From Thermoproteota archaeon (GTDB taxonomy: Archaea; Korarchaeota; Korarchaeia; Korarchaeales; JAOZGB01): a stretch of 64,000 nt of DNA. Made by a program: the position numbers and the translations under genes. The stretch spans positions 32,001 to 96,000 of the forward strand of contig JAVCBU010000012.1 in the NCBI GenBank assembly GCA_037917685.1. The letters run 5' to 3'. This document shows, in pieces, positions 1 to 64,000 of this stretch. The notes beneath the pieces are model-generated. The model saw nothing but the letters and a program-made list of their open reading frames with translations, was not told the DNA's origin and made no database searches. Numbering within the stretch: the stretch's first letter is position 1; every line of letters begins with the position of its first letter.

Positions 1-189
1 ATAGCAAGGTTTATCGCCGACCTGAATCCCAATATCCCATATAGCCTCCTAGCCTTCCACCCAGACTGGCTTATGATGGACATGCCCATAACCCCAAGAA
101 AACAGGCTATGGAATGCTACGAAGCCGCGAAAAAACACCTTAAAAACGTAAATATAGGGAACAAGCACCTCCTATCAATTGCACCATAG
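1..189 (+). CDS. Radical SAM protein (PFL-activase/AmmeMemoRadiSam-like), 3' end only
   Basis: Frame 1 translates IARFIADLNPNIPYSLLAFHPDWLM...AAKKHLKNVNIGNKHLL, ending at TAG 187-189; typical C-terminus of this family. Confidence 0.7.
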   Translation: MARFIADLNPNIPYSLLAFHPDWLMMDMPITPRKQAMECYEAAKKHLKNVNIGNKHLLSIAP

Positions 190-252
190 CTCAGACGGTT
201 GATTCCTCATCATCCCCTCCTTGACGGGTTAGAGATGCCTCCCTCATCATCA
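190..252 (-). ncRNA. C/D-box sRNA (2'-O-methylation guide) #1
   Basis: Minus strand: ATGATGA(C)-GGGAGGCATCT-CTAA(D')-CCCGTCAAGGAGGGG-ATGATGA(C')-GGAATCAACCGT-CTGA(D); TTTATATT TATA-like box ~25 nt upstream. Confidence 0.85.
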
Positions 253-274
253 AGGCACCATATCCCCCGGGGCA

Positions 275-284
275 AATATAAATT
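275..284 (-). promoter_or_regulatory. TATA box for C/D sRNA #1
   Basis: ATTTATATTT on minus strand ~25 nt upstream of box C. Confidence 0.6.
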
Positions 285-289
285 GGACG

Positions 290-354
290 GTCAGACGTTG
301 AGAGGTGGATCCTCCTCCCGCAGAGGGATCGGGAACCCACCGCCTCATCATCCC
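290..354 (-). ncRNA. C/D-box sRNA #2
   Basis: Minus strand: ATGATGA(C)-GGCGGTGGGTTC-CCGA(D')-TCCC/GGGA hairpin-degenerate C'-CCACCTCTCAACGT-CTGA(D). Confidence 0.8.
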
Positions 355-402
355 ATGAAATATAATGCCTAAAGCCTTATTCAGGTTTGGCATATATGCC
401 AG

Positions 403-1197
403 CTACATCCATATTAGCCTATATTCCGGCTTTCCAACACCGTATTCTACGCTGAGCTCTACATGCTCCACGTTTCCCCTGGCTCTTCTTATTCTTCCGT
501 TGAGTTTTGCTAGGATGTCTATGGCCGCCTTATCCACAGCTACCGGGTCTGTTCCGGCGAGCATGTACCCTGCTTTCACGGGTTTACCACCGTGTCTTCT
601 TTCCTGAGCTTCTAGCAGTGTTTCCACCATGTCCATTATTATTAGTTGGGGCCTGAGCAAAGTGTTCAGTTCTGCTATGCCCCTATGAATGTCTTTGATG
701 CCTGAGTGCATAAGTATTCTATCGAGTCTCGAGAGTAGACCGAACTGGTTCTTCAGGGAGCCGGTAAAGGTGCAGACGAAATGTTCCTTCCCAACTGGAA
801 GGCTTATAGTAATGTCGCAGCCCAGTGGTAATGTGGATGCTTTAAACTTGTACCCTCTGCATGTTCTGAACTTCCTCATTTCGTGATTATATATGTTTAG
901 CATTTCATATCCGCATTCTCTACAGACCTGTGTAAGCGGGTGTTTTTCTAAGACTCTATGAGAGGATACTATGTCTACGGCGGGTCCGTCGCCAACCAGC
1001 AGTTCAAGGCTGCTAAGACTCTCTAAGACCGCGCGCAACGTTTGGGGATGCGTGGTTGTGGGGTAGTGCTCGTGGGATACTATGTTAGGCTTGATGAACA
1101 CCCTCTCTACCCCGTTGAAAAGATTGCTAAAGTATTTTAGGGCTTTAGATGTGAAGGAAGCCCTATCTGTAGTTCTGCATATTAAAACCTCAGACAT
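403..1197 (-). CDS. DUF362 domain protein
   Basis: IKPN, TTHP, K-x-H..FTGSLKNQFG, GTDPVAVD motifs. Confidence 0.85.
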   Translation of the reverse strand: MSEVLICRTTDRASFTSKALKYFSNLFNGVERVFIKPNIVSHEHYPTTTHPQTLRAVLESLSSLELLVGDGPAVDIVSSHRVLEKHPLTQVCRECGYEMLNIYNHEMRKFRTCRGYKFKASTLPLGCDITISLPVGKEHFVCTFTGSLKNQFGLLSRLDRILMHSGIKDIHRGIAELNTLLRPQLIIMDMVETLLEAQERRHGGKPVKAGYMLAGTDPVAVDKAAIDILAKLNGRIRRARGNVEHVELSVEYGVGKPEYRLIWM

Positions 1198-1369
1198 GTA
1201 ACCCCTCTATAAGGATGTGTTAAAACTGCCAACATGTTTCTGTCATAATTCTCAGTTAGACTTGCTATTATAAAATACCAATTCCAGGTGATAAACCAGA
1301 TTTAGAGGATCTATGTGAACAGTATGCAATTACATACAATTGTATTTATCGGTCACATCCATGGTTAAA

Positions 1370-1712
1370 TCATAATTTTCTTCTAAGTCTGTTCAAGGCT
1401 TCTTCGTATCTTTCATCCTTTTAGACCATTCTACCAACTTTTTACATGGAAATGTCTCACATTGATAGCAGTATTCTAATCCTTTAGTGTCCACACAACA
1501 TTTAAGGATCCAGCATTCTGGAGACCAATGTTCAGTCCTACTTCCTTTGCAGCCTGAGCACCTAACATCATCCACTCTTATTTCTATGTTCCTCTCTCTT
1601 CTGAACCACTCTACTATTGCTGGGCGACTTCAGAGTTATTTGAGGCTTGGAAAATTTTGCATTCATCACATATTATCACACAAGCTCCTATCATATGGTA
1701 GTTTTCGGTCAA
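1370..1712 (-). pseudogene. DUF3795 Cys-rich protein with two frameshifts
   Basis: Three frames join to MIGACVIICDECKIFQA / IVEWF..CSGCKG..ECWILKCC..YCYQCETFPC / DERYEEALNRLRRKL; GGTGA RBS before TTG. Confidence 0.7.
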
Positions 1713-1751
1713 GTTTCACCAGTTGCATACAGCTTTGGGAATATATAATGG

Positions 1752-2255
1752 TTAACCGGTTTCATGCCTTATTGGTTTAGCAGATGCATAAATTTTACCG
1801 GTTATGTGTAGTAGGGGCTGAAATCCTTCCTTTTCTACGTGTTCCGCCTCCACCTTCCCCACTACTAAGTAGTGGTCTCCATACTCGTTCATACCGGCTA
1901 CTTTACATTCTAGTTGGACTGGGCACCCCTTTATTCTTGGCGGTTTTACCTTGCTACTTGGAACTGTTTCTAGGCCTGCGAGAGCAATCTTATCTACATC
2001 TCTGCCAGAGTGGGTCCCGCATATCTCAGCTTTCTCCATCCAGCCCTTTTCGAGTATATTGAGTGTAAACTCCTGCGTCTCCTTGAGGTTTTGGAAGGTG
2101 TACCTTTTAGGGGAAACAGAGACTGCCACATACTTTGGATTGAAGCTCACAGGCATTATAAAGCTGAAGGTTGCAACGTTAGGCTTTCCCTCCCTGTTAA
2201 CTGTCACTATTAGAGCTACAGGCCTCGGGAATATCTGTCTACTTATCCTTACCAC
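1752..2255 (-). CDS. Flavin reductase family protein
   Basis: PRPVALI, SGRDVDK, ECKV..GDH motifs. Confidence 0.9.
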   Translation of the reverse strand: MVRISRQIFPRPVALIVTVNREGKPNVATFSFIMPVSFNPKYVAVSVSPKRYTFQNLKETQEFTLNILEKGWMEKAEICGTHSGRDVDKIALAGLETVPSSKVKPPRIKGCPVQLECKVAGMNEYGDHYLVVGKVEAEHVEKEGFQPLLHITGKIYASAKPIRHETG

Positions 2256-3031
2256 ACACCCTTCACCAATCTCCGGCCTCTTCTAGCAATATATAGGAGT
2301 GCGAATATTATCATTGCTATACCTGCAGGTATATATTCTGGGCGGCCTCCAAGTAGGGCTGCAGCTGTCATGGCGAACCACAGCTGGAGGTAGATCAGTA
2401 GGGGGACGTCTGTCTGCCTCCATCCACCATGATATATCGTTCTAAATGTGAATGTGATGATCCATACCACTAGTGTCCATCCTATAAAGTTTGTTAAGGG
2501 GACGCCATAGAATTCTCCACCGCCCTCCCACGTCCAGGAGTGCATTATGTTAACCTGTACTGGGTCCATTATAAGATCCCATGACGTTGCACACAGCCCA
2601 TCTAGAAGTGAAGCTGCAGCTCTCCCCGCAGCTTTGCTCTTAGGCTTTAATATGACATTGGTAATCGACAGGGAAGAATAGGATATTACAAACCAGAATA
2701 GTGGAATATTTAGGGGTACCAGGCCTAGAATTATAGGCCTCGCTTTTCCGGAGTAACTGTATTTTCCGAAGGGGAATCCATATATGACTCCTAGGAGCTC
2801 CATTAGAAGCCCTATTCCCGCTGAAAGTGTAAATAGTAGGGTGGTTCCACTGAGGCCTATGGAGTCAGCTGAGCTTAAGATGGTAGCTACGAAAATGGAT
2901 AAGGTTATCAGGAACATGAACGCAGGCGGGACCGGTAGGTTGGAAATGGAGGACACGACACGCGCCAGGGTTAGGAGGAAACTAAAAGCTAGAAGGGCTA
3001 GAGACAGTTTTCCTGCAATTCTAGCCGTCAT
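2249..3031 (-). CDS. Carotenoid biosynthesis/CruF-like (DUF422) membrane protein
   Basis: GFPFGKYSY, WDLIMDP, W-W...YGVPLTNFIGW motifs. Confidence 0.8.
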   Translation of the reverse strand: MTARIAGKLSLALLAFSFLLTLARVVSSISNLPVPPAFMFLITLSIFVATILSSADSIGLSGTTLLFTLSAGIGLLMELLGVIYGFPFGKYSYSGKARPIILGLVPLNIPLFWFVISYSSLSITNVILKPKSKAAGRAAASLLDGLCATSWDLIMDPVQVNIMHSWTWEGGGEFYGVPLTNFIGWTLVVWIITFTFRTIYHGGWRQTDVPLLIYLQLWFAMTAAALLGGRPEYIPAGIAMIIFALLYIARRGRRLVKGVW

Positions 3032-3130
3032 AGCAGGTAATTAGTGTGGTGATATAATAAAAATGGATGTTTCCAGATATGTGTGAGAGAAGAGATCTGG
3101 CTGGATGGGCTCTTACGGCTTAGAAATGTG

Positions 3131-3565
3131 TTATATATCAAACAGCACTCTCAGTTTTACTCCTTGGGGTGTTTGTTCGATCTTCATCAGGCCGTATGTT
3201 GCTGCTTTTACCTCTATTTTGAGCTGGTGCTTTTCCGGGTCTATGGTTTCTCCCTCAGCGTAGCCCTCGAGCTTGTATCTTCCATCTGTCTTCTCTATTT
3301 TCTCCACCTTGAAGTTTGATAGTAGTAGTCCCTCTGCATCCACATGGTACAGAAGTTCATTAAGCCAGTCTACCAGTAGGGTTTCGATGCTTACAGCTTC
3401 GACGCTAACATCTATTCTTCTCTTAGACTCCACAGTTTTTATGTCAACCATAGACTCAAACATGGCCTTTGCGGCTTCCTCGAAGGCTTCCTCCAGGTTT
3501 TCTCCCCAAGCCTCAACATAGATGTCGGCCACATGCTCCAGAAACTTATGGCCTCTCCTGTTCAT
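3131..3565 (-). CDS. Archease
   Basis: EHVADI, VKAATY, C-terminal FDI; directly downstream of rtcB. Confidence 0.95.
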   Translation of the reverse strand: MNRRGHKFLEHVADIYVEAWGENLEEAFEEAAKAMFESMVDIKTVESKRRIDVSVEAVSIETLLVDWLNELLYHVDAEGLLLSNFKVEKIEKTDGRYKLEGYAEGETIDPEKHQLKIEVKAATYGLMKIEQTPQGVKLRVLFDI

Positions 3566-3566
3566 C

Positions 3567-4997
3567 CTACCCTTTCACCACACCTATAGGAACCAGTCTT
3601 GCAACCTTATATGCCAACCCAACCTTATGAGATACATCTGCAACACGATCTATGTCTTTATAGGCTTCTGGAGCTTCCTCTGCTACTACACGCCAGCTTG
3701 CAGCCCTGATGAGTATTCCCCTCGCCTTAAGTTTCTCTGCTACAGTTGCCCCTCTGAAGGATCTTACCGCTCTTGCTCTTGACAGCATCCTGCCTGCACC
3801 ATGAGCAGTGCTGGAGAAGGCCAGCTCCTCGCTTTTCTCGGTACCTACCAGGACGTAGCTTGCAGTCCCCATGCTACCCGGTATGATGACGGGTTGTCCC
3901 ACGTCCCTATATGCGCTTGGAAGCTCAGGCCTTCCTCTAGGGAATGCCCTTGTAGCTCCTTTTCTATGGACTACGAGCTTCATCCTGGTGCCGTCAACCA
4001 TGTGGTCCTCTATCTTAGCTACGTTATGGCAGACATCGTAGACGAGTTGAAGCTCATCCTCCACAACACCGAGAACGTCTTTAAAAGCCTGCCTTGTCCA
4101 GTGCATTATCATATGTCTGTTTGTGAAGGCGAAGTTTACAGCGCAGACCATGGCTGAAAAGTATTTCTCAGCCTCTCTGCTCCCCCATGGTGCGCAGGCA
4201 AGCTCCCTGTCTGGAACCCTTATATTGTATTTTCTTGCGGCCATTTCCATTACACGCAGGTAGTCGGAGCATACCTGGTGTCCAAAACCTCTTGATCCTG
4301 TGTGTATCATGACCGTGACTCCGCCTTCTCCTGGCAGGCCGAAAGCCTTTGCTATTGCAGGATTATAGATTTTATCTACAACTTGGATTTCAAGAAAGTG
4401 GTTGCCAGCTCCCAGGCTTCCAAGCTGGCCTGCACCCCTCTGCTTAGCCCTATGTGATATATTCTCAGGATTAGCCCCTGGCATGCTCCCCCCTTCCTCT
4501 ATCCTTTCAGCATCCTTCTCGAAGCCGTATCCCTGTCTTATGGCCCATTTGACCCCTTCAACCATAACATCGTCGAGCTCACCATGTGAAATCCTTACCT
4601 TACCGCCTCTACCAACCCCTGAAGGCACAAGGGTAAATATTCTATCAAGCAGTTGCTTAAGCTTAGTCCTAACCTCCTCGGCCGTAAGGGGCGTAGATAG
4701 GAGTCTAACGCCGCAATTGATGTCATATCCTATCCCGCCGGGGGAGATAACCCCACCGTCAACAGTAAACCCGGCTACCCCTCCTATTGGAAAGCCGTAT
4801 CCTTCATGTGCGTCTGGAAGGGCTATTGAGAACTTTTGAATTCCTGGGAGATGGGCAACATTAGAAGTTTGAAGCAAGGTCCTATCAGTCTTCATTTTAT
4901 CAAGTAAAATCTTGTCCGCGTAGATCCTGGCTGGAACACGCATTTTATCACGTTTGGGTATTTCCCAAATGTAATTGTCAACCTGTACTATCTGCAT
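3567..4997 (-). CDS. rtcB: RNA-splicing ligase RtcB
   Basis: PDAHEGYGFPIG, DINCG, GNHFLE, HTGSRG, HN, HRKGAT, HGAGR motifs. Confidence 0.97.
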   Translation of the reverse strand: MQIVQVDNYIWEIPKRDKMRVPARIYADKILLDKMKTDRTLLQTSNVAHLPGIQKFSIALPDAHEGYGFPIGGVAGFTVDGGVISPGGIGYDINCGVRLLSTPLTAEEVRTKLKQLLDRIFTLVPSGVGRGGKVRISHGELDDVMVEGVKWAIRQGYGFEKDAERIEEGGSMPGANPENISHRAKQRGAGQLGSLGAGNHFLEIQVVDKIYNPAIAKAFGLPGEGGVTVMIHTGSRGFGHQVCSDYLRVMEMAARKYNIRVPDRELACAPWGSREAEKYFSAMVCAVNFAFTNRHMIMHWTRQAFKDVLGVVEDELQLVYDVCHNVAKIEDHMVDGTRMKLVVHRKGATRAFPRGRPELPSAYRDVGQPVIIPGSMGTASYVLVGTEKSEELAFSSTAHGAGRMLSRARAVRSFRGATVAEKLKARGILIRAASWRVVAEEAPEAYKDIDRVADVSHKVGLAYKVARLVPIGVVKG

Positions 4998-5077
4998 ACG
5001 CTAGTATATAGGTAACGGTTTGTTTTAAAATTGAACAGGCTTAGTTGCCTTTTAATTTAAACATCTTATTACATCTC

Positions 5078-6541
5078 ATGATGAAAAGGGCGACAACACC
5101 GGTGATGGTTCTGCTCCTTCTAGCAGTCGAAGTGCTCCCATCTACCTTGACGGCTCGCCAGGGGCAAGTGGTTAAAATCGATAGAATAGTGGTTTTGTGC
5201 AATGACTATGATTACTCGCTCTGTTGGCCGCATCTCTACTGGGAAGGAGAAGTCTACAACTATGCTATAAAGGACGTAACTCCAGCGTATTTTGACCAGT
5301 TTAAGGAGAGCAAGTTTATACTAATCCTTGGAGGACCGCTTGCCTACGGTGGAGTAGGAGAGATAGTTTCGAGCTTGCTTTCCGAAGACGAAGTACAGCG
5401 GCTCATGTCTGACAGGGATTCCAGGATAATAGTGGTTAAAAGAGATGTCTGGACAGAAAACCAAACTGTAATTATAGCAGCCGGATACGACAGGTATGAT
5501 ACAGAGTTAACGGTTAAAGATCTAAACGGGAATGGGATAGCTGACGCGCTTGAACCTATAGTGGACCAGGATGGTGACGGAGTTTCCCTTAACATCGACC
5601 CAAATCCGGATGTTAGAGACCTAGTCGACGACCGGTATGGAGTTTACATAAGGGAATTCGTGGAGTACAGTCTTAGATACTGGTCTAGAGATGAATTTCA
5701 AGCCATGCTAAACTGGCTTCTCTCGTGGGATGGAAAATACGAGATACTTGACAGGATGGAAGATCAGGACATACCTGGAGCCGCACTATACATTTTAAGC
5801 ATGATCAGGCTTGAGTGTCCGGAGTATTTTAATGAGTACTACAAGCTTGCCATCGCAACATCCCTAACGTGGGACAACCCGTTATATACCCAGGAGAAAA
5901 CTACAATTAACGATGTTGTAGGAATATTTGGGGTGATAGCAGGCTTTAACGATGATGGCGAAACCTATTATGACCTTAGAAACATGGAAGTAGAGCTGTT
6001 AACAGAAGTTGTAGGGATCTACTTTCTGGACCCAGGAATTTACCTGGTTGATGGGGGGGTAGGCGGTTTCGGACCTAAGCCCGAGGAATTAGTGTATTTA
6101 CACGGAAAATACTACACGCCAGTACATGACACATTTATGACCCTTACAATTGCTTACATGTCGGTGCCCTACACTCTTAAAAGAAGAACTGTTCGCTCTA
6201 ACATGACTATAAGGGATATTGAGACAAAGGGTGGAGCGTGTGTAGTTCAGGCTTACTATGCGAGGTGTGTAGCTGCTGCGCTTGGAATACCAACCCGGTA
6301 TGTGGCCGGGTTCTGGAGGTCGACGTATGATGAGGAGGATGTTGGACATGCCTTTCTAGCCTATTTTGAAGATGGAAAATGGATGTATGGGATAGCGTCC
6401 ATAGCCTTTGACGAGCCTGTGGAGGAGGAGATGTTAACACCGGAGTTTTTGTCGTCTAGGGGATTTATAAAGATGGAGCTTATGAGGCTGGACAGCCAAG
6501 CCTATAGATACGTAACCATAATAAACTGGGAAGAGGAGTAA
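5078..6541 (+). CDS. Secreted protein with S-layer-like N-terminus, Ca-binding DxDGDG motifs and C-terminal transglutaminase-like domain
   Basis: Signal peptide after ATG 5078 (ORF track opens at 5045); ILILGGP; DLNGNGIAD/DQDGDG; GGACVVQA...GHAF. Confidence 0.6.
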   Translation: MMKRATTPVMVLLLLAVEVLPSTLTARQGQVVKIDRIVVLCNDYDYSLCWPHLYWEGEVYNYAIKDVTPAYFDQFKESKFILILGGPLAYGGVGEIVSSLLSEDEVQRLMSDRDSRIIVVKRDVWTENQTVIIAAGYDRYDTELTVKDLNGNGIADALEPIVDQDGDGVSLNIDPNPDVRDLVDDRYGVYIREFVEYSLRYWSRDEFQAMLNWLLSWDGKYEILDRMEDQDIPGAALYILSMIRLECPEYFNEYYKLAIATSLTWDNPLYTQEKTTINDVVGIFGVIAGFNDDGETYYDLRNMEVELLTEVVGIYFLDPGIYLVDGGVGGFGPKPEELVYLHGKYYTPVHDTFMTLTIAYMSVPYTLKRRTVRSNMTIRDIETKGGACVVQAYYARCVAAALGIPTRYVAGFWRSTYDEEDVGHAFLAYFEDGKWMYGIASIAFDEPVEEEMLTPEFLSSRGFIKMELMRLDSQAYRYVTIINWEEE

Positions 6542-6545
6542 CGCT

Positions 6546-7148
6546 TCATTGCTTTTTCCAACGATAGAAAAGAAATATTAGTAGAACTATTAAAATCACT
6601 ATACCCACTTTGTGAACCCATTTCTGAACCCAAACCCAGTTTTCTCCGAGGATTAAGCCAAGGTATGACAGGAAGTAGCACCATATCGCTGAGCCTATGA
6701 AGCTATAGGTGAAGAAGGATGTAAAGTTTACCCTTGCTATTCCGGCCGGTAGGGATATAACAGTCCTAATGGCTGGTAGAAGACGGCTTATGAACAGGGT
6801 CTTTGAGCCATGACGCCTAAGCCATTTGAAAGCTTCTTCTATGTGGCGCCGGCTTACAAGCCTATATTGTACTAGCATGTCTACAGCCTTCTCTCCGTAC
6901 TTATATCCTAGAATGTAGGAAAGCAGAGAGCCAGCCTGACAGCCGAGAGTTCCAGCTATTGCTACGAGGTGGATTTGCATTTCACCTTTGAGGGTGAGGT
7001 ACCCGGCAAAGGGCATCACAATCTCGCTGGGGACAGGCATGCATGCGCTTTCAAGCGTCATGAGCAGGAATACACCTGGATATCCTCCTGCTTCTATCAG
7101 GTTTAGAATTGCATCTATTACCTGTCTGACTATTTCCGGGTATAACAT
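6546..7148 (-). CDS. DedA family membrane protein
   Basis: LESACMPVPSE, SRLLPAIRTVISLPAG. Confidence 0.93.
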   Translation of the reverse strand: MLYPEIVRQVIDAILNLIEAGGYPGVFLLMTLESACMPVPSEIVMPFAGYLTLKGEMQIHLVAIAGTLGCQAGSLLSYILGYKYGEKAVDMLVQYRLVSRRHIEEAFKWLRRHGSKTLFISRLLPAIRTVISLPAGIARVNFTSFFTYSFIGSAIWCYFLSYLGLILGENWVWVQKWVHKVGIVILIVLLIFLFYRWKKQ

Positions 7149-7449
7149 CCTCCACTGTTAGAATTGGGACAGTGGAGGATTTTAAGATTATGCTGGCCCA
7201 CAGCCTAGAGATAGTAACAAAAGTCAAGGGTAACGTTGACATTCTGCTAACAGGCCACACGCATGGCGGCCAGGTCTGTCTTCCCCTCATAGGGCTGGTC
7301 TACGTGCCTTCAAGGCTTGGAAAGAAATATGTATCAGGCCTCTACAATGCTGGTGGAATAATAGTTTATGTTAACAGGGGTCTAGGTGGAGTTTCATGCC
7401 GGTCAGGGTTAACTGCAGGCCTGAAGTCACGGTGATAGATTTCTGCTGA
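7145..7449 (+). pseudogene. 5'-truncated, frameshifted YkuE-like metallophosphoesterase
   Basis: Only the C-terminal motifs LAH, GHTHGGQV, YVNRGLG remain; shifted frame continues PVRVNCRPEVTVIDFC. Confidence 0.75.
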
Positions 7450-8107
7450 AATCTATCTCTACCTTAGCTTTCCCTCCGGCTCTTAGAACCAGGACTAAAA
7501 TGATGAGGGCTATGCTTGCAAGAAGGTATAGGTATGCCCCCGCTTTCAGCCCCCATGACATCTTTCCAAGTTTGAAGCCCATGATCTCGATTACCTCGCC
7601 CCCATATAGAGACAATCCATACTCTTTAAGTTTTGAGGACAATGCAGCTGTGAATAAGGTGAACACGGCTACTCCTACAAGTCCTGATAAAAGATTCACC
7701 TCTTTCCTACCAGTTATCAATGCTATGGCAGACAGCACTAATGGTGTAACTGCAATTATTAAGAACTTATGTAGGGCAGAGTTTAGCTGCTCCAGCTGGG
7801 GAGACTCTTTGAAGGCCTCGCCTAGGTATTCTGTAAGTTGAGCCGCTGCTCCTTTAAGCCCTGAAGGTGATATTGACAATAGTTCCCCAGATAGAAGGGG
7901 AGCATTAATCTTCACACTCCACCAAGGTAAGAAAAGTGATACGGCTAACGATAAAATCAGAATTATAGTTGCCAAATTATGGAGGCTGCTTTGACGCTGG
8001 AGAGTCGGCTCAAATGTGGGTATTAAGCGTTTGCCGCACCTTATGCAGAACTCGGCATGCGGTGGATTTTTATAGCCACAGTGGGGACAAGTAATACTAA
8101 TATCCAT
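7427..8107 (-). CDS. Zinc-ribbon membrane protein
   Basis: CPHCG..N...FCIRCG followed by LPWW and 4 TM segments. Confidence 0.8.
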   Translation of the reverse strand: MDISITCPHCGYKNPPHAEFCIRCGKRLIPTFEPTLQRQSSLHNLATIILILSLAVSLFLPWWSVKINAPLLSGELLSISPSGLKGAAAQLTEYLGEAFKESPQLEQLNSALHKFLIIAVTPLVLSAIALITGRKEVNLLSGLVGVAVFTLFTAALSSKLKEYGLSLYGGEVIEIMGFKLGKMSWGLKAGAYLYLLASIALIILVLVLRAGGKAKVEIDFSRNLSP

Positions 8108-8242
8108 CTTAGTAATCTGCTATTAGCTCCATTAATAAATTTATGCATCTAACCCGTATTGTTTAAAGTCCATAACTCTATGCCTATGCTACGGAAAGTT
8201 AAGGTTTAAGGTTTAAAGCACACATTTTGGACTGGGGGTATT

Positions 8243-8350
8243 TTGAAGTATACCACAGATTCTAAGCTTGCATCAAAGCTCGAAGAGCTTTTAGGAGAGA
8301 AAAGGTAGCCGACCAGGAATGTATTCTTCCGTCTTACTCAATGATTTCAT
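8243..8350 (+). pseudogene. Possible N-terminal remnant of an FAD-linked oxidoreductase
   Basis: TATA and GGGGG RBS, then LASKLEELLGE/(frameshift)KVADQECILPSYS, resembling FAD_binding_4 N-termini. Confidence 0.3.
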
Positions 8351-8383
8351 TAAATATATTTAGTTTTATCACAGAATAGTTAA

Positions 8384-8393
8384 ATTTATATAG
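8384..8393 (+). promoter_or_regulatory. TATA box of the structured RNA at 8415
   Basis: TTTATATA centred ~26 nt upstream of the G at 8415. Confidence 0.65.
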
Positions 8394-8414
8394 GCTACAG
8401 GTTATCTATTTATT

Positions 8415-8570
8415 GGGCGCCGGAATAGCTGGCTACAAACCCTTGATATAAGCGTACTACAATAAGACGGTTATCCTTAGAACGATGTTATCCGCTGCAG
8501 GCTTGGAACAACATTTTAAGTGGTTCAACCAGCCTGCGGCAGCCTCAGGATGCTTCCGGCGCCCACATCT
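8415..8570 (+). ncRNA. Unannotated structured RNA, H/ACA-like terminal architecture with large looped-out insert
   Basis: GGGCGCCGGAA(8415-8425) pairs with TTCCGGCGCCC(8554-8564), followed by ACA and a T-rich tract; GCTGCAGGCT(8494-8503)/AGCCTGCGGC(8531-8540) stem with a G-U pair valid only on + strand. Confidence 0.75.
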
Positions 8571-8689
8571 CTTTATGATAGGATCGCTGGGACAGGTTTC
8601 TAACTGCATGTTTCTTCAGGACTGGAACTTTGAAGTTAATGGCACACAGCACATGCATGCAACGAATATGCATTTCCTATAAGGATGTA

Positions 8690-8767
8690 CAGGCCTATCG
8701 AGTCCTGAATGCGGCTGGTTATAAGATTGTAGGATGTTCAGGTGGTTCCGTGCGTGTTTCAATCTGA
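8690..8767 (+). pseudogene. Remnant of NifB/NifX-family protein
   Basis: QAYRVLNAAGYKIVGCSGGSVR resembles the family C-terminus; no intact ORF. Confidence 0.4.
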
Positions 8768-8837
8768 ATGATATTTAACTGGTAGGGAGGGTTAGGAAAT
8801 TTAATTATTTACCTGTTGGGTTTACTTTGGGTCTAAT

Positions 8838-9101
8838 TTGAGGTGTCTAGTTACTGGTGCCTCCGGATTCATCGGTGGTCATCTTGTGGAGAAGCTTGTC
8901 CGTGACGGACATGAGGTTAGAGCGCTGGTCAGACGGACTAGTAATGTTAGCCTGCTTAGAAATCTTGGTGTAGAACTTGTATACGGGGATATTACAGTCC
9001 CAGAAACATTAAGGCCTGTTGTTAAAGACGTAGATGTGGCATGGAGGACACAGTTAAATGGTATAGGGATAACGGGCTTCTGCAAGGGTGACGAGAAGTG
9101 A
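8838..9101 (+). pseudogene. 3'-truncated NAD-dependent epimerase/dehydratase
   Basis: Rossmann VTGASGFIG...GDIT...DVDV, then unrelated sequence; 87 aa vs ~320 expected. Confidence 0.75.
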
Positions 9102-9508
9102 GGATTCTCATGTGGCACCTCACAAGTTTCAGGTTCAAACCTAAGAGTAAGGGGAGGACAAGTGTTCTGGGGGAGAAAAGGACTGTTGAAGCTGAGAACT
9201 GCCTTCTAGTCTTCTGCATGGTGGAGAAAAAGGACGCTGAGGGTATCTCAAGCGTTGTCGGAAAGGCTTGCAGGGATATAAGAGAGCAGATGTTAAGAAT
9301 AAAAGTGGATACTGTGGTGTTGCATTCGTTCGCCCACCTGTTCGGAGAACCAGCAAGCCCAGATGTAGCCCTGAAAATTTTAAAGCTGATGGAAGAGATA
9401 CTTCTGCAGGACGGTGTAAAAGTTTTGAAAACGCCTTTCGGATGGTTCGGTGAACTTGAGATTAAGGCTAAAGGTCACCCATTATCGAGAGTGGCGAGGA
9501 AATATTAG
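9098..9508 (+). CDS. Stand-alone archaeal-type threonyl-tRNA synthetase editing domain
   Basis: MRILMWH, VEKKD, FAHL, TPFGW, KGHPLSRVAR motifs. Confidence 0.88.
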   Translation: MRILMWHLTSFRFKPKSKGRTSVLGEKRTVEAENCLLVFCMVEKKDAEGISSVVGKACRDIREQMLRIKVDTVVLHSFAHLFGEPASPDVALKILKLMEEILLQDGVKVLKTPFGWFGELEIKAKGHPLSRVARKY

Positions 9509-9835
9509 AATACTACGGATACATTGAGATTCTGTTGATGCTAGGATGCAAAATCCGTACTAAGGGAAGGCTCGACGATGCATCTACGACTGCATGAAAG
9601 ATTAGAGAGGCATTAGGCTTCTAGTTCTTCCCAGCAGAGTAAGCCTAAGCAGCCTGAATCATGGTTGCTCTTGCAAATGTTTCATCGAACGAGACCCCTG
9701 CCATCCTGCTATTGGCGTGCAAATAGACTCCTGAAGGAAAGCCCTAAGAAGAACTCTTCAGGGATCCTTACAAGCTGCAACAGGCACTTGGCGCCTTTGA
9801 CGTGAAATGTTAAAATATAAAAGTTCATCTAGGTC

Positions 9836-10594
9836 TTGCGGGTTATGGCCGACTTTAGAATAGTCCACATATCAGATGTTCATTTCACATCTCAACATTT
9901 TAGCAGGGAATTATGGGAGAGTACTGTTCGGGCTACGAGAGAGTTTAATCCTGACTTGGTGGTAGTGTCGGGGGATCTAACTGATGATGGCTATCCACAT
10001 GAGTATGAGGTTGCTGTAGACAGGCTTAGAGACCTGTCTGATTTCAGGATGCTCGTAGTACCCGGAAACCACGACTCTAGAAATTATGGCTACACGATTT
10101 TTGAGAGGATATTCAAAACAAGATACCCATTTTTCAAGGGAGACTTCGTTAGAATCGTGGGGGTAGATTCAAGCGAGCCTGATATTGATGACGGACATGT
10201 CGGGCGGCTGGCATATCGTATAGTCTCCGAAAAGCTTGAGGGATTTAAAGGTGTTAAGATTGTTGTTCTCCATCACCATTTAATCCCTATCCCAGGAACC
10301 GGGAGGGAGAGGAACATACCCGTAGATGCCGGCGACTTTCTTGAACTCTTAGATAGGCTTAAGGTTTCCATTGTCCTTTGCGGGCACAAACATGTGCCAT
10401 GGATTTGGAAACTTAACGACATGTATATTGTGAATGCGGGAACTGCTTCAACTTTAAGGCTTAAAGCATACCAGCCACCTTCATTTAACAAGATATGGAT
10501 AGGTAGGGGAGGGCGGTTTAGGATTGTAAGGGTAAATGTTAACACGGGAGATGAGAGGACGGTGCTGGAAGGATTCTTGAAAGCTGACATTTAA
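9836..10594 (+). CDS. Metallophosphoesterase (CpdA/Icc-like)
   Basis: HISDVH, SGDLT, PGNHD, HHH, CGHKH. Confidence 0.92.
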   Translation: MRVMADFRIVHISDVHFTSQHFSRELWESTVRATREFNPDLVVVSGDLTDDGYPHEYEVAVDRLRDLSDFRMLVVPGNHDSRNYGYTIFERIFKTRYPFFKGDFVRIVGVDSSEPDIDDGHVGRLAYRIVSEKLEGFKGVKIVVLHHHLIPIPGTGRERNIPVDAGDFLELLDRLKVSIVLCGHKHVPWIWKLNDMYIVNAGTASTLRLKAYQPPSFNKIWIGRGGRFRIVRVNVNTGDERTVLEGFLKADI

Positions 10595-10707
10595 CCTGTA
10601 AGGTTGCTCCCTAAATCCATGTTGTATACTGGTTCAACCTTGAGATGCATAGTTGAGCACTGTTAAATTTAAGTAGGGAGAACATAGGATGTCTATGAGG
10701 TGATTTT

Positions 10708-12294
10708 TTGTTTAGGGCTCCACGTGGTATGAGGGATATCGTAGGGGAGGAAATGGATTTTTGGTGTTGGGTTGAAGACACAGTGAGGTGTGTTTTTGAG
10801 AGTTTCGGATATAAGCGGGTTGAAACCCCGATATTTGAGCATTTTGACCTTTTCGCCCTTCGTTCGGGTGAGGAGATTAGAAATAGAATGTTTGTGTTTA
10901 GGATTGATGAGGGGGAGGTCGCCCTTAGACCTGAGATTACGGCGTCGATTGCAAGATTGGTCTCCTCAGGTCTTGAGGGTGCTCTACCCTATAGGCTCTA
11001 CTACATTGGAAGATGCTTCCGATATGAGGAGCCGCAGTCTGGAAGGTATAGAGAGTTCTGGCAGGCGGGTGTTGAGCTTGTGGGAAGCGGTAGACCGGAG
11101 GCTGATGCTGAACTATTAATTCTTGCCTACGAGGTTGCCGAGAACGTCGGGCTTCGAGACTTCAACCTTAAGATTGGCGATATGAGCATTATCAGGGGGT
11201 TACTGGAGGACTTTAATGTGCCGACTGAGGTGCAAAATAGGATAATTACACCGTTGGATAAGCTTTCAAGTAGTACTGACAGGCTTAGGGCGTTTCTCAC
11301 AAAGGTTAGGAGAGAGGGAAAGCTTGACAGCTTGGAGGTTAAAGAGCTTGCTAGGATAGCTGATAGCCTCAGAATGTGGAGGATTAAAGAGGCTGAGAAG
11401 ATTTCAGCCGGGTTATCGAAGATTCCACGTGAGCACTGGGAATTCGTAGAGGAGGATCCAAGAATATATCTTCTTGAGGAGTTAAATAGCCAAGGAAAAA
11501 CCAGGGAGCTCGCGAACTTTATAGCTGATACTATTGAAGGGCTTAGGAAGGCTTTAATGTTGGAATGGGCATATAACGGGGTTGATACTGTTAGTGGAAA
11601 ATACTTTCTGGATCCAAAGGCCTCAAGCATGTTGTTCGACCTGATAGGGATTTCGGGTGCTCCTTCGAAATGTATCTCCAAGGTCGACGCATTGGTAAAG
11701 GATCTGAAGAGGGCAGCAGACTCTGTAGAGAGATTCGAAACGATTATAGAGCTTGTAGAAGAGGCCGAATTAAGGTTTACTGTTGACTTTGGCCTTGCTA
11801 GGGGCTTGGAGTACTATACTGGAATGGTTTTTGAAATCGACTATCCCGGGCTTGGAGCTGAAAAGCAGATCTGCGGTGGAGGCAGGTATGACCAGTTAAT
11901 ACAAGAGTTTGGAGGACGTCCTACCCCAGCTCTAGGATTTGGTTATGGCTTGGACAGGCTCGTGCTTGCAGCCATGGACTCCAATTTAAAACCAGCGGTT
12001 CCAAGTAAAAGGCTTTTCCTAGTCCCTATAAGTCCAGACGTGGCTGGATATGCTCTAAAGGTCGCTAGGATGCTACATCACGTAGTAAATCTAACATTTG
12101 ATCTCAAGATTAGAGGTGTCAGAGAGGGATTATCCTATGCTTCAAAGAAGGGTTACAGGTACGCAGCTATCATTGGCAGGTCTGAAAAGGAATACGGAAA
12201 AGTTACTATCAAGGATCTTCAGAGTGGTATGCAGGAAACTATACCACTTGACGGAGTCATAGACTACTTGGTGTCAAAAGATGAGGAGAATTAA
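10708..12294 (+). CDS. hisS: Histidine--tRNA ligase with ~100-aa internal insertion
   Basis: PRGMRD, LRPEIT, FRYEEPQSGRYREFWQAGVE, RGLEYYTG, GGGRYD, GFGYGLDRL plus C-terminal anticodon-binding domain; GAGGTGA RBS. Confidence 0.9.
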   Translation: MFRAPRGMRDIVGEEMDFWCWVEDTVRCVFESFGYKRVETPIFEHFDLFALRSGEEIRNRMFVFRIDEGEVALRPEITASIARLVSSGLEGALPYRLYYIGRCFRYEEPQSGRYREFWQAGVELVGSGRPEADAELLILAYEVAENVGLRDFNLKIGDMSIIRGLLEDFNVPTEVQNRIITPLDKLSSSTDRLRAFLTKVRREGKLDSLEVKELARIADSLRMWRIKEAEKISAGLSKIPREHWEFVEEDPRIYLLEELNSQGKTRELANFIADTIEGLRKALMLEWAYNGVDTVSGKYFLDPKASSMLFDLIGISGAPSKCISKVDALVKDLKRAADSVERFETIIELVEEAELRFTVDFGLARGLEYYTGMVFEIDYPGLGAEKQICGGGRYDQLIQEFGGRPTPALGFGYGLDRLVLAAMDSNLKPAVPSKRLFLVPISPDVAGYALKVARMLHHVVNLTFDLKIRGVREGLSYASKKGYRYAAIIGRSEKEYGKVTIKDLQSGMQETIPLDGVIDYLVSKDEEN

Positions 12295-13510
12295 CATCTG
12301 CACAGTTGGGTGCAGAGGAACTGGAAAGTCAACCCTTACAGGCAGGCTACTTTTAAGGCTAGGTAGGTTTTCACCAGATGATGTAAATAGATGCATAAGA
12401 ATCGCACAAAAGATAGGTAAAGCAGGCTCGGAATATGCATTTCTAGTGGACAGGCTTCTTGAAGAGAGAATAAAGGGAAGAAGCCTAAAGAGTCATATGG
12501 TTAAAGCCGCTGCCGATGGCAACATACTTAGAATCATAGATACACCAGGCTATCCCCATAATATCGGTGAAACTGTTTTAGCACTTAACATATCGGAGGC
12601 CGTCCTCATCCTTACAAGCTATAAAGAAATCGTGGAGAAAAGCCTCACTCTCAAAGACCTCCTTAGAACCGTATTCATATTCGGTCCTAGGAGAATAATA
12701 CCTGTTATAAATCTTAAAGAGGATATAAATGGAGAAAGATTTATAGAGGCATCCGAAGAGTTTAGAAAGATATTGTTGGATGAGAAACTTCTGAATAGAG
12801 TTGTTTGCGACCCGATTCCCATATCAGCCTATGAAGGCTTAAACCTGTGGAACAAAAATTTGGAATGGTATAAGGGTAACCCTCTACTTGATGTAATCCT
12901 TGATCTCAGAGTATACCCTCTACTTAAGGAACCTGCTAGAGCAATAGTTTACAATGTTACAGGTGAGGCCGGAATACCTCTTGTTCACATGCTTAGAGGA
13001 TCGATTAAGGTGGGGGAAAGAGTCCTCCTCTCCCCAGCATCGATAATAGGGAGGGTAGTGGAAGCTGAATCATGGGGGGAGAGGATTAACACGGTATCTT
13101 GGGGGATGGATGCTGGTTTAAGGCTGGAAGGGATAGCGAGGTACCATATTAAAAGAGGGAACCTCATATCGAAGCTTGAAGGAGCCCCCACGGTTTCAAA
13201 CAAGTTCGAAGCATACATCCACTTGTACCACGGGAAATTAAAACCTGGCATGACATTTGCAGCCCAGATGACATACGAGACAGCTCAGTTTAGAGTACTT
13301 GAAGTTCATAATAGATCTCCCCGGGAAGGCGCCACTACTGAAAGTTTAGAGGGGGAGGCGGCAAGCGTCATAGTTGAAGCTGATAGGGACGTAGCATTTG
13401 ACCCTGTCGGTTACGGGCTGAGGACATGCCGGTTCATGCTTAGAGGAGGCATCCCCGGGCGTCGGGGAAGCTGGGTAATAGGATATGGAGATTTTATAGG
13501 TGGTATATGA
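12281..13510 (+). CDS. Divergent EF-1alpha paralog (three domains, degenerate GTPase motifs)
   Basis: GKSTLTGRLL, GK..EYAFLVDRLLEER, IIDTPG, PISAYEG.NL, IKRGNLI, PTVSNKFEA, RFMLR align by eye with EF-1alpha; overlaps hisS by 14 nt. Confidence 0.85.
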   Translation: MRRINICTVGCRGTGKSTLTGRLLLRLGRFSPDDVNRCIRIAQKIGKAGSEYAFLVDRLLEERIKGRSLKSHMVKAAADGNILRIIDTPGYPHNIGETVLALNISEAVLILTSYKEIVEKSLTLKDLLRTVFIFGPRRIIPVINLKEDINGERFIEASEEFRKILLDEKLLNRVVCDPIPISAYEGLNLWNKNLEWYKGNPLLDVILDLRVYPLLKEPARAIVYNVTGEAGIPLVHMLRGSIKVGERVLLSPASIIGRVVEAESWGERINTVSWGMDAGLRLEGIARYHIKRGNLISKLEGAPTVSNKFEAYIHLYHGKLKPGMTFAAQMTYETAQFRVLEVHNRSPREGATTESLEGEAASVIVEADRDVAFDPVGYGLRTCRFMLRGGIPGRRGSWVIGYGDFIGGI

Positions 13511-14295
13511 TGATTAGGGAGCTTTTTAAATGTGACAAGCCCCTCATTGGGGTAGTTCATCTCGAGCCACTCCCAGGCGCCCCTCTTCACAAGCTTAAGA
13601 TGGACGAAATAATAGAGACAGCGCTAGACGATGCCAAGGCATTGTGTAATGGAGGAGTAGATGGAATAATAATAGAGAACTATGGAGATGCGCCCTACTA
13701 TCCGAGGAGGGTTCCCCCGTTTACGGTAGCAGCTATGGCTATTATAGTGAGGCACGTTGTTAAGGCTGTAGATATACCTGTGGGGGTTAACGTCTTGAGA
13801 AACGATTGGAGGTCATCACTATCTATAGCCCATGTGACAGAAGCGTCGTTCATAAGAGTGAATATTCTCTCTGGAAGTTATATTACTGACCAGGGATACA
13901 TTGAAGGCGAAGCACACCTGCTACAGAGGTTAAAAAGGTATCTTAATAGTAGGGTGAAGGTGTTTGCAGACATCGATGTTAAACATGCCGGGAGGATAGT
14001 TCAAAGGCCGTTAGAGGATGAAGCGAGGGATCTATCCGAGAGGTCTCTCGCCGATGCAATAATAGTTACTGGTGAAGCGACCGGCAAGCCTCCACGGATT
14101 GAAAAGGTGAAGATTGTAAAGGAGGCTGTGGGAGACAAGCCTGTGATTGTTGGCAGCGGGTTGACTCCTGAAAATATAGCCTCGTATCTTCGAATATGCG
14201 ATGGCTTTATAGTGGGAACCTATTTCAAGAGAGGACGAAGAGTAAACATAGAGAAGGTTAAAGCACTAGTCTCTATGGTCAAGCAAAGCTCATAG
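13507..14295 (+). CDS. BtpA/SgcQ family TIM-barrel protein
   Basis: IGVVHL..LPG, ENYGDAP, GVNVLRND, ADIDVKH, VTG..TG, IVGT.FK. Confidence 0.92.
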   Translation: MMIRELFKCDKPLIGVVHLEPLPGAPLHKLKMDEIIETALDDAKALCNGGVDGIIIENYGDAPYYPRRVPPFTVAAMAIIVRHVVKAVDIPVGVNVLRNDWRSSLSIAHVTEASFIRVNILSGSYITDQGYIEGEAHLLQRLKRYLNSRVKVFADIDVKHAGRIVQRPLEDEARDLSERSLADAIIVTGEATGKPPRIEKVKIVKEAVGDKPVIVGSGLTPENIASYLRICDGFIVGTYFKRGRRVNIEKVKALVSMVKQSS

Positions 14296-14361
14296 CTATA
14301 AATACTGGCATTAATCAAGGAATATTAAAATGTAAGTAGGGTTAAATCGTGTGATGAAATT

Positions 14362-14736
14362 ATGACTGAGATGATGCAGATATATAGATGCAACATCTGT
14401 GGAAATATGATAATGGTTTTAAAGGCTGGTGCTGGAACTCTCGTATGCTGCGGTCAGCCGATGGAACTGTTAAAAGAGAAAACCGAGGAGTCAGGTATGG
14501 AAAAACATGTACCGGTTATTGAAAGAAAGGAAAATGTTGCAACAATAAAGGTTGGTTCTATACCTCACCCCATGGAGGAGAACCATTACATCAATTGGAT
14601 AATGGTTACAGATGACAATAGAGTATACATTAGATTCCTAAAGCCTGGTGAAAAACCGGAAGCAGAATTCAAGGTTGATGGTGAAAAAATAGGGGCAAGG
14701 GAGTACTGTAACCTCCACGGCCTTTGGAAGTCATAG
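14362..14736 (+). CDS. dfx: Desulfoferrodoxin (superoxide reductase)
   Basis: CNICGN..CCG, EKHVP, HPMEENHYI, CNLHG. Confidence 0.95.
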   Translation: MTEMMQIYRCNICGNMIMVLKAGAGTLVCCGQPMELLKEKTEESGMEKHVPVIERKENVATIKVGSIPHPMEENHYINWIMVTDDNRVYIRFLKPGEKPEAEFKVDGEKIGAREYCNLHGLWKS

Positions 14737-14743
14737 CATACTG

Positions 14744-16078
14744 TTATCCTGAGACCTTTACTCCCTTTATTCTTAGGTGTGGGGTTAGTATGTTCCCCAC
14801 TTTTTTAACTTCCCTACCTACCTCATCGACCTTCCGGATTAGGTCTTTCATGTTCCCAGCGATCATAGCCTGCTTCACCGGGCTCTCTATTTCGCCATTC
14901 TTTATGGTGTAGGCTGGCGAGGCCACCACTGAGAATTCCCCTGATGAGATGTTCGCGGTATGTACTCCCATGAGACTTATAACGTAGATGCCGTTCTCTA
15001 TCTCGGAGACAAGCTCCTGGAAGCTTTTCATGCCTGGCTCTACTATGAGGTTCGTCGGGCCGATGGAAGGCTCACTATTATAGTTTCTCCTAGCATTTCC
15101 CGTGCTTTCCTCTCCTGCCTTATTCGCCCAGTAGGTATCGTATAGGTAGTTTTTTAGAATTCCGTTCTCTATTAGAGGCTTTTTCATGGTTGGGTGTCCT
15201 TCGCCGTCGAACGGTGAGGAACTGTAGCCTCCGGTGAGGGTTCCATCATCTATTATTGTAAGCTTCTTGGAGGCGATGGCTTCTCCCTTAAGCCTTGCGA
15301 AAGGTGTTTTCCCCTTATACACATTGTCTCCCGACAGCTCCGGGATAAGTATGCCTTCTAGGATTGATGATACGGCGAATGGATGAAGGATTACTTCCAT
15401 CTCCCTTGTTTCTATAGGCTTTTTACCAAGTTGTGAGAGAGCCATCTCAGCCGCCTCCCTCGCCAGTTTTACATGGTCGAACTCTTTAAGGCTTCTAGAT
15501 GCTTCGAAATCGTAGCCCATCCCTGTTTCACCGTTCTGGGCTGAAATTAGATATATGGAGGCATATATGAAGCTTCCTTTCTCCGATGCTTCCACGCCAT
15601 GGCTGTTTGCAATTGTATATTCTGAGAATCCATATCCAGCCCCGCCGCTTCCAGCTACGATTCTTTTGTCAACCTTAGCATTGTCTATAAGTTCCATGCT
15701 GATTTTCATTGTGTCGTCAGCGTCTAATGATTCTATTTCAGGATCGTATAGGCCCTTAACCTTCGGGAGGGGTTTCGGCTCCGTCATCGAAACCCATGAC
15801 TTGTCCTCAGGCTTCCTGGAAGCTATTCTTAAGGCCTTGTCAATGGCGGCTTCCACCGACTGCATGTCTAGCTTAGTAGCGTAGGCGAACCCTACACGTT
15901 TATTCTTAACCACTCTTACCCCTATACCTGCGTCGTAGCTTTGATTTGCATACTTAACGTTAAGCTTCTCGAAAACTATTGATACGCTTCTACCTGCTGA
16001 AATATATGCTTCAGCTTCATCTGCTCCTTTAATTTCTGCAAGTTTTACAGCCTTAACCGCGAGCTCAACTAGGCTCAT
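14744..16078 (-). CDS. pmbA: TldE/PmbA peptidase subunit
   Basis: FDGEG, STGNA, SGEFS motifs; no HExxxH. Confidence 0.9.
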   Translation of the reverse strand: MSLVELAVKAVKLAEIKGADEAEAYISAGRSVSIVFEKLNVKYANQSYDAGIGVRVVKNKRVGFAYATKLDMQSVEAAIDKALRIASRKPEDKSWVSMTEPKPLPKVKGLYDPEIESLDADDTMKISMELIDNAKVDKRIVAGSGGAGYGFSEYTIANSHGVEASEKGSFIYASIYLISAQNGETGMGYDFEASRSLKEFDHVKLAREAAEMALSQLGKKPIETREMEVILHPFAVSSILEGILIPELSGDNVYKGKTPFARLKGEAIASKKLTIIDDGTLTGGYSSSPFDGEGHPTMKKPLIENGILKNYLYDTYWANKAGEESTGNARRNYNSEPSIGPTNLIVEPGMKSFQELVSEIENGIYVISLMGVHTANISSGEFSVVASPAYTIKNGEIESPVKQAMIAGNMKDLIRKVDEVGREVKKVGNILTPHLRIKGVKVSG

Positions 16079-17466
16079 GCTCTACCACCTACCACAACAT
16101 TTCTTATACGAACATGGGGGCCTCCGTCACCGACTGGGATGGCTTGGCCGTCTTTTCCACAGAATCCTACGTCTAGACTTAAGTCTTTGCCCACGGCGTC
16201 AACGTTCTTAAGGGTTTCAAGGATTACCCCGCTAAGTGAGACATCCAGTAATGGTTTAGTGATTTCACCCTTCTCTATAAGGTAGGCTTCCTGAGCGTTA
16301 AACTGAAACCCTCCAACAGCGGGATTAACCTGGCCACCCCTGCTTCCCTTAACGTACACTCCAAGCTCTATGTCTTCGAGAAGTTCTTCGAAGTTGTAGT
16401 CGCCTGGGGCTATATATGTATTGCTCATTCTTACTATAGGCTTATGTTTGAAGGTCATAGCCCTTGCTGAGCCGTTTGGTTTCATCCCAAGTTTTGCGGC
16501 GGACTCTCGGTTAAGCATGTAGCCGACGAGTACCCCCCTATCTATTAGTTTCCTTTTCTGCGTTTTAACGCCTTCATCATCGTATTTTTCGGATCCCCAC
16601 CAGTCAATTGTGGAGTCATCATATATTGTTACGAGGTCTGAGCCTATTTTCTCTCCGAGCTTGCCAGCAAGCACAGATTCGCCAGCTATTACAAGATCTG
16701 CCTCGCAAGCGTGTCCAACCGCCTCATGGGCGAAGACACCTATATGTTCAGGGTCTGCTATGACCGTGTATCTCCCACCCTTAACAGGAACGGCCTTCAG
16801 GAGGTTGCAAGCCTTCCTTGCCGCCTCTAAAGCCTTTTCCAGGGGTTTTTGAGACTCGAAGCCCTCATATCCACCGTAGTGTGCAATTCTCGTTATAAAT
16901 GATTGTATCTTGCCGTTCTCACTTGCAACGGCGTTAAAAGATGAGTAGCATCTCGAGAATTCCCATTCTATGTAGCTGCCAAGACTACTGTAAAAGACTT
17001 TTCTACCATACCACTCCGTATAGGTTACTTCACCCGTCTTTACCCTGGGGTCGAAGTTTCTCATTCTCCTGTCGGCTTCCAGCGCCAATTCTAGTTTTTC
17101 ATCAACAGGTATGTCTGAGAGCTTCTTCTTGCCAAGCTTAACGATTCTATCTTCCACAGCCTCTACGTCGACAAGTTTGACTTTTTCCTTTGTCCTATCA
17201 CCCACCGATTTAGCAACTTTAACAGCGAATTCAACAGCGTCCAGAAGTCTTTCCTTATCAAGCTTTGTGGATGTAGAGAACCCCCATGACCCGTTAGATA
17301 GTACTGTTATTCCAGCTCCCACGCTATATCCAATAGGAGACTTCTCAACAACACCGTTGCTTATCTTAAGCCTCACGGTATCTACGAGTTCAATCCTTAT
17401 GTCCGCGTATTCTGCACCCATCTCAAGGGCCTTCTCAACAACGAACACTGCCAGATCCTTCATCAA
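16075..17466 (-). CDS. tldD: TldD metalloprotease
   Basis: HEAVGHACEAD, DDEG, RMSNT, CGKDGQ..VGDGGP. Confidence 0.93.
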   Translation of the reverse strand: MMKDLAVFVVEKALEMGAEYADIRIELVDTVRLKISNGVVEKSPIGYSVGAGITVLSNGSWGFSTSTKLDKERLLDAVEFAVKVAKSVGDRTKEKVKLVDVEAVEDRIVKLGKKKLSDIPVDEKLELALEADRRMRNFDPRVKTGEVTYTEWYGRKVFYSSLGSYIEWEFSRCYSSFNAVASENGKIQSFITRIAHYGGYEGFESQKPLEKALEAARKACNLLKAVPVKGGRYTVIADPEHIGVFAHEAVGHACEADLVIAGESVLAGKLGEKIGSDLVTIYDDSTIDWWGSEKYDDEGVKTQKRKLIDRGVLVGYMLNRESAAKLGMKPNGSARAMTFKHKPIVRMSNTYIAPGDYNFEELLEDIELGVYVKGSRGGQVNPAVGGFQFNAQEAYLIEKGEITKPLLDVSLSGVILETLKNVDAVGKDLSLDVGFCGKDGQAIPVGDGGPHVRIRNVVVGGRA

Positions 17467-17616
17467 GGATTAAGGATAACTGGAAAACTAAAAAATTACC
17501 GACTAACAAAGCTACATTTGTCCTTGACGGCAGAATGCCTAAACATATCTACGGGATTGTTAATTCTCCATTGATAGGCGCTATGTTTAATTGTTTCAAG
17601 CTCTTATCTTGATACT

Positions 17617-18744
17617 ATGCTGGATGTCGATATACTAGTGGTCGGCTGCGGACCTTCAGGCTCCTTCGCATCGCTCCTAGCATCCATGGATGGGTTCAAA
17701 GTTGCGGTCATCGAGAGAAAAAAGTCCCCCGAGAACCCCACCGTCTGTGGAGAGTACCTGCCAAGATTTGAGGCGTTCTCTAGGGTGCTTCCCATGTATG
17801 ACGGTGAATTAAAGCTTATAAGATCATGGTTGTATGATAAGGAAGTCCAATCTAATACAACCCACGAGATAGTTTTAGATCTTGATGATAGGAGGCTCAT
17901 ATTCGATTTCGAGGGGGTTGTTATAAGTAGAAAGAGGCTTATAAATCTCCTCGTAGACCAGGCTTTAGGCTATGGTTGCAGGATAATGTTCGGAAGCAGA
18001 TATCTTGGAAGCGTATTTGCTAAAGACCTTATCATTAGCAAAGTTAGCAATGGCTTAACCATTAGAAGCCGCTTTATAATAGGGGCTGACGGGTATCCTT
18101 CTAAGGTTGGTTTATCATTAAATACTGGCCCCATGATAACGCATAAGGGGATAGCCATAGCTACTTCCCAGCTTGTGAAGCATAACCTCGATCCGGAAAA
18201 GATTTACATGAGATTTTCAAAAAACATTCAAGGAGGGTACAGCTGGGTAATACCGTTAAACAAGACACTTGGAAGGGCTGGAGTAGGGTTTCCACCGGCC
18301 ACTGGAGAAATGAATATCCGAAAAGCACATATTTTAACAATTAAGAGTTACAGGCTAAAGCCTTCGGGCTCTCTTCATGGGAAGCTTCTTCCGGTGGGTG
18401 GGATGTTCGAGGGTATCTCAGGAGTTAAATGCTTACTCGTTGGTGATGCCGCTGGTGCGGTTATGCCTGTTAATGGTGGGGGGATACCCCTAGCGATGCT
18501 TACATCAGCGATAGCCAACAAAGTGATTAGGCAGGGCACTCCACACTTGTATGAGCCTGAGTTAGAGCCGCTTTCAAGACTTCTAGTTGCAGGTGATAGG
18601 GCGAGAAGGTTTGTTTCATTCATTATGAGTAGGAGAATCCTATTCCATATATTTAAGTCTATAGTTCCAGCCAAATTCGTCTTGGATGTTATCTCAATGA
18701 ACCCTTATAGTTTCCCCATGAAGATTTTTGGTTCGGGGCTTTAA
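17617..18744 (+). CDS. Geranylgeranyl reductase family FAD oxidoreductase
   Basis: GCGPSG, CGE, GADG, YSWVIP, VGDAAG..P..GGGI. Confidence 0.85.
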   Translation: MLDVDILVVGCGPSGSFASLLASMDGFKVAVIERKKSPENPTVCGEYLPRFEAFSRVLPMYDGELKLIRSWLYDKEVQSNTTHEIVLDLDDRRLIFDFEGVVISRKRLINLLVDQALGYGCRIMFGSRYLGSVFAKDLIISKVSNGLTIRSRFIIGADGYPSKVGLSLNTGPMITHKGIAIATSQLVKHNLDPEKIYMRFSKNIQGGYSWVIPLNKTLGRAGVGFPPATGEMNIRKAHILTIKSYRLKPSGSLHGKLLPVGGMFEGISGVKCLLVGDAAGAVMPVNGGGIPLAMLTSAIANKVIRQGTPHLYEPELEPLSRLLVAGDRARRFVSFIMSRRILFHIFKSIVPAKFVLDVISMNPYSFPMKIFGSGL

Positions 18745-18787
18745 CTATCTCCAAAACCCGGGTAGAGATTAGAAAAAGAAGGGAAAG

Positions 18788-19633
18788 TTAGAGGGACTGA
18801 CCAAGGAAAACTATGACGTATCTCAGGGCTATTCCGCCTATCTGAGTTAGTAGAATAGATAGCCCAAGTATCGCGCCGCTCTCAGCTTTAGACTCTACTA
18901 TAGGCAGTATGATTTCCCCTATGGTGAGGCCTATGATTAGAAACACTGCTATGAATATTGCACCGTACCCAGACAGGCTCAGTAGGGACTGCCTTGCAAC
19001 TGATGGAACCATAGATAGGTATATTGCAACAGCTATAAGTTCTATCAGGGCAAGAATTACCTCGTTCCTTCCAAGTTTAGCTCTAAGTCCCCCTGGAACC
19101 TCTCCTATGTCATGTGTTATACCCATGAATAGTGAGTATCCGGTCGCGAGAGCTGATGCTAGGAAGAGAAGGGGAAGTGCTGGAGAAGACCAGAGAGGCA
19201 TTCTACCATAAGTTAGAAGGATCCCTGTGTAGGCACCGGTCATGAACGCCAGCAGTACTCCTAGGTACCCTATTGGAGTTCTCAGTGGTTTAAGGCTTAT
19301 CTTGACGAGTTTTTCAGGGATTTCCGTGAAAGTTAGCCAGTACGCGAGTGAAAGTATCATGAATCCAACTATTATAAGGGATCCCCAGCTCATTGGGGAA
19401 ACCAGGTGTGGGTGTATCATTGTGTTGAAAGCTCTCTCTGTCCTACCTAGGTCTAGTACAAGCAGGATTATACCGAGGGCTATTATAACCCATGACCAGA
19501 AGGCCCCCCATTCCGCTGTCCTAGAGTACTTGCCGTTGGATTTCAGGTACAGCCATACGGATGATGCAAAACAGCCTGCGCTCAGCCCTCCTAGGAAGAG
19601 GTATATGGTTACCATCCACCCCCATACCATCAT
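18788..19633 (-). CDS. NrfD/PsrC-family membrane anchor
   Basis: WGWMVTIYLFLGGLSAG, DLGR.ER, SPMSWG, YTG.LL. Confidence 0.9.
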   Translation of the reverse strand: MMVWGWMVTIYLFLGGLSAGCFASSVWLYLKSNGKYSRTAEWGAFWSWVIIALGIILLVLDLGRTERAFNTMIHPHLVSPMSWGSLIIVGFMILSLAYWLTFTEIPEKLVKISLKPLRTPIGYLGVLLAFMTGAYTGILLTYGRMPLWSSPALPLLFLASALATGYSLFMGITHDIGEVPGGLRAKLGRNEVILALIELIAVAIYLSMVPSVARQSLLSLSGYGAIFIAVFLIIGLTIGEIILPIVESKAESGAILGLSILLTQIGGIALRYVIVFLGQSL

Positions 19634-20466
19634 TCTTCATCACCCTCCTTTCCCCTTGATAGTATTGAGAACAGGGCAAGTCCTACAATTCCTGAGGCGG
19701 CTAATGATGGCATCCCCCGTGAAACTTGTTTTGGATATTGTTTCGGCACTTCGGGGAAAACTCCCTCCTTTACTGGGTCGAACCCTGCGGGGAACAGGTA
19801 GATTACTCCAAGGCCGCCTAGCTCGTCGAGGCCGTATATGGTTAGCCCCTTGCTCGACGCTCTTCTCTGCGCCTCAGCAACCATCTCGTTTCTCTCCCCG
19901 AATCTTAGAGCGTCAGCGGGGCAGACTTCGACGCATGCTGGGATTTTACCTTGTTGGATGAACTCGAAACATCCATCGCATTTTCTTGTAACATTCGGGG
20001 GGGCATGCTCACCCCACCCCTCGGCCTCGTTGAACTGTGGTACTCCGAATGGGCAGGCTTCAACGCAGTAGCGGCAACCTATGCATCTCCCTGGATCTAT
20101 GTACACGAGGCCATTCCACTTTCTTATTGCTTCCACGGGGCATACGAGCTGGCACATTGCATCCTCACAGTGCATGCAGGAATGTCTGGCGAACGGCGGC
20201 TTTCCTGGTTCTTCAACTCCTGCGACGTAAAGCCAGTTTACGGCTGAAAGCCTGTTTTCAACCATTCCAAGCAGTGGGAAGCCTCTCCTAGTCTTACATG
20301 CGATGTGGCATGCGTTGCAACCGATACATTTTGTTGAGTCGTATAGGATTGAATACCTCGTCTCTCCGGCCTTAACTCTTACGGTTTTTGAAAATATGAG
20401 TAGTGGGAGTGAGATTGCGGCCTTTAGCAGGGTTCTTCTTCCAACTTTTGAGGGGTGGTTGTCCAT
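19630..20466 (-). CDS. HybA/NrfC-type 4x[4Fe-4S] protein with Tat signal and C-terminal TM
   Basis: RRTLLK; CIGCNAC, CMHC..C..CP, CIGCRYC..CP, KCDGC..C..CP. Confidence 0.9.
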   Translation of the reverse strand: MDNHPSKVGRRTLLKAAISLPLLIFSKTVRVKAGETRYSILYDSTKCIGCNACHIACKTRRGFPLLGMVENRLSAVNWLYVAGVEEPGKPPFARHSCMHCEDAMCQLVCPVEAIRKWNGLVYIDPGRCIGCRYCVEACPFGVPQFNEAEGWGEHAPPNVTRKCDGCFEFIQQGKIPACVEVCPADALRFGERNEMVAEAQRRASSKGLTIYGLDELGGLGVIYLFPAGFDPVKEGVFPEVPKQYPKQVSRGMPSLAASGIVGLALFSILSRGKEGDEE

Positions 20467-20480
20467 TGTTTATCACCAGC

Positions 20481-22262
20481 TTATAGGTTGCATAAAGGCC
20501 CGTGAACGGCTGTTCTGAGAAGCCTGTTCCCAAGAAACATGTGGACTGTGCAAGCTAGGCATGGGTCGTAGCTTCTTACCACACGCATGGCGTCTACTCC
20601 CACCCAGTTGTCAGGTGTCCCGTGGTCTTCGGTTACCGGGGAATCTGTTGCAGCAGATTCGACAGGCCCTGGATTACCGTTGGGGTCTCTTGGAGATATG
20701 TTCCATGCAGTTGGTGTGATTATTTGGTACCTATGAATCTTTCCGTCTTTTACAACTATCCAGTGGCCGAGAGCACCCCTTGCAGCCTCATTTAAGCCGA
20801 CGCCCATTGAGAACTTTGGCCTCTGGAATGGTTCCCAGACACTTGTCTTTCCTTTACCCATGTAGTCAATCATGTGCAGTATGTCTAATAGGGCTCCAGC
20901 AGCATAGTAGGCGTGGTTGTAAGCTCTAGCCCTGAGTCTTTCAATTGTGTTTATATATGGGATGCCATCCTTGCTTAGAGAGGGAACTTCCCACTCGAAT
21001 TCCATAGGCTCCCAGAGCTCAGCTGGTAGCATTTCACTCTTGGTCTCTGGGAGGGATATTCTTACTGAGCCGTTACCTGTATGAATCGACGAGTATGGAC
21101 TGTCAAAGTTTGTTAAACCAGCTAATGCTGAAACGTATATCCTTGAAATCGGCCCAGCTTCTACTATGTACATTTTACCATCCTTAACCCATCTTGGAGT
21201 CGTTCCCCAAGAGTATTTCCCATTCCAATCCCTAGACTGTGGCTTCGGCAGAGTTTCCTTATTCCATGGATGATTCTTATCAAGACTGTTTCCGACGGGG
21301 TCCTTGTCGAACTCTCCCTGCCATTCTTCGTAAAAGCTATAATTAACGAACTCTCTGACTCCGAGGTTTACCTCTAGAAGGTCGTGGGTTACAAGTTTAC
21401 CTTCATGAACGATTCCCGGGGGGAATAGTCTTTTGTCACCCCATCTTGACATGTTTTCATATTTACCATCATACTCCTCAGGGTCATCAATGGTACCGTA
21501 GGCTATCATGTCTGCAGGCCTTGCACCAGCCCACTCATATCCCACTTCGTAAAGGAATCTGGCTATATCATCCCATACTGAAACAACAAGTTTTGAGAAT
21601 CCTGCGAGGGTCATAACCATGCTCAGAGCCTGCTCTGCCTCATTGGCGGTCCAAGTTCTTGCGACTCCCCCAGGGATGAAGGTGTTTACGTGAGGATGCT
21701 TGGCCCCGAGCAGAGATGCAAGCTTCCTCGCATGTCTTTCTAACTTTAGGGTATACAGGTATAATGCACCTTTGAACGGGGTTAGAGCCGCCATAAGTTC
21801 TGCCATCGTACTGTAGCCGTGGATATCTCTGTTCTCGCATGTGAACTGGCTTGCGGCATCCCACCATGCCCTGTTAAATTTTGAGACTATAGCTGAGCTA
21901 TATTCTGGTCCAGCAAGCTGGAATAGGTGTATTGGGTGGTCATATAGGATTTCAGCCGCATCCGTAAGGTTTCTGAGCACTATTGCAAGTGGGGGAGGGC
22001 TGGTTTGAAGGGCCATGTCGTTAGCTAAAGCAGCCGCATAGGCATGAGGAACGGGGCATACACCGCATATTCTCTGATTTATGAATATTGAATCCGGCGG
22101 GTCTCTGTTTTTCAGTATTATCTCGAACCCTCTGAACATCGTAGCATAGCTATGAGCGTCAGTTATAACCCTTGCATCTGCGTCCATAACCACATGGATT
22201 GCCATGTGGCCTTCAATCCTTGTGATAGGATCTAGAATCAACTCAACTTTACCCATCTTCAC
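20481..22262 (-). CDS. Group 1 [NiFe]-hydrogenase large subunit
   Basis: PITRIEGH, L1 QRICGVCPVPH, EAARGALGH, L2 YDPCLACTVH with cleavable C-terminal tail. Confidence 0.96.
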   Translation of the reverse strand: MKMGKVELILDPITRIEGHMAIHVVMDADARVITDAHSYATMFRGFEIILKNRDPPDSIFINQRICGVCPVPHAYAAALANDMALQTSPPPLAIVLRNLTDAAEILYDHPIHLFQLAGPEYSSAIVSKFNRAWWDAASQFTCENRDIHGYSTMAELMAALTPFKGALYLYTLKLERHARKLASLLGAKHPHVNTFIPGGVARTWTANEAEQALSMVMTLAGFSKLVVSVWDDIARFLYEVGYEWAGARPADMIAYGTIDDPEEYDGKYENMSRWGDKRLFPPGIVHEGKLVTHDLLEVNLGVREFVNYSFYEEWQGEFDKDPVGNSLDKNHPWNKETLPKPQSRDWNGKYSWGTTPRWVKDGKMYIVEAGPISRIYVSALAGLTNFDSPYSSIHTGNGSVRISLPETKSEMLPAELWEPMEFEWEVPSLSKDGIPYINTIERLRARAYNHAYYAAGALLDILHMIDYMGKGKTSVWEPFQRPKFSMGVGLNEAARGALGHWIVVKDGKIHRYQIITPTAWNISPRDPNGNPGPVESAATDSPVTEDHGTPDNWVGVDAMRVVRSYDPCLACTVHMFLGNRLLRTAVHGPLCNL

Positions 22263-23536
22263 TCACCTCCTTCCCCGGATTCCTTTTCGGCTTCCTCATG
22301 GGGTTTCCCGGTTGTTTTAGACCTACCAGTGAGATAATAAGTTATAGCTCCACCTGCAATAGCTCCCGCTATCGCACCAGCGATCGCGGGGGATTTCGGA
22401 GCTGGAACCTGAACTGGCGTGGGAGTCTCTTTCGGTAGAGCTAGCTCAGGAAGCTCTTTCAGGAAGGGAGCATACGGTTCATCAGGGAAGCCGGGCATTG
22501 TGCATCCTATACATGGTGACCCGTACTCGGTACACATTCCTACTCCTTCAACAAATGCCAATTTATTCATTGGACAGTGTACTACTGGCCCCTTGCATCC
22601 TAATGCGAACATGCAGAACTGTTCGCCGTAGTTCTTTGAAAACTCTCCAAGAGAGAAGTAGACTCCTCTTGAGCATGTTTCATGGACTGTTTCTCCGTAC
22701 AGGAAGATTGGCCTATGATATTCGTCAACCTCTGGAGGTGGGAGAAGACCCTGAACCGTTAGTAGTAGATGACCTATTGTTTTGACTTGCCAATCCCCTC
22801 CTGCGGGGCATCCTGGGACATTAATGACTGGCAGCCCAAGCGCGCTCTTCCAGTCATGGCCTAGGACATCGTATACCCCTCTTGACTTGGTTGGATTAGG
22901 GGTTCCACTTGGAATTCCACCATACGTCGCACATGTCCCAATTGCAACAACCGCTGCAGCCTTTGAGGCAAGGTTTTTAACCCAGTCTTCCATGTAATAG
23001 ATCTTTTCATCTCTTTCGCCTATCGAGCAGTAAAAACCTCCGGCAGCCTTAGCCTCATCTTCGGTGGGAACCGATCCTTCAACCACCAGAACAAAGGGAT
23101 CTAGTGCGCCTTCATATGCACGCTCTATTATTCTATTGGCATCCCATTCGATTGCTGTGGGTCCTTCTGGGCCTTCGAGATGGTCTACACCCCACTGGGG
23201 CATTAATGTAGCGTGATAGTCCAGAGACACCTCAGGGACGCCCTTAACCTGGCCTATGAGTACATCTACTATGCTGGGATCTACAGAGTTAAGGAGAGCT
23301 ACGCTGTCCCCGCTACATGTCTGCCCCTGAATCCACACTATGTGGATCAATCCTTGGCCTGTCTTCAGCATTTTCTTGACCTGGTCTGCAGCTAGAATCA
23401 GTGTTTCATCAGCTTTTACTAGTTTGGACATGGAGAGGATGGCTGCGTAGACAAGTCCGGTTTTTAGGAAGCTTCTCCTAGTTACCTTCATTTGTATCGT
23501 GAGTTTCGATAACGTGCTTCTTATAAAGCTTTCCAT
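22259..23536 (-). CDS. [NiFe]-hydrogenase small subunit, Tat signal and C-terminal TM anchor
   Basis: RRSFLK; CSGD, GTCATYGG, PGCP, HETC, C..GCKG..C, C..CIGC. Confidence 0.95.
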   Translation of the reverse strand: MESFIRSTLSKLTIQMKVTRRSFLKTGLVYAAILSMSKLVKADETLILAADQVKKMLKTGQGLIHIVWIQGQTCSGDSVALLNSVDPSIVDVLIGQVKGVPEVSLDYHATLMPQWGVDHLEGPEGPTAIEWDANRIIERAYEGALDPFVLVVEGSVPTEDEAKAAGGFYCSIGERDEKIYYMEDWVKNLASKAAAVVAIGTCATYGGIPSGTPNPTKSRGVYDVLGHDWKSALGLPVINVPGCPAGGDWQVKTIGHLLLTVQGLLPPPEVDEYHRPIFLYGETVHETCSRGVYFSLGEFSKNYGEQFCMFALGCKGPVVHCPMNKLAFVEGVGMCTEYGSPCIGCTMPGFPDEPYAPFLKELPELALPKETPTPVQVPAPKSPAIAGAIAGAIAGGAITYYLTGRSKTTGKPHEEAEKESGEGGE

Positions 23537-23826
23537 TTTGTGGGTAATCGAATTTAAGAAGTTTTAAATAAGTAGTATCTCCATGAGTCTTACTTATTTT
23601 AATCATATTTTTTATTTATTTAAATATTACAATAAATAGCTTAAATTAAAAGTTTTAAGGTTGGAAAAAACATTTCTAACTTTCACATAACTTGTTCATG
23701 CATCTCGTACCCGCATTCCTGTTGAAACGGCTTTAAGGTGTACTTCTCCGTTGAGAAGGCCAACGTCAAACAATATATGATATTTTAGATTTCGTCTAAC
23801 TTGTAAGGAGCGTGAATCAAATCTTC

Positions 23827-24333
23827 CTATCTCTGGAGTTGCATTATAAGGTTCATTATTTTACTCCTGAGCATGTTTTCCAATATTGGTATTGAGGCTT
23901 TAATCTCTGGTGAAATCTCCATCCTCACGGATGTGTCCTTAGGTTGGATCCCAGCTATGATAACCTTGGATGGCAGCTTGTTCAGAGCTTTAAGTAGGGC
24001 AAGGAGGCTTTCCACGTCGAATTCATGATAGGACATTGAAAACAGTAAATTGGAGTTTTCACTTTTAACCTCTATTATATCTTCTCTGGCGACTTCTTTC
24101 ACAAAGATCTCGCCCGGCTTCAATCCTTGGTCAACTGCATCGACTATTACTAGGCAATCCACGTTTTCCACATCGTAGATCAGGTCTATAATGCTTGTCC
24201 CGTACCATCTGGTTTTAACGTTCTCAGGTAAACCTTTATCTTCAAGTAGTCGGATAACGTGGAGGCCTAGGGCATCGTCTCCTTTTAGTTCGTTGCCTAC
24301 TCCCGCTACAAGTATTAACGGTTCACCATGCAT
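23827..24333 (-). CDS. Hydrogenase maturation endopeptidase
   Basis: GVGNEL.GDD.LG, VDAVD, H, GIQP. Confidence 0.92.
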   Translation of the reverse strand: MHGEPLILVAGVGNELKGDDALGLHVIRLLEDKGLPENVKTRWYGTSIIDLIYDVENVDCLVIVDAVDQGLKPGEIFVKEVAREDIIEVKSENSNLLFSMSYHEFDVESLLALLKALNKLPSKVIIAGIQPKDTSVRMEISPEIKASIPILENMLRSKIMNLIMQLQR

Positions 24334-24431
24334 ACGATTTACACCACATAGAAGGTTTTAAAATGACTATTCATGTAGGGTGTTCTATGGCTGGTGATGT
24401 TTAAATAATGATAGGGGGTGCTACCTTACAT

Positions 24432-24662
24432 ATGTGTCTGGCGATTCCCGGCTATGTGGTTGAGGTTAGGGGAAGGGAGGCTCTGGTTGACTTTATGGGT
24501 ACAAAGAAGACTGTCAATGTTAGTTTGTTGGAGGATGTTAGCCCTGGGGATTATGTGATCGTTCATGTCGGGTTTGCCATCCAGAAGCTCAGCCCTGAGG
24601 AGGCTGAGGAAAGCCTCAAACTTTGGAGGGGGATGCTTGGGCAGCTTGGGGTCCATATTTGA
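24432..24662 (+). CDS. hypC: Hydrogenase maturation chaperone HypC
   Basis: MCLAIPG start at 24432; VIVHVGFAI. Confidence 0.95.
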   Translation: MCLAIPGYVVEVRGREALVDFMGTKKTVNVSLLEDVSPGDYVIVHVGFAIQKLSPEEAEESLKLWRGMLGQLGVHI

Positions 24663-25722
24663 ACCATATATTGCAAGCCCCCTCCGCCGAAACCATACAT
24701 GGGCCGTATGGCCTGCTGGGTGTACACGCTTTTCCGAAGAGCTTGCAGTCGGTTGGGTAGGCTGATCCCACTACAACCTTGTGGCAAAGGCACCCAGGTG
24801 GGTTTCCCGGCGGTTCTCCTATGTCTATGTCGAAGTGGAAGCGTGCATCATAATCTGAGTACTCCTCCTTGAGGTACAATCCTGACTCTTTAACTACCCC
24901 TATGCCCCTCCACCTTGCATCTTCAACCTTAAATACCTGGTACATTAGTCTTTTCGCTTTAACGTTGCCCTCTGGTGTAACAGATCTCACATATTCATTT
25001 ACGTTTCTAGGCTTCCCCTCAGCTATCTGCTTAAGTATTATTAGAACCGCCATTAGGACATCTGCAGGCTCAAAGCCAGCCGTTACAACGGGGATTCCCC
25101 TCTCTGCAACAAAACTCCATGAGTTGTACCCTATTATTGTTGAAACATGCCCTGGAGCTATCACCCCGTCAATCCTGACCTCGCCCATGTCTAGGAGTGC
25201 CTTCATAACGGGGGGTGTGAGCCTAACCGATGTCAGCATGTAGTAGTTGGCTGGTGGATCTAGGGTTAGGGTTGCCGCGATTGCAGGGGCTGTCGTCTCA
25301 AACCCTACTGCGAAGAACACCACCTTCCTGCTTGTTTTTCTTGCTATCCTCAACGCATCTTCAGGGCTGTAGATCACTCTAACTTTCCCTCCTTTTGCTC
25401 TCGCCTTCCATAGACTCAGATCCCCGGCTGGAACCCTTACAATGTCCCCGAAGGATACAACCATCGTGTCCTCAGCCATCGAGAGTTTTATGGCTTCCAT
25501 TATGTCAGCCGTGTCTGCCACGCATACCGGACATCCCGGCCCGGGGATGAGCTCAACATTCTCCGGTACCAGGCTCCTTATGCCATAATAGGTTATTGTG
25601 TGCTCATGAGTTCCACAGAAGTTCATAATTTTCACATGTCCAAGGCTTGAGGATACCTCCGCTATTTTCCTGGAGATCAGCATGCAGAGTTCTCTATCTC
25701 TGTAGTTTTTAGAGGTGGCCAT
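24616..25722 (-). CDS. hypD: Hydrogenase maturation protein HypD
   Basis: CGTH, GPGCPVC, GFETT, PGHVS, CMVS.EG.C. Confidence 0.96.
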   Translation of the reverse strand: MATSKNYRDRELCMLISRKIAEVSSSLGHVKIMNFCGTHEHTITYYGIRSLVPENVELIPGPGCPVCVADTADIMEAIKLSMAEDTMVVSFGDIVRVPAGDLSLWKARAKGGKVRVIYSPEDALRIARKTSRKVVFFAVGFETTAPAIAATLTLDPPANYYMLTSVRLTPPVMKALLDMGEVRIDGVIAPGHVSTIIGYNSWSFVAERGIPVVTAGFEPADVLMAVLIILKQIAEGKPRNVNEYVRSVTPEGNVKAKRLMYQVFKVEDARWRGIGVVKESGLYLKEEYSDYDARFHFDIDIGEPPGNPPGCLCHKVVVGSAYPTDCKLFGKACTPSRPYGPCMVSAEGACNIWFKYGPQAAQASPSKV

Positions 25723-25764
25723 GCCAATGTTTAAGGCTATTCTTTATTATTAAATTCTGTGTAG

Positions 25765-26793
25765 GTGGTCCTTGTGGAGGATGAGATAACCCTGTCAGAC
25801 GGTGCCGGAGGCCAACTTATGGAGGAACTTGTCAAAAACATCTTCGTCGATGGATTTACGCTTAAGAGGGCGTTGAACGGAGTCGGCCTTGAAGCCCTGG
25901 ACGATGGTGCCTCATTAATGGTTAACAGGGGGGAGATTGTTGTCTCAATCGACAGTCATACTGTTAGCCCTATCTTCTTCCCTGGAGGTGACATCGGCCG
26001 TCTTGCAGTGGCCGGAACTATCAATGATGTCTCAGTTATGGGAGCTAGGCCCATAGCCATACTGGATGCTATAGTAGTGGAGGAAGGGTTTAGCAAATCC
26101 AGCCTGAAGAGAATAGTTGATTCGATGGATGAAACAGCGAGGGAAGTAGGTGTCTCAATCATATCGGGTGATTTTAAGGTAATGCCTAAGGGAAGCCTTG
26201 ACTCTATCCTGATAACTACATGCGGCGTGGGATTAGCTACCAACGGTGTCATTACTGATGCTGGTGCAAGGCCTGGAGACAAGGTTATAGTCACAGGCTA
26301 TGTCGGAGACCATGGAGCTGCACTCCTATCTGCCAGGGAGGGGATAAGCTTTGAGTCCAATATAGTTTCAGACGTGCAACCTGTATGGAGGGCTGTTGAG
26401 GCTGCATTAAAAGTGGGTGGGGTTCACGCCATGAAAGATCCTACAAGGGGAGGGCTTGCCCAGGCTTTAAATGAGATCGCCGAAAAGTCGAGGGTTAGCG
26501 TATGGATTAGAGAGAGCGAAATACCCATCAGAGACGAGGTTAGAGGCTTGTCAGAGGTTCTCGGTTTAAGCCCCTACGAGCTGCATAATGAGGGAATGGT
26601 AATAATAATCGCCGATGGAGGTCTTGCAGATGAAATTCTCAGAGAGGTTAGGAAAACGAAGGAAGGCGGAAACGCTAGGATCATTGGGGAAGTCATGGAG
26701 AAGCATCCTGGAAAGGTATTCCTTGAGACTGAGATCGGGGGGGTGAGATTCCTTTCAAAACCTGTGGGAGAACCGCTTCCAAGAATATGCTAG
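25765..26793 (+). CDS. hypE: Hydrogenase maturation protein HypE
   Basis: FPGGDIG.LA..GT.ND, DPTRGG, C-terminal LPRIC. Confidence 0.96.
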   Translation: MVLVEDEITLSDGAGGQLMEELVKNIFVDGFTLKRALNGVGLEALDDGASLMVNRGEIVVSIDSHTVSPIFFPGGDIGRLAVAGTINDVSVMGARPIAILDAIVVEEGFSKSSLKRIVDSMDETAREVGVSIISGDFKVMPKGSLDSILITTCGVGLATNGVITDAGARPGDKVIVTGYVGDHGAALLSAREGISFESNIVSDVQPVWRAVEAALKVGGVHAMKDPTRGGLAQALNEIAEKSRVSVWIRESEIPIRDEVRGLSEVLGLSPYELHNEGMVIIIADGGLADEILREVRKTKEGGNARIIGEVMEKHPGKVFLETEIGGVRFLSKPVGEPLPRIC

Positions 26794-26828
26794 AGGTTTC
26801 CTAAAACTGGCTTAAAGCTTAAATTCTC

Positions 26829-27371
26829 TTATCCCCCAAGGATTTCCTCTATAATTGATGTTATTTCACGTTCCACAGATTGGGAGTAGCCAGACTCCCT
26901 ATAACGAACCATTCCATCTTTATCTATCACGACAAATGTTGGAATAGCCCTAACATTGTAGAAGTCAGCCACGGCTCCTTCAGGGTCAAGTAAAACAGTC
27001 CACGCCATCTTATGCCTATTAGCAAATTCTAGCACCACGTCTGAGCTCTCGCCAAGGTTTATCGATAATATTACCAGCCCTCTATCAGAATATTCGCTAT
27101 ATAGTCTTGAAAGGAATGGTATTGCCTTTCTACAGGGTCCACACCACGTAGCCCAAAAGTCTAGAAGTACAACACTACCCTTAAGCTCAGACAATTTAAC
27201 AGTTTCTCCCCTGGTAGATTTAAGCTCGAAATCCGGCGCTTCAGATCCAACCATACCTTTAGGCTTAGCTTCAAAGCCCATTCTTTCCAGAATAAATGGA
27301 ACTACTGCTAGACTAGCTATGACTAACAGGAATATAAGGATTACAATGCCCCCTTTGGACATTACACCCAC
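26829..27371 (-). CDS. TlpA/ResA-family membrane-anchored thiol-disulfide oxidoreductase
   Basis: FWATWCGPC; N-terminal TM. Confidence 0.9.
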   Translation of the reverse strand: MGVMSKGGIVILIFLLVIASLAVVPFILERMGFEAKPKGMVGSEAPDFELKSTRGETVKLSELKGSVVLLDFWATWCGPCRKAIPFLSRLYSEYSDRGLVILSINLGESSDVVLEFANRHKMAWTVLLDPEGAVADFYNVRAIPTFVVIDKDGMVRYRESGYSQSVEREITSIIEEILGG

Positions 27372-27501
27372 CTATCTAGATATGGCTTATCTTAAATGAA
27401 TAGATACAATGTATCGAGGAGGCACACTGTAAATATAAATTATGATTTTGTCTGCTTGTAAGGCAATGTTTAAAGCATAAAGAAAGTAACATGTTGCTTA
27501 T

Positions 27502-29829
27502 ATGCCTTACACCGTGCGGGTGAAGGTGGGAGGGCTTGTTCAGGGGATCGGCTATAGACCCTTCGTACATAGAACAGCGTTAAAGTATGGGGTTCTAGGC
27601 TATGTGAGGAACATGGGAGACGTGGGGGTTGAAATCGTCGCCCAGGGAGACAAGAAAGACGTGGATAGATTTGTACATGCGCTCAAGGAGGAAAAGCCTT
27701 GGCTTTGTACCTATAGTTTCTTTAAGGTGGAAGTACTAGAGGAGTCTCCGGTATACAGCGGCTTTGAAATAATTAAGAGTAGTTTTAAGGGTTCAGGAAG
27801 AGGTGTAAGCTATATACCCCCCGACATTACTGTCTGTGACGAGTGTTTAAGGGAAATAGACGACCCATCCGACAGGCATTATCTCTATGCTTTCACCTGC
27901 TGCGCCCAGTGTGGCCCTAGGTTCACTGTGATAAGGGATGTTCCCTATGATAGAGAGCGGACATCCATGGACAAGTTTCCAATGTGTGATGACTGCCGAA
28001 GGGAATTCTATGATGTTAGAGATAGGAGATATAATGCTCAGACGATATGCTGCCCAAACTGTGGGCCACGCTTATGGCTTACAGATGGTGGTGAAACCTT
28101 AGCCTCTGATGTGGAGGCTTTAAGGCTGACTGCTAGGCTTCTCGATGAGGGTTTTATAGTTGCTATTAAGGGGATTGGAGGCTGCCACCTTGCATGTAAA
28201 ACAACAGACAACGATGCGGTCAATAGGCTGAGACAAAGGAGAAGGAAGCCTCAGAAGCCCTTTGCAGTTATGTCCCCAGACATAGAAGCTGTTCTAACCT
28301 ATGCTGACCCATCTGAACGTGAGATCCGCCTCTTGGAGAGTTTTAGAAGGCCTATTGTTGTCGTTAGGAAGAAGACGCCTTTCCCTCTCAGCCGGTATGT
28401 TTCACCGGGCCTTGACAGTATTGGTGTAATGCTGCCTTACTCTGGGATTCACCATCTTATTCTTAAATGGGGTGCCGAACCAGCCTACGTGATGACTTCA
28501 GGCAACATGCCGGGGCTGCCTATGGCTACATCCAATAGGGATATACTAAAAACACTCTCCGGCGTTGCAGACTATTTTCTCCTACATGATAGGGAAATTG
28601 TTAATAGGTGCGATGATAGTGTAGTTAAGATTGTCGGAGGAGAAACTGCATTTATCCGAAGGTCTAGAGGATATGTTCCGGAACCTATCACGTTGAACGA
28701 GTCTTTCAGGGACACGGAGGCTATTGCGGTTGGCCCGCTGGAAGCATCAACGTGTGCAGTCATGTCCTCTGGGAGAGCATATCTCTCTCAGCACATTGGA
28801 GATGTTGAAACTCTGCAAGGGCTAGAATTCCTGGAGTCCTCACTTAGACACCTTATGAAAATATTTAAGGTTCGAAAACCTTCGCTCGTAGCCTCCGACC
28901 TGCACCCAGGATTCCCTTCAACTGACCTGGCGCACAAGTTATCCGTGGAAATGGAGGCACCTCACGTAAAGGTTCAACATCACCATGCTCATATGGCGGC
29001 TCTCATGGCTGAGAATAAGCTGCCATTAGACAGTGTTATAGTGTGTATAACTGCTGATGGCTATGGATACGGCCCCAAAGGAGAAGCTTGGGGCGGTGAA
29101 ATCCTACTGGGAGGGTACAGCTGGTATATGAGGGCGGGCTCCCTAAAAGAGTACCCCCTCCCTGGCGGCGATACGGCGGCAAGAAGGTACGGCTGGATAG
29201 TGGCTGGCCTTCTCCACGGCGAAGTGGAGAGTGAAGCGCTGAGAAAACTCTTGATGAAAAGATGTATCAACGGTTTTAAACATGGACTAGTGGAAGTAGA
29301 CGTCGTACTTGGGATACTTGACTCTGGAAGTTATATGAGAACATCGAGCTGTGGTCGCTTCCTAGATGCCGCTGCGTGCATTTTAGGGGTCGCATGTAGC
29401 AGGACTTACAGGGGTGAAGGCGCTATAAAGCTTGAGGCTGCTGCCTCAAATGGAGACCCTGAGAGAGTTGAATTTAAACTGGACTACGTTAATGAGGGTG
29501 GAGTCCTAAAGCTTGATACAAGAAGCCTATTCATCCAGTTGTTAGATGCCTTGAAAGAAAACATTCCAAGGAGGCATATAGCTGCAGCGGTACATAAGGC
29601 TCTTGGCCAGGGCTTTGCCTACATAGCGTCCTTCGTAGCTGACGACAGGGGGATACCACTAGTAGGATTCTCGGGGGGAGTAGCATACAACAGGCTTATC
29701 GTAGGCCATGTTAAACGTGAGATGGAGAAGGACAAGCTTAAGATTCTACTCCACAGACATATACCCCCCGGGGACGGGGGAATATCTTTAGGCCAGCTTG
29801 TAGCCGCATGTACAAAACAAGCTATTTAG
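27502..29829 (+). CDS. hypF: Carbamoyltransferase HypF
   Basis: VQGIGYRPF, Zn-finger Cys motifs, KGIGG, QHHHAH, DGGISLGQ. Confidence 0.96.
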   Translation: MPYTVRVKVGGLVQGIGYRPFVHRTALKYGVLGYVRNMGDVGVEIVAQGDKKDVDRFVHALKEEKPWLCTYSFFKVEVLEESPVYSGFEIIKSSFKGSGRGVSYIPPDITVCDECLREIDDPSDRHYLYAFTCCAQCGPRFTVIRDVPYDRERTSMDKFPMCDDCRREFYDVRDRRYNAQTICCPNCGPRLWLTDGGETLASDVEALRLTARLLDEGFIVAIKGIGGCHLACKTTDNDAVNRLRQRRRKPQKPFAVMSPDIEAVLTYADPSEREIRLLESFRRPIVVVRKKTPFPLSRYVSPGLDSIGVMLPYSGIHHLILKWGAEPAYVMTSGNMPGLPMATSNRDILKTLSGVADYFLLHDREIVNRCDDSVVKIVGGETAFIRRSRGYVPEPITLNESFRDTEAIAVGPLEASTCAVMSSGRAYLSQHIGDVETLQGLEFLESSLRHLMKIFKVRKPSLVASDLHPGFPSTDLAHKLSVEMEAPHVKVQHHHAHMAALMAENKLPLDSVIVCITADGYGYGPKGEAWGGEILLGGYSWYMRAGSLKEYPLPGGDTAARRYGWIVAGLLHGEVESEALRKLLMKRCINGFKHGLVEVDVVLGILDSGSYMRTSSCGRFLDAAACILGVACSRTYRGEGAIKLEAAASNGDPERVEFKLDYVNEGGVLKLDTRSLFIQLLDALKENIPRRHIAAAVHKALGQGFAYIASFVADDRGIPLVGFSGGVAYNRLIVGHVKREMEKDKLKILLHRHIPPGDGGISLGQLVAACTKQAI

Positions 29830-29932
29830 ATCCCATCATCCCAGAGGGATTAAAGGTTCTATTTACGCTGTAGATATAGCTATCACCCCTGCTGCATTAA
29901 AGGATTAACGTTTGAGGGATACTATTGGAGGC

Positions 29933-30238
29933 TTAGCTTTTTTCTTTCCCTTTCCCTTCCGTTTTCTCTAGGATTTCCTTAGCGATTTCCCTGATGTCTC
30001 TGCCTTCAGTTTCTATCCCCATTTTCTTTGCCGCCTCTATGAGTATTTCTTTCTCGTCTTTCTTTGAAGCCTTTACCTCTTCCTCCTCGAATATTCCCTG
30101 ACTGGCCTTTCTATACTCATATATGGCTTTTCCAATCCCTTTTGCAAGCTCAGGTAGCTTCTTCGGGCCGAACAATAGTAGTGCTATGGCTAGGATTGCG
30201 ATTACCTCGTAGGTTCCTATCATTTCTAATCTACCCAT
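29933..30238 (-). CDS. tatA: Twin-arginine translocase TatA
   Basis: [24 protein letters not shown]. Confidence 0.93.
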
Positions 30239-30333
30239 TAAGACTTGGATGGTATATTTTAATGTTATCTCACATAACCATCAAGGATGGTATAAAGGTT
30301 TATGATTTTAACAGGTGTAGCAGATGTGGGGAG

Positions 30334-31242
30334 TTGACTAGGGTAATCTCATTCTGGGGTAAAGGTGGCGTGGGGAAAACAACGTGCTCATCTTCAGCAG
30401 CGGTGTGGCTGTCAAGTAGAGGTTTAAAAGTGTTGCTTGTTTCAAGCGACCAGGCTCCATCGCTCTCGGATATTTTGGGTGTTAATCTGTCAAGTGAGCC
30501 GAGGGCTGTTGGGGATCTTCCACTCTGGGCGGCCGAAATAGACGAAGACTCTGTTATTAGACTGTGGAAGGAAAGGTTCGGAGACGAGGTGTACGAAGTA
30601 GTATCTTCATTTATCCCGGTTGACCGTGAGATAATAGATTATATAGCTGGAGCCCCTGGGATAGGGTTCCAGTTTATGCTATGGTACATACTTTCTAGGA
30701 GGGATTCCGGAGAGTATGACTATATAATTTGGGATACTGCTCCAGCGGGAGGCTCGCTGAGCCTTCTAAAGATAGAACACCAGCTATATACCCATCTGGG
30801 GGATGCTGCTAGGCTTTACATGAAGGTTAAGTCAACCCTGGAGAGAATCAGAAGGAAGAGTAGAGACCCTCTCACGCTAATTAGCCATTGGAGAACGCTG
30901 GCCGAGGACGTGCTAAGGATGCTCAGCTCTGAAAATTTTAAATGCTACATAGTTGCAATCCCAGAATGGCTTGGCTACTCCCAAACAGTTAGAATAGTAG
31001 ATGAGCTTAGGAGGTTTAAAATAAGGATAGGAGGAATTATAGTAAACCAGGTCTTTGACCCTGACAAATGTTCTTGTAAGAGCTGGATCAGACGTGCTTC
31101 TATACATTCAAGGTACGTAGAGATGTTTAAAAAGAGATTTGGAAGTACGCTGCCTGTAAAAACAATTCCAGTACAGCCTGTAGAGATTAAAGGGTTGGAC
31201 ACACTCCTGGACTTTGCAGATAATATAAAGGATATTCTATGA
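30334..31242 (+). CDS. ArsA/GET3-family ATPase (single domain)
   Basis: GKGGVGKTT, S.D.APSLSD, DTAP.G, CSC motif; probable TTG start at 30334 after GGGGAG (ORF track opens at 30064). Confidence 0.88.
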   Translation: MTRVISFWGKGGVGKTTCSSSAAVWLSSRGLKVLLVSSDQAPSLSDILGVNLSSEPRAVGDLPLWAAEIDEDSVIRLWKERFGDEVYEVVSSFIPVDREIIDYIAGAPGIGFQFMLWYILSRRDSGEYDYIIWDTAPAGGSLSLLKIEHQLYTHLGDAARLYMKVKSTLERIRRKSRDPLTLISHWRTLAEDVLRMLSSENFKCYIVAIPEWLGYSQTVRIVDELRRFKIRIGGIIVNQVFDPDKCSCKSWIRRASIHSRYVEMFKKRFGSTLPVKTIPVQPVEIKGLDTLLDFADNIKDIL

Positions 31243-31252
31243 AGAGACGATT

Positions 31253-32134
31253 CTACGAGATGATGAATCCTATGGTTATTAGGGTTGGAGTAAGCAAAAC
31301 TATTAGTACATTTAAGCCCATGTACTTGACGAGCTTGCTGACATCATTATAGGCTTTGCTTACACCTTTAATGGTTTTAAACGCTACGGGTATTGTTAAG
31401 AGGCCTAGTAGACAATGCTTGGGAATATACTCTAGGAACACTACGGATACAAGGTAGAGGTACTGAAACAGTATTATTATAGCGTAAATTATAGATGCCT
31501 TCCTAAGGCCAAATACTATTGGAATGTTTATTCTTCCAGCTTTCCTGTCAGGTTCTACGTCCGGAAACTCATTTAACAACAGCAGCGAGGATGTAAGAAG
31601 GCCGGGAATAAGCGATGCTACAATAACATGGGTGTCTATTTCTGACGTTTGGACGTAATAGCTTCCAATAATCATTAGAGGTCCGAAATTCAGCCCTGTT
31701 ACCAGTTCCCCAAAGCCAATGCGCGCTATCAACGGGGAGTAAAGCACTGTGGAGGCAGCGCCAATTAGCATTATTGGAATTATCAGAAAACCAGATATTA
31801 AGGCAAGATAGCTTCCAATGGCTATGGCACCGAGTAAACTGGAAACTCCTATTTTTAACGCTGTCTCCGGGCTTATAACACCTGATGGGATTAATCCACT
31901 TCCCCCGCTAAACGGTGTTCTCTGGGTTTCAATGTCTATCCCACTTTTAAAGTCGAAGTAATCGTTTAGGACATTTACGCTGATGTGGGCTAGTAATACA
32001 CCGGCAAGTGTGAGGAGAAGCCTTGATGCGCTGAACACCCCTTGATGGAAAGCTATCGATGAACCGTAGGCTACTAGGACTACTGACAGAAGCAAGAATT
32101 TAGGCCTTGTCTCCTTGACTATGTTAAGGCTCAT
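31253..32134 (-). CDS. UbiA-family prenyltransferase, MenA-like
   Basis: ETRP, N..NDYFDF.SG.D, GGSG, NEFPD...D..AG; probable ATG 32134. Confidence 0.85.
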   Translation of the reverse strand: MSLNIVKETRPKFLLLSVVLVAYGSSIAFHQGVFSASRLLLTLAGVLLAHISVNVLNDYFDFKSGIDIETQRTPFSGGSGLIPSGVISPETALKIGVSSLLGAIAIGSYLALISGFLIIPIMLIGAASTVLYSPLIARIGFGELVTGLNFGPLMIIGSYYVQTSEIDTHVIVASLIPGLLTSSLLLLNEFPDVEPDRKAGRINIPIVFGLRKASIIYAIIILFQYLYLVSVVFLEYIPKHCLLGLLTIPVAFKTIKGVSKAYNDVSKLVKYMGLNVLIVLLTPTLITIGFIIS

Positions 32135-32193
32135 TGCAACACCAGGATTTCCAAAGTAATTTTTTAATGTTTTTAACAGCATCGGTATTAAAG

Positions 32194-33000
32194 ATGCTAC
32201 CAGTTAAGCACTACATAGACAGAGCTGAGAACGCCGTAAAGTGGCTTATAAACCTTTACCCCGATAGCGTATTTTCAGAGTCGTTAAAATATGCTATTGA
32301 AGGAGGTAAAAGAGTTAGGCCGATCCTTCTTTATTTAGCTCACGAAGCACTCGGAGGCGGCGGAGATCCAGACCCAGCAGCCGCAGCAATAGAGCTTATG
32401 CATACAGCTTCCCTCATACATGACGATCTTATCGACGGTGACGTTAACAGAAGAGGGAAGAAATCCTTCCACGTGAAATATGGGGAAACATCTGCTATTC
32501 TAATAGCAGACTACATTTTATCTCTTGCATTGAGAGTTGGCTCCATGTATAGTGACAGGAGAATACTATACGAGCTTTCAGAGGCTGCCAGGAGAATGAG
32601 TGAGGGTGAAATGTTGGAGTATAGGCTTCTCAGCTCGTCAGATCAGATAGGGTTTGGGTCTTACATTAAGGTAATAGAGTTGAAAACAGCATCCATCTTC
32701 AGGGCAGCAGGGAGAATTGGAGCATTAATAGCTGGGGGAGAAGCCAGTGTTGTAGATGCGCTCGGGGAATATGGCAGGATGATTGGACTGGCATACCAAC
32801 TTAAAGACGATCTTCTAGACTGGTTCTCCAAGGGGGAAATTTCAACTCTATTAAAACTTGAAAATCCCGGGAAAACTATCGGAAAGATGGCTGTGGAAAT
32901 GATATTAACAGCTAAGAGAAAGCTAGACGTCCTCCCGGAGAGCAGGGCTAAAGATATAATGATATACCTTGCTGATTATGCTATCTCAAGAAATGAGTAA
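32194..33000 (+). CDS. trans-Polyprenyl diphosphate synthase, probably long-chain
   Basis: GGKRVRP, HTASLIHDDLID..RRG, KTA, YQLKDDLLD; small residues before FARM. Confidence 0.9.
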   Translation: MLPVKHYIDRAENAVKWLINLYPDSVFSESLKYAIEGGKRVRPILLYLAHEALGGGGDPDPAAAAIELMHTASLIHDDLIDGDVNRRGKKSFHVKYGETSAILIADYILSLALRVGSMYSDRRILYELSEAARRMSEGEMLEYRLLSSSDQIGFGSYIKVIELKTASIFRAAGRIGALIAGGEASVVDALGEYGRMIGLAYQLKDDLLDWFSKGEISTLLKLENPGKTIGKMAVEMILTAKRKLDVLPESRAKDIMIYLADYAISRNE

Positions 33001-33008
33001 TGGTTTAA

Positions 33009-33386
33009 GCAAGGAGGCGTGGATTCAACTTCTTTGATGTAGTAGTCTATTCAATTTCATTTAGGGACGTATTAAGTAGATCCGACACTCTAAGCGAGGC
33101 CCGAAGAATACTAAAGAAAGGTGGTAGAATTGGAATTGTCGAACTGGTGAGACCTGACAGCCGCTTTAAGGCTGCTGTATTGGATTTCTATATAGACCGT
33201 GTGGTACCAATTTTAAGCATCGGCTTTTACGGATCTTTAAACACTCCATGGAGACATCTCTCCCAAACATTGAAATTGATGGATACAGCGAGTGAGATCG
33301 TGAGAAGAATTTCGAAGATGTTTGAAATTGAAGATTATCGTATCTTTTTCGGCTGTCTTTGCTGCCTAGCAGCAAGGAAGGTTTAA
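33009..33386 (+). pseudogene. 5'-truncated UbiE/MenG-type methyltransferase
   Basis: Open frame without its N-terminus: FFDVVVYSISFRDV..TLSEARRILKKGGRIGIVEL.RP..FYIDRVVPIL; SAM-binding motif I absent. Confidence 0.7.
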
Positions 33387-33409
33387 AATTTTAACCTTAT
33401 AGCCTTTCT

Positions 33410-35113
33410 ATGATGACATACGACATCGTCCTCATTCACCCCCCAAGCCTGTTTGACTTTAGGATGCACCCCTCGTATGGTGGCCCTATAAGCGAGGTTA
33501 TCCCATCCCTCTACGTATTTGATATGTACCCATATGGGTTTCTATCACTGGCCTCTCACTTGGAGGACAAAGGATTCAAAGTTGGAATCTTTAATATTGC
33601 ATCTAAAATGCTGTCCAGTAAGCGTTTCGACCCTGTAAGATTCCTAGAAAAACTTGATGCAAAGGTTTACGGTGTCGACCTTCATTGGCTTGTACACTCG
33701 CAGGGGGCACTTAAAACAGCTGAGATAATAAAGAAAAGCCATCCTAATAGTTTGACGTTGCTTGGAGGCTTAACAGCAACATATTACTGGAGAGAAATAC
33801 TTGAAAACTACGACTACGTAGACGCCGTAATGTTGGGTGACACCACCGAACAACCATTAGAACGGTTTCTAGAAATTTTAGACTCTAACGGAAATCTGAA
33901 CAACTGTCCTAACCTGGCTTGGAGGAGTGATAAGGGGATCGTCTTTAACGGTATTCAACACGTCCCATCAGAGTTTAAATATAGAACTGACCCCTCATTG
34001 CTCGTAAGAAACGCTTTAAGAAACAGGGATATTTTCCTCACCGTACCATACTACGGCTTCGTAGAGAAGCCCATCGTTGCTGTACTAACCGTTAAGGGAT
34101 GCATTTATAATTGTATAGGATGCGGAGGGTCCTGCTACACCTATAAGAAGTACTATGGTAGAAGTAGCCCTGCCTTCAAAAATCCTGAGATGATTAGGGA
34201 GGAAGTTGAAGTCTTGGCTGACCTCATTGAAGCCCCAATATTTATAGTTGGAGACCCAACTATCGGCGGTGTTAATTATGCTTCAAAGGTGCTTGAGGCT
34301 ATTATAGATGCAAATGTCCAAAATGAAGTTTTTTTCGAGGTTTTCAAGCCTGTAAATGAGAGTATTCTAAAGTTAATGAGGAAAACATCCGACAGAGTTT
34401 ATATTCAAATATCCCCTGAGAGCCCCTACGAGGATGTTAGGTTCTTGTATGGAAGGAAATACGACAACACAGCCCTTGAGAAGATGATTTCGGAAACTAT
34501 TAAATTAGGGTTTGAGAGGCTTGATCTCTACTTTATGACAGGCCTCCCTGAACAGACCTATGAGAAGGCGCTAGGAGTAGCCAGCTATTATGAGTATCTC
34601 CAAAATAAACTCAAGTGTGGGCGTAAAGTAGATGTCTTCCTTGCACCTTTAGCACCATTTGTCGACCCTGGGAGTATAGTCTACGACAACCCTGAAAAGT
34701 ATGGATATACGATCTTCTGGAGAAGACTCGAAGATTATAGAGTGGCCATCGAACAGCCCTATTGGGGTTTAATGATCAACTATGAAACTAGATGGATGAA
34801 CCGGCCTACCATGGTAAAAGCAACTATCAACGCCTCCCTTCAGCTTGCTAGAACAAAGTACAGGTATAATCTAATCAGTGGGAGGCAATATTACGCGGCA
34901 GTTGAAAGGTTGGAATATGATCTTAAAATATCATCTGAGGCTTTTAGAGGAAGATTTGAAGGGGTTCAAGATTGGTATAGATACGTAACAAAAGAATATG
35001 AGGCTACAGAAGACTTGTACCGTGCTAGAAGCCTTGTTGAGTGCCTGAAGGTTCCACCTCATTTGAAGATTGCTCTAAGGCTGCTGCTTCTTTACTCGAA
35101 GCTCCACGGTTAG
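33410..35113 (+). CDS. B12-binding radical SAM protein (TIGR04190-like)
   Basis: LIHPPS..DFR, YGVDLHWLVH, GCIYNCIGCGGS, PFVDPGS. Confidence 0.85.
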   Translation: MMTYDIVLIHPPSLFDFRMHPSYGGPISEVIPSLYVFDMYPYGFLSLASHLEDKGFKVGIFNIASKMLSSKRFDPVRFLEKLDAKVYGVDLHWLVHSQGALKTAEIIKKSHPNSLTLLGGLTATYYWREILENYDYVDAVMLGDTTEQPLERFLEILDSNGNLNNCPNLAWRSDKGIVFNGIQHVPSEFKYRTDPSLLVRNALRNRDIFLTVPYYGFVEKPIVAVLTVKGCIYNCIGCGGSCYTYKKYYGRSSPAFKNPEMIREEVEVLADLIEAPIFIVGDPTIGGVNYASKVLEAIIDANVQNEVFFEVFKPVNESILKLMRKTSDRVYIQISPESPYEDVRFLYGRKYDNTALEKMISETIKLGFERLDLYFMTGLPEQTYEKALGVASYYEYLQNKLKCGRKVDVFLAPLAPFVDPGSIVYDNPEKYGYTIFWRRLEDYRVAIEQPYWGLMINYETRWMNRPTMVKATINASLQLARTKYRYNLISGRQYYAAVERLEYDLKISSEAFRGRFEGVQDWYRYVTKEYEATEDLYRARSLVECLKVPPHLKIALRLLLLYSKLHG

Positions 35114-37794
35114 TTATGGGGTGTAAGACTAAGTCTCTCTGCAACAAGCTCCACTATATCTTTAGCCTTTGCCTTCACGTTTATCTCGCTTAGTCCTTCA
35201 TTCAATGTTTTAATACATGACGGGCAAGCTGTTATAACTGTCCCAACACCGGTCTCCACTATTTGCTTCGCTCTTTCCTTAGCTATTTTTACAGCTATAT
35301 CATCTCTTACAACCCTCTGGAGGCCGCCTCCACCGCAGCACATCGACTTCTCGTAACTTTGGCCTATCTCCACGAGTTTTAAACCCAGCTCTCTTATTAT
35401 GGTTCTAGGTTCAGAATATATGCCCATATGCCTGCCTAAATCACATGGATCATGGTATGTAACCTCTTTTTCAGCTGTATCTACTGTTTTTATAGCTCCT
35501 TCCCTGATATAGCTTGCTAGTAGCTGGGTTGAATGGAGAACTTCAAAGTTTAATTTTATCCCTAGAAGCCCGGGTATTTCCTTCTTGAAGGTCTTATAGC
35601 ATCCAGCACAGGTGAAGACAACACATTCTGCCCCCCTCTTCTCTATCTCAGCAATATTATGCTCTGCAAACCTTCTGAATCCCTCAACGTCTCCTATGAG
35701 AAGAAGGGGGTATCCGCAGCACCACTCGCCTCCACCTAGTATTGTGAAATCTTCGCCTACGTATTTGAGGATTCTAACCATGGAGTCTGCTATGCCAGCT
35801 AGGCTTCTGAACATAGATGCCTGGCACCCTATGAAATAGACTGTTCTAGCTTTATCTTTCATGACGTCAGCCCGCGATAGTTCGAAGTATTTTATACTTT
35901 TCGCTTTCTCCCCTAGCCTCTTAAGCATTCTAAGGTTGTACCTTGACCTGAACTCTACCCATTTCTCCCTCTCCTTGTTGTTTTTACCAAGAATGTTGTG
36001 GCTATCTTTCAATATTGAGGCGAAATCAAGCATGGTTTTTGGTGTTACCCCGTCATTGAACAGGATACTTCTCAGGTATATCCAGTTCTCTGTTATTGGA
36101 AGGTCTAGGGGACATGATACTTCGCATCTTCCACAGAGGGTGCATATTAGCCTTTGAACGGTTAAGGGGTCCATTTTACCCATGTATTGTGGTGATTTTC
36201 TAACAATGTACCATTTACCTCTTGGACTGTAGGATTCCCAGCCTGTGGCGGTGTAGTGAGGGCAATCGGTAACGCAGGATCCGCACTGTGCACAGGCTAT
36301 GGAAAACCACCGTATGCTTTCCTCTGCGGCTTTAGGCTCCCCGGCTATTTCAAACCCTGTATGTTTAGCTATCAAGCTTGGGACTGACACAAACTTTTCA
36401 GCTAGTTTTATCATTTTGGAAAGCTTGTTCTCCTCTATTACTTTCCCGGGGTTAAATATTCCCTTGGGGTCAACTTTAGACTTGTATTTCTTAAGTCTCC
36501 TAACTCTTTCCCTGCCCAGTACTGTGTCACTATAATGAACAAAGTATACACCTGTTGAGTACGGCGTTCCTCCATGTTTTAAAGCTATCCTGAGAACTTT
36601 TAGCAGCGTCGTGTAGTTCAGGGTATAGCTTAGCTTCCTCTCATCATGCAAAATATAGCCTACTATTACCGCTTTCCTATCCTTTGTTAGGATGCCCTCT
36701 ATGTAGACTGGTTTCCCAACGGCCTCCTCAACTTCTTCTAGGAATAGGTGAAGATTGTCAACTGGGACTGTGGCCTCCACCGGGATGATGGAGGGACCCA
36801 GCCTTTTCGCCTTTAGAACGTTGAATCTCTCATTCCACTCGTGCCTTGCGATTACGTCGGATAGTGGACTTCCCCCCTCCTCATTAACGATTTCCAATAG
36901 TTTATGCTTTACATCTTCCCTACTATTGTCTGAGAGAATGAATAGACATGTGTACCTTTCGGGAATGGATAATGCCTCCGTTCCGTGTTGTAGTAGATTT
37001 TTCAGCTTATTACCGCCAGGGTTAATGAAACTTGCAGACCATACAGGCAGTTTTTCACGGTATACATGGAGGAGGGTATCTCTCAGGCTCTTAGCTGTGT
37101 CAAATGAGAATATGAGGGGGGTATCCTCAGTTTTTCTTCTAACTTTGAATTTCACCCTTGTAATGATTCCCGTTATCCCTTCTGCGTCGCTTACTAGTTC
37201 CAAGTCTTCTCCTGCGAACTCTTTTATCTCCGCCTGTGGGGTGACTACTCTAGCTGATATAACATTCTCCCTAAACCACCCGTACTCGAAGCTTCCTATC
37301 CCAGCTCCCCCCTGAGCTAGCCAGCCAGCAACCGTGGAGGATAATGCGCTTGTAGGGTAAAGCCTCAGGGATAAGCCTTCCATATTGAGGGCTTCCTCAA
37401 TCTTCCACCATATAGCTCCAGCTTCAGCTTCAACTAACAGATTCGCTTTATCGATCATCGTGATTTTAGCCATTCTACTTAGGTCTACGATTATACCCCC
37501 TTTCAGGGGGAAGACGCCCCCGTATCCGGATGTTGCCCTACCCCTCGGCACGAGTGGGATGCCTTTTTCAACAGCTAACTTTACAATGGATACTATTTCA
37601 TCCTCGCTTGTAGGCTGTACAACCGCTGAAGCCTTGAAATCCCCTGTGAATCTCCTAATAACCCCTGGAAGGGCACCTATATCATGGCTGTAAACCTCTG
37701 CCTCCAGCTTTTCAAAGCTAACCCTATCATCGAACAGATTACTCAGCTCACCTACCACTTCACTATCCAGTTCAGCCAATATCCCTCCCATCAC
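35110..37794 (-). CDS. FAD-linked oxidoreductase fused to [4Fe-4S]/CCG domains (GlcD-GlcF/lactate dehydrogenase-like)
   Basis: PRGRATSG, DPKGIFNPGK, CAQCGSC..CP, CCG x2, YHDPC.LGR, TACP.C. Confidence 0.9.
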   Translation of the reverse strand: MMGGILAELDSEVVGELSNLFDDRVSFEKLEAEVYSHDIGALPGVIRRFTGDFKASAVVQPTSEDEIVSIVKLAVEKGIPLVPRGRATSGYGGVFPLKGGIIVDLSRMAKITMIDKANLLVEAEAGAIWWKIEEALNMEGLSLRLYPTSALSSTVAGWLAQGGAGIGSFEYGWFRENVISARVVTPQAEIKEFAGEDLELVSDAEGITGIITRVKFKVRRKTEDTPLIFSFDTAKSLRDTLLHVYREKLPVWSASFINPGGNKLKNLLQHGTEALSIPERYTCLFILSDNSREDVKHKLLEIVNEEGGSPLSDVIARHEWNERFNVLKAKRLGPSIIPVEATVPVDNLHLFLEEVEEAVGKPVYIEGILTKDRKAVIVGYILHDERKLSYTLNYTTLLKVLRIALKHGGTPYSTGVYFVHYSDTVLGRERVRRLKKYKSKVDPKGIFNPGKVIEENKLSKMIKLAEKFVSVPSLIAKHTGFEIAGEPKAAEESIRWFSIACAQCGSCVTDCPHYTATGWESYSPRGKWYIVRKSPQYMGKMDPLTVQRLICTLCGRCEVSCPLDLPITENWIYLRSILFNDGVTPKTMLDFASILKDSHNILGKNNKEREKWVEFRSRYNLRMLKRLGEKAKSIKYFELSRADVMKDKARTVYFIGCQASMFRSLAGIADSMVRILKYVGEDFTILGGGEWCCGYPLLLIGDVEGFRRFAEHNIAEIEKRGAECVVFTCAGCYKTFKKEIPGLLGIKLNFEVLHSTQLLASYIREGAIKTVDTAEKEVTYHDPCDLGRHMGIYSEPRTIIRELGLKLVEIGQSYEKSMCCGGGGLQRVVRDDIAVKIAKERAKQIVETGVGTVITACPSCIKTLNEGLSEINVKAKAKDIVELVAERLSLTPHN

Positions 37795-37879
37795 TCCTAT
37801 TAGTCAGAAAAAGAAAAAGTTATAGCTGTCAAGGTTTCAGTGATGCATGAATCACATCGAATCTCTATATAACGTGGAA

Positions 37880-39247
37880 TTAAAGCAGACCCATCTTTAA
37901 GATGATTGAATGAAGCCTTGAAACCATGCCTTCTACATTGTTAATTATCACGTCCTCGTTTATATTCTGCATTCTACCTTCAAGTAGTACAGGTGCCCCG
38001 TTAACTATCACACCATCAACATCTGAGGAACACACATGATAAAGGATGAGACTGTAAATATCATATCTAGGCATAAGGTGGGGTTTCCTAAGGTTTATAA
38101 GAACTATATCTGCCTTCTTCCCAGGTTCTATAGTCCCGATTTTATCGCTTAAGCCTAAAGCTCTAGCGCCTGCTATAGTTCCCATTCTTAAAGCATCCAT
38201 GGGGGTTAGTGCCTGTGGATCTCTATAATATGCTTTCTGAACCAGCACGGAATGTCTAAGCGCCTCGATGAACCCCCAGCAGGCCCCTGTACCAAACCCT
38301 ACATTCACTCCGCTGTCTATGAGCTCCCTTATTCTTGCTATGCCACAAGCGTGGAAGCCGTCATCGAAAGCTGTATGCACCAGGGACGCGCCAGTTTCGG
38401 CAAGAAGCGGGTACTCTTCACGGTTAACATGCAAACAGTGAACTAGGTTAGTCTTGCTGCTAAGCATGCCTCTCTCCTTCAAATACTGGATGTATCGGCC
38501 GGCGGTTTTCACCCTTGAAATCTCATACTCTTGCTTTGCAGCGGGAAGGTGGACATGCAACCTTGTACCATGTTTAGAAACAAGCTCCCTAACTTTCTCC
38601 CATCCTTCCACCGATAGAAAGGCTGGTAGAAGAAGAGATACCCATACATCTGTCAGATCTCTCCTAGACCACAGTTTTATGGATTCTTCTATTATTTTAA
38701 TTCTGTCCTCGAATCCTTCGAAAAGCCATTCAGGGTAGCCTATGTCTTCGTCTACATTCTGATCCCCTGCTATTCCCAGCGCAGTAATACACCTTAGACC
38801 GGTAAGTTCTATGTTTTCAATGACTTCTTCAACCTCGTCGAGGCCGAGATATATGTCATAGCAGTTCACAAGGGTTGTAACGCCGGAATGGGCTAGTTCA
38901 ACCGTTGACAGAGCCGTAAGCTTTGATATATCTTGAAATGTAAGCTCTCCAGCTATCGGATATTTAATTCTGCTGATCCATTGATTGTAGTCCAAATTTG
39001 AGCCAAGGGTTCTCATAGCGTTCCTATAGACATTACACTCAAGGTTTATAAGGCCAGGAATAACCACGTGCCCGCGTGCTTTGACAACGAGCTCGGCCTT
39101 CCCGATTATACTTCTGCCTACATGCACTATTTTGTCTCCTTCTATGTAAATGTCTCCTCTGAAAGGCTTATAGCCTTCCCCAAAACCAGGGATTATTTTT
39201 CCACCTTTGATAAGAATAGATTCGTAGGGGCTTTCTACCCTAGCCAC
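37880..39247 (-). CDS. Amidohydrolase-fold protein with degenerate metal ligands
   Basis: VIPGLIN-LECN (HxH lost), GFGTG (catalytic D lost), GTIEPGKKADIV. Confidence 0.8.
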   Translation of the reverse strand: MARVESPYESILIKGGKIIPGFGEGYKPFRGDIYIEGDKIVHVGRSIIGKAELVVKARGHVVIPGLINLECNVYRNAMRTLGSNLDYNQWISRIKYPIAGELTFQDISKLTALSTVELAHSGVTTLVNCYDIYLGLDEVEEVIENIELTGLRCITALGIAGDQNVDEDIGYPEWLFEGFEDRIKIIEESIKLWSRRDLTDVWVSLLLPAFLSVEGWEKVRELVSKHGTRLHVHLPAAKQEYEISRVKTAGRYIQYLKERGMLSSKTNLVHCLHVNREEYPLLAETGASLVHTAFDDGFHACGIARIRELIDSGVNVGFGTGACWGFIEALRHSVLVQKAYYRDPQALTPMDALRMGTIAGARALGLSDKIGTIEPGKKADIVLINLRKPHLMPRYDIYSLILYHVCSSDVDGVIVNGAPVLLEGRMQNINEDVIINNVEGMVSRLHSIILKMGLL

Positions 39248-39361
39248 AATGCATCAATCATCATAACGACATCTTACACTTAATGGTTTCAATGCGTGTT
39301 TTTCAACAGGTGACATCGAATTTAGAATATTTATAAACCATAAGGCAGTATTCAATCAGAG

Positions 39362-39796
39362 ATGGCTACCGTAAAAATTGATGATGTAGACATGAAGATC
39401 ATCGAGATGCTGTCTAAAGACAGTAGGCTTCCCTATAGGAGGATGGCTGAAGAGCTTGGTATGAGCCCCATGGCTGTGGTAAAAAGAGTTAGGAGGCTTA
39501 AAAAGCTTGGAATAATTAAAGCGTTTACCATAGCGTTGGATTTTGACAAGCTGGGAGAGTGCATGTTACATTTAATGGTTAAAGTGAATGCCAAGTATGA
39601 CCCTGAGGAGGTTGCTTTGAAGCTTAGCCACATGCAGAACGTTCTTTGTGCTTATTATTTAATGGGCCAGTATGATATTAGCCTAATCGTTAAGTGTGCT
39701 GGAAGGACAAGCATACCCCTAGCCATGAAAAAACTTAAGGATGTGGAGGGGATCGATTATATAACGGCATCTCTAGTTCTAAAGCAGTTGAAATAG
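39362..39796 (+). CDS. Lrp/AsnC transcriptional regulator
   Basis: DDVDMKII..L..DSR HTH, GQYD. Confidence 0.92.
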   Translation: MATVKIDDVDMKIIEMLSKDSRLPYRRMAEELGMSPMAVVKRVRRLKKLGIIKAFTIALDFDKLGECMLHLMVKVNAKYDPEEVALKLSHMQNVLCAYYLMGQYDISLIVKCAGRTSIPLAMKKLKDVEGIDYITASLVLKQLK

Positions 39797-41011
39797 CTAT
39801 AGCAAACCTGTAAACATAAGGCTAGCGAATATCAACATGGTAGAAAGAACATCTGACACCGAAGTTACAACCGGGATAACAAAGTGATCGGGATCCCAGC
39901 CTCTCCTGAATGTGCCGAAGGCCACTACCAGGGCTAGAGCTGAGATAGCTATAAAACCAATCACGTTGTTAAACAATGATATCGCCAGTAGCAGTCTAAA
40001 ATCTGCCGGGATACCTGTCATCTTACAAAATGTAGAGCCGAGAAAGGCGTACAGGCTGTAAACCGGGATGGCTGAAGCCTCTATCAAGGCAAAATTTTTA
40101 AACATTGATTTAACATAGCTTATCCCAGATCCTGCAATTCCAAGGGCAATCTGAGTTGTAGCCACCGAGCCAAGGATTGAACCTAGCGCTCCTAGGCTAC
40201 TCATAAGAGCCGGATAAATCACCAGCACCTCAGACCTAGCCTCCAGGACGTCTCGAACCCTTGCAAGTGCAACACCACTAAAAGTGGCAAGAAAGCTGGA
40301 AAAAAGGACTGACGGGGCTCCCTGCTTCACGCATGTTATGAACGTTTCCTCGCCACGTCTTGTATACAGGTAGTATAAAACAAGCAGAGTGCTGAATGTG
40401 AAGATTAACAATAAGATTTCCATGTAACCATTTAAGGCTAGGGAGGCAATAGTCGTATACAGAGCTGAAACGGTTATATCGTTTACAGTAGCCATAGCTG
40501 GATAAACCAGATAATCCGGATCTAAGCCAAGCCTAAACGTGCCTGAAGCCATCAACGTTGTAAGGGGGTTTGTTATGGACACCGTTAGAATGCATGTTAC
40601 CGCTGGAATTATACCGTAGAAGACGAGGTCTCCCAGGGAGGCTTGCCCGACCATTAGATTGAAAGCGTAGGATATCAAGCTTATCCCCACTGAATCTACA
40701 ATGGTTAATACTATTACAGCTCTAACAAGGTTGTAGTATTCCCCAGTATTCCCCCTCAAGGAAGGCCTTGCTGTCCCTATATGCAGCATCGTAGTGATCC
40801 TTCCAGAGAATATTCCACTTATGTCTCCCCTAACCGTAAGGATAGGCGGTAACAGAGCGATAAACCACGGATAAGAGACAAGTGGAGACTTAGAGGACAC
40901 GATAAATCTTCCAGCTAGCAGCCCGCCCAGGTTGAACAGCAAAGCAACCATGGTATGTAACATCGTGCTTGCTACTCTCCTTAACATTCTCCCATCTATC
41001 ATTGGAGACAC
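39797..41011 (-). CDS. MgtE-like divalent cation transporter (archaeal two-repeat type)
   Basis: RGDISG..SGR..T.LH.G, GLDPD..P..T..D, GWDPD..P..TS..D. Confidence 0.88.
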   Translation of the reverse strand: MSPMIDGRMLRRVASTMLHTMVALLFNLGGLLAGRFIVSSKSPLVSYPWFIALLPPILTVRGDISGIFSGRITTMLHIGTARPSLRGNTGEYYNLVRAVIVLTIVDSVGISLISYAFNLMVGQASLGDLVFYGIIPAVTCILTVSITNPLTTLMASGTFRLGLDPDYLVYPAMATVNDITVSALYTTIASLALNGYMEILLLIFTFSTLLVLYYLYTRRGEETFITCVKQGAPSVLFSSFLATFSGVALARVRDVLEARSEVLVIYPALMSSLGALGSILGSVATTQIALGIAGSGISYVKSMFKNFALIEASAIPVYSLYAFLGSTFCKMTGIPADFRLLLAISLFNNVIGFIAISALALVVAFGTFRRGWDPDHFVIPVVTSVSDVLSTMLIFASLMFTGLL

Positions 41012-41263
41012 CCTGGGCAGGCATTAAACTACTCATAACGGATAGAGTAGGGACTTGAATGTTTTTAAAGGTAACTTCAAATAAAAAGAGACTTTACAGG
41101 TATGGATGGGAGACTGAGCTTGTACTTACGGAGGATCCCACATCAACCAGCTATCTTTTCGGATACCATAGTAGCCCGCCTACGGGAGCTAGCAACATTC
41201 TACACCCTCCTATATTTTAAGCTTGCGGGTTTGCTGGGTTAGGTCTTCGAAGCCAAGGTAAGG

Positions 41264-41533
41264 ATGCCTGTCTGGTGGATGGTTAACGTTATAGATATGC
41301 CTATAAAGGTTGTAGAGTGGGCTGGTGTCGAGCAGATAGTCTCCGAGGACAGGGAGATTTTTGAAAGTGCTCTTATGGAGCTGGAGAAGGCTGGCGAGGA
41401 GTATGCTAATGCTCCGGTGCTCTACAGGCTGGTTGCCTTTGCGGTCTACAACTATAGGACTGGGGAGGCTAGGCTATACCATCTAACCTACGAGAGGAGA
41501 TCATACACGGCTAAGGCGCGTGCTTTTCCCTAG
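41264..41533 (+). CDS. Hypothetical protein
   Basis: 89-aa ORF with typical codon usage; no recognised motif. Confidence 0.5.
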   Translation: MPVWWMVNVIDMPIKVVEWAGVEQIVSEDREIFESALMELEKAGEEYANAPVLYRLVAFAVYNYRTGEARLYHLTYERRSYTAKARAFP

Positions 41534-41607
41534 ACCTATTTTCTAGGCATGCTGATAGGGTTAGAAGGTAGGGATCATGGTGCTACGGTGGGCTTCGTGG
41601 ACGAAAA

Positions 41608-42177
41608 CTATGGGGTCTCAAGTTCCTTTAGCCTTTTATTAATCCTGTTTAGTTCTTCCTCCAACTCTTTCTTTAAGATGTCTCTGACATCCTGTTGCAT
41701 AGCGCCTGGGACACCTATGCTTCTTAGTCTCCTAAGTATTTGCAGCTTTCTCTTTTTGAGAGCTATCTGGTCATGGTTTTCAAGGTAGTACTTCATCGCT
41801 TCGTTTATGAGCTGGCCGACGGGGACTCCTTTTTTCGCCGCAAGCTTGCGCATACGCATGTAGAGGTTTCTGTTAAGATTCCTTATTGGGATGGGGTGAG
41901 TGAAGCGTCTTATTAGTATTCTCTTACCCTCAGGGGCAATCATATATTCTTCAATGTTTCTCTCTATTCTCCTGCCCAGCCTCCTCTCTATGAGGTTTTC
42001 TATCTTTTCCTCTATAATCCTTTCCAACATTTCATCGATCTTGCCGGCGACGGCTTCCTCTATTTCTTTCTCTACGAGTTCCTTCCTTTCCTCTTCTTCT
42101 CCTTCTCCACTCTTGTCTTTATCCCTGTTTTTCCCAGGTTCTTCCCTCTCCAGCCCCATGCACATCCTGTTATACAT
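41608..42177 (-). CDS. Coiled-coil protein with ribbon-helix-helix-like DNA-binding segment
   Basis: IRNLNRNLYMRMRKLAAKKGVPVGQLINEAMKYYL. Confidence 0.6.
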   Translation of the reverse strand: MYNRMCMGLEREEPGKNRDKDKSGEGEEEERKELVEKEIEEAVAGKIDEMLERIIEEKIENLIERRLGRRIERNIEEYMIAPEGKRILIRRFTHPIPIRNLNRNLYMRMRKLAAKKGVPVGQLINEAMKYYLENHDQIALKKRKLQILRRLRSIGVPGAMQQDVRDILKKELEEELNRINKRLKELETP

Positions 42178-42190
42178 ATACGTTATACAT

Positions 42191-43777
42191 TTATAAAATT
42201 TTCGTTAGTTTTGCCGTCGCAATCCTGAACGAAGCCAAACCCATAAGCATTGTTAGGGCTACCATCAGCAAAGACGTTAGAGAGGCCATTAGATCAAGTT
42301 TGAACAGCCATGAAACCAATGTAAGGATGGTTGATACGATCCATGCCGGAGCTATCCTACACATCTTCATTCTTAATAGGAAAGCTAAAGGCCAGAGGTA
42401 TGCCATACCTATGGCTAAGGACGCTATAAGGCCTATGGTTAGAACTGAGAATTCGCTCGGGCTTATCTTATCGTATGCGGTGGAAGATAATTTCAGTATC
42501 CCGATGAGGGGTTTCAGCCCTATCCTAACCCATGCTCTCAGCAACTCATGCTTCGATATGAATTCCGCAAGTTGGGGGCTGAATGCATAGTATAGCTTTT
42601 CGAATATCCATAGAAAACGTCCCCCGAGATAGGACCTCCTAATGACTCTGTCTCTGAAATCCTTAAGGAACACCACGTCAGGCATAAGTTCTGATCCGTA
42701 GGAGGCGGTCACTATAATACATCTTGACTCTTCGACAGTTATGCTGGTGGACTTCTCGTCTAGCCGGCTGCCTCCGCTTGAAAGCTCGATAGCCACCAGT
42801 TTTTCGCCGGGCTCTTGAAATGCCACCGTAAACGTCTGGTTCGCTGTGTCCCCGGGGCCTAAAACTTTGCTTTCCCTCTTTTCTTCGAGCCCTGACCTGA
42901 ATGTTATGGTGTACGTTGCTTCGATCGATCCTGTATTCTTGAATCTAACCTCTACGTTGAACGGTTCTCCAACTTTAACTTTTTCCGGGATGTTTATCTC
43001 TAATATTTTACCCTTGACGACTCCTGAGAAGACTACGACGCGGAAGCCATCTTTAACCCCCTGTCCTGCGGAGCTGTAGGTTAGTTCTACCTCTACAGGG
43101 ATTGGTCCCTCAACCGAAGGCCTGACTTCGAACGTGGCGGTCCATTCTTCCCCGGGTTCAAGCCTGTCTACGGCTGCTATGCCGCTTACGACTTTAACCT
43201 GAGATGTTTCCAGCAATTTGGCTTTAACATTTGCAGCTGCTCTCCCACCGCAGTTTATAATTGTAATCTTGAGCTCGGAGTCTACTCCTTTAGCTATTAG
43301 GATTGGTGAGTAGCTTTTACATCTGAGCCTTGGCTTGTACGGGTCTGGAGTCGCAGGTTTTATGTCTATGATGGTCTCAGCTGAGGCTGTATTTCCATAA
43401 TTGTCGGAGGCTATAAACTTTAGGGTGACATAGCCGCTTCTCCCTCCGGACATATAGGATTCTGTGGAAAACCTATGTAGGTAGAGGCCGGCCTGAGGAA
43501 GGCTGTATATTCCACGGCTTTCGCTTCTCCAGCCTTCACCCTCCTCCACTATCGTTACTTCTACCCTCCGATTAACATATACGTATATGAACCCTGCATA
43601 GGGTACTCTAAAGTCTCTAAAGTTCTCTTCCCCCCAGTAATAATAGTCTCTATCCGACCATACCGATATCTCAAGGGGGCTGGACTCGGGGGCATCTGGG
43701 ACTCCTACCATTAAGACAGGCTCGTATATTTGGAATGCAAGGATAAGTATGGGAATTACCAATACTGTCCTGTCCAC
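42191..43777 (-). CDS. Surface protein with Ig-like (CARDB/NEW3) domains and CFI-box-CTERM
   Basis: Signal peptide; I.N.G..A.NV repeats; RCIIVTASYGSEL.PDV..L..FRD followed by TMs. Confidence 0.8.
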   Translation of the reverse strand: MDRTVLVIPILILAFQIYEPVLMVGVPDAPESSPLEISVWSDRDYYYWGEENFRDFRVPYAGFIYVYVNRRVEVTIVEEGEGWRSESRGIYSLPQAGLYLHRFSTESYMSGGRSGYVTLKFIASDNYGNTASAETIIDIKPATPDPYKPRLRCKSYSPILIAKGVDSELKITIINCGGRAAANVKAKLLETSQVKVVSGIAAVDRLEPGEEWTATFEVRPSVEGPIPVEVELTYSSAGQGVKDGFRVVVFSGVVKGKILEINIPEKVKVGEPFNVEVRFKNTGSIEATYTITFRSGLEEKRESKVLGPGDTANQTFTVAFQEPGEKLVAIELSSGGSRLDEKSTSITVEESRCIIVTASYGSELMPDVVFLKDFRDRVIRRSYLGGRFLWIFEKLYYAFSPQLAEFISKHELLRAWVRIGLKPLIGILKLSSTAYDKISPSEFSVLTIGLIASLAIGMAYLWPLAFLLRMKMCRIAPAWIVSTILTLVSWLFKLDLMASLTSLLMVALTMLMGLASFRIATAKLTKIL

Positions 43778-44057
43778 GTCTAAAATAGCGTTCTACCTAG
43801 ATTATTAAGGTGACGGTGCAGAAGTATTATGGGAAAGGGAAAAACACTCTCCTATAGGGATAAAGGATGTAGTTATCCCCCGATTTAGGTTAAAGGCACC
43901 CTGAGGCTTTATCCCTCCCAATACATATTCAGCTTATCATTTATCTAATTGTTAGACAAACTTTAATCTAGCTTGAAATTATCCCATTAATGGTTTTCCA
44001 CGGTTTCTCTGGATAGAAGCCTTTATGATTCATGGATGTTGAAAAAATGTGAGGGGT

Positions 44058-44957
44058 TTAAGAGTATTCTACTAACTCTGCTACAGTAACTACCTCCCCG
44101 GCCTGAGATTCCCATTTCACGGGCACTGGAACCCCTGGCGCTATCCAGTATGTAACGGTTTCGCCCGCAACCGTTGCAGTCCACTTATCACACGTGAATG
44201 TACCAGCCGGCACTGTAACTGTCTCTTTACCCTTGTAGGTGTATGTTATGCTGGGAGCTTCACCGGTACCAGGGGTTACGCCGGGTTGGGTGGCCTGGCC
44301 GCATGGGACTTCCATCTCCTGCCCGTTCATTATCATTACTGCATGTAGGCATTCCCCTGTAGCCTTGCTGGTCCAGACCTTGTATTGGAATGTTCCAAGG
44401 TCGGATTCCATTGTTACCTCCATTATCCAGCATTCCTGCCCGGACCAGCTTCCAGATGAGATTCTGTAGCTTACATATTGGGTTATAGACTGGCCTGCAG
44501 CTGTTGTGGTAATCTTATATTTAAAGTATGATAGTGCTTGGAAGTTGAATATGGTCGGTTGACCTGGGGTCTGCGTTCCAGGCGGGGTGCTCTGTGGAGG
44601 CGAAGACGGGGGAGGCGAGGTCGATGGAGGCGGGGTTGTCGGAGATGGCTTTGGTGGTTTAGGCGGTTTCTCTGTTTTTGGGGGTTTTGAGGTCTCTGGC
44701 GGGGGTGACGGCGTAGAAGTCGGTATAGGCTCTTCTTTACCTGATGTATACAGATAGTAGGCTATTCCCCCAGCTATGACGGCTATAAGGACAAGGGCAA
44801 GCACGGTTTTAACAGGGACTCCTGCACCAGTGCTTTTAACTCCTACGGATCCGCCGTACTTTGCAAGGATACTCCTGTATGTTTCTTCGCTGATTTCCCC
44901 CTTTCTATACGCTTCTTCAGCCCTCCTCAAAATTTCCTCCGGTGACTTCTCTGACAT
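44058..44957 (-). CDS. Membrane-anchored protein with Pro-rich linker and extracellular beta domain
   Basis: SHOCT-like N-terminus (GEISEETY), TM, P/T-rich linker, ETVTVPAGTF.C. Confidence 0.7.
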   Translation of the reverse strand: MSEKSPEEILRRAEEAYRKGEISEETYRSILAKYGGSVGVKSTGAGVPVKTVLALVLIAVIAGGIAYYLYTSGKEEPIPTSTPSPPPETSKPPKTEKPPKPPKPSPTTPPPSTSPPPSSPPQSTPPGTQTPGQPTIFNFQALSYFKYKITTTAAGQSITQYVSYRISSGSWSGQECWIMEVTMESDLGTFQYKVWTSKATGECLHAVMIMNGQEMEVPCGQATQPGVTPGTGEAPSITYTYKGKETVTVPAGTFTCDKWTATVAGETVTYWIAPGVPVPVKWESQAGEVVTVAELVEYS

Positions 44958-45117
44958 TTCGATCCATGTATATGATTATCCCCTAGCTTATAATAGTATT
45001 CTGAATGATTAATCTATACTTCCCCTCAGTATCAAGATTTAAGACTTTCAAATTAGGGCAGGAGATTCTTGTAGCATCATCGTATGGTTAATAACATTCC
45101 CTATAAATAGTTGAAAT

Positions 45118-46167
45118 ATGATGTTAGAAAATCTCGAGGTTAGGGTTGAAGTTTTCCTCGAACATAAGGGAAGTATAGTGATGGACGCAGCACTTGCAAG
45201 AGTTTTAATTGAGGTTGAAAGGAAGGGTTCTCTTCTAGCTGCATGTAGACAGCTAGGCCTAACCTATAGTAGGATATGGGATAGGATAGCCAGGGTTGAA
45301 AAACTAACTGGAACCAAGCTTCTCCAGTTAGTAAGAGGGGGTCGAGGAGGTGGTGGAGCAATATTAACAAGGGAAGCTAAAAAGCTGTTAGACTACTATT
45401 TGAAAGTCGCAAAGTTGAGAATGAAAGAGGGAGGAACATTTAGACCTCCTGACTTGATGGTTTCCGGAAGCCATGACCCTTTGCTCGAGGTAATGGTGGG
45501 CTCTCTTAGAAGGTTACGTCCTGAAGCTGAGATCCTGGTAAGCTGGGTTGGATCCGCTGGGGGGCTCGCCTCTCTCATGCTTGGAGACGCAGACGTGGTT
45601 GGGTCGCATCTACTTCATGGAGAGACAGGTGAGTATAATATACCCTTCCTCGACAGGTTTTGGCTTAGAGGTAAAGTATATGTGATTAGGGGATATAAGA
45701 GAGAGGTTGGATTTGTCTTTAGACCGGATACCATATTCAGCAGTGAAGCAGATATTTTAAATGGAAAGTTGAAAATTGTAAACCGGAATGTTGGCTCGGG
45801 GACGAGAATCATCATAGATAGCTTGCTACAGCAGGCAGCTTCGAAACTCGGTATAGATGAGCCTATCGAGAAAATAGTTAGGGGGTACAGGCACCAGGTG
45901 AAGACTCACATTGACGTGGCACGCTCTGTGGCCCAGGGCAAGGCTGACATTGGTGTTGCCCTGAGATATGTGGCTGAAATGTATGGTTTAGAGTTTAAAA
46001 CCATATGCTGGGAGTGGTATGACCTGGTAGTCCTTAAGGAAAGATATGACAAAAGACTGGTTAAAGCTCTGATAGATCTCCTCAGAAGCGATGAAATAAG
46101 AAGGAAAGAGTACAGGATGAAGGGGTACAGGTTTACAGAGGAATCTGGAACTGTAATATATCAATAG
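45118..46167 (+). CDS. ModE-like HTH fused to molybdate-type PBP domain (regulator)
   Basis: GSL.AA...GLTYSR.W, RGGRGGGGA.LT, GSHD, NRN.GSGTR. Confidence 0.88.
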   Translation: MMLENLEVRVEVFLEHKGSIVMDAALARVLIEVERKGSLLAACRQLGLTYSRIWDRIARVEKLTGTKLLQLVRGGRGGGGAILTREAKKLLDYYLKVAKLRMKEGGTFRPPDLMVSGSHDPLLEVMVGSLRRLRPEAEILVSWVGSAGGLASLMLGDADVVGSHLLHGETGEYNIPFLDRFWLRGKVYVIRGYKREVGFVFRPDTIFSSEADILNGKLKIVNRNVGSGTRIIIDSLLQQAASKLGIDEPIEKIVRGYRHQVKTHIDVARSVAQGKADIGVALRYVAEMYGLEFKTICWEWYDLVVLKERYDKRLVKALIDLLRSDEIRRKEYRMKGYRFTEESGTVIYQ

Positions 46168-46184
46168 CCTTTTCAGCTGTGAAT

Positions 46185-47156
46185 CTAGTCATTTAGTATC
46201 GGGATAGGCTCTGATTTCAGCTTTTTAACTATCCAGTTTCCTGGGTTGTCAACTCCTGGGGGTAGCCTTCCCCCGGCTAGGTGTGTATGGCCTCCACCAT
46301 TAAACCTCATTGCAAGCCTGTTACAGTCAACATTCACATCACGATCTCTAATACTTATTATCTCCCCGTTATCATAGTATCCAATGGCAAGATCCGAATC
46401 TGAATGTTTGAGAAGCCTCCAGGCCCCTAGGACTGGTGGTATGCATGTATCAAATCTTGATATGGTGAAAACATAGCCGGACACTCTAACCTTAAAATGA
46501 TTTTTAAGCGCTTCATCGTAGGCTTTCCTTATAATAGGAGTTTGTTTGTCCATGCAGGCTTGCATTTCAGCGTCCCACAGTATGCCCTTGGACAATTTAG
46601 AAATCAGGTGGAGTAAGGCGGGAGATTCGATATGTATGTCAGCATAGTGGTAGTAATTTATTAGGTGAGATAAGAGCCATGCGACTTTTCTTTTGACTGG
46701 GGGATAATCGCCTTCGTGAGCTAGGCTAGCCAGCATATCAGCTATAAGGTCTCCACCGTAGTACTGGGAGACTATTTCCGCGGCTGATACTCCTATCTGC
46801 ATCTCTAAGTCTATTCCCATACGCTCTACCATGCTTAGAGATTCCTTTGGCCAAATGTGATGGTCAAACCATAGAATCTTGAATCCTCTTTCTAAAGCCA
46901 TCCTAAGTACTGGAGATACCACTGATAGGAGACTATTCGGCAGTCCTAGATCAGATATGAATATTTTGCATGGTTCTAGCTTTGACAGTATCTTTTCTAC
47001 CGCTTTAAAGTATTCCAACCCGTAGTCTAATAGGTAGATTTTGGAGACCTGCTCGAATCTCACTATGATGGATGCAGAGGCTATTCCGTCGATGTCTCTC
47101 CTATGGCTGAACACTACAGCTTTTTGAATCCTGTTCACCCCTGATATATTTTCCAT
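46185..47156 (-). CDS. DHH/DHHA1 phosphoesterase
   Basis: H..DIDG, DLG, FDHH, GGGH. Confidence 0.88.
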   Translation of the reverse strand: MENISGVNRIQKAVVFSHRRDIDGIASASIIVRFEQVSKIYLLDYGLEYFKAVEKILSKLEPCKIFISDLGLPNSLLSVVSPVLRMALERGFKILWFDHHIWPKESLSMVERMGIDLEMQIGVSAAEIVSQYYGGDLIADMLASLAHEGDYPPVKRKVAWLLSHLINYYHYADIHIESPALLHLISKLSKGILWDAEMQACMDKQTPIIRKAYDEALKNHFKVRVSGYVFTISRFDTCIPPVLGAWRLLKHSDSDLAIGYYDNGEIISIRDRDVNVDCNRLAMRFNGGGHTHLAGGRLPPGVDNPGNWIVKKLKSEPIPILND

Positions 47157-48574
47157 GTTACTCTTTGGATTTCATCTTTTATCTTAGTATAAAGAGTTTT
47201 TAGGTGTGGGTTAGGATTGTATGAGTCTGCGGGCTTTATAGCTTTTGAGGCAGCTTCTTCGAGGGGAACCTTGGCTGCGGCTGAGGCAGCAAGCATGGCT
47301 GACCCGAGCGCCGGCTCACCTTCAAGGATCCTTTCAACCTTTAATCCAGTGGCGTCTGCTATTATTTGGTTTTGAAGCTTACATTTTGACCCTCCACCGC
47401 AAATCTTCAGGGTAGTAGGTTTAGTGCCTGTTACTTCCTCGATGATTCCTAGGATTACAAGTAGAATAGCTGCGTTTCCCTCAAGGAACGACCTATATAT
47501 CCAGCCCGGCTTAAAATTCTCCTCTGAAATACCGGTTAGAAATCCTCTAACGGAAGGGTTCGGCCTGGGAACCCTGGTTCCCACCCATTCAGGTTGCCCC
47601 CTCAAACCACCACAGCCCGGGGGAACCTGTGATGCTAAACTCTCAAGTTCGTCATGGGAAAGCCCGAAGGCTTTTGAGACTGAGTCAAGCGGAATGGTTC
47701 CAGCATTCGTAGCCCCGCCTGTGAGATATGAGTTGTTAATGTAGCACTTATAGTATATTCTCCCCTCGATATCAGGCTCAGGCTTACTGACGACAGCATG
47801 AACCACAAGAGTTGTCCCAAGGTTAACGTTAACATGGCCAGGTGCAAGGCAGCCAGTAGCAATATCTCCTGCTGACGAGTCGGTAACAGAGTTGATCACA
47901 GGTGTGTCCTCAGGTAAACCCGTAAGCCTTGACACCTCACTACTAACGTATCCTACAACCTCGCCTATAGGCTTTACAGGAGGCATGAGATCCACGTCAA
48001 GCTCAACGTCCCTATAAGCCTCCTCCAGATAGTCCCAGCTCTTAACATCGATATGGCTCTTCCCAGCAGTATTGGGCGAAGTAGCAATACTTCCGGAAAG
48101 CTTCGCGACAAAATAGTCGCTCTCATGGAGTATTTTGTAGATCTTCTCGAAGTCTCGGAAGTTCCTCTTAAGCCATAAAACTTTTGGAATAGTAAGGTAA
48201 GGAGCTATAGGCAGGTAAGCCTCATATTCTCTAGCAGCCTGGCTTTTATCCCTTAGATACTCGGCTTCCCTGAGGGCCCTCTGATCACTGTACAACATTA
48301 TAGGATAAAGTGGGTTTAAGTTACGGTCAACAGGAACGATACTGCCGCTTGTACCGTCAACACACACAGCCTGCACGTCGCCGACATGATTTAGACCCTT
48401 AAACATTTCCACCATTCTTTCCCAAAGCGCATTCGCGTCACGCTCGACCCATCCTTCCCCTCTGCGGACAAGTAAATCTGAAATATCCACCCACTTACTC
48501 TCCACCACTGTGAAGTCTCCGTTAAGAACAACCATTTTAAGCCTTTTACTTCCTACATCAACCCCAAGATACAT
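47135..48574 (-). CDS. FGGY-family carbohydrate kinase
   Basis: LGVDVGS, DGTSGS, YSDQRA, CGGGS, ALGSA. Confidence 0.9.
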   Translation of the reverse strand: MYLGVDVGSKRLKMVVLNGDFTVVESKWVDISDLLVRRGEGWVERDANALWERMVEMFKGLNHVGDVQAVCVDGTSGSIVPVDRNLNPLYPIMLYSDQRALREAEYLRDKSQAAREYEAYLPIAPYLTIPKVLWLKRNFRDFEKIYKILHESDYFVAKLSGSIATSPNTAGKSHIDVKSWDYLEEAYRDVELDVDLMPPVKPIGEVVGYVSSEVSRLTGLPEDTPVINSVTDSSAGDIATGCLAPGHVNVNLGTTLVVHAVVSKPEPDIEGRIYYKCYINNSYLTGGATNAGTIPLDSVSKAFGLSHDELESLASQVPPGCGGLRGQPEWVGTRVPRPNPSVRGFLTGISEENFKPGWIYRSFLEGNAAILLVILGIIEEVTGTKPTTLKICGGGSKCKLQNQIIADATGLKVERILEGEPALGSAMLAASAAAKVPLEEAASKAIKPADSYNPNPHLKTLYTKIKDEIQRVTWKIYQG

Positions 48575-48816
48575 GTCTAACCCGGATGAACTATGGTTTC
48601 TTTCAAGCTATAATGGTAACGTATCATGACGTAGGTGAAACTGTTATTTCTACATTTCTTAAAACCTATCGAGGATTGCCTAACCACTTCAAGTATCTGT
48701 TAGGTGCTATCGCATCTAATACTCTTCACAACAATCTCGTAGTATCTCCTAGGACAGCTTAATGGGGACTATTAAACTAACCGCTAAGGGTTCAAAATGG
48801 AACCTTGAGCCCACAG

Positions 48817-49179
48817 CTATTTAAAAGATACCAGCACTTGCTTTGCGTTCAACGACTTTTTGAACCTAGCAAGCTCAATTCTAGCAGCTTTATAGATGGA
48901 AGAGATTCCAACAAGCCATGAAACGTCATAGAAAAGCTCTATATTACATCCTTCCTTTGAACGCTGAAAGGTAACGGTTAGGGTCCTTAAGGCCCTACTC
49001 CAACGCCATGTACCGAATGCGTAGGTTAGCAGCTTGCTTCCAGCCTTGAATGTAAGTTTTAAGCCTTTTTCCTCGCTTACAAGTTTGTACCCGGAATCGA
49101 TGAAGAATTTCCTAACTTTGGGATATAGTTCATTACACTTACCACCTGTCAGGAATAGGACTCTAAGTTTACGCCCCAA
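48817..49179 (-). CDS. Hypothetical protein
   Basis: 120-aa ORF with GAGGT RBS, co-directional with PTS IIC. Confidence 0.6.
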   Translation of the reverse strand: MGRKLRVLFLTGGKCNELYPKVRKFFIDSGYKLVSEEKGLKLTFKAGSKLLTYAFGTWRWSRALRTLTVTFQRSKEGCNIELFYDVSWLVGISSIYKAARIELARFKKSLNAKQVLVSFK

Positions 49180-49213
49180 GATCAGTTATACCTCAAAAAG
49201 ATAGGGGAGATTA

Positions 49214-50614
49214 TTAACTCTCCTCCAGCTCTTTCGCAACAACCTTAGGCATGTCCTTGGCCCACCACCAGCAGCCGAAGTACAAGATGGCAGCTATGAT
49301 CCCCATCAGTAACCCCTTGAGGTTAAACTTCACGGCATTGATAAATATAGTCATTATGATCCATGGGAAGATGTGAGCACCAGCGTCGAGGCTTGACACC
49401 ACCTGGGCTCCAGGTGGAAGCTCATAGTTTATAGCCTTAGCAGCATCAGTTAAGGGACCTGCAAAGCTGTTAGTAAATGCCATAACCAGCAGTGAAACTA
49501 TGAAACCGTTTATCAATCCCTTGATCAGGTTGCCGCCACTGGACGCCAACGACCACATTATGAGCACAGGTATGATGGCTAGGTCAGCAAGCGGTAGAAT
49601 CCTGTTGCCTGGCAGGAAAGTCATAGCAACATACACAGGGATCAGTATCAGTCCTGCAGCCACTGCAGATGGGCTTGCCAGACCTACCGGCCCAGCGTCG
49701 ATACCAATGTAAATCTCACGACCCTTAAACCTCTCGGACTTCGAGAAGAACTCGCTAATACCATCCGCAATAGGCATTAGACCCTCCATCAAGATTCCAA
49801 TCATCCTACCTTCTAGAAGCAACAGTGCACCAGTATAGATGGCAAGCTCGTACACCTTGCTAAGCTGCAGGCCATATGCGAGGAAGCCGAGGAACAGGCC
49901 AACATAGACTCCAAGCATCATAGGTTCTCCGAAGAAGCCAAGCTTCTCTCTTATAGATTCAGGGTCAGCCTTTATATCCTGAATACCAGGAATCTTCCTT
50001 ATAATCTTGTCCAAGGCAAAGGTTACAGGAGCCCAGTTAGTGGTCTCGGTATGAGGAAGCGAAGTACCAGGAATATCGAAGAACGGCTGACTAGTAGGAA
50101 CAATCCAGTCAGCCAGGAGCAATATGACAATCTCAGTAATAATAGCTGCGATAATACCAAGGATAGCGCTGCCGGTTGCAAACTGCACCATAACAGCCGT
50201 AAACGCCCAATGCCAGTAATTCCAAAGGTCAGCATCGAAAGTTTTCGTCCAATTGAACAGTAGCATAATTACGTTTACTATGAAGCCTATGGGTATTATT
50301 AAGGGGGCTATTTTGGATGCCCATGTAATTGCTGATGTTAGGGGCCAACCTATGTCCAAACCTGCCAGTTGAATACCCGTCCGGTTAACCATTTGCTGGA
50401 CTGCCGGGCCTAGGACTCCGAATACTGCGCCTAGAACTGCAAAGATTCCCACGAATGCTACTCCCACCGTGACTGCCGATCTCAGGGATTTTCCTATCGG
50501 CTGCCTAAAGATTATTGAGAGTAGGAACAGTATTATTGGCATCATTAAGGCTGGTCCGAAGCCTAGGATTGTCTGAATAAGCTGGGTTAGCCATTCTACT
50601 TGAAACGGGAGCAT
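49214..50614 (-). CDS. PTS galactitol-family EIIC (GatC/SgcC)
   Basis: DIGWP, DLWNYWH, FGEP, GID, PGNRILPLADL; probable ATG 50614 (ORF track opens at 50665). Confidence 0.92.
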   Translation of the reverse strand: MLPFQVEWLTQLIQTILGFGPALMMPIILFLLSIIFRQPIGKSLRSAVTVGVAFVGIFAVLGAVFGVLGPAVQQMVNRTGIQLAGLDIGWPLTSAITWASKIAPLIIPIGFIVNVIMLLFNWTKTFDADLWNYWHWAFTAVMVQFATGSAILGIIAAIITEIVILLLADWIVPTSQPFFDIPGTSLPHTETTNWAPVTFALDKIIRKIPGIQDIKADPESIREKLGFFGEPMMLGVYVGLFLGFLAYGLQLSKVYELAIYTGALLLLEGRMIGILMEGLMPIADGISEFFSKSERFKGREIYIGIDAGPVGLASPSAVAAGLILIPVYVAMTFLPGNRILPLADLAIIPVLIMWSLASSGGNLIKGLINGFIVSLLVMAFTNSFAGPLTDAAKAINYELPPGAQVVSSLDAGAHIFPWIIMTIFINAVKFNLKGLLMGIIAAILYFGCWWWAKDMPKVVAKELEES

Positions 50615-51005
50615 TCTTTCGACACCTGACAGACGCAAGCACGTTAGTAATATAAATGTTTTCATCCCAAGGACTGTGGATGCTATTTTCTGGTTGACAT
50701 GCTCATATCATCCAATATATTTATATATACATTTATTTGGAAGAGTTTTAGATTTTTATGCAATTTTTATGTTAATCAAAGTATACATCAAAATCGGGTA
50801 GTTTAAAAATCTACGCCATTTAAAAGGCGGTTGTCCACCATATTAAGTCGTAAGAAAGCTCCTAGTAAACTTTAGCAATTGTAGGGTATTATTTGTGGGT
50901 TGTTGAGACTTATCCTATTTTCGTTGATTATTTGAACCTGTTAGAACTAACATTTATAAGTTATTTTTGATGGTGTGTTTGTTAGAGTTTAAGGGGTGAA
51001 GATTA

Positions 51006-51320
51006 ATGGCTAAGTATATAATATATATTGCCTGTGGTTCTGCCGCTGCCTCCGCCAATGTCGTTAGAAGTAGGCTTGATCAAATGCTTAGAAACAAGGG
51101 TTTAAGGAACTTTGAGCTCAGAATTGCGAGGGTTGCAGAGCTCCCTAGTATTACACAGAGGGTTCATCCAGATCTAGTGATTATAACCGCTGGTAGCTAT
51201 TCTAGGACTGGTATTCCAGAGGACATTCCTGTGATCAGCGGGGTTCCTCTGATGACTATGGTTGGTGTTGATAAATTCGTGAATGAGGTAATTGAAACTC
51301 TAAAGAAGAAATCTAAGTAG
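51006..51320 (+). CDS. PTS EIIB (galactitol/lactose-type)
   Basis: IYIACGSAAAS phospho-Cys loop; GVPLMT.VG. Confidence 0.85.
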   Translation: MAKYIIYIACGSAAASANVVRSRLDQMLRNKGLRNFELRIARVAELPSITQRVHPDLVIITAGSYSRTGIPEDIPVISGVPLMTMVGVDKFVNEVIETLKKKSK

Positions 51321-51347
51321 TATAAGCCATGACAGTGGGTTTCCGTA

Positions 51348-51797
51348 TTGGAAGATATAATCATTGACACTAGGAAAGTGCTGAGTGATGACTGGGAAGG
51401 TGCTTTAAAGGAGCTTGCGGAGTATGCATTAAGTAAGGGCTATGTTAAGCCCAGCTATGTGAAGGCTCTGCTCGATAGGGAGGAGAAATATCCTACTGGA
51501 ATCTCGATTCCAAATGCGGTTAACGTTGCCATTCCACATGCTGAGGTAGAACATGTTTATAGGCAGGCTCTGATAATTGGCTATGGAGAGAAGCCGGTTA
51601 GGTTTGGAAATATTGAGGATCCAGATAGCACTGTTGATGTTGATGTTATTCTCCTTTTGATAATTAGCAACCCGGACGGGTATGTCCAGTTTCTCTCTAA
51701 GTTGACGCTTCTCTTTCAGGATAAGGACTTCATAGAGCTTGCTAGGTCTCGCAGGTATAGGGAGCTTGGGAAGCTTGTCGCGAAGAGATGCCTGTAG
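51348..51797 (+). CDS. PTS EIIA (EIIA-2 family)
   Basis: REEKYPTG, VAIPHA. Confidence 0.9.
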   Translation: MEDIIIDTRKVLSDDWEGALKELAEYALSKGYVKPSYVKALLDREEKYPTGISIPNAVNVAIPHAEVEHVYRQALIIGYGEKPVRFGNIEDPDSTVDVDVILLLIISNPDGYVQFLSKLTLLFQDKDFIELARSRRYRELGKLVAKRCL

Positions 51798-51806
51798 GGG
51801 ACTTGA

Positions 51807-52079
51807 ATGGTTGAGGCTACTGTTAAATTGCTTAATAAGGTCGGCCTCCATGCTAGACCTGCAAGCCTCTTTGTTCAGACTGCAAGGAAGTTTAAGTCAG
51901 CCATTAAGGTTAGGAAAGCCGGTGTAGACAGGGTTGTCGATGCTAAGAGTATTCTGGGTGTTCTCTCGCTTGGGGCTGAGATGGGTGATGTAATAACTAT
52001 TACAGCTGAGGGTGATGATGCTGAGTTAGCTGTGAAGACCCTTGTTGATCTCGTTAACAGTAAGTTTGGAGAGGAGTAG
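51807..52079 (+). CDS. ptsH: Phosphocarrier protein HPr
   Basis: GLHARPAS, DAKSILGV. Confidence 0.95.
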   Translation: MVEATVKLLNKVGLHARPASLFVQTARKFKSAIKVRKAGVDRVVDAKSILGVLSLGAEMGDVITITAEGDDAELAVKTLVDLVNSKFGEE

Positions 52080-52082
52080 TCT

Positions 52083-53801
52083 TTGAGAAGGTTTAAAGGG
52101 GTACCTGCGTCTCGAGGTATATCGCTTGGCACGGCATACGTATACTGCAAGGAGGAACTCCGTGTAAAGGCTGAAAGAGTTGACGATCCAACCAGGGAGG
52201 TGGAACGCTTTAGGGAGACTTTGACTAGGGTTAAGTCCTACCTGTCAAGGCTTGGAGACAAAGTTAGAGCTGAGGTTGGAGAGGAGGAAGCCGCTATATA
52301 CGATGCTTTACTTTTGATACTTGAGGATGAATCCTCCTTCGTTAACCCTACGATTGATCTTATAACCGGGCAGGGTATTTGCGCGGAGTACGCAGTACAT
52401 AAGGTTTTGGAGGATGTGGCATGTACTCTTGAAGGATTAGAGAGCGAGTATATGAGGCAAAGGGCTCTTGACGTTAGAGATGTGAAAGAGCTTATAATTA
52501 GAAATCTGAGGGAGGAGGCTGAACCGTTGGCGAGGAGGCTCCCTGAGAATGCTATTGTCATCGCTGCTGAGCTTGGGCCTTCCGATATAGCCGGGCTGGA
52601 CAAGCGGATGATTGCAGGCTTTGTTACGGAGAAGGGTGGTGTTACGAGCCACCCTGCCATTATCGCTAGATCCATGGGCATCCCTGCGGTGATGGGTGTA
52701 AAAGGGGTACTACAGGCTATAAAGCCTGGTGTGAGGGTTATCGTTGATGGTGTCAGTGGGGAGGTTATCATAGATCCGCCTCCAGATATGGTAAAAAGAT
52801 ATCTTAAGAAAGCCATGGAGGAAAAAAGGGAATATGATCTCCTCATGAAGTATGCCAAGCTGCCTGCAGTGACAAGAGACGGCTTCAAGGTAGGCGTATA
52901 TGCTAATGTAGGTAGTAGGGATGACGTTAATCTTGCTGTGAAGTATGGCGCTGAAGGCATAGGCTTGCTTAGAACAGAGTTCATGTTCGCAGAAAGAGAC
53001 AGGCCGCCAGGCGAGGATGAACTTTTAAGAGAGCTTGTGTATATAGCGGACAAATTCAAGGGGAAGCCGATAATCGTTAGAACCCTTGATGTAGGCTGTG
53101 ATAAGCCGCTGCCCTACGTTAGAATCCCACGTGAGGATAATCCTTTCCTGGGAGTTAGAGGAATCCGGGTTACGTTACGGCACAGAGACGTATTTAAGCT
53201 CCAGCTTAGGGCGATACTTAGAGCAACGGTTAGGGGAGACTTTAGGATAATGTTCCCTATGATTACGGTTCCGGAGGAGTTTAAACAGGCGAGGGCGCTG
53301 CTTGAGGAGTGTATGGATGAGCTTTCCGACCAGGGTGTCAGCTACAGCGAGGACGTGAAAGTTGGGATCATGGTTGAAACTCCCTCAGCGGCTTTGCTTA
53401 TGGACTTGTTTGCCGACATGGCAGACTTCTTCAGCATCGGTACTAACGACTTAACACAGTATGTTCTAGCAGCTGACAGAGGGAACGCTGAACTCTCAGC
53501 TCTGTACAACCCTTTCCAGCCGGCAGTCTTAAAACTGATAGCCATAACCGTAGAGGAGGCGCATATGAGGGGGAAAGAGGTTGGGGTATGCGGGGAAATG
53601 GCCTCTGATCCCAGGGCTATCCCACTTCTTGTAGGCCTAGGAGTAGACGAGCTTAGCATGAATCCAATAGAGATCCCCAGGGCAAAGAAGACAATTAGAG
53701 AGGTGAGTAAGGATTCAGCTGAGAAAATAGCGGCTAAGGCTTTAAAGGCTAAAAGTGTAAGCGAAGTGTTAAAGATATTAGAGGGGTCAGGGGAGGGTTG
53801 A
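52083..53801 (+). CDS. ptsI: PTS enzyme I
   Basis: GG.TSH.AI.AR, GLLRTEF, NPFLG.RG.R, SIGTNDLTQY, CGEMA. Confidence 0.96.
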   Translation: MRRFKGVPASRGISLGTAYVYCKEELRVKAERVDDPTREVERFRETLTRVKSYLSRLGDKVRAEVGEEEAAIYDALLLILEDESSFVNPTIDLITGQGICAEYAVHKVLEDVACTLEGLESEYMRQRALDVRDVKELIIRNLREEAEPLARRLPENAIVIAAELGPSDIAGLDKRMIAGFVTEKGGVTSHPAIIARSMGIPAVMGVKGVLQAIKPGVRVIVDGVSGEVIIDPPPDMVKRYLKKAMEEKREYDLLMKYAKLPAVTRDGFKVGVYANVGSRDDVNLAVKYGAEGIGLLRTEFMFAERDRPPGEDELLRELVYIADKFKGKPIIVRTLDVGCDKPLPYVRIPREDNPFLGVRGIRVTLRHRDVFKLQLRAILRATVRGDFRIMFPMITVPEEFKQARALLEECMDELSDQGVSYSEDVKVGIMVETPSAALLMDLFADMADFFSIGTNDLTQYVLAADRGNAELSALYNPFQPAVLKLIAITVEEAHMRGKEVGVCGEMASDPRAIPLLVGLGVDELSMNPIEIPRAKKTIREVSKDSAEKIAAKALKAKSVSEVLKILEGSGEG

Positions 53802-53804
53802 TTC

Positions 53805-54100
53805 TTAAATAGTCTTCCGTCCTACCAGTAGAAAGTGCTCACTTGCACCTATTATGGATGATTCGAGGTTTCTATTACTATTTTAACCCACTTCTCCCAT
53901 TTTCAGGGTCTTCGGCGATCCTGTTAGTTTCCTCCCGGTGATGGGAAGATAAGCCTTCCAGGGCGGCCATCTCCAGGACCTTTACGCCTTTCTTCTCAAA
54001 AATGTCTCTCAACTCTTCGGGCATGAACCAGTGGGGAGCTGTGAAGCCTTTCGACTCTTTCCTAGGTAGCTTGCCAGGTCCTCGATTGCAGCAGCCAATT
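53805..54100 (-). pseudogene. 5'-truncated class I SAM methyltransferase remnant
   Basis: Minus frame GFTAPHWFMPEELRDIFEK.G.KVLEMAALEGL...SEHFLLVGRK*, N-terminal part missing. Confidence 0.6.
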
Positions 54101-54239
54101 ATACCTTCACATTAAAACCTGCTATAGGCCTTTTTAAAAAATGAAGAACAGCTATGTTGCGGATAGTAGAGGCATGATGATTAGGAAACGATTATAGTTG
54201 TTTGTTATTTGGGTGTGTTTGTTTATGGTTGAATCGTGG

Positions 54240-55142
54240 TTATTCTTTTATGTATGGTTTTCCTGCTTCTGCGGGCCCTCTCACTTTAACTCCGAATATT
54301 GCAATTACTATTACTGTTACTATGTAGGGTATCATTTTGGGTATTTGGGTTGGTATTCCTGTCTGTAGTGATGTTGAGACCCAAAACTGTATTTCGTCGA
54401 AGAATCCGAAGAATATTGAGCCTGCTATTGCAAACAGGGGATTCCATCTTACAAATATTACAAGGGCTAGAGCTATCCATCCTCTTCCTCCTGTTATCAT
54501 TCTTATGAAGATGTTGTTCCAGTCTATGGAGAGGTATACGCCTGCGAGGGCAAAGTAGATGGAGCCTAGGGTTGTGGCTAGGATTCTGTATTTGTAAACG
54601 TTTATCCCTGCTGCGTCGGCCGCGAAGGCGGATTCGCCGCAGGCTCTGAGTCTTAGGCCGTACTTCGTCTTGTAGAGAAGGAACCATGCTAATATTGCCA
54701 TTATCAGGGAGACTGGCAGGAAGTATGATATTCTTTCACCTGTCGCCAGGGTGTATAGGGCTGGAAGCCTCTCCACTGCTCTGCCGTAGCCAAATGTTTT
54801 CCATACTATTATTGTCAGAGTCTCTGTTAGTCCCATGGCAAGTGTTAGAAGTCCTAGTCCTAGTACGACTTGTATCGCCCTAGCCTTGACGCTTAGATAC
54901 CCGTATATTAGTCCAAGAATTATACCTGTTATAAGGCCTAAGAGTAAACCGTAGTATGGACTTCCAGTCTTCCAAGACCCGTAGGCAGCGTTGAATGCTG
55001 ATAGAAGCATTATCCCCTCGATTCCAATGTTTATTATGCCGGCTCTCTCGGTTATTATCTCGCCTACAGCCCCAAACAAGAGTGGAATCATACATCTGAT
55101 CGTCCCGAGTGCGAGGGATAGTATTATTCCAAGGTCTAGCAT
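54240..55142 (-). CDS. Nucleoside-type ABC transporter permease
   Basis: ERAGIINIGIEG, RLRACGE, GRGWIALA, PY. Confidence 0.92.
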   Translation of the reverse strand: MLDLGIILSLALGTIRCMIPLLFGAVGEIITERAGIINIGIEGIMLLSAFNAAYGSWKTGSPYYGLLLGLITGIILGLIYGYLSVKARAIQVVLGLGLLTLAMGLTETLTIIVWKTFGYGRAVERLPALYTLATGERISYFLPVSLIMAILAWFLLYKTKYGLRLRACGESAFAADAAGINVYKYRILATTLGSIYFALAGVYLSIDWNNIFIRMITGGRGWIALALVIFVRWNPLFAIAGSIFFGFFDEIQFWVSTSLQTGIPTQIPKMIPYIVTVIVIAIFGVKVRGPAEAGKPYIKE

Positions 55143-56303
55143 CTATTTCACCTCCTCCTTTTCCTCCACTCTTCTCCTCCTGATGTATGCCCTTATCATG
55201 TCGAAGAGTCCTGGAAGAGCAGCAAACATGACTATCATACCTTCTATCGCGAGTGAAACTTCCTTAGGCATCCCGGTAGCTGGCTGTAGGCTTCTTGCCC
55301 CCACGTGGAGGGCTGCTATGAAGAAGCTTGCAAGAAGTATACCGATGGGGTTGAGTCTTCCAATTAGAGCTATCGGTATACCAGTAAAACCGTATCCTGG
55401 ACTGAATGCCTGGTTAAACCTGTACTCTGTGAAAACGACATCTAGGACGCCAACCAGTCCTCCTATAACCCCACTAAGTACCATTAAAATAACTGTCACC
55501 CTTTCCACGTCTATTCCACCGTACTCAGCTGCCTTTGGGTTTGACCCTATACACTTTATCATGTAGCCGAGAGTTGTTCCCTTCATAAGGTAGTATACAG
55601 CTCCAAATATTAGAAGGGAAATTATGACCCCTGAGGTTACCTCCTTCCCTCCAGCAAATGGAAGCGGTGGAACCATAGCGGTGTCCCGGATGGGGGGAGT
55701 TAGAATCCCTCCTGGGACTATTCCGGTCTTAGGCAAGAATGCTGTAACAACCAGCATTTCGGTGGTAAAGGTAGCTATGTAGTTAAGCATTATAGTTGTG
55801 ACAACCTCGTGGGCGCCCCTCTTGACTTTTAGAATAGCGGGGATGAATAGCCATGCTCCACCAACGACGGCGCCAATGAACATGCATAGCAGGGGATGCA
55901 GGATCCTTCCGATGAGCCCGCTGGGCATGGGTAAGAGGTATCCGATGACAAAGGATGAGAAAGCGCCTAGATACAAGGCTCCTTCTACTCCTATATTAAA
56001 TATTCCACCAAGGAAGCATATCCCAAGAGCTAATCCTGATGGTAGGAGGAACATGAACTCTCTAAGAGTTGTAGACCAGCCTAGAGGTCCGCCGAATGCT
56101 CCTTGCATGCCATACCTCTCATTGCCTATGAACATCGACTTATAAGCATTGGCTGGGTCGTATCCCCATAGATACATTAGAATTCCTCCTCCAAGGAACC
56201 CTATCAAGATAACTGTTAAAGACTGTAATACCTGGAGTAAGCTTTCTCCATACTTATCCCAGAATGATAGTTCAACTTTTTCTAAGCTCATCTTCAGGTA
56301 CAC
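55143..56303 (-). CDS. Nucleoside-type ABC transporter permease
   Basis: FNIGVEG, EVVTTIMLNY, GYGFTGI.IAL. Confidence 0.92.
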   Translation of the reverse strand: MYLKMSLEKVELSFWDKYGESLLQVLQSLTVILIGFLGGGILMYLWGYDPANAYKSMFIGNERYGMQGAFGGPLGWSTTLREFMFLLPSGLALGICFLGGIFNIGVEGALYLGAFSSFVIGYLLPMPSGLIGRILHPLLCMFIGAVVGGAWLFIPAILKVKRGAHEVVTTIMLNYIATFTTEMLVVTAFLPKTGIVPGGILTPPIRDTAMVPPLPFAGGKEVTSGVIISLLIFGAVYYLMKGTTLGYMIKCIGSNPKAAEYGGIDVERVTVILMVLSGVIGGLVGVLDVVFTEYRFNQAFSPGYGFTGIPIALIGRLNPIGILLASFFIAALHVGARSLQPATGMPKEVSLAIEGMIVMFAALPGLFDMIRAYIRRRRVEEKEEVK

Positions 56304-57798
56304 CTCCCATCATCATACCTATCTCCTCGATGCTGTAGTCGCTGGGACGTCCTACCCCCATAAATCTACCCTCGTATATAACTGCAATCCTATCAGATAG
56401 GCTTAATACCTCGTCAAGGTCGGACGATATGAGTAGAACGGCTTTACCCTCATCTCTCATCTTCAAAAGAGACGATCTGACAAACTCAGTAGCTGCAACG
56501 TCAAGGCCCATTGTGGGCTCGGCTGCGATTATAAGCTTAGGGCTTCGACTCAGCTCTCTAGCAATTATCACTCTTTGCTGGTTCCCCCCTGAGAGATATT
56601 TAACCATGACCTTCTCGCTAGGCGTCATAATGTTAAACTTCTCTATTAAGTCCAAAGCGTAGCTCCTTATAACCTGGCTGTTCAGCCTTAACCCATCTGA
56701 GAACGGGCTATCATAGAACCTGTTTAAGATAAGGTTTTCCATGACTGAAAGTTCACCTATGAGACCCCTCTCAACCCTGTTTTCTGGAATATAGCTCACA
56801 CCAGCCTGATAGATATGTTTGGGAGGGACGTTGGTCACATCTTTACCGTCGATTATGACTTTGCCCTTTACAACCTCTCTTAAACCAACAAGAGCCTCAG
56901 CGAGTTCAGACTGTCCGTTACCTTGTACTCCTGCAATTCCGAATATTTCTCCGCCTTTAACGGTGAACGATAGGCCATTGACAGCCGGAAGCCCCATATC
57001 ATTAAGAACATGTAAGTCTAAAACTTTCAAGATCTCCTTTCCTACCTGGACGGGTTTCTTCTCGAATTTCAGAAATACTTCTCTGCCAACCATCATTTTA
57101 GCAAGGTCGGGTATATCAACCTCTGAAGCATTAACCGTTGAGACCCGAATTCCGCCTCTAAGAACCGTGATCCTATCACAGATGGCTTTAGCCTCTTTAA
57201 GCTTGTGAGTGACGAAAACGATACTTCTCCCCTGAGATCTGAGTTTATCAAGTGTTTTAAACAGGTCTCTAACCTCAAGGGGTGTTAAGACTGAGGTAGG
57301 CTCGTCTAAGATCAAAACGTTTACATTCCTATATAGTAATTTTAGAATCTCAACCCTTTGTCTAGCTCCAACCGGGAGATCCCTAATGGGTACATCCAGA
57401 TTGACATGTAGGCCGGTTTCCTCCATTAGACTTAAGACATGGTCTCTTGCAGCCTCGAGGTCTATGAGACCTTTATCGCCGGGTTCCGTACCGAGAGTTA
57501 TATTTTCTAACGCCGTAAACTCTGGTACAAGTGTAAAATGTTGAAAAACCATGCCAATACCATGATTTAACGCATCACGGGGGCTTCCGAAGCTGACAGT
57601 CTTACCTCCAACAAGTATTTCACCAGATGTAGGCTGGATTTGGCCGTAAAGTATTCTCATAAGAGTAGACTTACCAGCACCGTTCTCGCCTAGCAAACCA
57701 TGTATTTCTTGCTTCCTGAGATCGAAATTCACTCCTCTGAGAGCATAAACTCCATCAGGATATATCTTCCTAATACCTTTCATTACAACTTGAAGCAT
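56272..57798 (-). CDS. ABC transporter ATP-binding protein (duplicated, CUT2-type)
   Basis: GENGAGKST, ILDEPT, LSGGNQQR. Confidence 0.95.
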   Translation of the reverse strand: MLQVVMKGIRKIYPDGVYALRGVNFDLRKQEIHGLLGENGAGKSTLMRILYGQIQPTSGEILVGGKTVSFGSPRDALNHGIGMVFQHFTLVPEFTALENITLGTEPGDKGLIDLEAARDHVLSLMEETGLHVNLDVPIRDLPVGARQRVEILKLLYRNVNVLILDEPTSVLTPLEVRDLFKTLDKLRSQGRSIVFVTHKLKEAKAICDRITVLRGGIRVSTVNASEVDIPDLAKMMVGREVFLKFEKKPVQVGKEILKVLDLHVLNDMGLPAVNGLSFTVKGGEIFGIAGVQGNGQSELAEALVGLREVVKGKVIIDGKDVTNVPPKHIYQAGVSYIPENRVERGLIGELSVMENLILNRFYDSPFSDGLRLNSQVIRSYALDLIEKFNIMTPSEKVMVKYLSGGNQQRVIIARELSRSPKLIIAAEPTMGLDVAATEFVRSSLLKMRDEGKAVLLISSDLDEVLSLSDRIAVIYEGRFMGVGRPSDYSIEEIGMMMGGVPEDELRKS

Positions 57799-57854
57799 CC
57801 TAATCAGCCCTTATAAACCCCAAAAAAAGATGGGGATTTAGGTGAGGTTTACTC

Positions 57855-59186
57855 TTACTTCTTTCTCATCATTAGTGCGGCTATGGCTATTATAATCACT
57901 ATTACTACCACTACAGCTATTATCAGCCCTGTCTTCGGCTTCTCCTCGGGTGGAGGAGTAGTCGGGGCAGGAGTCGTAGTCGGAGGAGCTGTAGTAGTCG
58001 GGGCAGGAGTCGTAGTCGGAGGAGCGAAGGTAAACTTACCCATGTATTCAGCTCTAAGGTCTTGAATTGTGTCTGGAGACGGTACCGGAACCTCTATCTC
58101 ACCATTGATTATTTTGTTCTTAAGCTCGTCGATTTTGCTCTGGTACTGGGCGAGGTAGGTATTGTACATATTGGTAACTTTAGCCTTAATGTCGTTGATC
58201 TCTTCATCGCTATATCCAGCATTCTTTAGGAAGTCAGCCCAAATCTCCATGTCCTCTGGAGTTGTAATCCCGACGCCCCCCTCCTTAAGCCCTAGTGAGA
58301 GGATTCCAGGCTCAAACTCTCCCTTTACAGCCTTCATCACGGCAAGTTCTACGCCGTAGTCCACCTTCTTCCTCATGGAGCATAGTACGTAGCCGGGATG
58401 AATATAGTCCTGGTCTGCGTCGACACCAATGCTGAATATAGGCTTCCCGGTTGCAATGGCACGGTCGTAGCATGCATCAAGTACGCCAAGCCCAGTTGCA
58501 CCAGCAGCGGCATATATAACATCAAACCCCTGGTCCAAAAACGTGGTAGCGGCCTCTCTACCCTTGCTCGGGTCTCCAAAAGTACCAGTGTAGACATATG
58601 CTATTTCAATGTCCTTTCCAAGCTCCTTAGCCATCCATTTAGCACCAAAGGCATATCCTATTTCAAACTTCCAAAGTATCGGGATTTCCATACCAAGAAC
58701 GACAGCTACCTTACCCGTTGATGTAACGGCTGCGGCAGCCGCTCCTACTAGAGCTGAACCCTCATTCTCCCTGAAAACTATTGACATAACGTTGGGCTGG
58801 TCAACAACAGCGTCTATAATCATGTAGTGTTGATCAGGATACTTAGGTGCCGTCTTATTCAACGCATCAGTCCAAAGGAAGCCAATGCAGCATAGAATGT
58901 CGTATCTGCCACTTTCAGAGAAAGTGGCCAGTTGAGTCTCATACTCAGCTGATGAAGCAGGAGTGAACTCTGTCACGTGTACCGTGTACCCTTCCTGTTC
59001 AAGCTTGTTCTTTGCAACCTCTGCACCGTAGGCAGCCATATCGTTAAAGCTTAGGTCCCCTCTCCCGCCGATGTCGAAGAGTACTGCTACGAGATGCTCT
59101 TCCTGGCCTACAGTAAGGGTTGAGGGAATTATTGAAAGAATAGCTACAGCTAGCAGAAGCCCGGTTAACTCATATTTCACTTTCAT
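57855..59186 (-). CDS. BMP-family (purine nucleoside) substrate-binding protein with C-terminal P/T linker and TM anchor
   Basis: GGRGDLSFND, FRENEGS.L.G, IGVDADQ, SMRK. Confidence 0.92.
   Translation of the reverse strand: MKVKYELTGLLLAVAILSIIPSTLTVGQEEHLVAVLFDIGGRGDLSFNDMAAYGAEVAKNKLEQEGYTVHVTEFTPASSAEYETQLATFSESGRYDILCCIGFLWTDALNKTAPKYPDQHYMIIDAVVDQPNVMSIVFRENEGSALVGAAAAAVTSTGKVAVVLGMEIPILWKFEIGYAFGAKWMAKELGKDIEIAYVYTGTFGDPSKGREAATTFLDQGFDVIYAAAGATGLGVLDACYDRAIATGKPIFSIGVDADQDYIHPGYVLCSMRKKVDYGVELAVMKAVKGEFEPGILSLGLKEGGVGITTPEDMEIWADFLKNAGYSDEEINDIKAKVTNMYNTYLAQYQSKIDELKNKIINGEIEVPVPSPDTIQDLRAEYMGKFTFAPPTTTPAPTTTAPPTTTPAPTTPPPEEKPKTGLIIAVVVVIVIIIAIAALMMRKK
57958..58025. repeat. Two copies of a 32-nt sequence at 36-nt period encoding the P/T linker
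   Basis: GTAGTCGGGGCAGGAGTCGTAGTCGGAGGAGC at 57958 and 57994. Confidence 0.85.
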
Positions 59187-59339
59187 CCCCCAGGTTCTTT
59201 ATGACGTTAGGGATTGTGAAATTTAAATTTTTTTGCAACGCATCGTTTAACGATTCGGCTAATGTTTAATCTTAATCTTCAGTTTATAACATGTAACCAG
59301 GCTTGCTAGGATTAACCTTGATCTCCTATCTCTTAGATA

Positions 59340-59711
59340 CTACCTGTTTTTTATGAGCAGCCAGTTTTCGTCTTTTCCAGATATTCGTGCTCTTACGAGC
59401 GTGTACCTTCCATTCAGTTTAGACCCGTGAAAGACGATGGATATTTTATCACTGCTTAACTCTTTAATCTCGTAGGTTCCCTTATCCCATATCAAAACCT
59501 TACCTGCACCATATTGGCCAGGAGGTATCTCCCCTTCAAAATTCAAGTATTCTAGCATATGATCCTCAACCTGTACAGCCAGCCTTCTAGTCCCAGGGGT
59601 GAGTGGAGGACCCTTAGGCAGGGCCCAAGACCTGAGCACACCCTTCATCTCAAGCCTTAAATCCCAGTGAAGCTTCCGAGCATGATGCTCATGGACGACA
59701 AATCTCGGCAT
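59340..59711 (-). CDS. Stand-alone LigD-type 3'-phosphoesterase (PE) domain
   Basis: FVVHEH.A..LHWDLRLE, SWALPKGP, RLAVQVEDH, YGAG.V.IWD.G. Confidence 0.93.
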   Translation of the reverse strand: MPRFVVHEHHARKLHWDLRLEMKGVLRSWALPKGPPLTPGTRRLAVQVEDHMLEYLNFEGEIPPGQYGAGKVLIWDKGTYEIKELSSDKISIVFHGSKLNGRYTLVRARISGKDENWLLIKNR

Positions 59712-59838
59712 AACCCTTTTAAGATTAATCCTGGCACCATTTAAATATAAACTCCATAAAGAAGAGAAATAGAAGGAGAGCAGAGTATTATTCTATAGTT
59801 GCTCCTTAATCTTATAGGTTTGCGGTGGTTATTGAAGG

Positions 59839-60864
59839 ATGGAGGGAAGAAGTATTACTTTTAGGCGGCCTAGGCCTTGTGGGTTAACCGTTCACCCTTC
59901 GATCGGTTGTCCCTATAAATGTTTCTATTGCTATCTTCCGGAGCTTGGCGTCGGCTGGACGCCGAGGGTTTCAGAATTATCTGGCGAAGGGCTTGTAGAG
60001 ATGGTTCTGGCTAACAGGTATTTTGTCAAGGGGAGGAATGGTACTTTCCTTGCTTTCGGTAGCCTCGGAGAACCCTTTCTACCCGGCCAGGTTGCTGATA
60101 AGACCCTTGAGCTTATCTCTGCTGTTAAGACAGGGCTTGGCAATCCGATTCAGGTGTCCACTAAGGCTGTAGTGCCTAAGAGTAGTGTTCTATCCGGCAT
60201 TAGTATACTCATTACAGTAGTAACGTTGAAACGTTGGGAGGAGATTGAACCCTATTCTACGCCTCCGGAGGTTAGATTGGAGAATTTTGGGAGAGTTTAC
60301 TCCATCGGTGGGGTACCGGCCTTGTTTGTCAGGCCTATCATTCCAGGGATCACTGATGTTGAGATTTACGATATTTTAAGGGCTGCAGCGAGACACGGTT
60401 GTAGATATGCAGTATTCGGCGGGTTTAGGGTTACAAAGGGAATTGTTGACAGGCTTGCCGCGGCGGGGGTTGATGTCAGCCCTATCAAGGATAGGCTTCG
60501 AAGCAGGCTTGATGATACGCAGAGATATATCTACGGATGGGACCTTAAAGTTGAAGCTATGAGAGCCGCCGAGGAGACAGGTATTATTCCGCTTGGCTCG
60601 GCGTGCTGCGCTACTGCGGTAACATATGGCGTGGCGTGCACAGACCCTGTCTGGGTTTGGAGGAAGTGCACAGGATGCCCAAACAATTGTAGGGATAAGG
60701 TTCCTGATGAGGACTCTGTTATGGAGTTTCTAGCGTCGTTGAGAGTTCACGGAAGGGTTCTTGAGGATAAAATTATAGTGGAAAAGACGGATTATCGCCG
60801 GCTCAGGCTCTGGGAAAAGGTTAGAATTCAAACTTTCTCGAGAAGGTTTGTGGTGGCAGAGTAA
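59839..60864 (+). CDS. Radical SAM protein (SPL-like superfamily) with Cys-rich C-terminus
   Basis: GCPYKCFYCY, STK, RPIIPG, ACC..C..C..C..C. Confidence 0.8.
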   Translation: MEGRSITFRRPRPCGLTVHPSIGCPYKCFYCYLPELGVGWTPRVSELSGEGLVEMVLANRYFVKGRNGTFLAFGSLGEPFLPGQVADKTLELISAVKTGLGNPIQVSTKAVVPKSSVLSGISILITVVTLKRWEEIEPYSTPPEVRLENFGRVYSIGGVPALFVRPIIPGITDVEIYDILRAAARHGCRYAVFGGFRVTKGIVDRLAAAGVDVSPIKDRLRSRLDDTQRYIYGWDLKVEAMRAAEETGIIPLGSACCATAVTYGVACTDPVWVWRKCTGCPNNCRDKVPDEDSVMEFLASLRVHGRVLEDKIIVEKTDYRRLRLWEKVRIQTFSRRFVVAE

Positions 60865-60898
60865 CTATTTAAACTTGCATAGTGTACTCAGGCAATAG

Positions 60899-61264
60899 AT
60901 GGGTATAGAAGAAATTAAAAAGGTAATCAGCAACCTTATGGCGTTTGATAGCCATATTAAAGCTGTTGTTCTAGCAACGGCTGATGGCCTCGAATATCTA
61001 ACTGTTGGGAATGTAGATGGAGAAAGTCTTTCGGCTATTTCAGCTGTTATATTTGCTGCAACCCAGACTGCTGGCAAAAGGAGCGGTATGGGTGTTCCCT
61101 CGCAGGTTATCGTTAGGTTTGAAAGTGGATACTTCCTCATCAGGAAGATTAGTGAGGAGCTTGTCCTATGCGTTGTCTCTGATTCTGAAAGGCCTCCAAG
61201 CCATGTGTTTCTTGCTGAAATTGAGATGCTTGAGGGAAATGTTAAGAGGATTTTAGGCGGATAA
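60899..61264 (+). CDS. Roadblock/LC7 (MglB-like) protein
   Basis: AVVLATADGL...LSAISA pattern, 121 aa. Confidence 0.75.
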   Translation: MGIEEIKKVISNLMAFDSHIKAVVLATADGLEYLTVGNVDGESLSAISAVIFAATQTAGKRSGMGVPSQVIVRFESGYFLIRKISEELVLCVVSDSERPPSHVFLAEIEMLEGNVKRILGG

Positions 61265-61267
61265 AAA

Positions 61268-61972
61268 CTACACAAGAGGTGGAGCAACCTCTAGAAGTTT
61301 TGACGCCAGGGATACTGCTACTGGTATGCTTAGATTGTCCTCTACACCGTATAGTTCTACTATTGACGATATTAAGGCGAGTATGCAAGCTTTAGGGAGG
61401 CTTGTAAGAAATACTAAAATTGAAAGGTATGATACGTAGCCGGCTAGGAGGCCTTCTAGCGAGCCGTTTGAGTATGGTATTTTATGTCTCCCATATATGC
61501 TTCCTATCAGGGAGGAGTATACATCTGTGGTTGCCATTGCGACCACGCCGTAGAAAACGTGTGAATTCACTAGTAGGTAGGCAACTGCAACTCCTATGGT
61601 CCCGTTTACAAGGCCAAAGTATCCTGCTTTCCACTCGTATTCCCTCATCATTAGATGTATTGTTTTTTCAACTGAATCCATGATTTCTTCTATTCTTTTA
61701 CCGATTGGCAGCTCCCTAGCTTTACGCCTGATCTCTCTAAGCCTACTCTCGGGAATTGGGCTTTTAACCCTGAAAGCATTTAATATCGCAGCCCAGAACA
61801 AGATCTGAGCGTAGATTATACCAGGTGATAGCATATAGTAGATTGGCCATGGGAGGCTTACAGGAAACAGTAAATCTGCAATATCCCTTAAGTATAATGG
61901 AAGGGATAGCAAAAGTGCAAGTAGCATGTGAATAAATTTCCTAAGAATCAGTCCTTTGATATTGCCCTCCAT
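61268..61972 (-). CDS. Dolichol/phytol kinase-like membrane protein
   Basis: RKFIH, D..SSLIG..YG..K, SLEG, DNL.IP. Confidence 0.8.
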   Translation of the reverse strand: MEGNIKGLILRKFIHMLLALLLSLPLYLRDIADLLFPVSLPWPIYYMLSPGIIYAQILFWAAILNAFRVKSPIPESRLREIRRKARELPIGKRIEEIMDSVEKTIHLMMREYEWKAGYFGLVNGTIGVAVAYLLVNSHVFYGVVAMATTDVYSSLIGSIYGRHKIPYSNGSLEGLLAGYVSYLSILVFLTSLPKACILALISSIVELYGVEDNLSIPVAVSLASKLLEVAPPLV

Positions 61973-62007
61973 AACATTTATTTTCAGCCCTTGGAAGATT
62001 ATTAAGT

Positions 62008-62436
62008 TTGAGGAGGCACGATAGGATGGAAGACGAAAAAGCTTTTCTCGCCGCGACTATGGTTATAATATCATTAATGGCAGTGAAGTACACTTTTTTT
62101 GAAGAGCATACAGGCTATTACGTATTGTATATAGTCGGAAAGGACGGCACTCTTGAAAGTCTTAGAAGGGACGCTAAAGTTGGAGAGCCTTACTTTTTCA
62201 AAGTCTTTCTCAGGAACGAACTTGGCTATAAGGAAGAGTTTAATATTGAAGTATTTGTTCACGAGGAACCCATAATCTCCGCCCGTAGAATGATCGATGA
62301 TGGGGATTACGAGATTATATATTTCGCAATACAGTTTAGGGAAGCTGGACCATGCTGGTTCCATGTTGTATGCACTCCAGCTTCAAATCCCAGTTTGAAG
62401 AAGACGCTGTCGGTGAAAATCAATGTTGAAGGTTAA
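62008..62436 (+). CDS. DUF1616-like membrane-anchored Ig-fold protein
   Basis: TM then LYIVGKDG..., VGEP, L.NE. Confidence 0.55.
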   Translation: MRRHDRMEDEKAFLAATMVIISLMAVKYTFFEEHTGYYVLYIVGKDGTLESLRRDAKVGEPYFFKVFLRNELGYKEEFNIEVFVHEEPIISARRMIDDGDYEIIYFAIQFREAGPCWFHVVCTPASNPSLKKTLSVKINVEG

Positions 62437-63799
62437 GAGGATGCTGGGCCCCTTCTTATGGTATATTGGAATATTCTACCTAGGCTTCATGGCAAGGCTT
62501 ATACCGGAGGTAGCACATGGGTACTTTCCTGTTGGCTGGGACGCAGCTGCATATGTAGAGACTATTGAAAACTGGAACTGGAAAACTGTTCGAAAGTGGT
62601 TTCCAACCCTACTTCCCTTATACTTGATGAAGGCCTTGAAAAGGTTAACAGGGATTTCTGCTATCGATGCCGTTAAACTTTTCCCACCAATGATTCAGGG
62701 TTTAACCTGTGTAGGGGTTTACATGGTGGGATGTAGAATATCGGATAGGAAATCCGCCGTGTACGGCGTAATCTTTGCAGCTTTATCTCCATTCAGCCTT
62801 GAAATCTCTAATGGATACCTTAGAAACATGTTTGGATGTATGATATTACTATTCTCCCTCTATATCATCTCACATAGGGGATGGTATAGAGGGATTTCTG
62901 TCCCAGTACTGTCTCTAGCAACCTTCCTATCCCACCAGCTAGCCGCTGTCTATTTTGGATTATTTGCCTTATCGTTTTATGTGATAATGCTGTTTAAGAG
63001 GAGAATTGAAAAAGTAGAGATCTTAACTTTGGTCCTAGCGACTTTCCTTGTAGGGGTAGGGGGGTACATTTTTTATCCCCATATAGCATGGTATATTAAA
63101 GCCTATAATGAGGCAGCCCTCCTCAGAATTAAAACAAGTGTCCCGGAGTGGTCGATACAGTTAATAGATATTCCAGAATACACCACCAGGTATTTGCCTG
63201 TTATCGCTCCCTTATCAATCCTTTCGTTAAAAAGGTTGAAGTATGAAAAAGCCTTACCGCTGTATATTTTTATAGCGGTTGGGTTCCTACTCTCATTGAC
63301 ATCAGAGTATGGCATACACCTTATCTCAGTAAGGTTTCTCTTCATGCTCAGCTATGGACTTGCGATGATGGCCGGTGTAGGGCTGTCATGGGTGGAAGAC
63401 GCTTTTTCAAGATTTGACAGGTTTAAAATTTTCAATTTAACGGTTATACTATTAACCTTTACACTCTACTATAGCTATCTACCTAGGATTAGGCCTGTAG
63501 TCAGTCAAACGGAGATTGAAGCCGTAAGGTATGTTGGGATGCATTGTAAACAAAATACTACTGTAGCTATATCACCATGGCTTATAGCAGTAACCTACTA
63601 TTATAGACATGAGACGAAGCTCTACGTGTGGACAGATAAACCTGAAAATATAGACTTAGTCTCGGAGTTAAGATGGCCCTCATGTATAATATTGGATTCT
63701 AGGCTAAAGTATCTCGTTAGTACTGGGGCATTGAAGCTTCCTAAGGGGTATTCGACTGTTTTCATAGCGGGTAAAACGAGTGTGGTGGTGGGAGGTTGA
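62423..63799 (+). CDS. Multi-pass membrane protein, GT-C glycosyltransferase-like
   Basis: GWD..AY early loop, RN..G, SHQL, ~11 TMs and a soluble C-terminal domain. Confidence 0.6.
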   Translation: MLKVKRMLGPFLWYIGIFYLGFMARLIPEVAHGYFPVGWDAAAYVETIENWNWKTVRKWFPTLLPLYLMKALKRLTGISAIDAVKLFPPMIQGLTCVGVYMVGCRISDRKSAVYGVIFAALSPFSLEISNGYLRNMFGCMILLFSLYIISHRGWYRGISVPVLSLATFLSHQLAAVYFGLFALSFYVIMLFKRRIEKVEILTLVLATFLVGVGGYIFYPHIAWYIKAYNEAALLRIKTSVPEWSIQLIDIPEYTTRYLPVIAPLSILSLKRLKYEKALPLYIFIAVGFLLSLTSEYGIHLISVRFLFMLSYGLAMMAGVGLSWVEDAFSRFDRFKIFNLTVILLTFTLYYSYLPRIRPVVSQTEIEAVRYVGMHCKQNTTVAISPWLIAVTYYYRHETKLYVWTDKPENIDLVSELRWPSCIILDSRLKYLVSTGALKLPKGYSTVFIAGKTSVVVGG

Positions 63800-64000
63800 A
63801 CAAAATAAAAGGAGACATCTGGTTTCTAGTCCTCCTTCTAGGACTCTATCTTATTCTATCCCTGCTTACACTTTCCTCGACGGAAGTTCTCCCGTTTATG
63901 AAGATTGGGAACTTGGCATACCTTTCCCCCTCAAAGGGGAGCATTTTCTACGTACTGTTAGCTATAGCAATCTACTATCTGACAGGAAGCCGTCTAAACG
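63796..64000 (+). CDS. Membrane protein, 5' part (runs off window)
   Basis: TTG overlapping the previous stop; open hydrophobic frame to window end. Confidence 0.5.
   Translation, partial: MNKIKGDIWFLVLLLGLYLILSLLTLSSTEVLPFMKIGNLAYLSPSKGSIFYVLLAIAIYYLTGSRLN

What the first reader, a model, noticed from the sequence alone, without database searches (positions are those of the whole stretch)
8384..8575. Promoter-driven ~155-nt structured RNA: H/ACA-like ends with a 59-nt one-sided looped-out segment
Seen: TATA box, then an 11-bp GC-rich terminal helix (8415-8425/8554-8564) followed by ACA and a T-rich tract. GGCT(8431-8434)+GCTGCAGGCT(8494-8503) pair continuously with AGCCTGCGGCAGCC(8531-8544), so a 14-bp helix is interrupted on one strand only by 59 nt (8435-8493) containing two GTTATCC copies. 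A G-U pair fixes the + strand. Known: archaeal H/ACA guides such as Pyrococcus Pf9 have a ~9-bp GGGC..CGG lower stem, a pocket and a 3' ACA, but are ~60-70 nt with a K-turn/K-loop, which I cannot find here. Inference: an atypical H/ACA-type RNA carrying an extra guide, template or scaffold domain, or a new ncRNA class. The pocket strand GAUGCUU could pair with the LSU rRNA motif AAGCAUC (recalled, unverified). It looks intact while its neighbours are decayed.
Basis: partly seen in the sequence, partly recalled or inferred. Interest (0 to 1): 0.85.

Follow-up and report, generated by a model that had tools for sequence, protein, structure and literature searches.

The report
Orphan archaeal small RNA gene
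A roughly 150-base structured RNA gene with its own promoter is real and is conserved in one related uncultured archaeon, but it does not fit the pseudouridine-guide (H/ACA) class and its job is still unknown.

Summary
The sequence features are there as described: TATA box, 11-bp GC-rich terminal helix, 10-bp internal hairpin, ACA. The + strand folds better than all 200 shuffles (z -3.88).

One homolog turned up, in metagenome locus L124, whose HisRS is 91% identical (104.7 bits, E 1.5e-21).
- Similarity starts at the BRE/TATA, which sits exactly 22 nt before the helix in both, and stops two bases after the 3' arm.
- Identical columns: 122/156 in the RNA, 23/60 upstream, 38/228 downstream.
- Stem positions are 42/42 identical against 80/114 elsewhere (p 6e-6).

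This is a selected, separately transcribed sRNA gene.

The H/ACA reading fails.
- ACA is ACG in the homolog.
- No K-turn was found.
- The 4-bp helix extension and the apical helix break.
- The second GTTATCC copy is lost.
- rRNA complementarity is no better than for shuffled guides.

Rfam 15 gives no hit. RNase P, SRP and 5S RNAs lie elsewhere. The gene is single-copy, and was not found in 150 other archaeal genomes.

Verdict: a lineage-restricted orphan sRNA of modest interest, function unknown.

The parts
8379..8392 (+). Archaeal-type promoter: GTTAAA (BRE-like) plus TTTATATA (TATA box). The TATA box ends exactly 22 nt before the first G of the RNA.
   Evidence: L124 has GTAAAA+TTTATATA with the same 22-nt spacing, although only 6 of the 18 columns 8397-8414, between the TATA region and the RNA start, are identical. 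That these hexamers fit the BRE consensus RNWAAW is recalled, not tested.
8415..8566 (+). The conserved RNA gene, about 150-152 nt. Conservation runs from the first G of the helix to the AC just after it.
   Evidence: R1 matches L124:2191-2347 at 104.7 bits, E 1.5e-21. 122 of 156 columns are identical, against 23/60 upstream and 38/228 downstream. z -3.88 here and -4.54 in L124.
8415..8425 (+). Terminal helix P1, 5' arm (GGGCGCCGGAA).
   Evidence: 11 Watson-Crick pairs with 8554-8564, identical in both sequences.
8426..8493 (+). 68-nt, mostly unpaired 5' strand of the big internal loop (the non-stem sequence as a whole is 42% GC). It holds conserved blocks CAAACCC 8436-8442, TATAAGCG 8447-8454 and TTATCCTTAGAAC 8471-8483.
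   Evidence: Blocks are identical in L124 and the stretches between them vary. The hairpin predicted inside this region is not kept in L124 (my reading). GC figure.
8494..8503 (+). Internal hairpin P2, 5' arm (GCTGCAGGCT).
   Evidence: 10 pairs with 8531-8540, including the U8496-G8538 wobble. Identical in both sequences.
8504..8530 (+). 27-nt hairpin loop. The 5' half, TTGGAACAA(C/T)ATTTT, is conserved and the 3' half is variable. It contains a U-rich A-U4-5-A tract.
   Evidence: The predicted apical helix GAAC/GTTC loses 2 of 4 pairs in L124, while one 2-bp mini-helix shows C-G to U-A.
8531..8540 (+). Internal hairpin P2, 3' arm (AGCCTGCGGC).
8541..8553 (+). 3' joining strand (AGCC TCAGGATGC). 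GATGC is conserved, and L124 has a 2-nt insertion before it. 8547-8552 could pair with loop 8512-8517 (candidate 6-bp pseudoknot).
   Evidence: The candidate pairing is kept through two one-sided changes, which is weak evidence.
8554..8564 (+). Terminal helix P1, 3' arm (TTCCGGCGCCC).
8565..8567 (+). ACA after the helix. Only AC is conserved (ACG in L124).
8568..8576 (+). Weak T-rich tract TCTCTTTAT, a possible terminator. Not conserved.

Best explanation
Window 8415-8566 (+) is a real, separately transcribed small non-coding RNA gene of about 150 nt. It is restricted, as far as could be searched, to one deep-branching lineage of uncultured, probably thermophilic sediment archaea.

Shown:
- a BRE/TATA promoter at a fixed 22-nt distance from the RNA;
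- two GC-rich helices under strong purifying selection: an 11-bp helix that joins the 5' and 3' ends, and a 10-bp internal hairpin;
- conservation that begins and ends exactly at the element.

Inferred:
- The terminal helix closes the molecule and protects its ends.
- The 68-nt 5' strand of the internal loop and the 27-nt hairpin loop stay largely single-stranded. The stems are 79% GC and the rest 42% GC.
- These open strands display short invariant blocks (CAAACCC, UAUAAGCG, UUAUCCUUAGAAC, UUGGAACAA, AUUUU, GAUGC) that serve as recognition surfaces.

Most likely the RNA acts in trans, as the RNA part of a small RNP or as a base-pairing regulator. The U-rich loop tract resembles an Sm/Lsm-type binding site (recalled). 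It is not an H/ACA pseudouridylation guide.

Confidence by layer: functional ncRNA gene about 0.8; not an H/ACA guide about 0.9; trans-acting scaffold or antisense role about 0.4. The overall figure, 0.6, is for a functional orphan sRNA that is not H/ACA.
For: - Structure: both the MFE and the centroid give the two helices. z is -3.88, with 0/200 shuffles as good. The homolog gives z -4.54, also 0/200.
- Homolog: L124:2191-2347, R1 104.7 bits, E 1.5e-21. It sits in a contig whose HisRS, metallophosphoesterase, ThrRS editing domain and epimerase are 91, 88, 80 and about 86% identical in protein.
- Boundaries: identical columns are 122/156 in the RNA, 23/60 upstream, 6/18 between TATA and start, and 38/228 in the downstream spacer, which has 149 gap columns.
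- Promoter: BRE-like plus TTTATATA, with identical 22-nt spacing in both.
- Selection on stems: 42/42 stem positions are identical against 80/114 elsewhere, Fisher p 5.7e-6.
- Strand: a conserved U-G wobble, the promoter orientation, and a better z on the + strand.
- Independence from neighbours: the upstream genes differ between the two loci, and the downstream epimerase is intact in L124 (340 aa) but truncated here. The RNA is kept in both. The epimerase has its own conserved promoter block (60/75 identical).
- Not a known RNA: Rfam gives 0 hits at gathering score in 64 kb and 0 at E<=10 in 8300-8700. In the L124 region the only hit is a chance CRISPR-DR match at E 1.1. ARAGORN finds 0. RNase P, SRP and 5S RNAs are elsewhere in the genome.
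- Not mobile: single copy in the genome, and 0 hits in plasmids, phages and viral contigs.
- The genome's structural RNAs are 59-67% GC against 45% for the genome, so only the two GC-rich stems are likely to be stable at growth temperature.
Against: - No RNA-seq run holds the locus, so there is no evidence on transcription, ends or abundance.
- There are only two sequences. All 21 pairs of the two solid helices are invariant, so there is no covariation. Conservation of an inverted repeat alone cannot separate RNA from DNA function.
- There is no conserved oligo-T terminator.
- No partner or target was found. Complementarity of the open strands to 23S, partial 16S, 5S, tRNAs, SRP and RNase P RNAs and to neighbouring genes is at the level of shuffles.
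- The RNA's 78% identity is no higher than expected for coding DNA of neighbours that are 80-91% identical in protein.
- No match in 36 genomes of the sister family or 150 relatives in all. The family is therefore young or fast-evolving. The same-genus genome G001 is only about 66% complete and lacks the whole neighbourhood, so it is uninformative.
Confidence: 0.6

Rival explanations
1. An atypical H/ACA-type pseudouridylation guide. The 9-11-bp terminal helix would be the Cbf5-binding lower stem, GAUGCUU and UAGCU the two guide strands, and the 59-68-nt strand an added domain.
For: - The lower stem has the right length and type, with ACA immediately 3' in the window.
- If the lower stem is taken as 9 bp and GAUGCUU as the 3' guide, the top pair lies 15-16 nt from ACA.
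- The 23S has one AAGCAUC-UA-AGC site at 2885-2896, giving 7+3 pairs.
- GAUGC and UAGCUG are conserved in L124.
- Nop10 is encoded in the genome (46.9 bits, above cut-off). There is a weak Gar1 match at 21.1 bits, below cut-off.
Against: - ACA is ACG in the homolog, with no ANA at that place.
- No K-turn or K-loop in the upper stem of either sequence. The explicit scan hits only G9A10 inside the terminal helix. In passages of PMC11077068 all six S. islandicus H/ACA RNAs described, classic and atypical, bind L7Ae in vitro, and the K-turn is marked in their structures.
- In the geometry as drawn, the upper stem is 20 nt from ACA.
- In the 15-16-nt geometry, 4 pocket nucleotides (6 in L124) stay unpaired above the target.
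- Target scores are not above chance. Strict geometry: best 8 pairs, reached by 111/200 shuffles. Relaxed geometry: best 11, reached by 47/300, and the 23S site scores 10.
- The size is about twice that of known single-hairpin guides.
Confidence: 0.07
2. A DNA-level element, not an RNA. It would be either a pair of nested inverted repeats bound by a protein (regulatory or recombination site) or the fixed remnant of a miniature inverted-repeat transposable element.
For: - Both conserved 'helices' are inverted repeats with no covariation.
- The left edge of the element is a synteny breakpoint between the two genomes.
- Neighbouring genes are truncated.
Against: - A BRE/TATA at fixed spacing lies outside the repeat and points into it.
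- A conserved U-G wobble would be a C-A mismatch in a DNA cruciform or on the other strand.
- Invariant blocks lie in the non-repeated 68-nt strand.
- The element is single-copy in the genome, has no flanking direct repeats by eye, and has no match in plasmids, phages or viral contigs.
Confidence: 0.07
3. A cis-acting leader or upstream regulatory RNA for the downstream epimerase / ThrRS-editing-domain genes.
For: Same strand. It lies about 100 nt upstream of the epimerase in L124 and 270 nt upstream here, and this linkage is the only synteny kept on both sides of the RNA.
Against: - A separately conserved promoter-like block (AGGAAATTTAATTATTTACC...) lies between the RNA and the start codon (60/75 identical).
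- The spacer between them is unconserved and differs by about 150 nt in length.
- The RNA is intact although the epimerase is reduced to a fragment of about 70 codons.
- No riboswitch or leader family matches.
Confidence: 0.07
4. A precursor that the tRNA-splicing endonuclease cuts at a relaxed bulge-helix-bulge motif (3-nt bulge UCA / 4-bp GGCU:AGCC / large bulge), releasing or circularising the interior.
For: - In the window alone the topology (bulge on the 3' strand, 4 bp, bulge on the 5' strand) resembles a relaxed BHB.
- The genome is rich in intron-bearing tRNA genes.
Against: - In L124 the 3-nt bulge is 5 nt and the 4-bp helix has an uncompensated C-C mismatch.
- The second bulge is 59 nt instead of 3.
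- The terminal helix itself is perfect, with no bulges.
Confidence: 0.03

Closest known systems
Classic archaeal single-hairpin H/ACA guide sRNAs (e.g. Pyrococcus Pf9, recalled; S. islandicus sR115/sR435, passages of PMC11077068)
   Same: A stand-alone small RNA gene. A GC-rich helix of about 9-11 bp joins the two ends and is followed, in the window, by ACA. Above it is an internal loop, then a further helix.
   Different: - About twice the size.
- No K-turn or K-loop.
- ACA is not conserved.
- The internal loop is extremely lopsided (68 nt against 13 nt).
- The ruler is 20 nt in the drawn geometry.
- No rRNA or tRNA target above chance.
Atypical H/ACA-like sRNAs of Pyrobaculum and Sulfolobus (passages of PMC11077068; Bernick et al. 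2012 seen only as cited there)
   Same: [quoted passage not shown]
   Different: Those RNAs lack the lower stem and bind L7Ae, with a K-turn marked in their structures. This RNA has the reverse: a strong terminal stem and no K-turn.
Lineage-specific trans-acting archaeal sRNAs (title and abstract of review PMC4152357 seen in the search listing)
   Same: An intergenic, promoter-driven RNA of roughly 100-200 nt, narrow phylogenetic range, and single-stranded conserved segments that could pair with targets.
   Different: No target, expression or protein partner is known here. Closing the ends with an 11-bp helix is more typical of RNP RNAs than of mRNA-targeting sRNAs (my judgement).
End-paired RNP RNAs with large internal loops: Y RNAs, 6S RNA (recalled)
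   Same: The 5' and 3' ends are joined in a long stem, with a large internal loop that carries the functional sequences.
   Different: No sequence or covariance-model similarity (no Rfam hit). As far as I recall, these families are not known in archaea. No Ro or sigma-70 context was examined.

Membership tests
Archaeal H/ACA guide sRNA (classic) | Lower stem closing the hairpin, bound by the Cbf5 PUA domain | tested here: met
   An 11-bp perfect GC-rich terminal helix, identical in both sequences.
Archaeal H/ACA guide sRNA (classic) | ACA (ANA) box directly 3' of the lower stem, with the adenines most conserved (passage of PMC7991803) | tested here: not met
   ACA in the window but ACG in the only homolog. 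Caveat: the abstract of PMC7075261 reports that the box can be dispensable for typical single-hairpin guides.
Archaeal H/ACA guide sRNA (classic) | Target uridine / pocket top 14-16 nt from the ACA box (PMC7991803; PMC11077068) | tested here: inconclusive
It becomes 15-16 nt only if 4 pocket nucleotides (6 in L124) are left unpaired above the target.
Archaeal H/ACA guide sRNA (classic and atypical) | K-turn or K-loop with tandem sheared G-A pairs in the upper stem, bound by L7Ae | tested here: not met
   The explicit scan (>=3-bp C stem, 3-nt bulge, GA on both strands, both orientations) finds nothing in the upper stem or loop of either sequence. The only hits use G9A10 inside the terminal helix. 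By eye there is a near-miss, UUG-GA...(C/U)A, at the hairpin loop that lacks the 2n G. The scan is unspecific: 446/500 shuffles give some hit somewhere.
Archaeal H/ACA guide sRNA (classic and atypical) | Bipartite guide complementary to rRNA or tRNA on both sides of an unpaired UN | tested here: not met
   Targets tested: own 23S, the first ~1060 nt of own 16S, own 5S, and the 16S of two relatives. Strict geometry: best 8 pairs, reached by 111/200 shuffled pockets. Relaxed geometry: best 11 pairs, reached by 47/300. tRNAs were not tested in H/ACA geometry. The 3' third of the organism's own 16S is not assembled.
Archaeal H/ACA guide sRNA | H/ACA proteins encoded in the genome | tested here: met
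   Nop10 46.9 bits, above cut-off. Gar1 only 21.1 bits, below cut-off. Cbf5 and L7Ae were not searched.
tRNA / tRNA-like gene with introns | Cloverleaf with D, anticodon and T arms after intron removal | tested here: not met
   ARAGORN finds 0 in the window. No Rfam tRNA match at E<=10. The T-loop-like GGTTCAACC is not conserved in L124.
RNase P RNA, SRP RNA, 5S rRNA | Match to the Rfam covariance model | tested here: not met
   No match at this locus. Each family has a full-score copy elsewhere in the genome.
MITE / mobile element | Many dispersed copies with terminal inverted repeats and target-site duplications | tested here: not met
   1 full copy in the genome; the other 8 matches are 14-19 nt and at chance level. 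Same position relative to the epimerase in L124. No flanking direct repeat by eye.
BHB-flanked archaeal intron or processing stem | Two 3-nt bulges on opposite strands separated by a 4-bp helix | tested here: not met
   One bulge is 59 nt. In L124 the other is 5 nt and the 4-bp helix has a mismatch.

The most novel reading that the evidence does not exclude
This is the founding member of a new class of archaeal RNP RNA. The molecule is clamped shut by a GC-rich terminal helix, and its ~68-nt one-sided open strand and its hairpin loop present invariant sequence blocks, possibly locked by a loop-to-joiner pseudoknot (8512-8517 with 8547-8552). It would be used as a scaffold or guide by a lineage-specific protein partner. 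Its function would be unrelated to the known archaeal guide RNAs (C/D, H/ACA, crRNA).
Probability: 0.3. Interest if true: 0.55.

Novelty: new member of a known kind. Interest (0 to 1): 0.3.

Why it matters
Uncultured deep-branching archaea have almost no experimentally known non-coding RNAs beyond the universal ones. Here comparative evidence from a single relative is enough to show that one such candidate is a real, selected gene. It also shows that its resemblance to H/ACA guides, a GC-rich closing stem plus ACA, is superficial. That stops a false H/ACA annotation. It also supplies a covariance model (R2) and a defined set of invariant single-stranded blocks that can be used to fish for more members and for partners. 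Because the function is unknown and the range is two genomes, the immediate biological weight is modest.

Tried and rejected
**Known RNA families.** Rfam at gathering score on the whole window gave 0. At E<=10 it gave 0 on 8300-8700. On L124 2100-2450 it gave only a chance CRISPR-DR48 match, E 1.1, partly outside the RNA. ARAGORN gave 0. The tRNA, tRNA-Sec, 5S, SRP and RNase P readings were rejected.

**Homolog searches that found nothing.**
- BLAST in 40 relatives gave only matches of 36 nt or less, E>=0.05.
- R1 in 60 relatives: 0.
- R1 in 21 of the 80 HisRS loci from genome contigs: 0.
- R2 in 37 other genomes of the order gave two matches, E 1.8 and 5.8. On inspection both lack the hairpin.
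- R2 in 150 relatives: 0.
- R2 on 77 further metagenome loci: 0.
- R2 on all 80 genome-contig loci gave one 61-nt chance match, E 0.5.
- Viral contigs with a 20-nt conserved block: 0. Plasmids and phages by blastn: 0.
- The same-genus genome G001 lacks both flanking genes, so it says nothing.
- Synteny through the ThrRS editing domain gave only full-length ThrRS genes in the sister family, about 29-35% identical.

**Expression.** No RNA holder was listed. The only holders are 2 DNA runs that may be the source.

**Targets.**
- H/ACA-style and plain antisense searches against rRNAs, tRNAs, SRP and RNase P RNAs and neighbouring genes were all at shuffle level.
- A 12-nt perfect complement of RNA positions 2-13 to 23S 1550-1561 (blastn E 0.03) lies inside the terminal helix. 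In the overall local-alignment control, 34/300 shuffles reach the observed best score.
- A 17/19 match at C6:1467-1485 lies between convergent tRNA genes, not in the 16S leader.

**Other points.**
- No ORF is conserved, by eye.
- A second promoter-plus-stem locus (C18:64297-64459) reads as coding sequence by eye.
- Literature: searches found nothing on such an RNA. Supplements of PMC11077068 and PMC2377435, which list guide sequences, were not opened; they could hold unusual H/ACA examples.
Full report
**Observation**

- A BRE-like GTTAAA (8379-8384) and TTTATATA (8385-8392) lie 22 nt before GGGCGCCGGAA (8415-8425).
- That arm pairs perfectly with TTCCGGCGCCC (8554-8564).
- ACA follows (8565-8567), then a weak T-rich tract.
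- Inside, GCTGCAGGCT (8494-8503) pairs with AGCCTGCGGC (8531-8540), including one U-G wobble.
- GGCT (8431-8434) can extend that helix by pairing with AGCC (8541-8544), which leaves 59 nt looped out on one strand.

RNAfold gives this as both MFE and centroid: -57.4 kcal/mol, z -3.88, 0 of 200 shuffles as good. The minus strand gives z -2.75, with 2 of 200 shuffles as good.

Such a layout is rare in this genome. Four real loci have a perfect GC-rich 9-bp stem followed by ACA. Two have a TATA-like box at the right distance from such a stem, and the other one reads as coding sequence by eye.

**Organism and context**

The window is G000:C1:32001-96000, from a 1.81-Mb, 22-contig archaeal genome with 44.8% GC and many intron-bearing tRNA genes.
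- Its rRNAs, RNase P RNA and SRP RNA are 59-67% GC, which suggests a thermophile (inference).
- The closest HisRS genes in the species-level genome collection are only 43-47% identical. They sit in MAGs labelled Bathyarchaeia or Thermoproteota.
- The held taxonomy places the genome in a small phylum with 42 other species-level genomes.
- Upstream neighbours are a zinc-ribbon membrane protein and a DedA/VTT protein. Downstream are an 87-codon N-terminal fragment of an NAD-dependent epimerase, a free-standing ThrRS editing domain, a metallophosphoesterase and HisRS.

**Not a known RNA**

- Rfam 15 gives no hit in the 64-kb window at gathering score and none at E<=10 around the element. ARAGORN finds nothing.
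- RNase P RNA, SRP RNA, 5S, 23S and a partial 16S are found elsewhere with full scores.
- The element is single-copy.
- It has no match in plasmid, phage or viral collections.

**The homolog**

BLAST and a single-sequence covariance model (R1) found nothing in 40 and 60 relatives, nor in 21 HisRS loci from genomes. The same-genus genome lacks the whole neighbourhood.

A scan of metagenome contigs with HisRS returned one locus, L124, whose HisRS is 91% identical and which has 6 kb of upstream flank. R1 matches L124:2191-2347 on the + strand at 104.7 bits, E 1.5e-21.

In L124 the downstream order is intact epimerase (340 aa), ThrRS editing domain (80%), one extra gene, metallophosphoesterase (88%), HisRS. 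The upstream genes are different.

Aligning the two intergenic regions shows that similarity is confined to the element.

| Region | Identical columns |
|---|---|
| Upstream | 23/60 |
| TATA region | 9/13 |
| Columns 8397-8414, between TATA and RNA start | 6/18 |
| RNA | 122/156 |
| Spacer to the epimerase promoter | 38/228 (149 gap columns) |
| Epimerase promoter and start | 60/75 |

The TATA box ends exactly 22 nt before the first G in both. The homolog also folds far better than its shuffles: z -4.54, 0/200 as good.

The element is therefore a unit under selection, bounded by its promoter and the 3' arm of the terminal helix. It is kept independently of what lies on either side.

**What is and is not conserved inside**

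- All 42 positions of the two solid helices are identical, against 80/114 elsewhere (Fisher p 5.7e-6). With two sequences this is purifying selection without covariation.
- The 4-bp GGCU/AGCC extension suffers an uncompensated G-to-C change. A shifted register, GCUG (8428-8431) with CAGC (8540-8543), is intact in both but also invariant.
- The predicted apical helix GAAC/GUUC loses 2 of its 4 pairs. One C-G to U-A double change occurs in an adjacent 2-bp mini-helix.
- The hairpin predicted within the 59-nt strand is not kept.
- The first GTTATCC becomes ATTATCC and the second is lost.
- The 3' joining strand gains 2 nt.
- Invariant blocks remain in the unpaired strands: CAAACCC, UAUAAGCG, UUAUCCUUAGAAC, CCGCUGCAGGCUUGGAACAA, AUUUU, GAUGCUU.
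- A possible 6-bp pairing of loop 8512-8517 with 8547-8552 survives two one-sided changes. This is weak evidence, because transitions opposite G or U always preserve pairing.
- The stems are 79% GC and the rest 42%. At 75-85 C the terminal helix and the hairpin stem, with short adjoining pairings, persist in the predicted fold.

**H/ACA test**

The defining features come from passages of PMC7991803 and PMC11077068: a lower stem, an ACA/ANA box, a 14-16-nt ruler, a K-turn bound by L7Ae, and bipartite complementarity around an unpaired UN.

- **Lower stem:** present.
- **ACA box:** ACG in the homolog.
- **K-turn:** none in the upper stem of either sequence.
- **Ruler:** the drawn pocket is 20 nt from ACA.
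- **Targets, strict geometry:** the best rRNA target has 8 pairs, matched by 111/200 shuffled pockets.

With a 9-bp lower stem it gives a 7+3-bp interaction at a 15-16-nt distance. That requires 4-6 unpaired pocket nucleotides above the target. Under such relaxed rules 47/300 shuffled guides do at least as well as the best observed site.

Nop10 is encoded and a weak Gar1 match exists, so the machinery is probably present. The abstract of PMC7075261 shows that ACA can be dispensable. H/ACA is therefore not strictly excluded, but it fails three defining tests. I give it about 0.07.

**Other readings**

- **tRNA or tRNA-Sec:** rejected. There is no cloverleaf, and the T-loop-like motif is not conserved.
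- **BHB-processed precursor:** rejected by the homolog.
- **MITE:** rejected. The element is single-copy, orthologous in position, and its promoter lies outside the repeat.
- **Leader of the epimerase:** unlikely. The epimerase has its own conserved promoter, the spacer is unconserved, and the RNA outlives the gene.
- **DNA-level palindrome:** cannot be fully excluded without covariation or a transcript. The oriented promoter, the wobble pair and the invariant non-repeated blocks argue against it.

**Mechanism**

- **Shown:** a conserved promoter, two conserved GC-rich helices, and exact boundaries.
- **Inferred:** the RNA is made as a separate transcript of about 150 nt, and its ends are clamped by the 11-bp helix. 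Its 3' end is set by weak termination or by trimming back to the helix. The 68-nt open strand and the loop act as recognition surfaces for a protein or for RNA targets.

No target was found above chance in rRNAs, tRNAs, SRP or RNase P RNA or nearby genes. The loop tract A-U4-5-A resembles an Sm-type site (recalled, untested). No RNA-seq run holds the locus, so expression is untested.

**Verdict**

This is a genuine but orphan, lineage-restricted archaeal sRNA gene. It was found in 2 genomes and not found in the 150 others searched. The H/ACA label should not be applied. The find is novel in that no family covers it. Its interest is modest until a partner, a target or a wider distribution is found.

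Noticed in passing
G000:C1:431435-431693 (-) and C1:431739-434800 (-), outside the window: The RNase P RNA gene (144 bits) lies 45 nt downstream of the 3' end of the 23S rRNA gene on the same strand, which suggests co-transcription. The 16S gene sits on another contig (C6:27-1088, cut by the contig end).
   Followed up: no
window 8838-9101 and 9098-9508: The NAD-dependent epimerase is reduced to its first ~70 codons plus an unrelated tail; L124 has the intact 340-aa gene. Its promoter block is still conserved. The fragment's stop now overlaps the start of the free-standing ThrRS editing-domain gene, so the remnant may survive as an upstream ORF that drives that gene.
   Followed up: partly
window 9098-9508; G000:C1:305611-306003: The genome has a free-standing 136-aa ThrRS editing domain (PF08915, 131 bits) in addition to a full-length ThrRS with its own editing domain (616-aa frame). 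In the 37 other genomes of the order only full-length ThrRS matched (13 genomes, about 29-35% identity).
   Followed up: partly
window 7172-7435: An 87-aa ORF containing GHTHGGQ, which I recall as a metallophosphoesterase motif, has no Pfam hit at E<=0.01. It looks like a C-terminal gene fragment, a second decayed gene next to the RNA.
   Followed up: no
G000:C6 about 1576-1667 (-): There is a tRNA-like gene with a GGGTTCAAATCCCGC T-arm, apparent extra insertions and a T-rich trailer, read by eye. It is not in ARAGORN's list, and several standard anticodons are missing from that list. Unusual introns probably hide tRNA genes in this genome.
   Followed up: no
window 8416-8427 versus G000 23S positions 1550-1561: A 12-nt perfect complementarity links the 5' arm of the terminal helix (plus 2 nt) to the conserved 23S segment UAUUCCGGCGCC (blastn E 0.03). 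The RNA segment is conserved in L124. It is buried in the terminal helix, and the overall alignment score is not above shuffles.
   Followed up: partly
window 10708-12294: HisRS is 528 aa long. The closest relatives, 43-47% identical and labelled Bathyarchaeia or Thermoproteota, align over nearly the whole length. More distant archaeal HisRS loci match over only about 1.2 kb of DNA, which suggests a lineage-shared insertion.
   Followed up: no

What the first reader, a model, noticed from the sequence alone, without database searches (positions are those of the whole stretch)
10708..14295. HisRS translationally coupled to an EF-1alpha-derived pseudo-GTPase, followed by BtpA/SgcQ
Seen: hisS, the EF-1alpha-like ORF and btpA overlap (14 nt and 4 nt). 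The paralog keeps all three EF-1alpha domains, but its G motifs are altered: G1 GCRGTGKS (vs GHVDHGKS), G2 GRSL (vs G.TI), G3 DTPGY (catalytic His replaced by Tyr), G4 NLKE (vs NKMD, guanine specificity). Known: EF-1alpha/EF-Tu paralogs have been co-opted before (SelB, Hbs1/eRF3, CysN); no CysD partner or SelB C-terminal extension is present here. Inference: a dedicated synthetase-carrier module in which a GTPase-dead or altered factor binds or channels the charged tRNA, regulates HisRS, or diverts aminoacyl-tRNA to non-ribosomal use. I know of no described system like this.
Basis: partly seen in the sequence, partly recalled or inferred. Interest (0 to 1): 0.85.

Follow-up and report, generated by a model that had tools for sequence, protein, structure and literature searches.

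The report
HisRS paired with GTPase-dead EF1A paralog
In a few archaeal lineages the cell's only histidyl-tRNA synthetase carries an extra helical domain and is always followed by a degenerate copy of elongation factor 1-alpha, an undescribed two-gene module that probably handles histidine tRNA.

Summary
In detail: hisS (10708-12294), an EF-1alpha-like ORF (12281-13510) and btpA (13507-14295) overlap by 14 and 4 nt. The paralog has GCRGTGKS / GRSL / DTPGY / NLKE where aEF1A has its G motifs.

It is not a decaying duplicate: dN/dS is 0.17. The genome has a separate canonical aEF1A, a true CysN-CysD pair, and only this one HisRS.

The main result is that the linkage is old. Paralogs only 25-32% identical to this one lie directly after hisS in all 12 loci whose context I could read. 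These are the window lineage, a genus of another order, and 7 of 401 sampled Bathyarchaeia. Consecutive accession numbers show the same in two Thermoprotei MAGs.

Every partnered HisRS has a roughly 100-residue helical insertion in the acceptor-stem-clamping insertion domain. Each also has an acidic, shortened G-1 loop. Both features are absent from relatives that lack the paralog. tRNA-His itself looks normal.

btpA is not part of the conserved module.

Best reading (about 0.5): a HisRS-bound, non-hydrolysing EF1A-like protein that grips the acceptor end of (His-)tRNA-His. This resembles the Cys-tRNA "guardian" aSelBL. My five literature searches found no description of it.

The parts
10663..10704 (+). 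Possible archaeal promoter box (TTAAATTTAA, 10663-10672) and Shine-Dalgarno-like GAGGTG (10697-10702) ahead of the hisS TTG start
   Evidence: Read directly from the sequence. Not tested; the promoter tool covers sigma-70 only and was not used.
10708..12294 (+). hisS: the genome's only histidyl-tRNA synthetase, 528 aa, the 'long' form
   Evidence: TIGR00442 357.5 bits (cut-off 286.75), PF13393 and PF03129. Sole match over the cut-off in the 1.81-Mb genome. AF2 pLDDT 91.4. Best PDB matches are HisRS structures.
10903..10917 (+). HisRS loop I66-E70 (IDEGE). It aligns with the DKGGR-type loop of ordinary archaeal HisRS, the loop that binds G-1 of tRNA-His in the Thermus complex.
   Evidence: 38 of 38 long HisRS have the shortened acidic loop, and 36 of 36 short ones have D[KL]xxR. 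The role of the loop is taken from passages of PMC4357726.
11263..11595 (+). Extra segment of about 100-111 residues (residues 186-296) inside the HisRS insertion domain, predicted as long helices
   Evidence: Alignment A6/A9: 98-115 residues in 38 long forms against 4-10 in 36 short forms. AF2 helices 173-203, 208-233, 241-247, 251-261 and 265-290, with block mean pLDDT of 87-96 over this region. No solved HisRS covers it (TMq 0.59-0.69 against TMt 0.75-0.89). No Pfam hit on it.
12281..13510 (+). EF-1alpha-derived paralog, 409 aa, three domains, hisS-linked family
   Evidence: dN/dS 0.17.
12308..12331 (+). G1/P-loop GCRGTGKS (GxxxxGKS kept; the HVDH of aEF1A lost)
12539..12553 (+). G3 DTPGY: catalytic His replaced by Tyr
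   Evidence: The His is replaced by Y, L, M, I or V in all 12 hisS-linked members tabulated.
12710..12721 (+). G4 position NLKE (NKMD in aEF1A). It reads NLKG in the 82%-identical P0003.
13061..13081 (+). Domain II EAESWGE in place of aEF1A SIEMHHE. Trp265 is conserved in the 12 hisS-linked members with DNA context.
   Evidence: The mapping to the EF-Tu 3'-end/aminoacyl site is recalled; spacing check; residue list from PMC4329189.
13507..14295 (+). btpA/SgcQ-family gene. It is coupled here, but it is not part of the conserved module.
   Evidence: PF03437 304 bits, TIGR00259 297 bits. Present after the paralog only in L033/L034. Other genes follow in G038, G039 and Bathyarchaeia.

Best explanation
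The conserved unit is two genes: a modified housekeeping HisRS plus a dedicated EF1A-derived partner.

The partner keeps the closed, tRNA-binding, 'GTP-form' three-domain architecture and a P-loop. It has lost the catalytic histidine needed for ribosome-triggered GTP hydrolysis, and the pocket that in EF-Tu holds the aminoacylated 3' end is rebuilt.

I propose the following. The partner is made stoichiometrically with HisRS through overlapping reading frames. It docks on the extra helical arm of the HisRS insertion domain, which sits at the acceptor stem. There it grips the acceptor end of tRNA-His, either taking His-tRNA-His from the active site (protection or hand-off, as aSelBL does for Cys-tRNA-Cys) or helping HisRS hold the G-1:C73 end.

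Shown:
- anatomy
- purifying selection
- strict co-occurrence and adjacency with the modified HisRS
- a sole HisRS and a separate canonical aEF1A in the same genomes

Inferred:
- physical binding
- tRNA binding
- lack of GTPase activity
For: Adjacency. The paralog lies directly after hisS on the same strand in 12 of 12 loci with readable context: the window, L033, L034, G038, G039, G043-G046, G061, G082 and G088. The junction is an overlap of 1-29 nt or a 16-nt gap. This holds although the paralogs are only 25-32% identical to the window's. Controls: 0 of 74 other EF1A/CysN loci and 0 of 23 canonical aEF1A loci had hisS nearby.

Accession evidence. Consecutive accessions and locus tags link a long HisRS and a paralog of a third subclade in two Thermoprotei MAGs.

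Co-occurrence. In the window's phylum, the paralog is in 3 of 43 genomes and the long HisRS is in the same 3. In Bathyarchaeia, the paralog is in 7 of 401 sampled genomes and the HisRS insertion is in exactly those 7.

Housekeeping role. The long HisRS is the only HisRS in 6 of 6 genomes checked, and each of these also has a canonical aEF1A.

Selection. dN/dS is 0.17-0.18, against 0.10 for hisS and 0.11 for btpA.

HisRS changes sit at the tRNA acceptor end. They are the insertion-domain expansion and the G-1 loop change, seen in 38 of 38 long forms against 0 of 36 short forms. The roles of both elements come from PMC4357726 passages.

Fold. The closest structures are GTP-form aEF1A bound to tRNA mimics (TM 0.89); GDP forms give 0.46.

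Precedent. MM1309 has His replaced by Tyr, binds GTP, shows no GTPase activity, and protects Cys-tRNA-Cys (PMC4329189 passages). An aEF1A-LeuRS complex raises kcat about 8-fold (PMC2094089 abstract).
Against:
- The pocket signature is not uniform. The window lineage has Asn where most members have Arg. The P0074/P0129/P0145 subclade lacks the Trp, yet at least P0074's cluster is hisS-adjacent. This weakens the idea of a His-specific pocket.
- G4 is NLKE/NLKG only in the window lineage, so nucleotide use may differ within the family.
- P0029 and P0030 keep an intact G3 His. The family was therefore not always GTPase-dead.
- tRNA-His is ordinary in pair-bearing genomes: G-1 is encoded and C73 is present. 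Relatives manage with aEF1A alone, so no special need is evident.
- From recall, product release is not rate-limiting for class II synthetases, so any kinetic gain from channelling is unclear.
- The window trio sits on a very long branch (3.17). Its family membership rests on one 96% SH-aLRT split plus synteny and shared indels.
Confidence: 0.5

Rival explanations
1. The paralog is a regulatory or structural pseudo-GTPase subunit of HisRS that does not touch tRNA. It would bind the HisRS insertion, perhaps sensing GTP or another nucleotide, and tune histidine activation or charging. This would be loosely like CysN driving the adenylyl-transfer enzyme CysD.
For: The adjacency, co-occurrence and coupling evidence is the same as for the main reading. 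The P-loop is kept in all members while the catalytic residues drift. The aminoacyl-pocket residues are not uniform across subclades, as expected if no aminoacyl group is bound. CysN-CysD shows that an EF1A fold can control an adenylate-forming enzyme (PMC4342817 passage).
Against: CysN keeps DAPGH and NKMD and hydrolyses GTP, whereas here the His is gone. Domains II and III, the tRNA-binding part in EF-Tu, are under the strongest constraint (dN/dS 0.11 in domain II). The predicted conformation is the closed, ligand-binding one. HisRS needs no energetic coupling.
Confidence: 0.2
2. The paralog works away from HisRS and is merely co-transcribed with hisS. It could be a general aminoacyl-tRNA guardian like aSelBL, or a carrier for a tRNA-mimic protein as aEF1A is for aRF1 and Pelota.
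For: The best structural matches are aEF1A-GTP bound to aRF1 or Pelota. MM1309 shows that stand-alone guardians exist. Operon neighbours need not bind each other.
Against: It does not explain why the HisRS is remodelled in exactly the genomes that have the paralog (10 of 10 pair-bearing genomes against 0 of 434 others). It also does not explain why adjacency survives at 25-30% identity.
Confidence: 0.15
3. The module diverts His-tRNA-His to a non-ribosomal acceptor, with btpA or another neighbour as the consumer.
For: A GTPase-dead carrier could not deliver to the ribosome in the normal way. btpA is translationally coupled here.
Against: Downstream genes differ between lineages: btpA; nitroreductase-like or OsmC-like by eye; CinA-like by eye. 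No conserved third partner was seen. The HisRS is the sole housekeeping enzyme.
Confidence: 0.07
4. It is a decaying duplicate of tuf with no function.
For: The G motifs are degenerate and the branch is very long.
Against: dN/dS is 0.17 over dS 0.52-0.54. The frame is intact in all relatives. The AF2 model is confident. The linkage is conserved across classes.
Confidence: 0.01

Closest known systems
aSelBL / MM1309 ('aEF-X'), an archaeal SelB/EF-Tu-like protein (PMC4329189, passages read; PMC3037878, abstract only)
   Same: It is an extra EF-Tu-superfamily paralog beside the general aEF1A. Its catalytic His is replaced by Tyr. [quoted passage not shown] It has a patchy distribution in archaea.
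   Different: MM1309 is 350 aa and of the SelB/aIF2gamma type. The window protein is 409 aa and groups with aEF1A (TIGR00483 127 bits against selB 28 bits; trees). MM1309 also changes the P-loop Lys, which is kept here. In the passages I read, no synthetase linkage or co-evolving synthetase domain is reported for MM1309.
Canonical aEF1A (TIGR00483; PDB 1jny, 3vmf, 3wxm)
   Same: Same three-domain fold, at TM 0.89 to the GTP form. This is the best sequence match, E 1e-30.
   Different: Identity is 24-28%. The score is 127 bits against a 540-bit cut-off. The catalytic His and G4 are lost, the domain II motifs are replaced, there is a 3-residue deletion and a 6-residue Gly/Arg-rich insertion near the C-terminus. 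The genome has its own canonical copy next to rps10-type genes.
CysN-CysD (GTPase-regulated ATP sulfurylase)
   Same: An EF1A-derived paralog encoded beside, and working with, an enzyme that makes an adenylate.
   Different: CysN keeps a working GTPase centre and sits with CysD. The genome's true CysN-CysD pair is elsewhere. The window protein falls on the aEF1A side of the trees, not the CysN side.
aEF1A-LeuRS / multi-synthetase complex of Methanothermobacter (PMC2094089, abstract read)
   Same: An archaeal synthetase bound to an EF1A-type factor, with an effect on aminoacylation and a proposed channelling role.
   Different: There the general aEF1A binds a class I LeuRS. No dedicated paralog, operon or synthetase insertion is involved.
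SelB; Ski7/Hbs1 (EF1-family paralogs with a special cargo or a dead GTPase)
   Same: Specialisation of the EF-Tu fold for a single ligand. Ski7 is an example with altered G motifs (PMC4933942, search listing abstract only).
   Different: There is no SelB C-terminal extension. It is not eukaryotic and has no N-terminal extension. The sequence matches are weak.

Membership tests
aEF1A (NCBIfam TIGR00483 / NF008969) | Score at or above the curated cut-off | tested here: not met
   126.8 bits against 540.1, and 130.5 against 502. The genome's real aEF1A scores 653 bits.
aEF1A (NCBIfam TIGR00483 / NF008969) | Consensus G1-G4 motifs with the catalytic His of G3 | tested here: not met
   GCRGTGKS, DTPGY and NLKE.
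aEF1A (NCBIfam TIGR00483 / NF008969) | Three-domain EF-Tu fold | tested here: met
   AF2 pLDDT 92.6. Foldseek TM 0.89 to 3vmf/3wxm.
CysN (TIGR02034) | Score over the cut-off and an adjacent CysD | tested here: not met
   78.3 bits against 336.1. The neighbours are hisS and btpA. CysN-CysD is on contig C18.
SelB / aSelBL | SelB-type sequence; a C-terminal extension (SelB) or a roughly 350-aa SelB-like core (aSelBL) | tested here: not met
   selB model 28.4 bits against 242. The protein is 409 aa and ends with domain III. The nearest relatives are aEF1A-type.
aSelBL-like function (aminoacyl-tRNA guardian) | Binds one aminoacyl-tRNA and protects the ester bond; binds GTP without hydrolysis | not testable with these tools
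   Needs the protection and ITC assays of PMC4329189.
HisRS (TIGR00442 equivalog) | Score over the cut-off, class II core plus HGTP anticodon domain, sole copy in the genome | tested here: met
   357.5 bits against 286.75; PF13393 and PF03129; the only match over the cut-off in the genome.
HisRS (TIGR00442 equivalog) | Basic Gly-rich loop that pockets G-1 of tRNA-His (RGGR in Thermus) | tested here: not met
   The loop reads IDEGE and is one residue shorter. This holds for 38 of 38 long forms; 36 of 36 short forms have the DKGGR type. The loop's role comes from PMC4357726 passages. Correspondence of the loops is by alignment to archaeal short forms and by recall for Thermus.
BtpA/SgcQ (PF03437, TIGR00259) | Score over the cut-off | tested here: met
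   304 bits against 30, and 297 against 153. The photosystem-specific equivalog NF045918 is not met (275 against 400).
hisS-linked EF1A-like family (proposed here) | Encoded directly after a long-insertion hisS; G3 His lost; Trp in the domain II motif; Gly/Arg-rich insertion before the C-terminus | tested here: met
   Groups with the other members at 96-98% local support, though on a long branch.

The most novel reading that the evidence does not exclude
The long HisRS and the EF1A-like protein form an obligate two-subunit synthetase. HisRS has given up its own G-1-binding loop, and the elongation-factor fold now supplies recognition of the G-1:C73 acceptor end of tRNA-His. The same fold receives the histidylated 3' end directly from the active site. 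An elongation factor would thus have been recruited as a tRNA-binding subunit of an aminoacyl-tRNA synthetase, independent of GTP hydrolysis.
Probability: 0.15. Interest if true: 0.9.

Novelty: new variant of a known kind. Interest (0 to 1): 0.75.

Why it matters
Dedicated EF-Tu/EF1A paralogs are known for selenocysteine (SelB), and one is known for Cys-tRNA (aSelBL). In what I read, none is tied to a synthetase.

Here a paralog is genetically welded to the cell's only HisRS. The HisRS has changed at exactly the parts that touch the tRNA acceptor end. This gives a concrete, testable case of synthetase-to-factor coupling or channelling. It also bears on how tRNA-His, the only tRNA with a G-1 residue, can be recognised. 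Finally, it shows how translational GTPases lose their GTPase activity and become binding subunits.

The pair is small (528 + 409 aa), and AF2 models of the window's pair are confident for each protein on its own. It exists in several lineages, probably of hot or sediment habitats by MAG names, so biochemical tests are straightforward.

Tried and rejected
Decaying pseudogene: rejected by dN/dS and conservation.

CysN or SelB identity: rejected.

Unusual tRNA-His as the reason for the module: rejected as far as I could test.
- Aragorn and RF00005 (37 hits) found no tRNA-His in the genome. A T-arm scan then found a candidate on contig C6.
- By comparison with relatives, I read this candidate by hand as tRNA-His(GUG) with three introns, an encoded G-1 and C73.
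- Rfam did not recognise it, so this parse is mine alone.
- Five pair-bearing Bathyarchaeia genomes have ordinary tRNA-His genes.

btpA as part of the module: rejected.

Net charge or pI as a sign of RNA binding: uninformative.

HisRS core tree: it does not resolve whether the long form arose once (FastTree only, weak backbone). The word-based search with the insertion alone found only close relatives (2 proteins).

The first genome-contig scan found nothing.

The Atlas gave only generic EF1A and CysN clusters for P0027.

Expression: no RNA holder was listed.

Complex prediction: not available, so there is no verdict on binding.

The only hint is that the longest-contig lengths equal those of two long HisRS clusters (10629 and 18402).

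Literature: searches found no description of a hisS-linked EF1A paralog. Atkinson 2015 (PMC4342817, passages) lists no such archaeal subfamily. Its additional files and all other supplements were closed and may hold relevant tables.

Full report
**What is there.** Three same-strand ORFs overlap: hisS 10708-12294 (528 aa), an EF-1alpha-like ORF 12281-13510 (409 aa) and btpA 13507-14295 (262 aa). The junctions are read from the sequence. hisS passes its NCBIfam equivalog cut-off and btpA passes its subfamily cut-off. The middle ORF hits EF-Tu/EF-1alpha models far below their cut-offs. Aligned with the genome's own aEF1A, it reads GCRGTGKS, GRSL, DTPGY and NLKE at G1-G4.

**The rest of the genome.** The 1.81-Mb genome is 95% complete. 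It has a canonical aEF1A (653 bits), a true CysN beside CysD, a GTPBP1-like protein and further translational GTPase-like matches elsewhere. The hisS model finds no second HisRS. The synthetase in the window is therefore the housekeeping enzyme, and the paralog is an extra.

**Is the paralog alive?** Close relatives are few:
- Two 82-83% identical proteins turn up among 5.8 billion.
- One ortholog cluster turns up among 1.84 billion representatives, the next hit being 31% identical.
- Two metagenome contigs have the same three-gene arrangement.

Against those contigs, dN/dS is 0.17-0.18 at dS 0.52-0.54. The values for hisS and btpA are 0.10 and 0.11. An AF2 model is confident (pLDDT 92.6). It matches GTP-form aEF1A bound to aRF1 or Pelota at TM 0.89, and GDP forms at only 0.46. 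The paralog is under purifying selection and folds as a closed EF1A.

**The wider family.** The best distant hits are themselves odd EF1A-like proteins. Trees put the window protein with them, apart from canonical aEF1A and CysN. Support is 98% local support in a 181-row FastTree and 96% SH-aLRT in a 49-row IQ-TREE C20 quick tree. The window trio sits on a long branch, so I do not rest on the tree alone.

**Conserved linkage.**
- In the window's small phylum (43 species genomes), family-level hits occur in 3 genomes: G000, G038 and G039. In G038 and G039, which belong to another order, the paralog starts at the hisS stop.
- A scan of species-representative genomes returned 80 loci. The 6 that are family members all have hisS directly upstream: five Bathyarchaeia MAGs, plus one record that duplicates G039. 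None of the other 74 do.
- In 401 sampled genomes of that Bathyarchaeia class, 7 have a family-level hit (465-562 bits, against at most 376 for aEF1A). All 7 follow hisS. Of the 23 canonical aEF1A loci fetched, none do.
- Consecutive accessions and locus tags place a paralog of a third, more degenerate subclade next to a long HisRS in two Thermoprotei MAGs.
- Junctions are overlaps of 1-29 nt or a 16-nt gap.
- btpA follows only in the window's close relatives.

**The synthetase is modified too.** HisRS in pair-bearing genomes is about 100 residues longer. The extra piece lies inside the insertion domain and is homologous across lineages. It is predicted as long helices, with block mean pLDDT of 87-96 over that region. 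No solved HisRS covers it. It occurs in exactly the genomes that have the paralog: 3 of 43, and 7 of 401. An HMM of the long form finds about 32 clusters at 90% identity in the large protein database, named from Thermoprotei and Bathyarchaeota MAGs. A second change is in the loop that is DKGGR-type in 36 of 36 short archaeal HisRS. It is one residue shorter and acidic in 38 of 38 long forms. In the Thermus HisRS-tRNA complex, the insertion domain clamps the acceptor stem and the RGGR loop pockets G-1 (PMC4357726 passages). The long HisRS is the only HisRS in 6 of 6 genomes checked, each of which also has a canonical aEF1A.

**tRNA-His.** It is ordinary in five pair-bearing Bathyarchaeia genomes, with an encoded G at -1 and C73. 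In the window's genome, standard tools miss it. A three-intron candidate on contig C6 reads, by my hand alignment with relatives, as tRNA-His(GUG) with G-1 and C73.

**Family signature.**
- The P-loop GxxxxGKS is kept in all members.
- The G3 His is replaced in all 12 members with DNA context. Two of them also change the G3 Asp to Asn.
- G4 is NKMD or SKMD, except NLKE/NLKG in the window lineage.
- Domain II 'IPIQDVY' becomes 'LP[VI]xR[YH][YF]', with a 3-residue deletion after it.
- 'SIEMHH' becomes 'SxxxW[GD]'.
- 'PGDN' becomes 'PGED'.
- A Gly/Arg-rich insertion precedes the C-terminus.

By recalled homology these domain II positions are the EF-Tu Glu226/Asp227, Glu271/His273 and Asn285 sites that hold the 3' end and the aminoacyl group. 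The spacing is checked, and the residue list comes from PMC4329189. The signature is not universal: the window lineage lacks the Arg, and the P0074 subclade lacks the Trp.

**Interpretation.** Four lines of evidence make a physical HisRS-paralog complex acting on the acceptor end of tRNA-His the most economical reading:
- strict adjacency at very low identity;
- frame overlap;
- exact co-occurrence with a synthetase changed at its acceptor-end surfaces;
- purifying selection.

The nearest functional precedent is MM1309/aSelBL. Its catalytic His is replaced by Tyr, it binds GTP without detectable hydrolysis, and it protects Cys-tRNA-Cys. An aEF1A-LeuRS complex that stimulates charging is also known. 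Rival readings are listed with odds: a regulatory subunit without tRNA contact, an independent guardian or mimic carrier, and non-ribosomal diversion.

**Novelty.** Five full-text searches and passages of the main trGTPase survey gave no description of this family or pairing. NCBI names its members 'hypothetical protein'. I rate it a new variant of a known kind, namely specialised EF-Tu/EF1A paralogs. The new elements are the welded synthetase partner and the co-varying synthetase domain.

Noticed in passing
L159 171-300 (minus strand; G000 contig C6 about 1570-1700): Candidate tRNA-His(GUG) with three introns (after U8, inside the anticodon stem, and at 37/38) and a duplicated 5' acceptor strand upstream. 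Aragorn, RF00005 and Rfam all miss it. The parse is by hand against relatives' tRNA-His.
   Followed up: partly
L169 358-677, L071 2813-3133, L072 489-751: In relatives of one genus that lack the paralog, hisS is followed on the same strand by tRNA-Cys and tRNA-His genes. They sit where the EF1A-like gene sits in the window.
   Followed up: partly
L068 about 800-910: In G038, a tRNA-His gene with an apparent intron in the T-loop lies about 650 nt upstream of hisS. It was not detected by Aragorn.
   Followed up: no
window 8838-9508: A free-standing 136-aa archaeal ThrRS editing domain (PF08915, 131 bits) at 9098-9508. It is preceded by, and overlaps, an 87-aa ORF at 8838-9101 that looks like the N-terminal fragment of an NAD-dependent epimerase (by eye, not tested).
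   Followed up: no
P0209-P0214 (alignment A9): A HisRS subgroup with a 31-residue version of the insertion instead carries a 6-17-residue Glu/Arg-rich insertion in the G-1 loop itself. It groups with the long forms in the core tree (95% local support).
   Followed up: no
L004 1381-3036 (minus strand); L002 1489-3511 (minus strand): The same genome also encodes a 551-aa GTPBP1-like EF1-family protein and a CysN-CysD pair. It therefore carries four EF1A-type proteins.
   Followed up: partly
P0307 (cluster of P0032): One member of the family's P0030/P0032 subclade is labelled by NCBI as coming from an Odinarchaeota MAG. This hints that the family reaches beyond the TACK archaea. Its context is unknown.
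   Followed up: no
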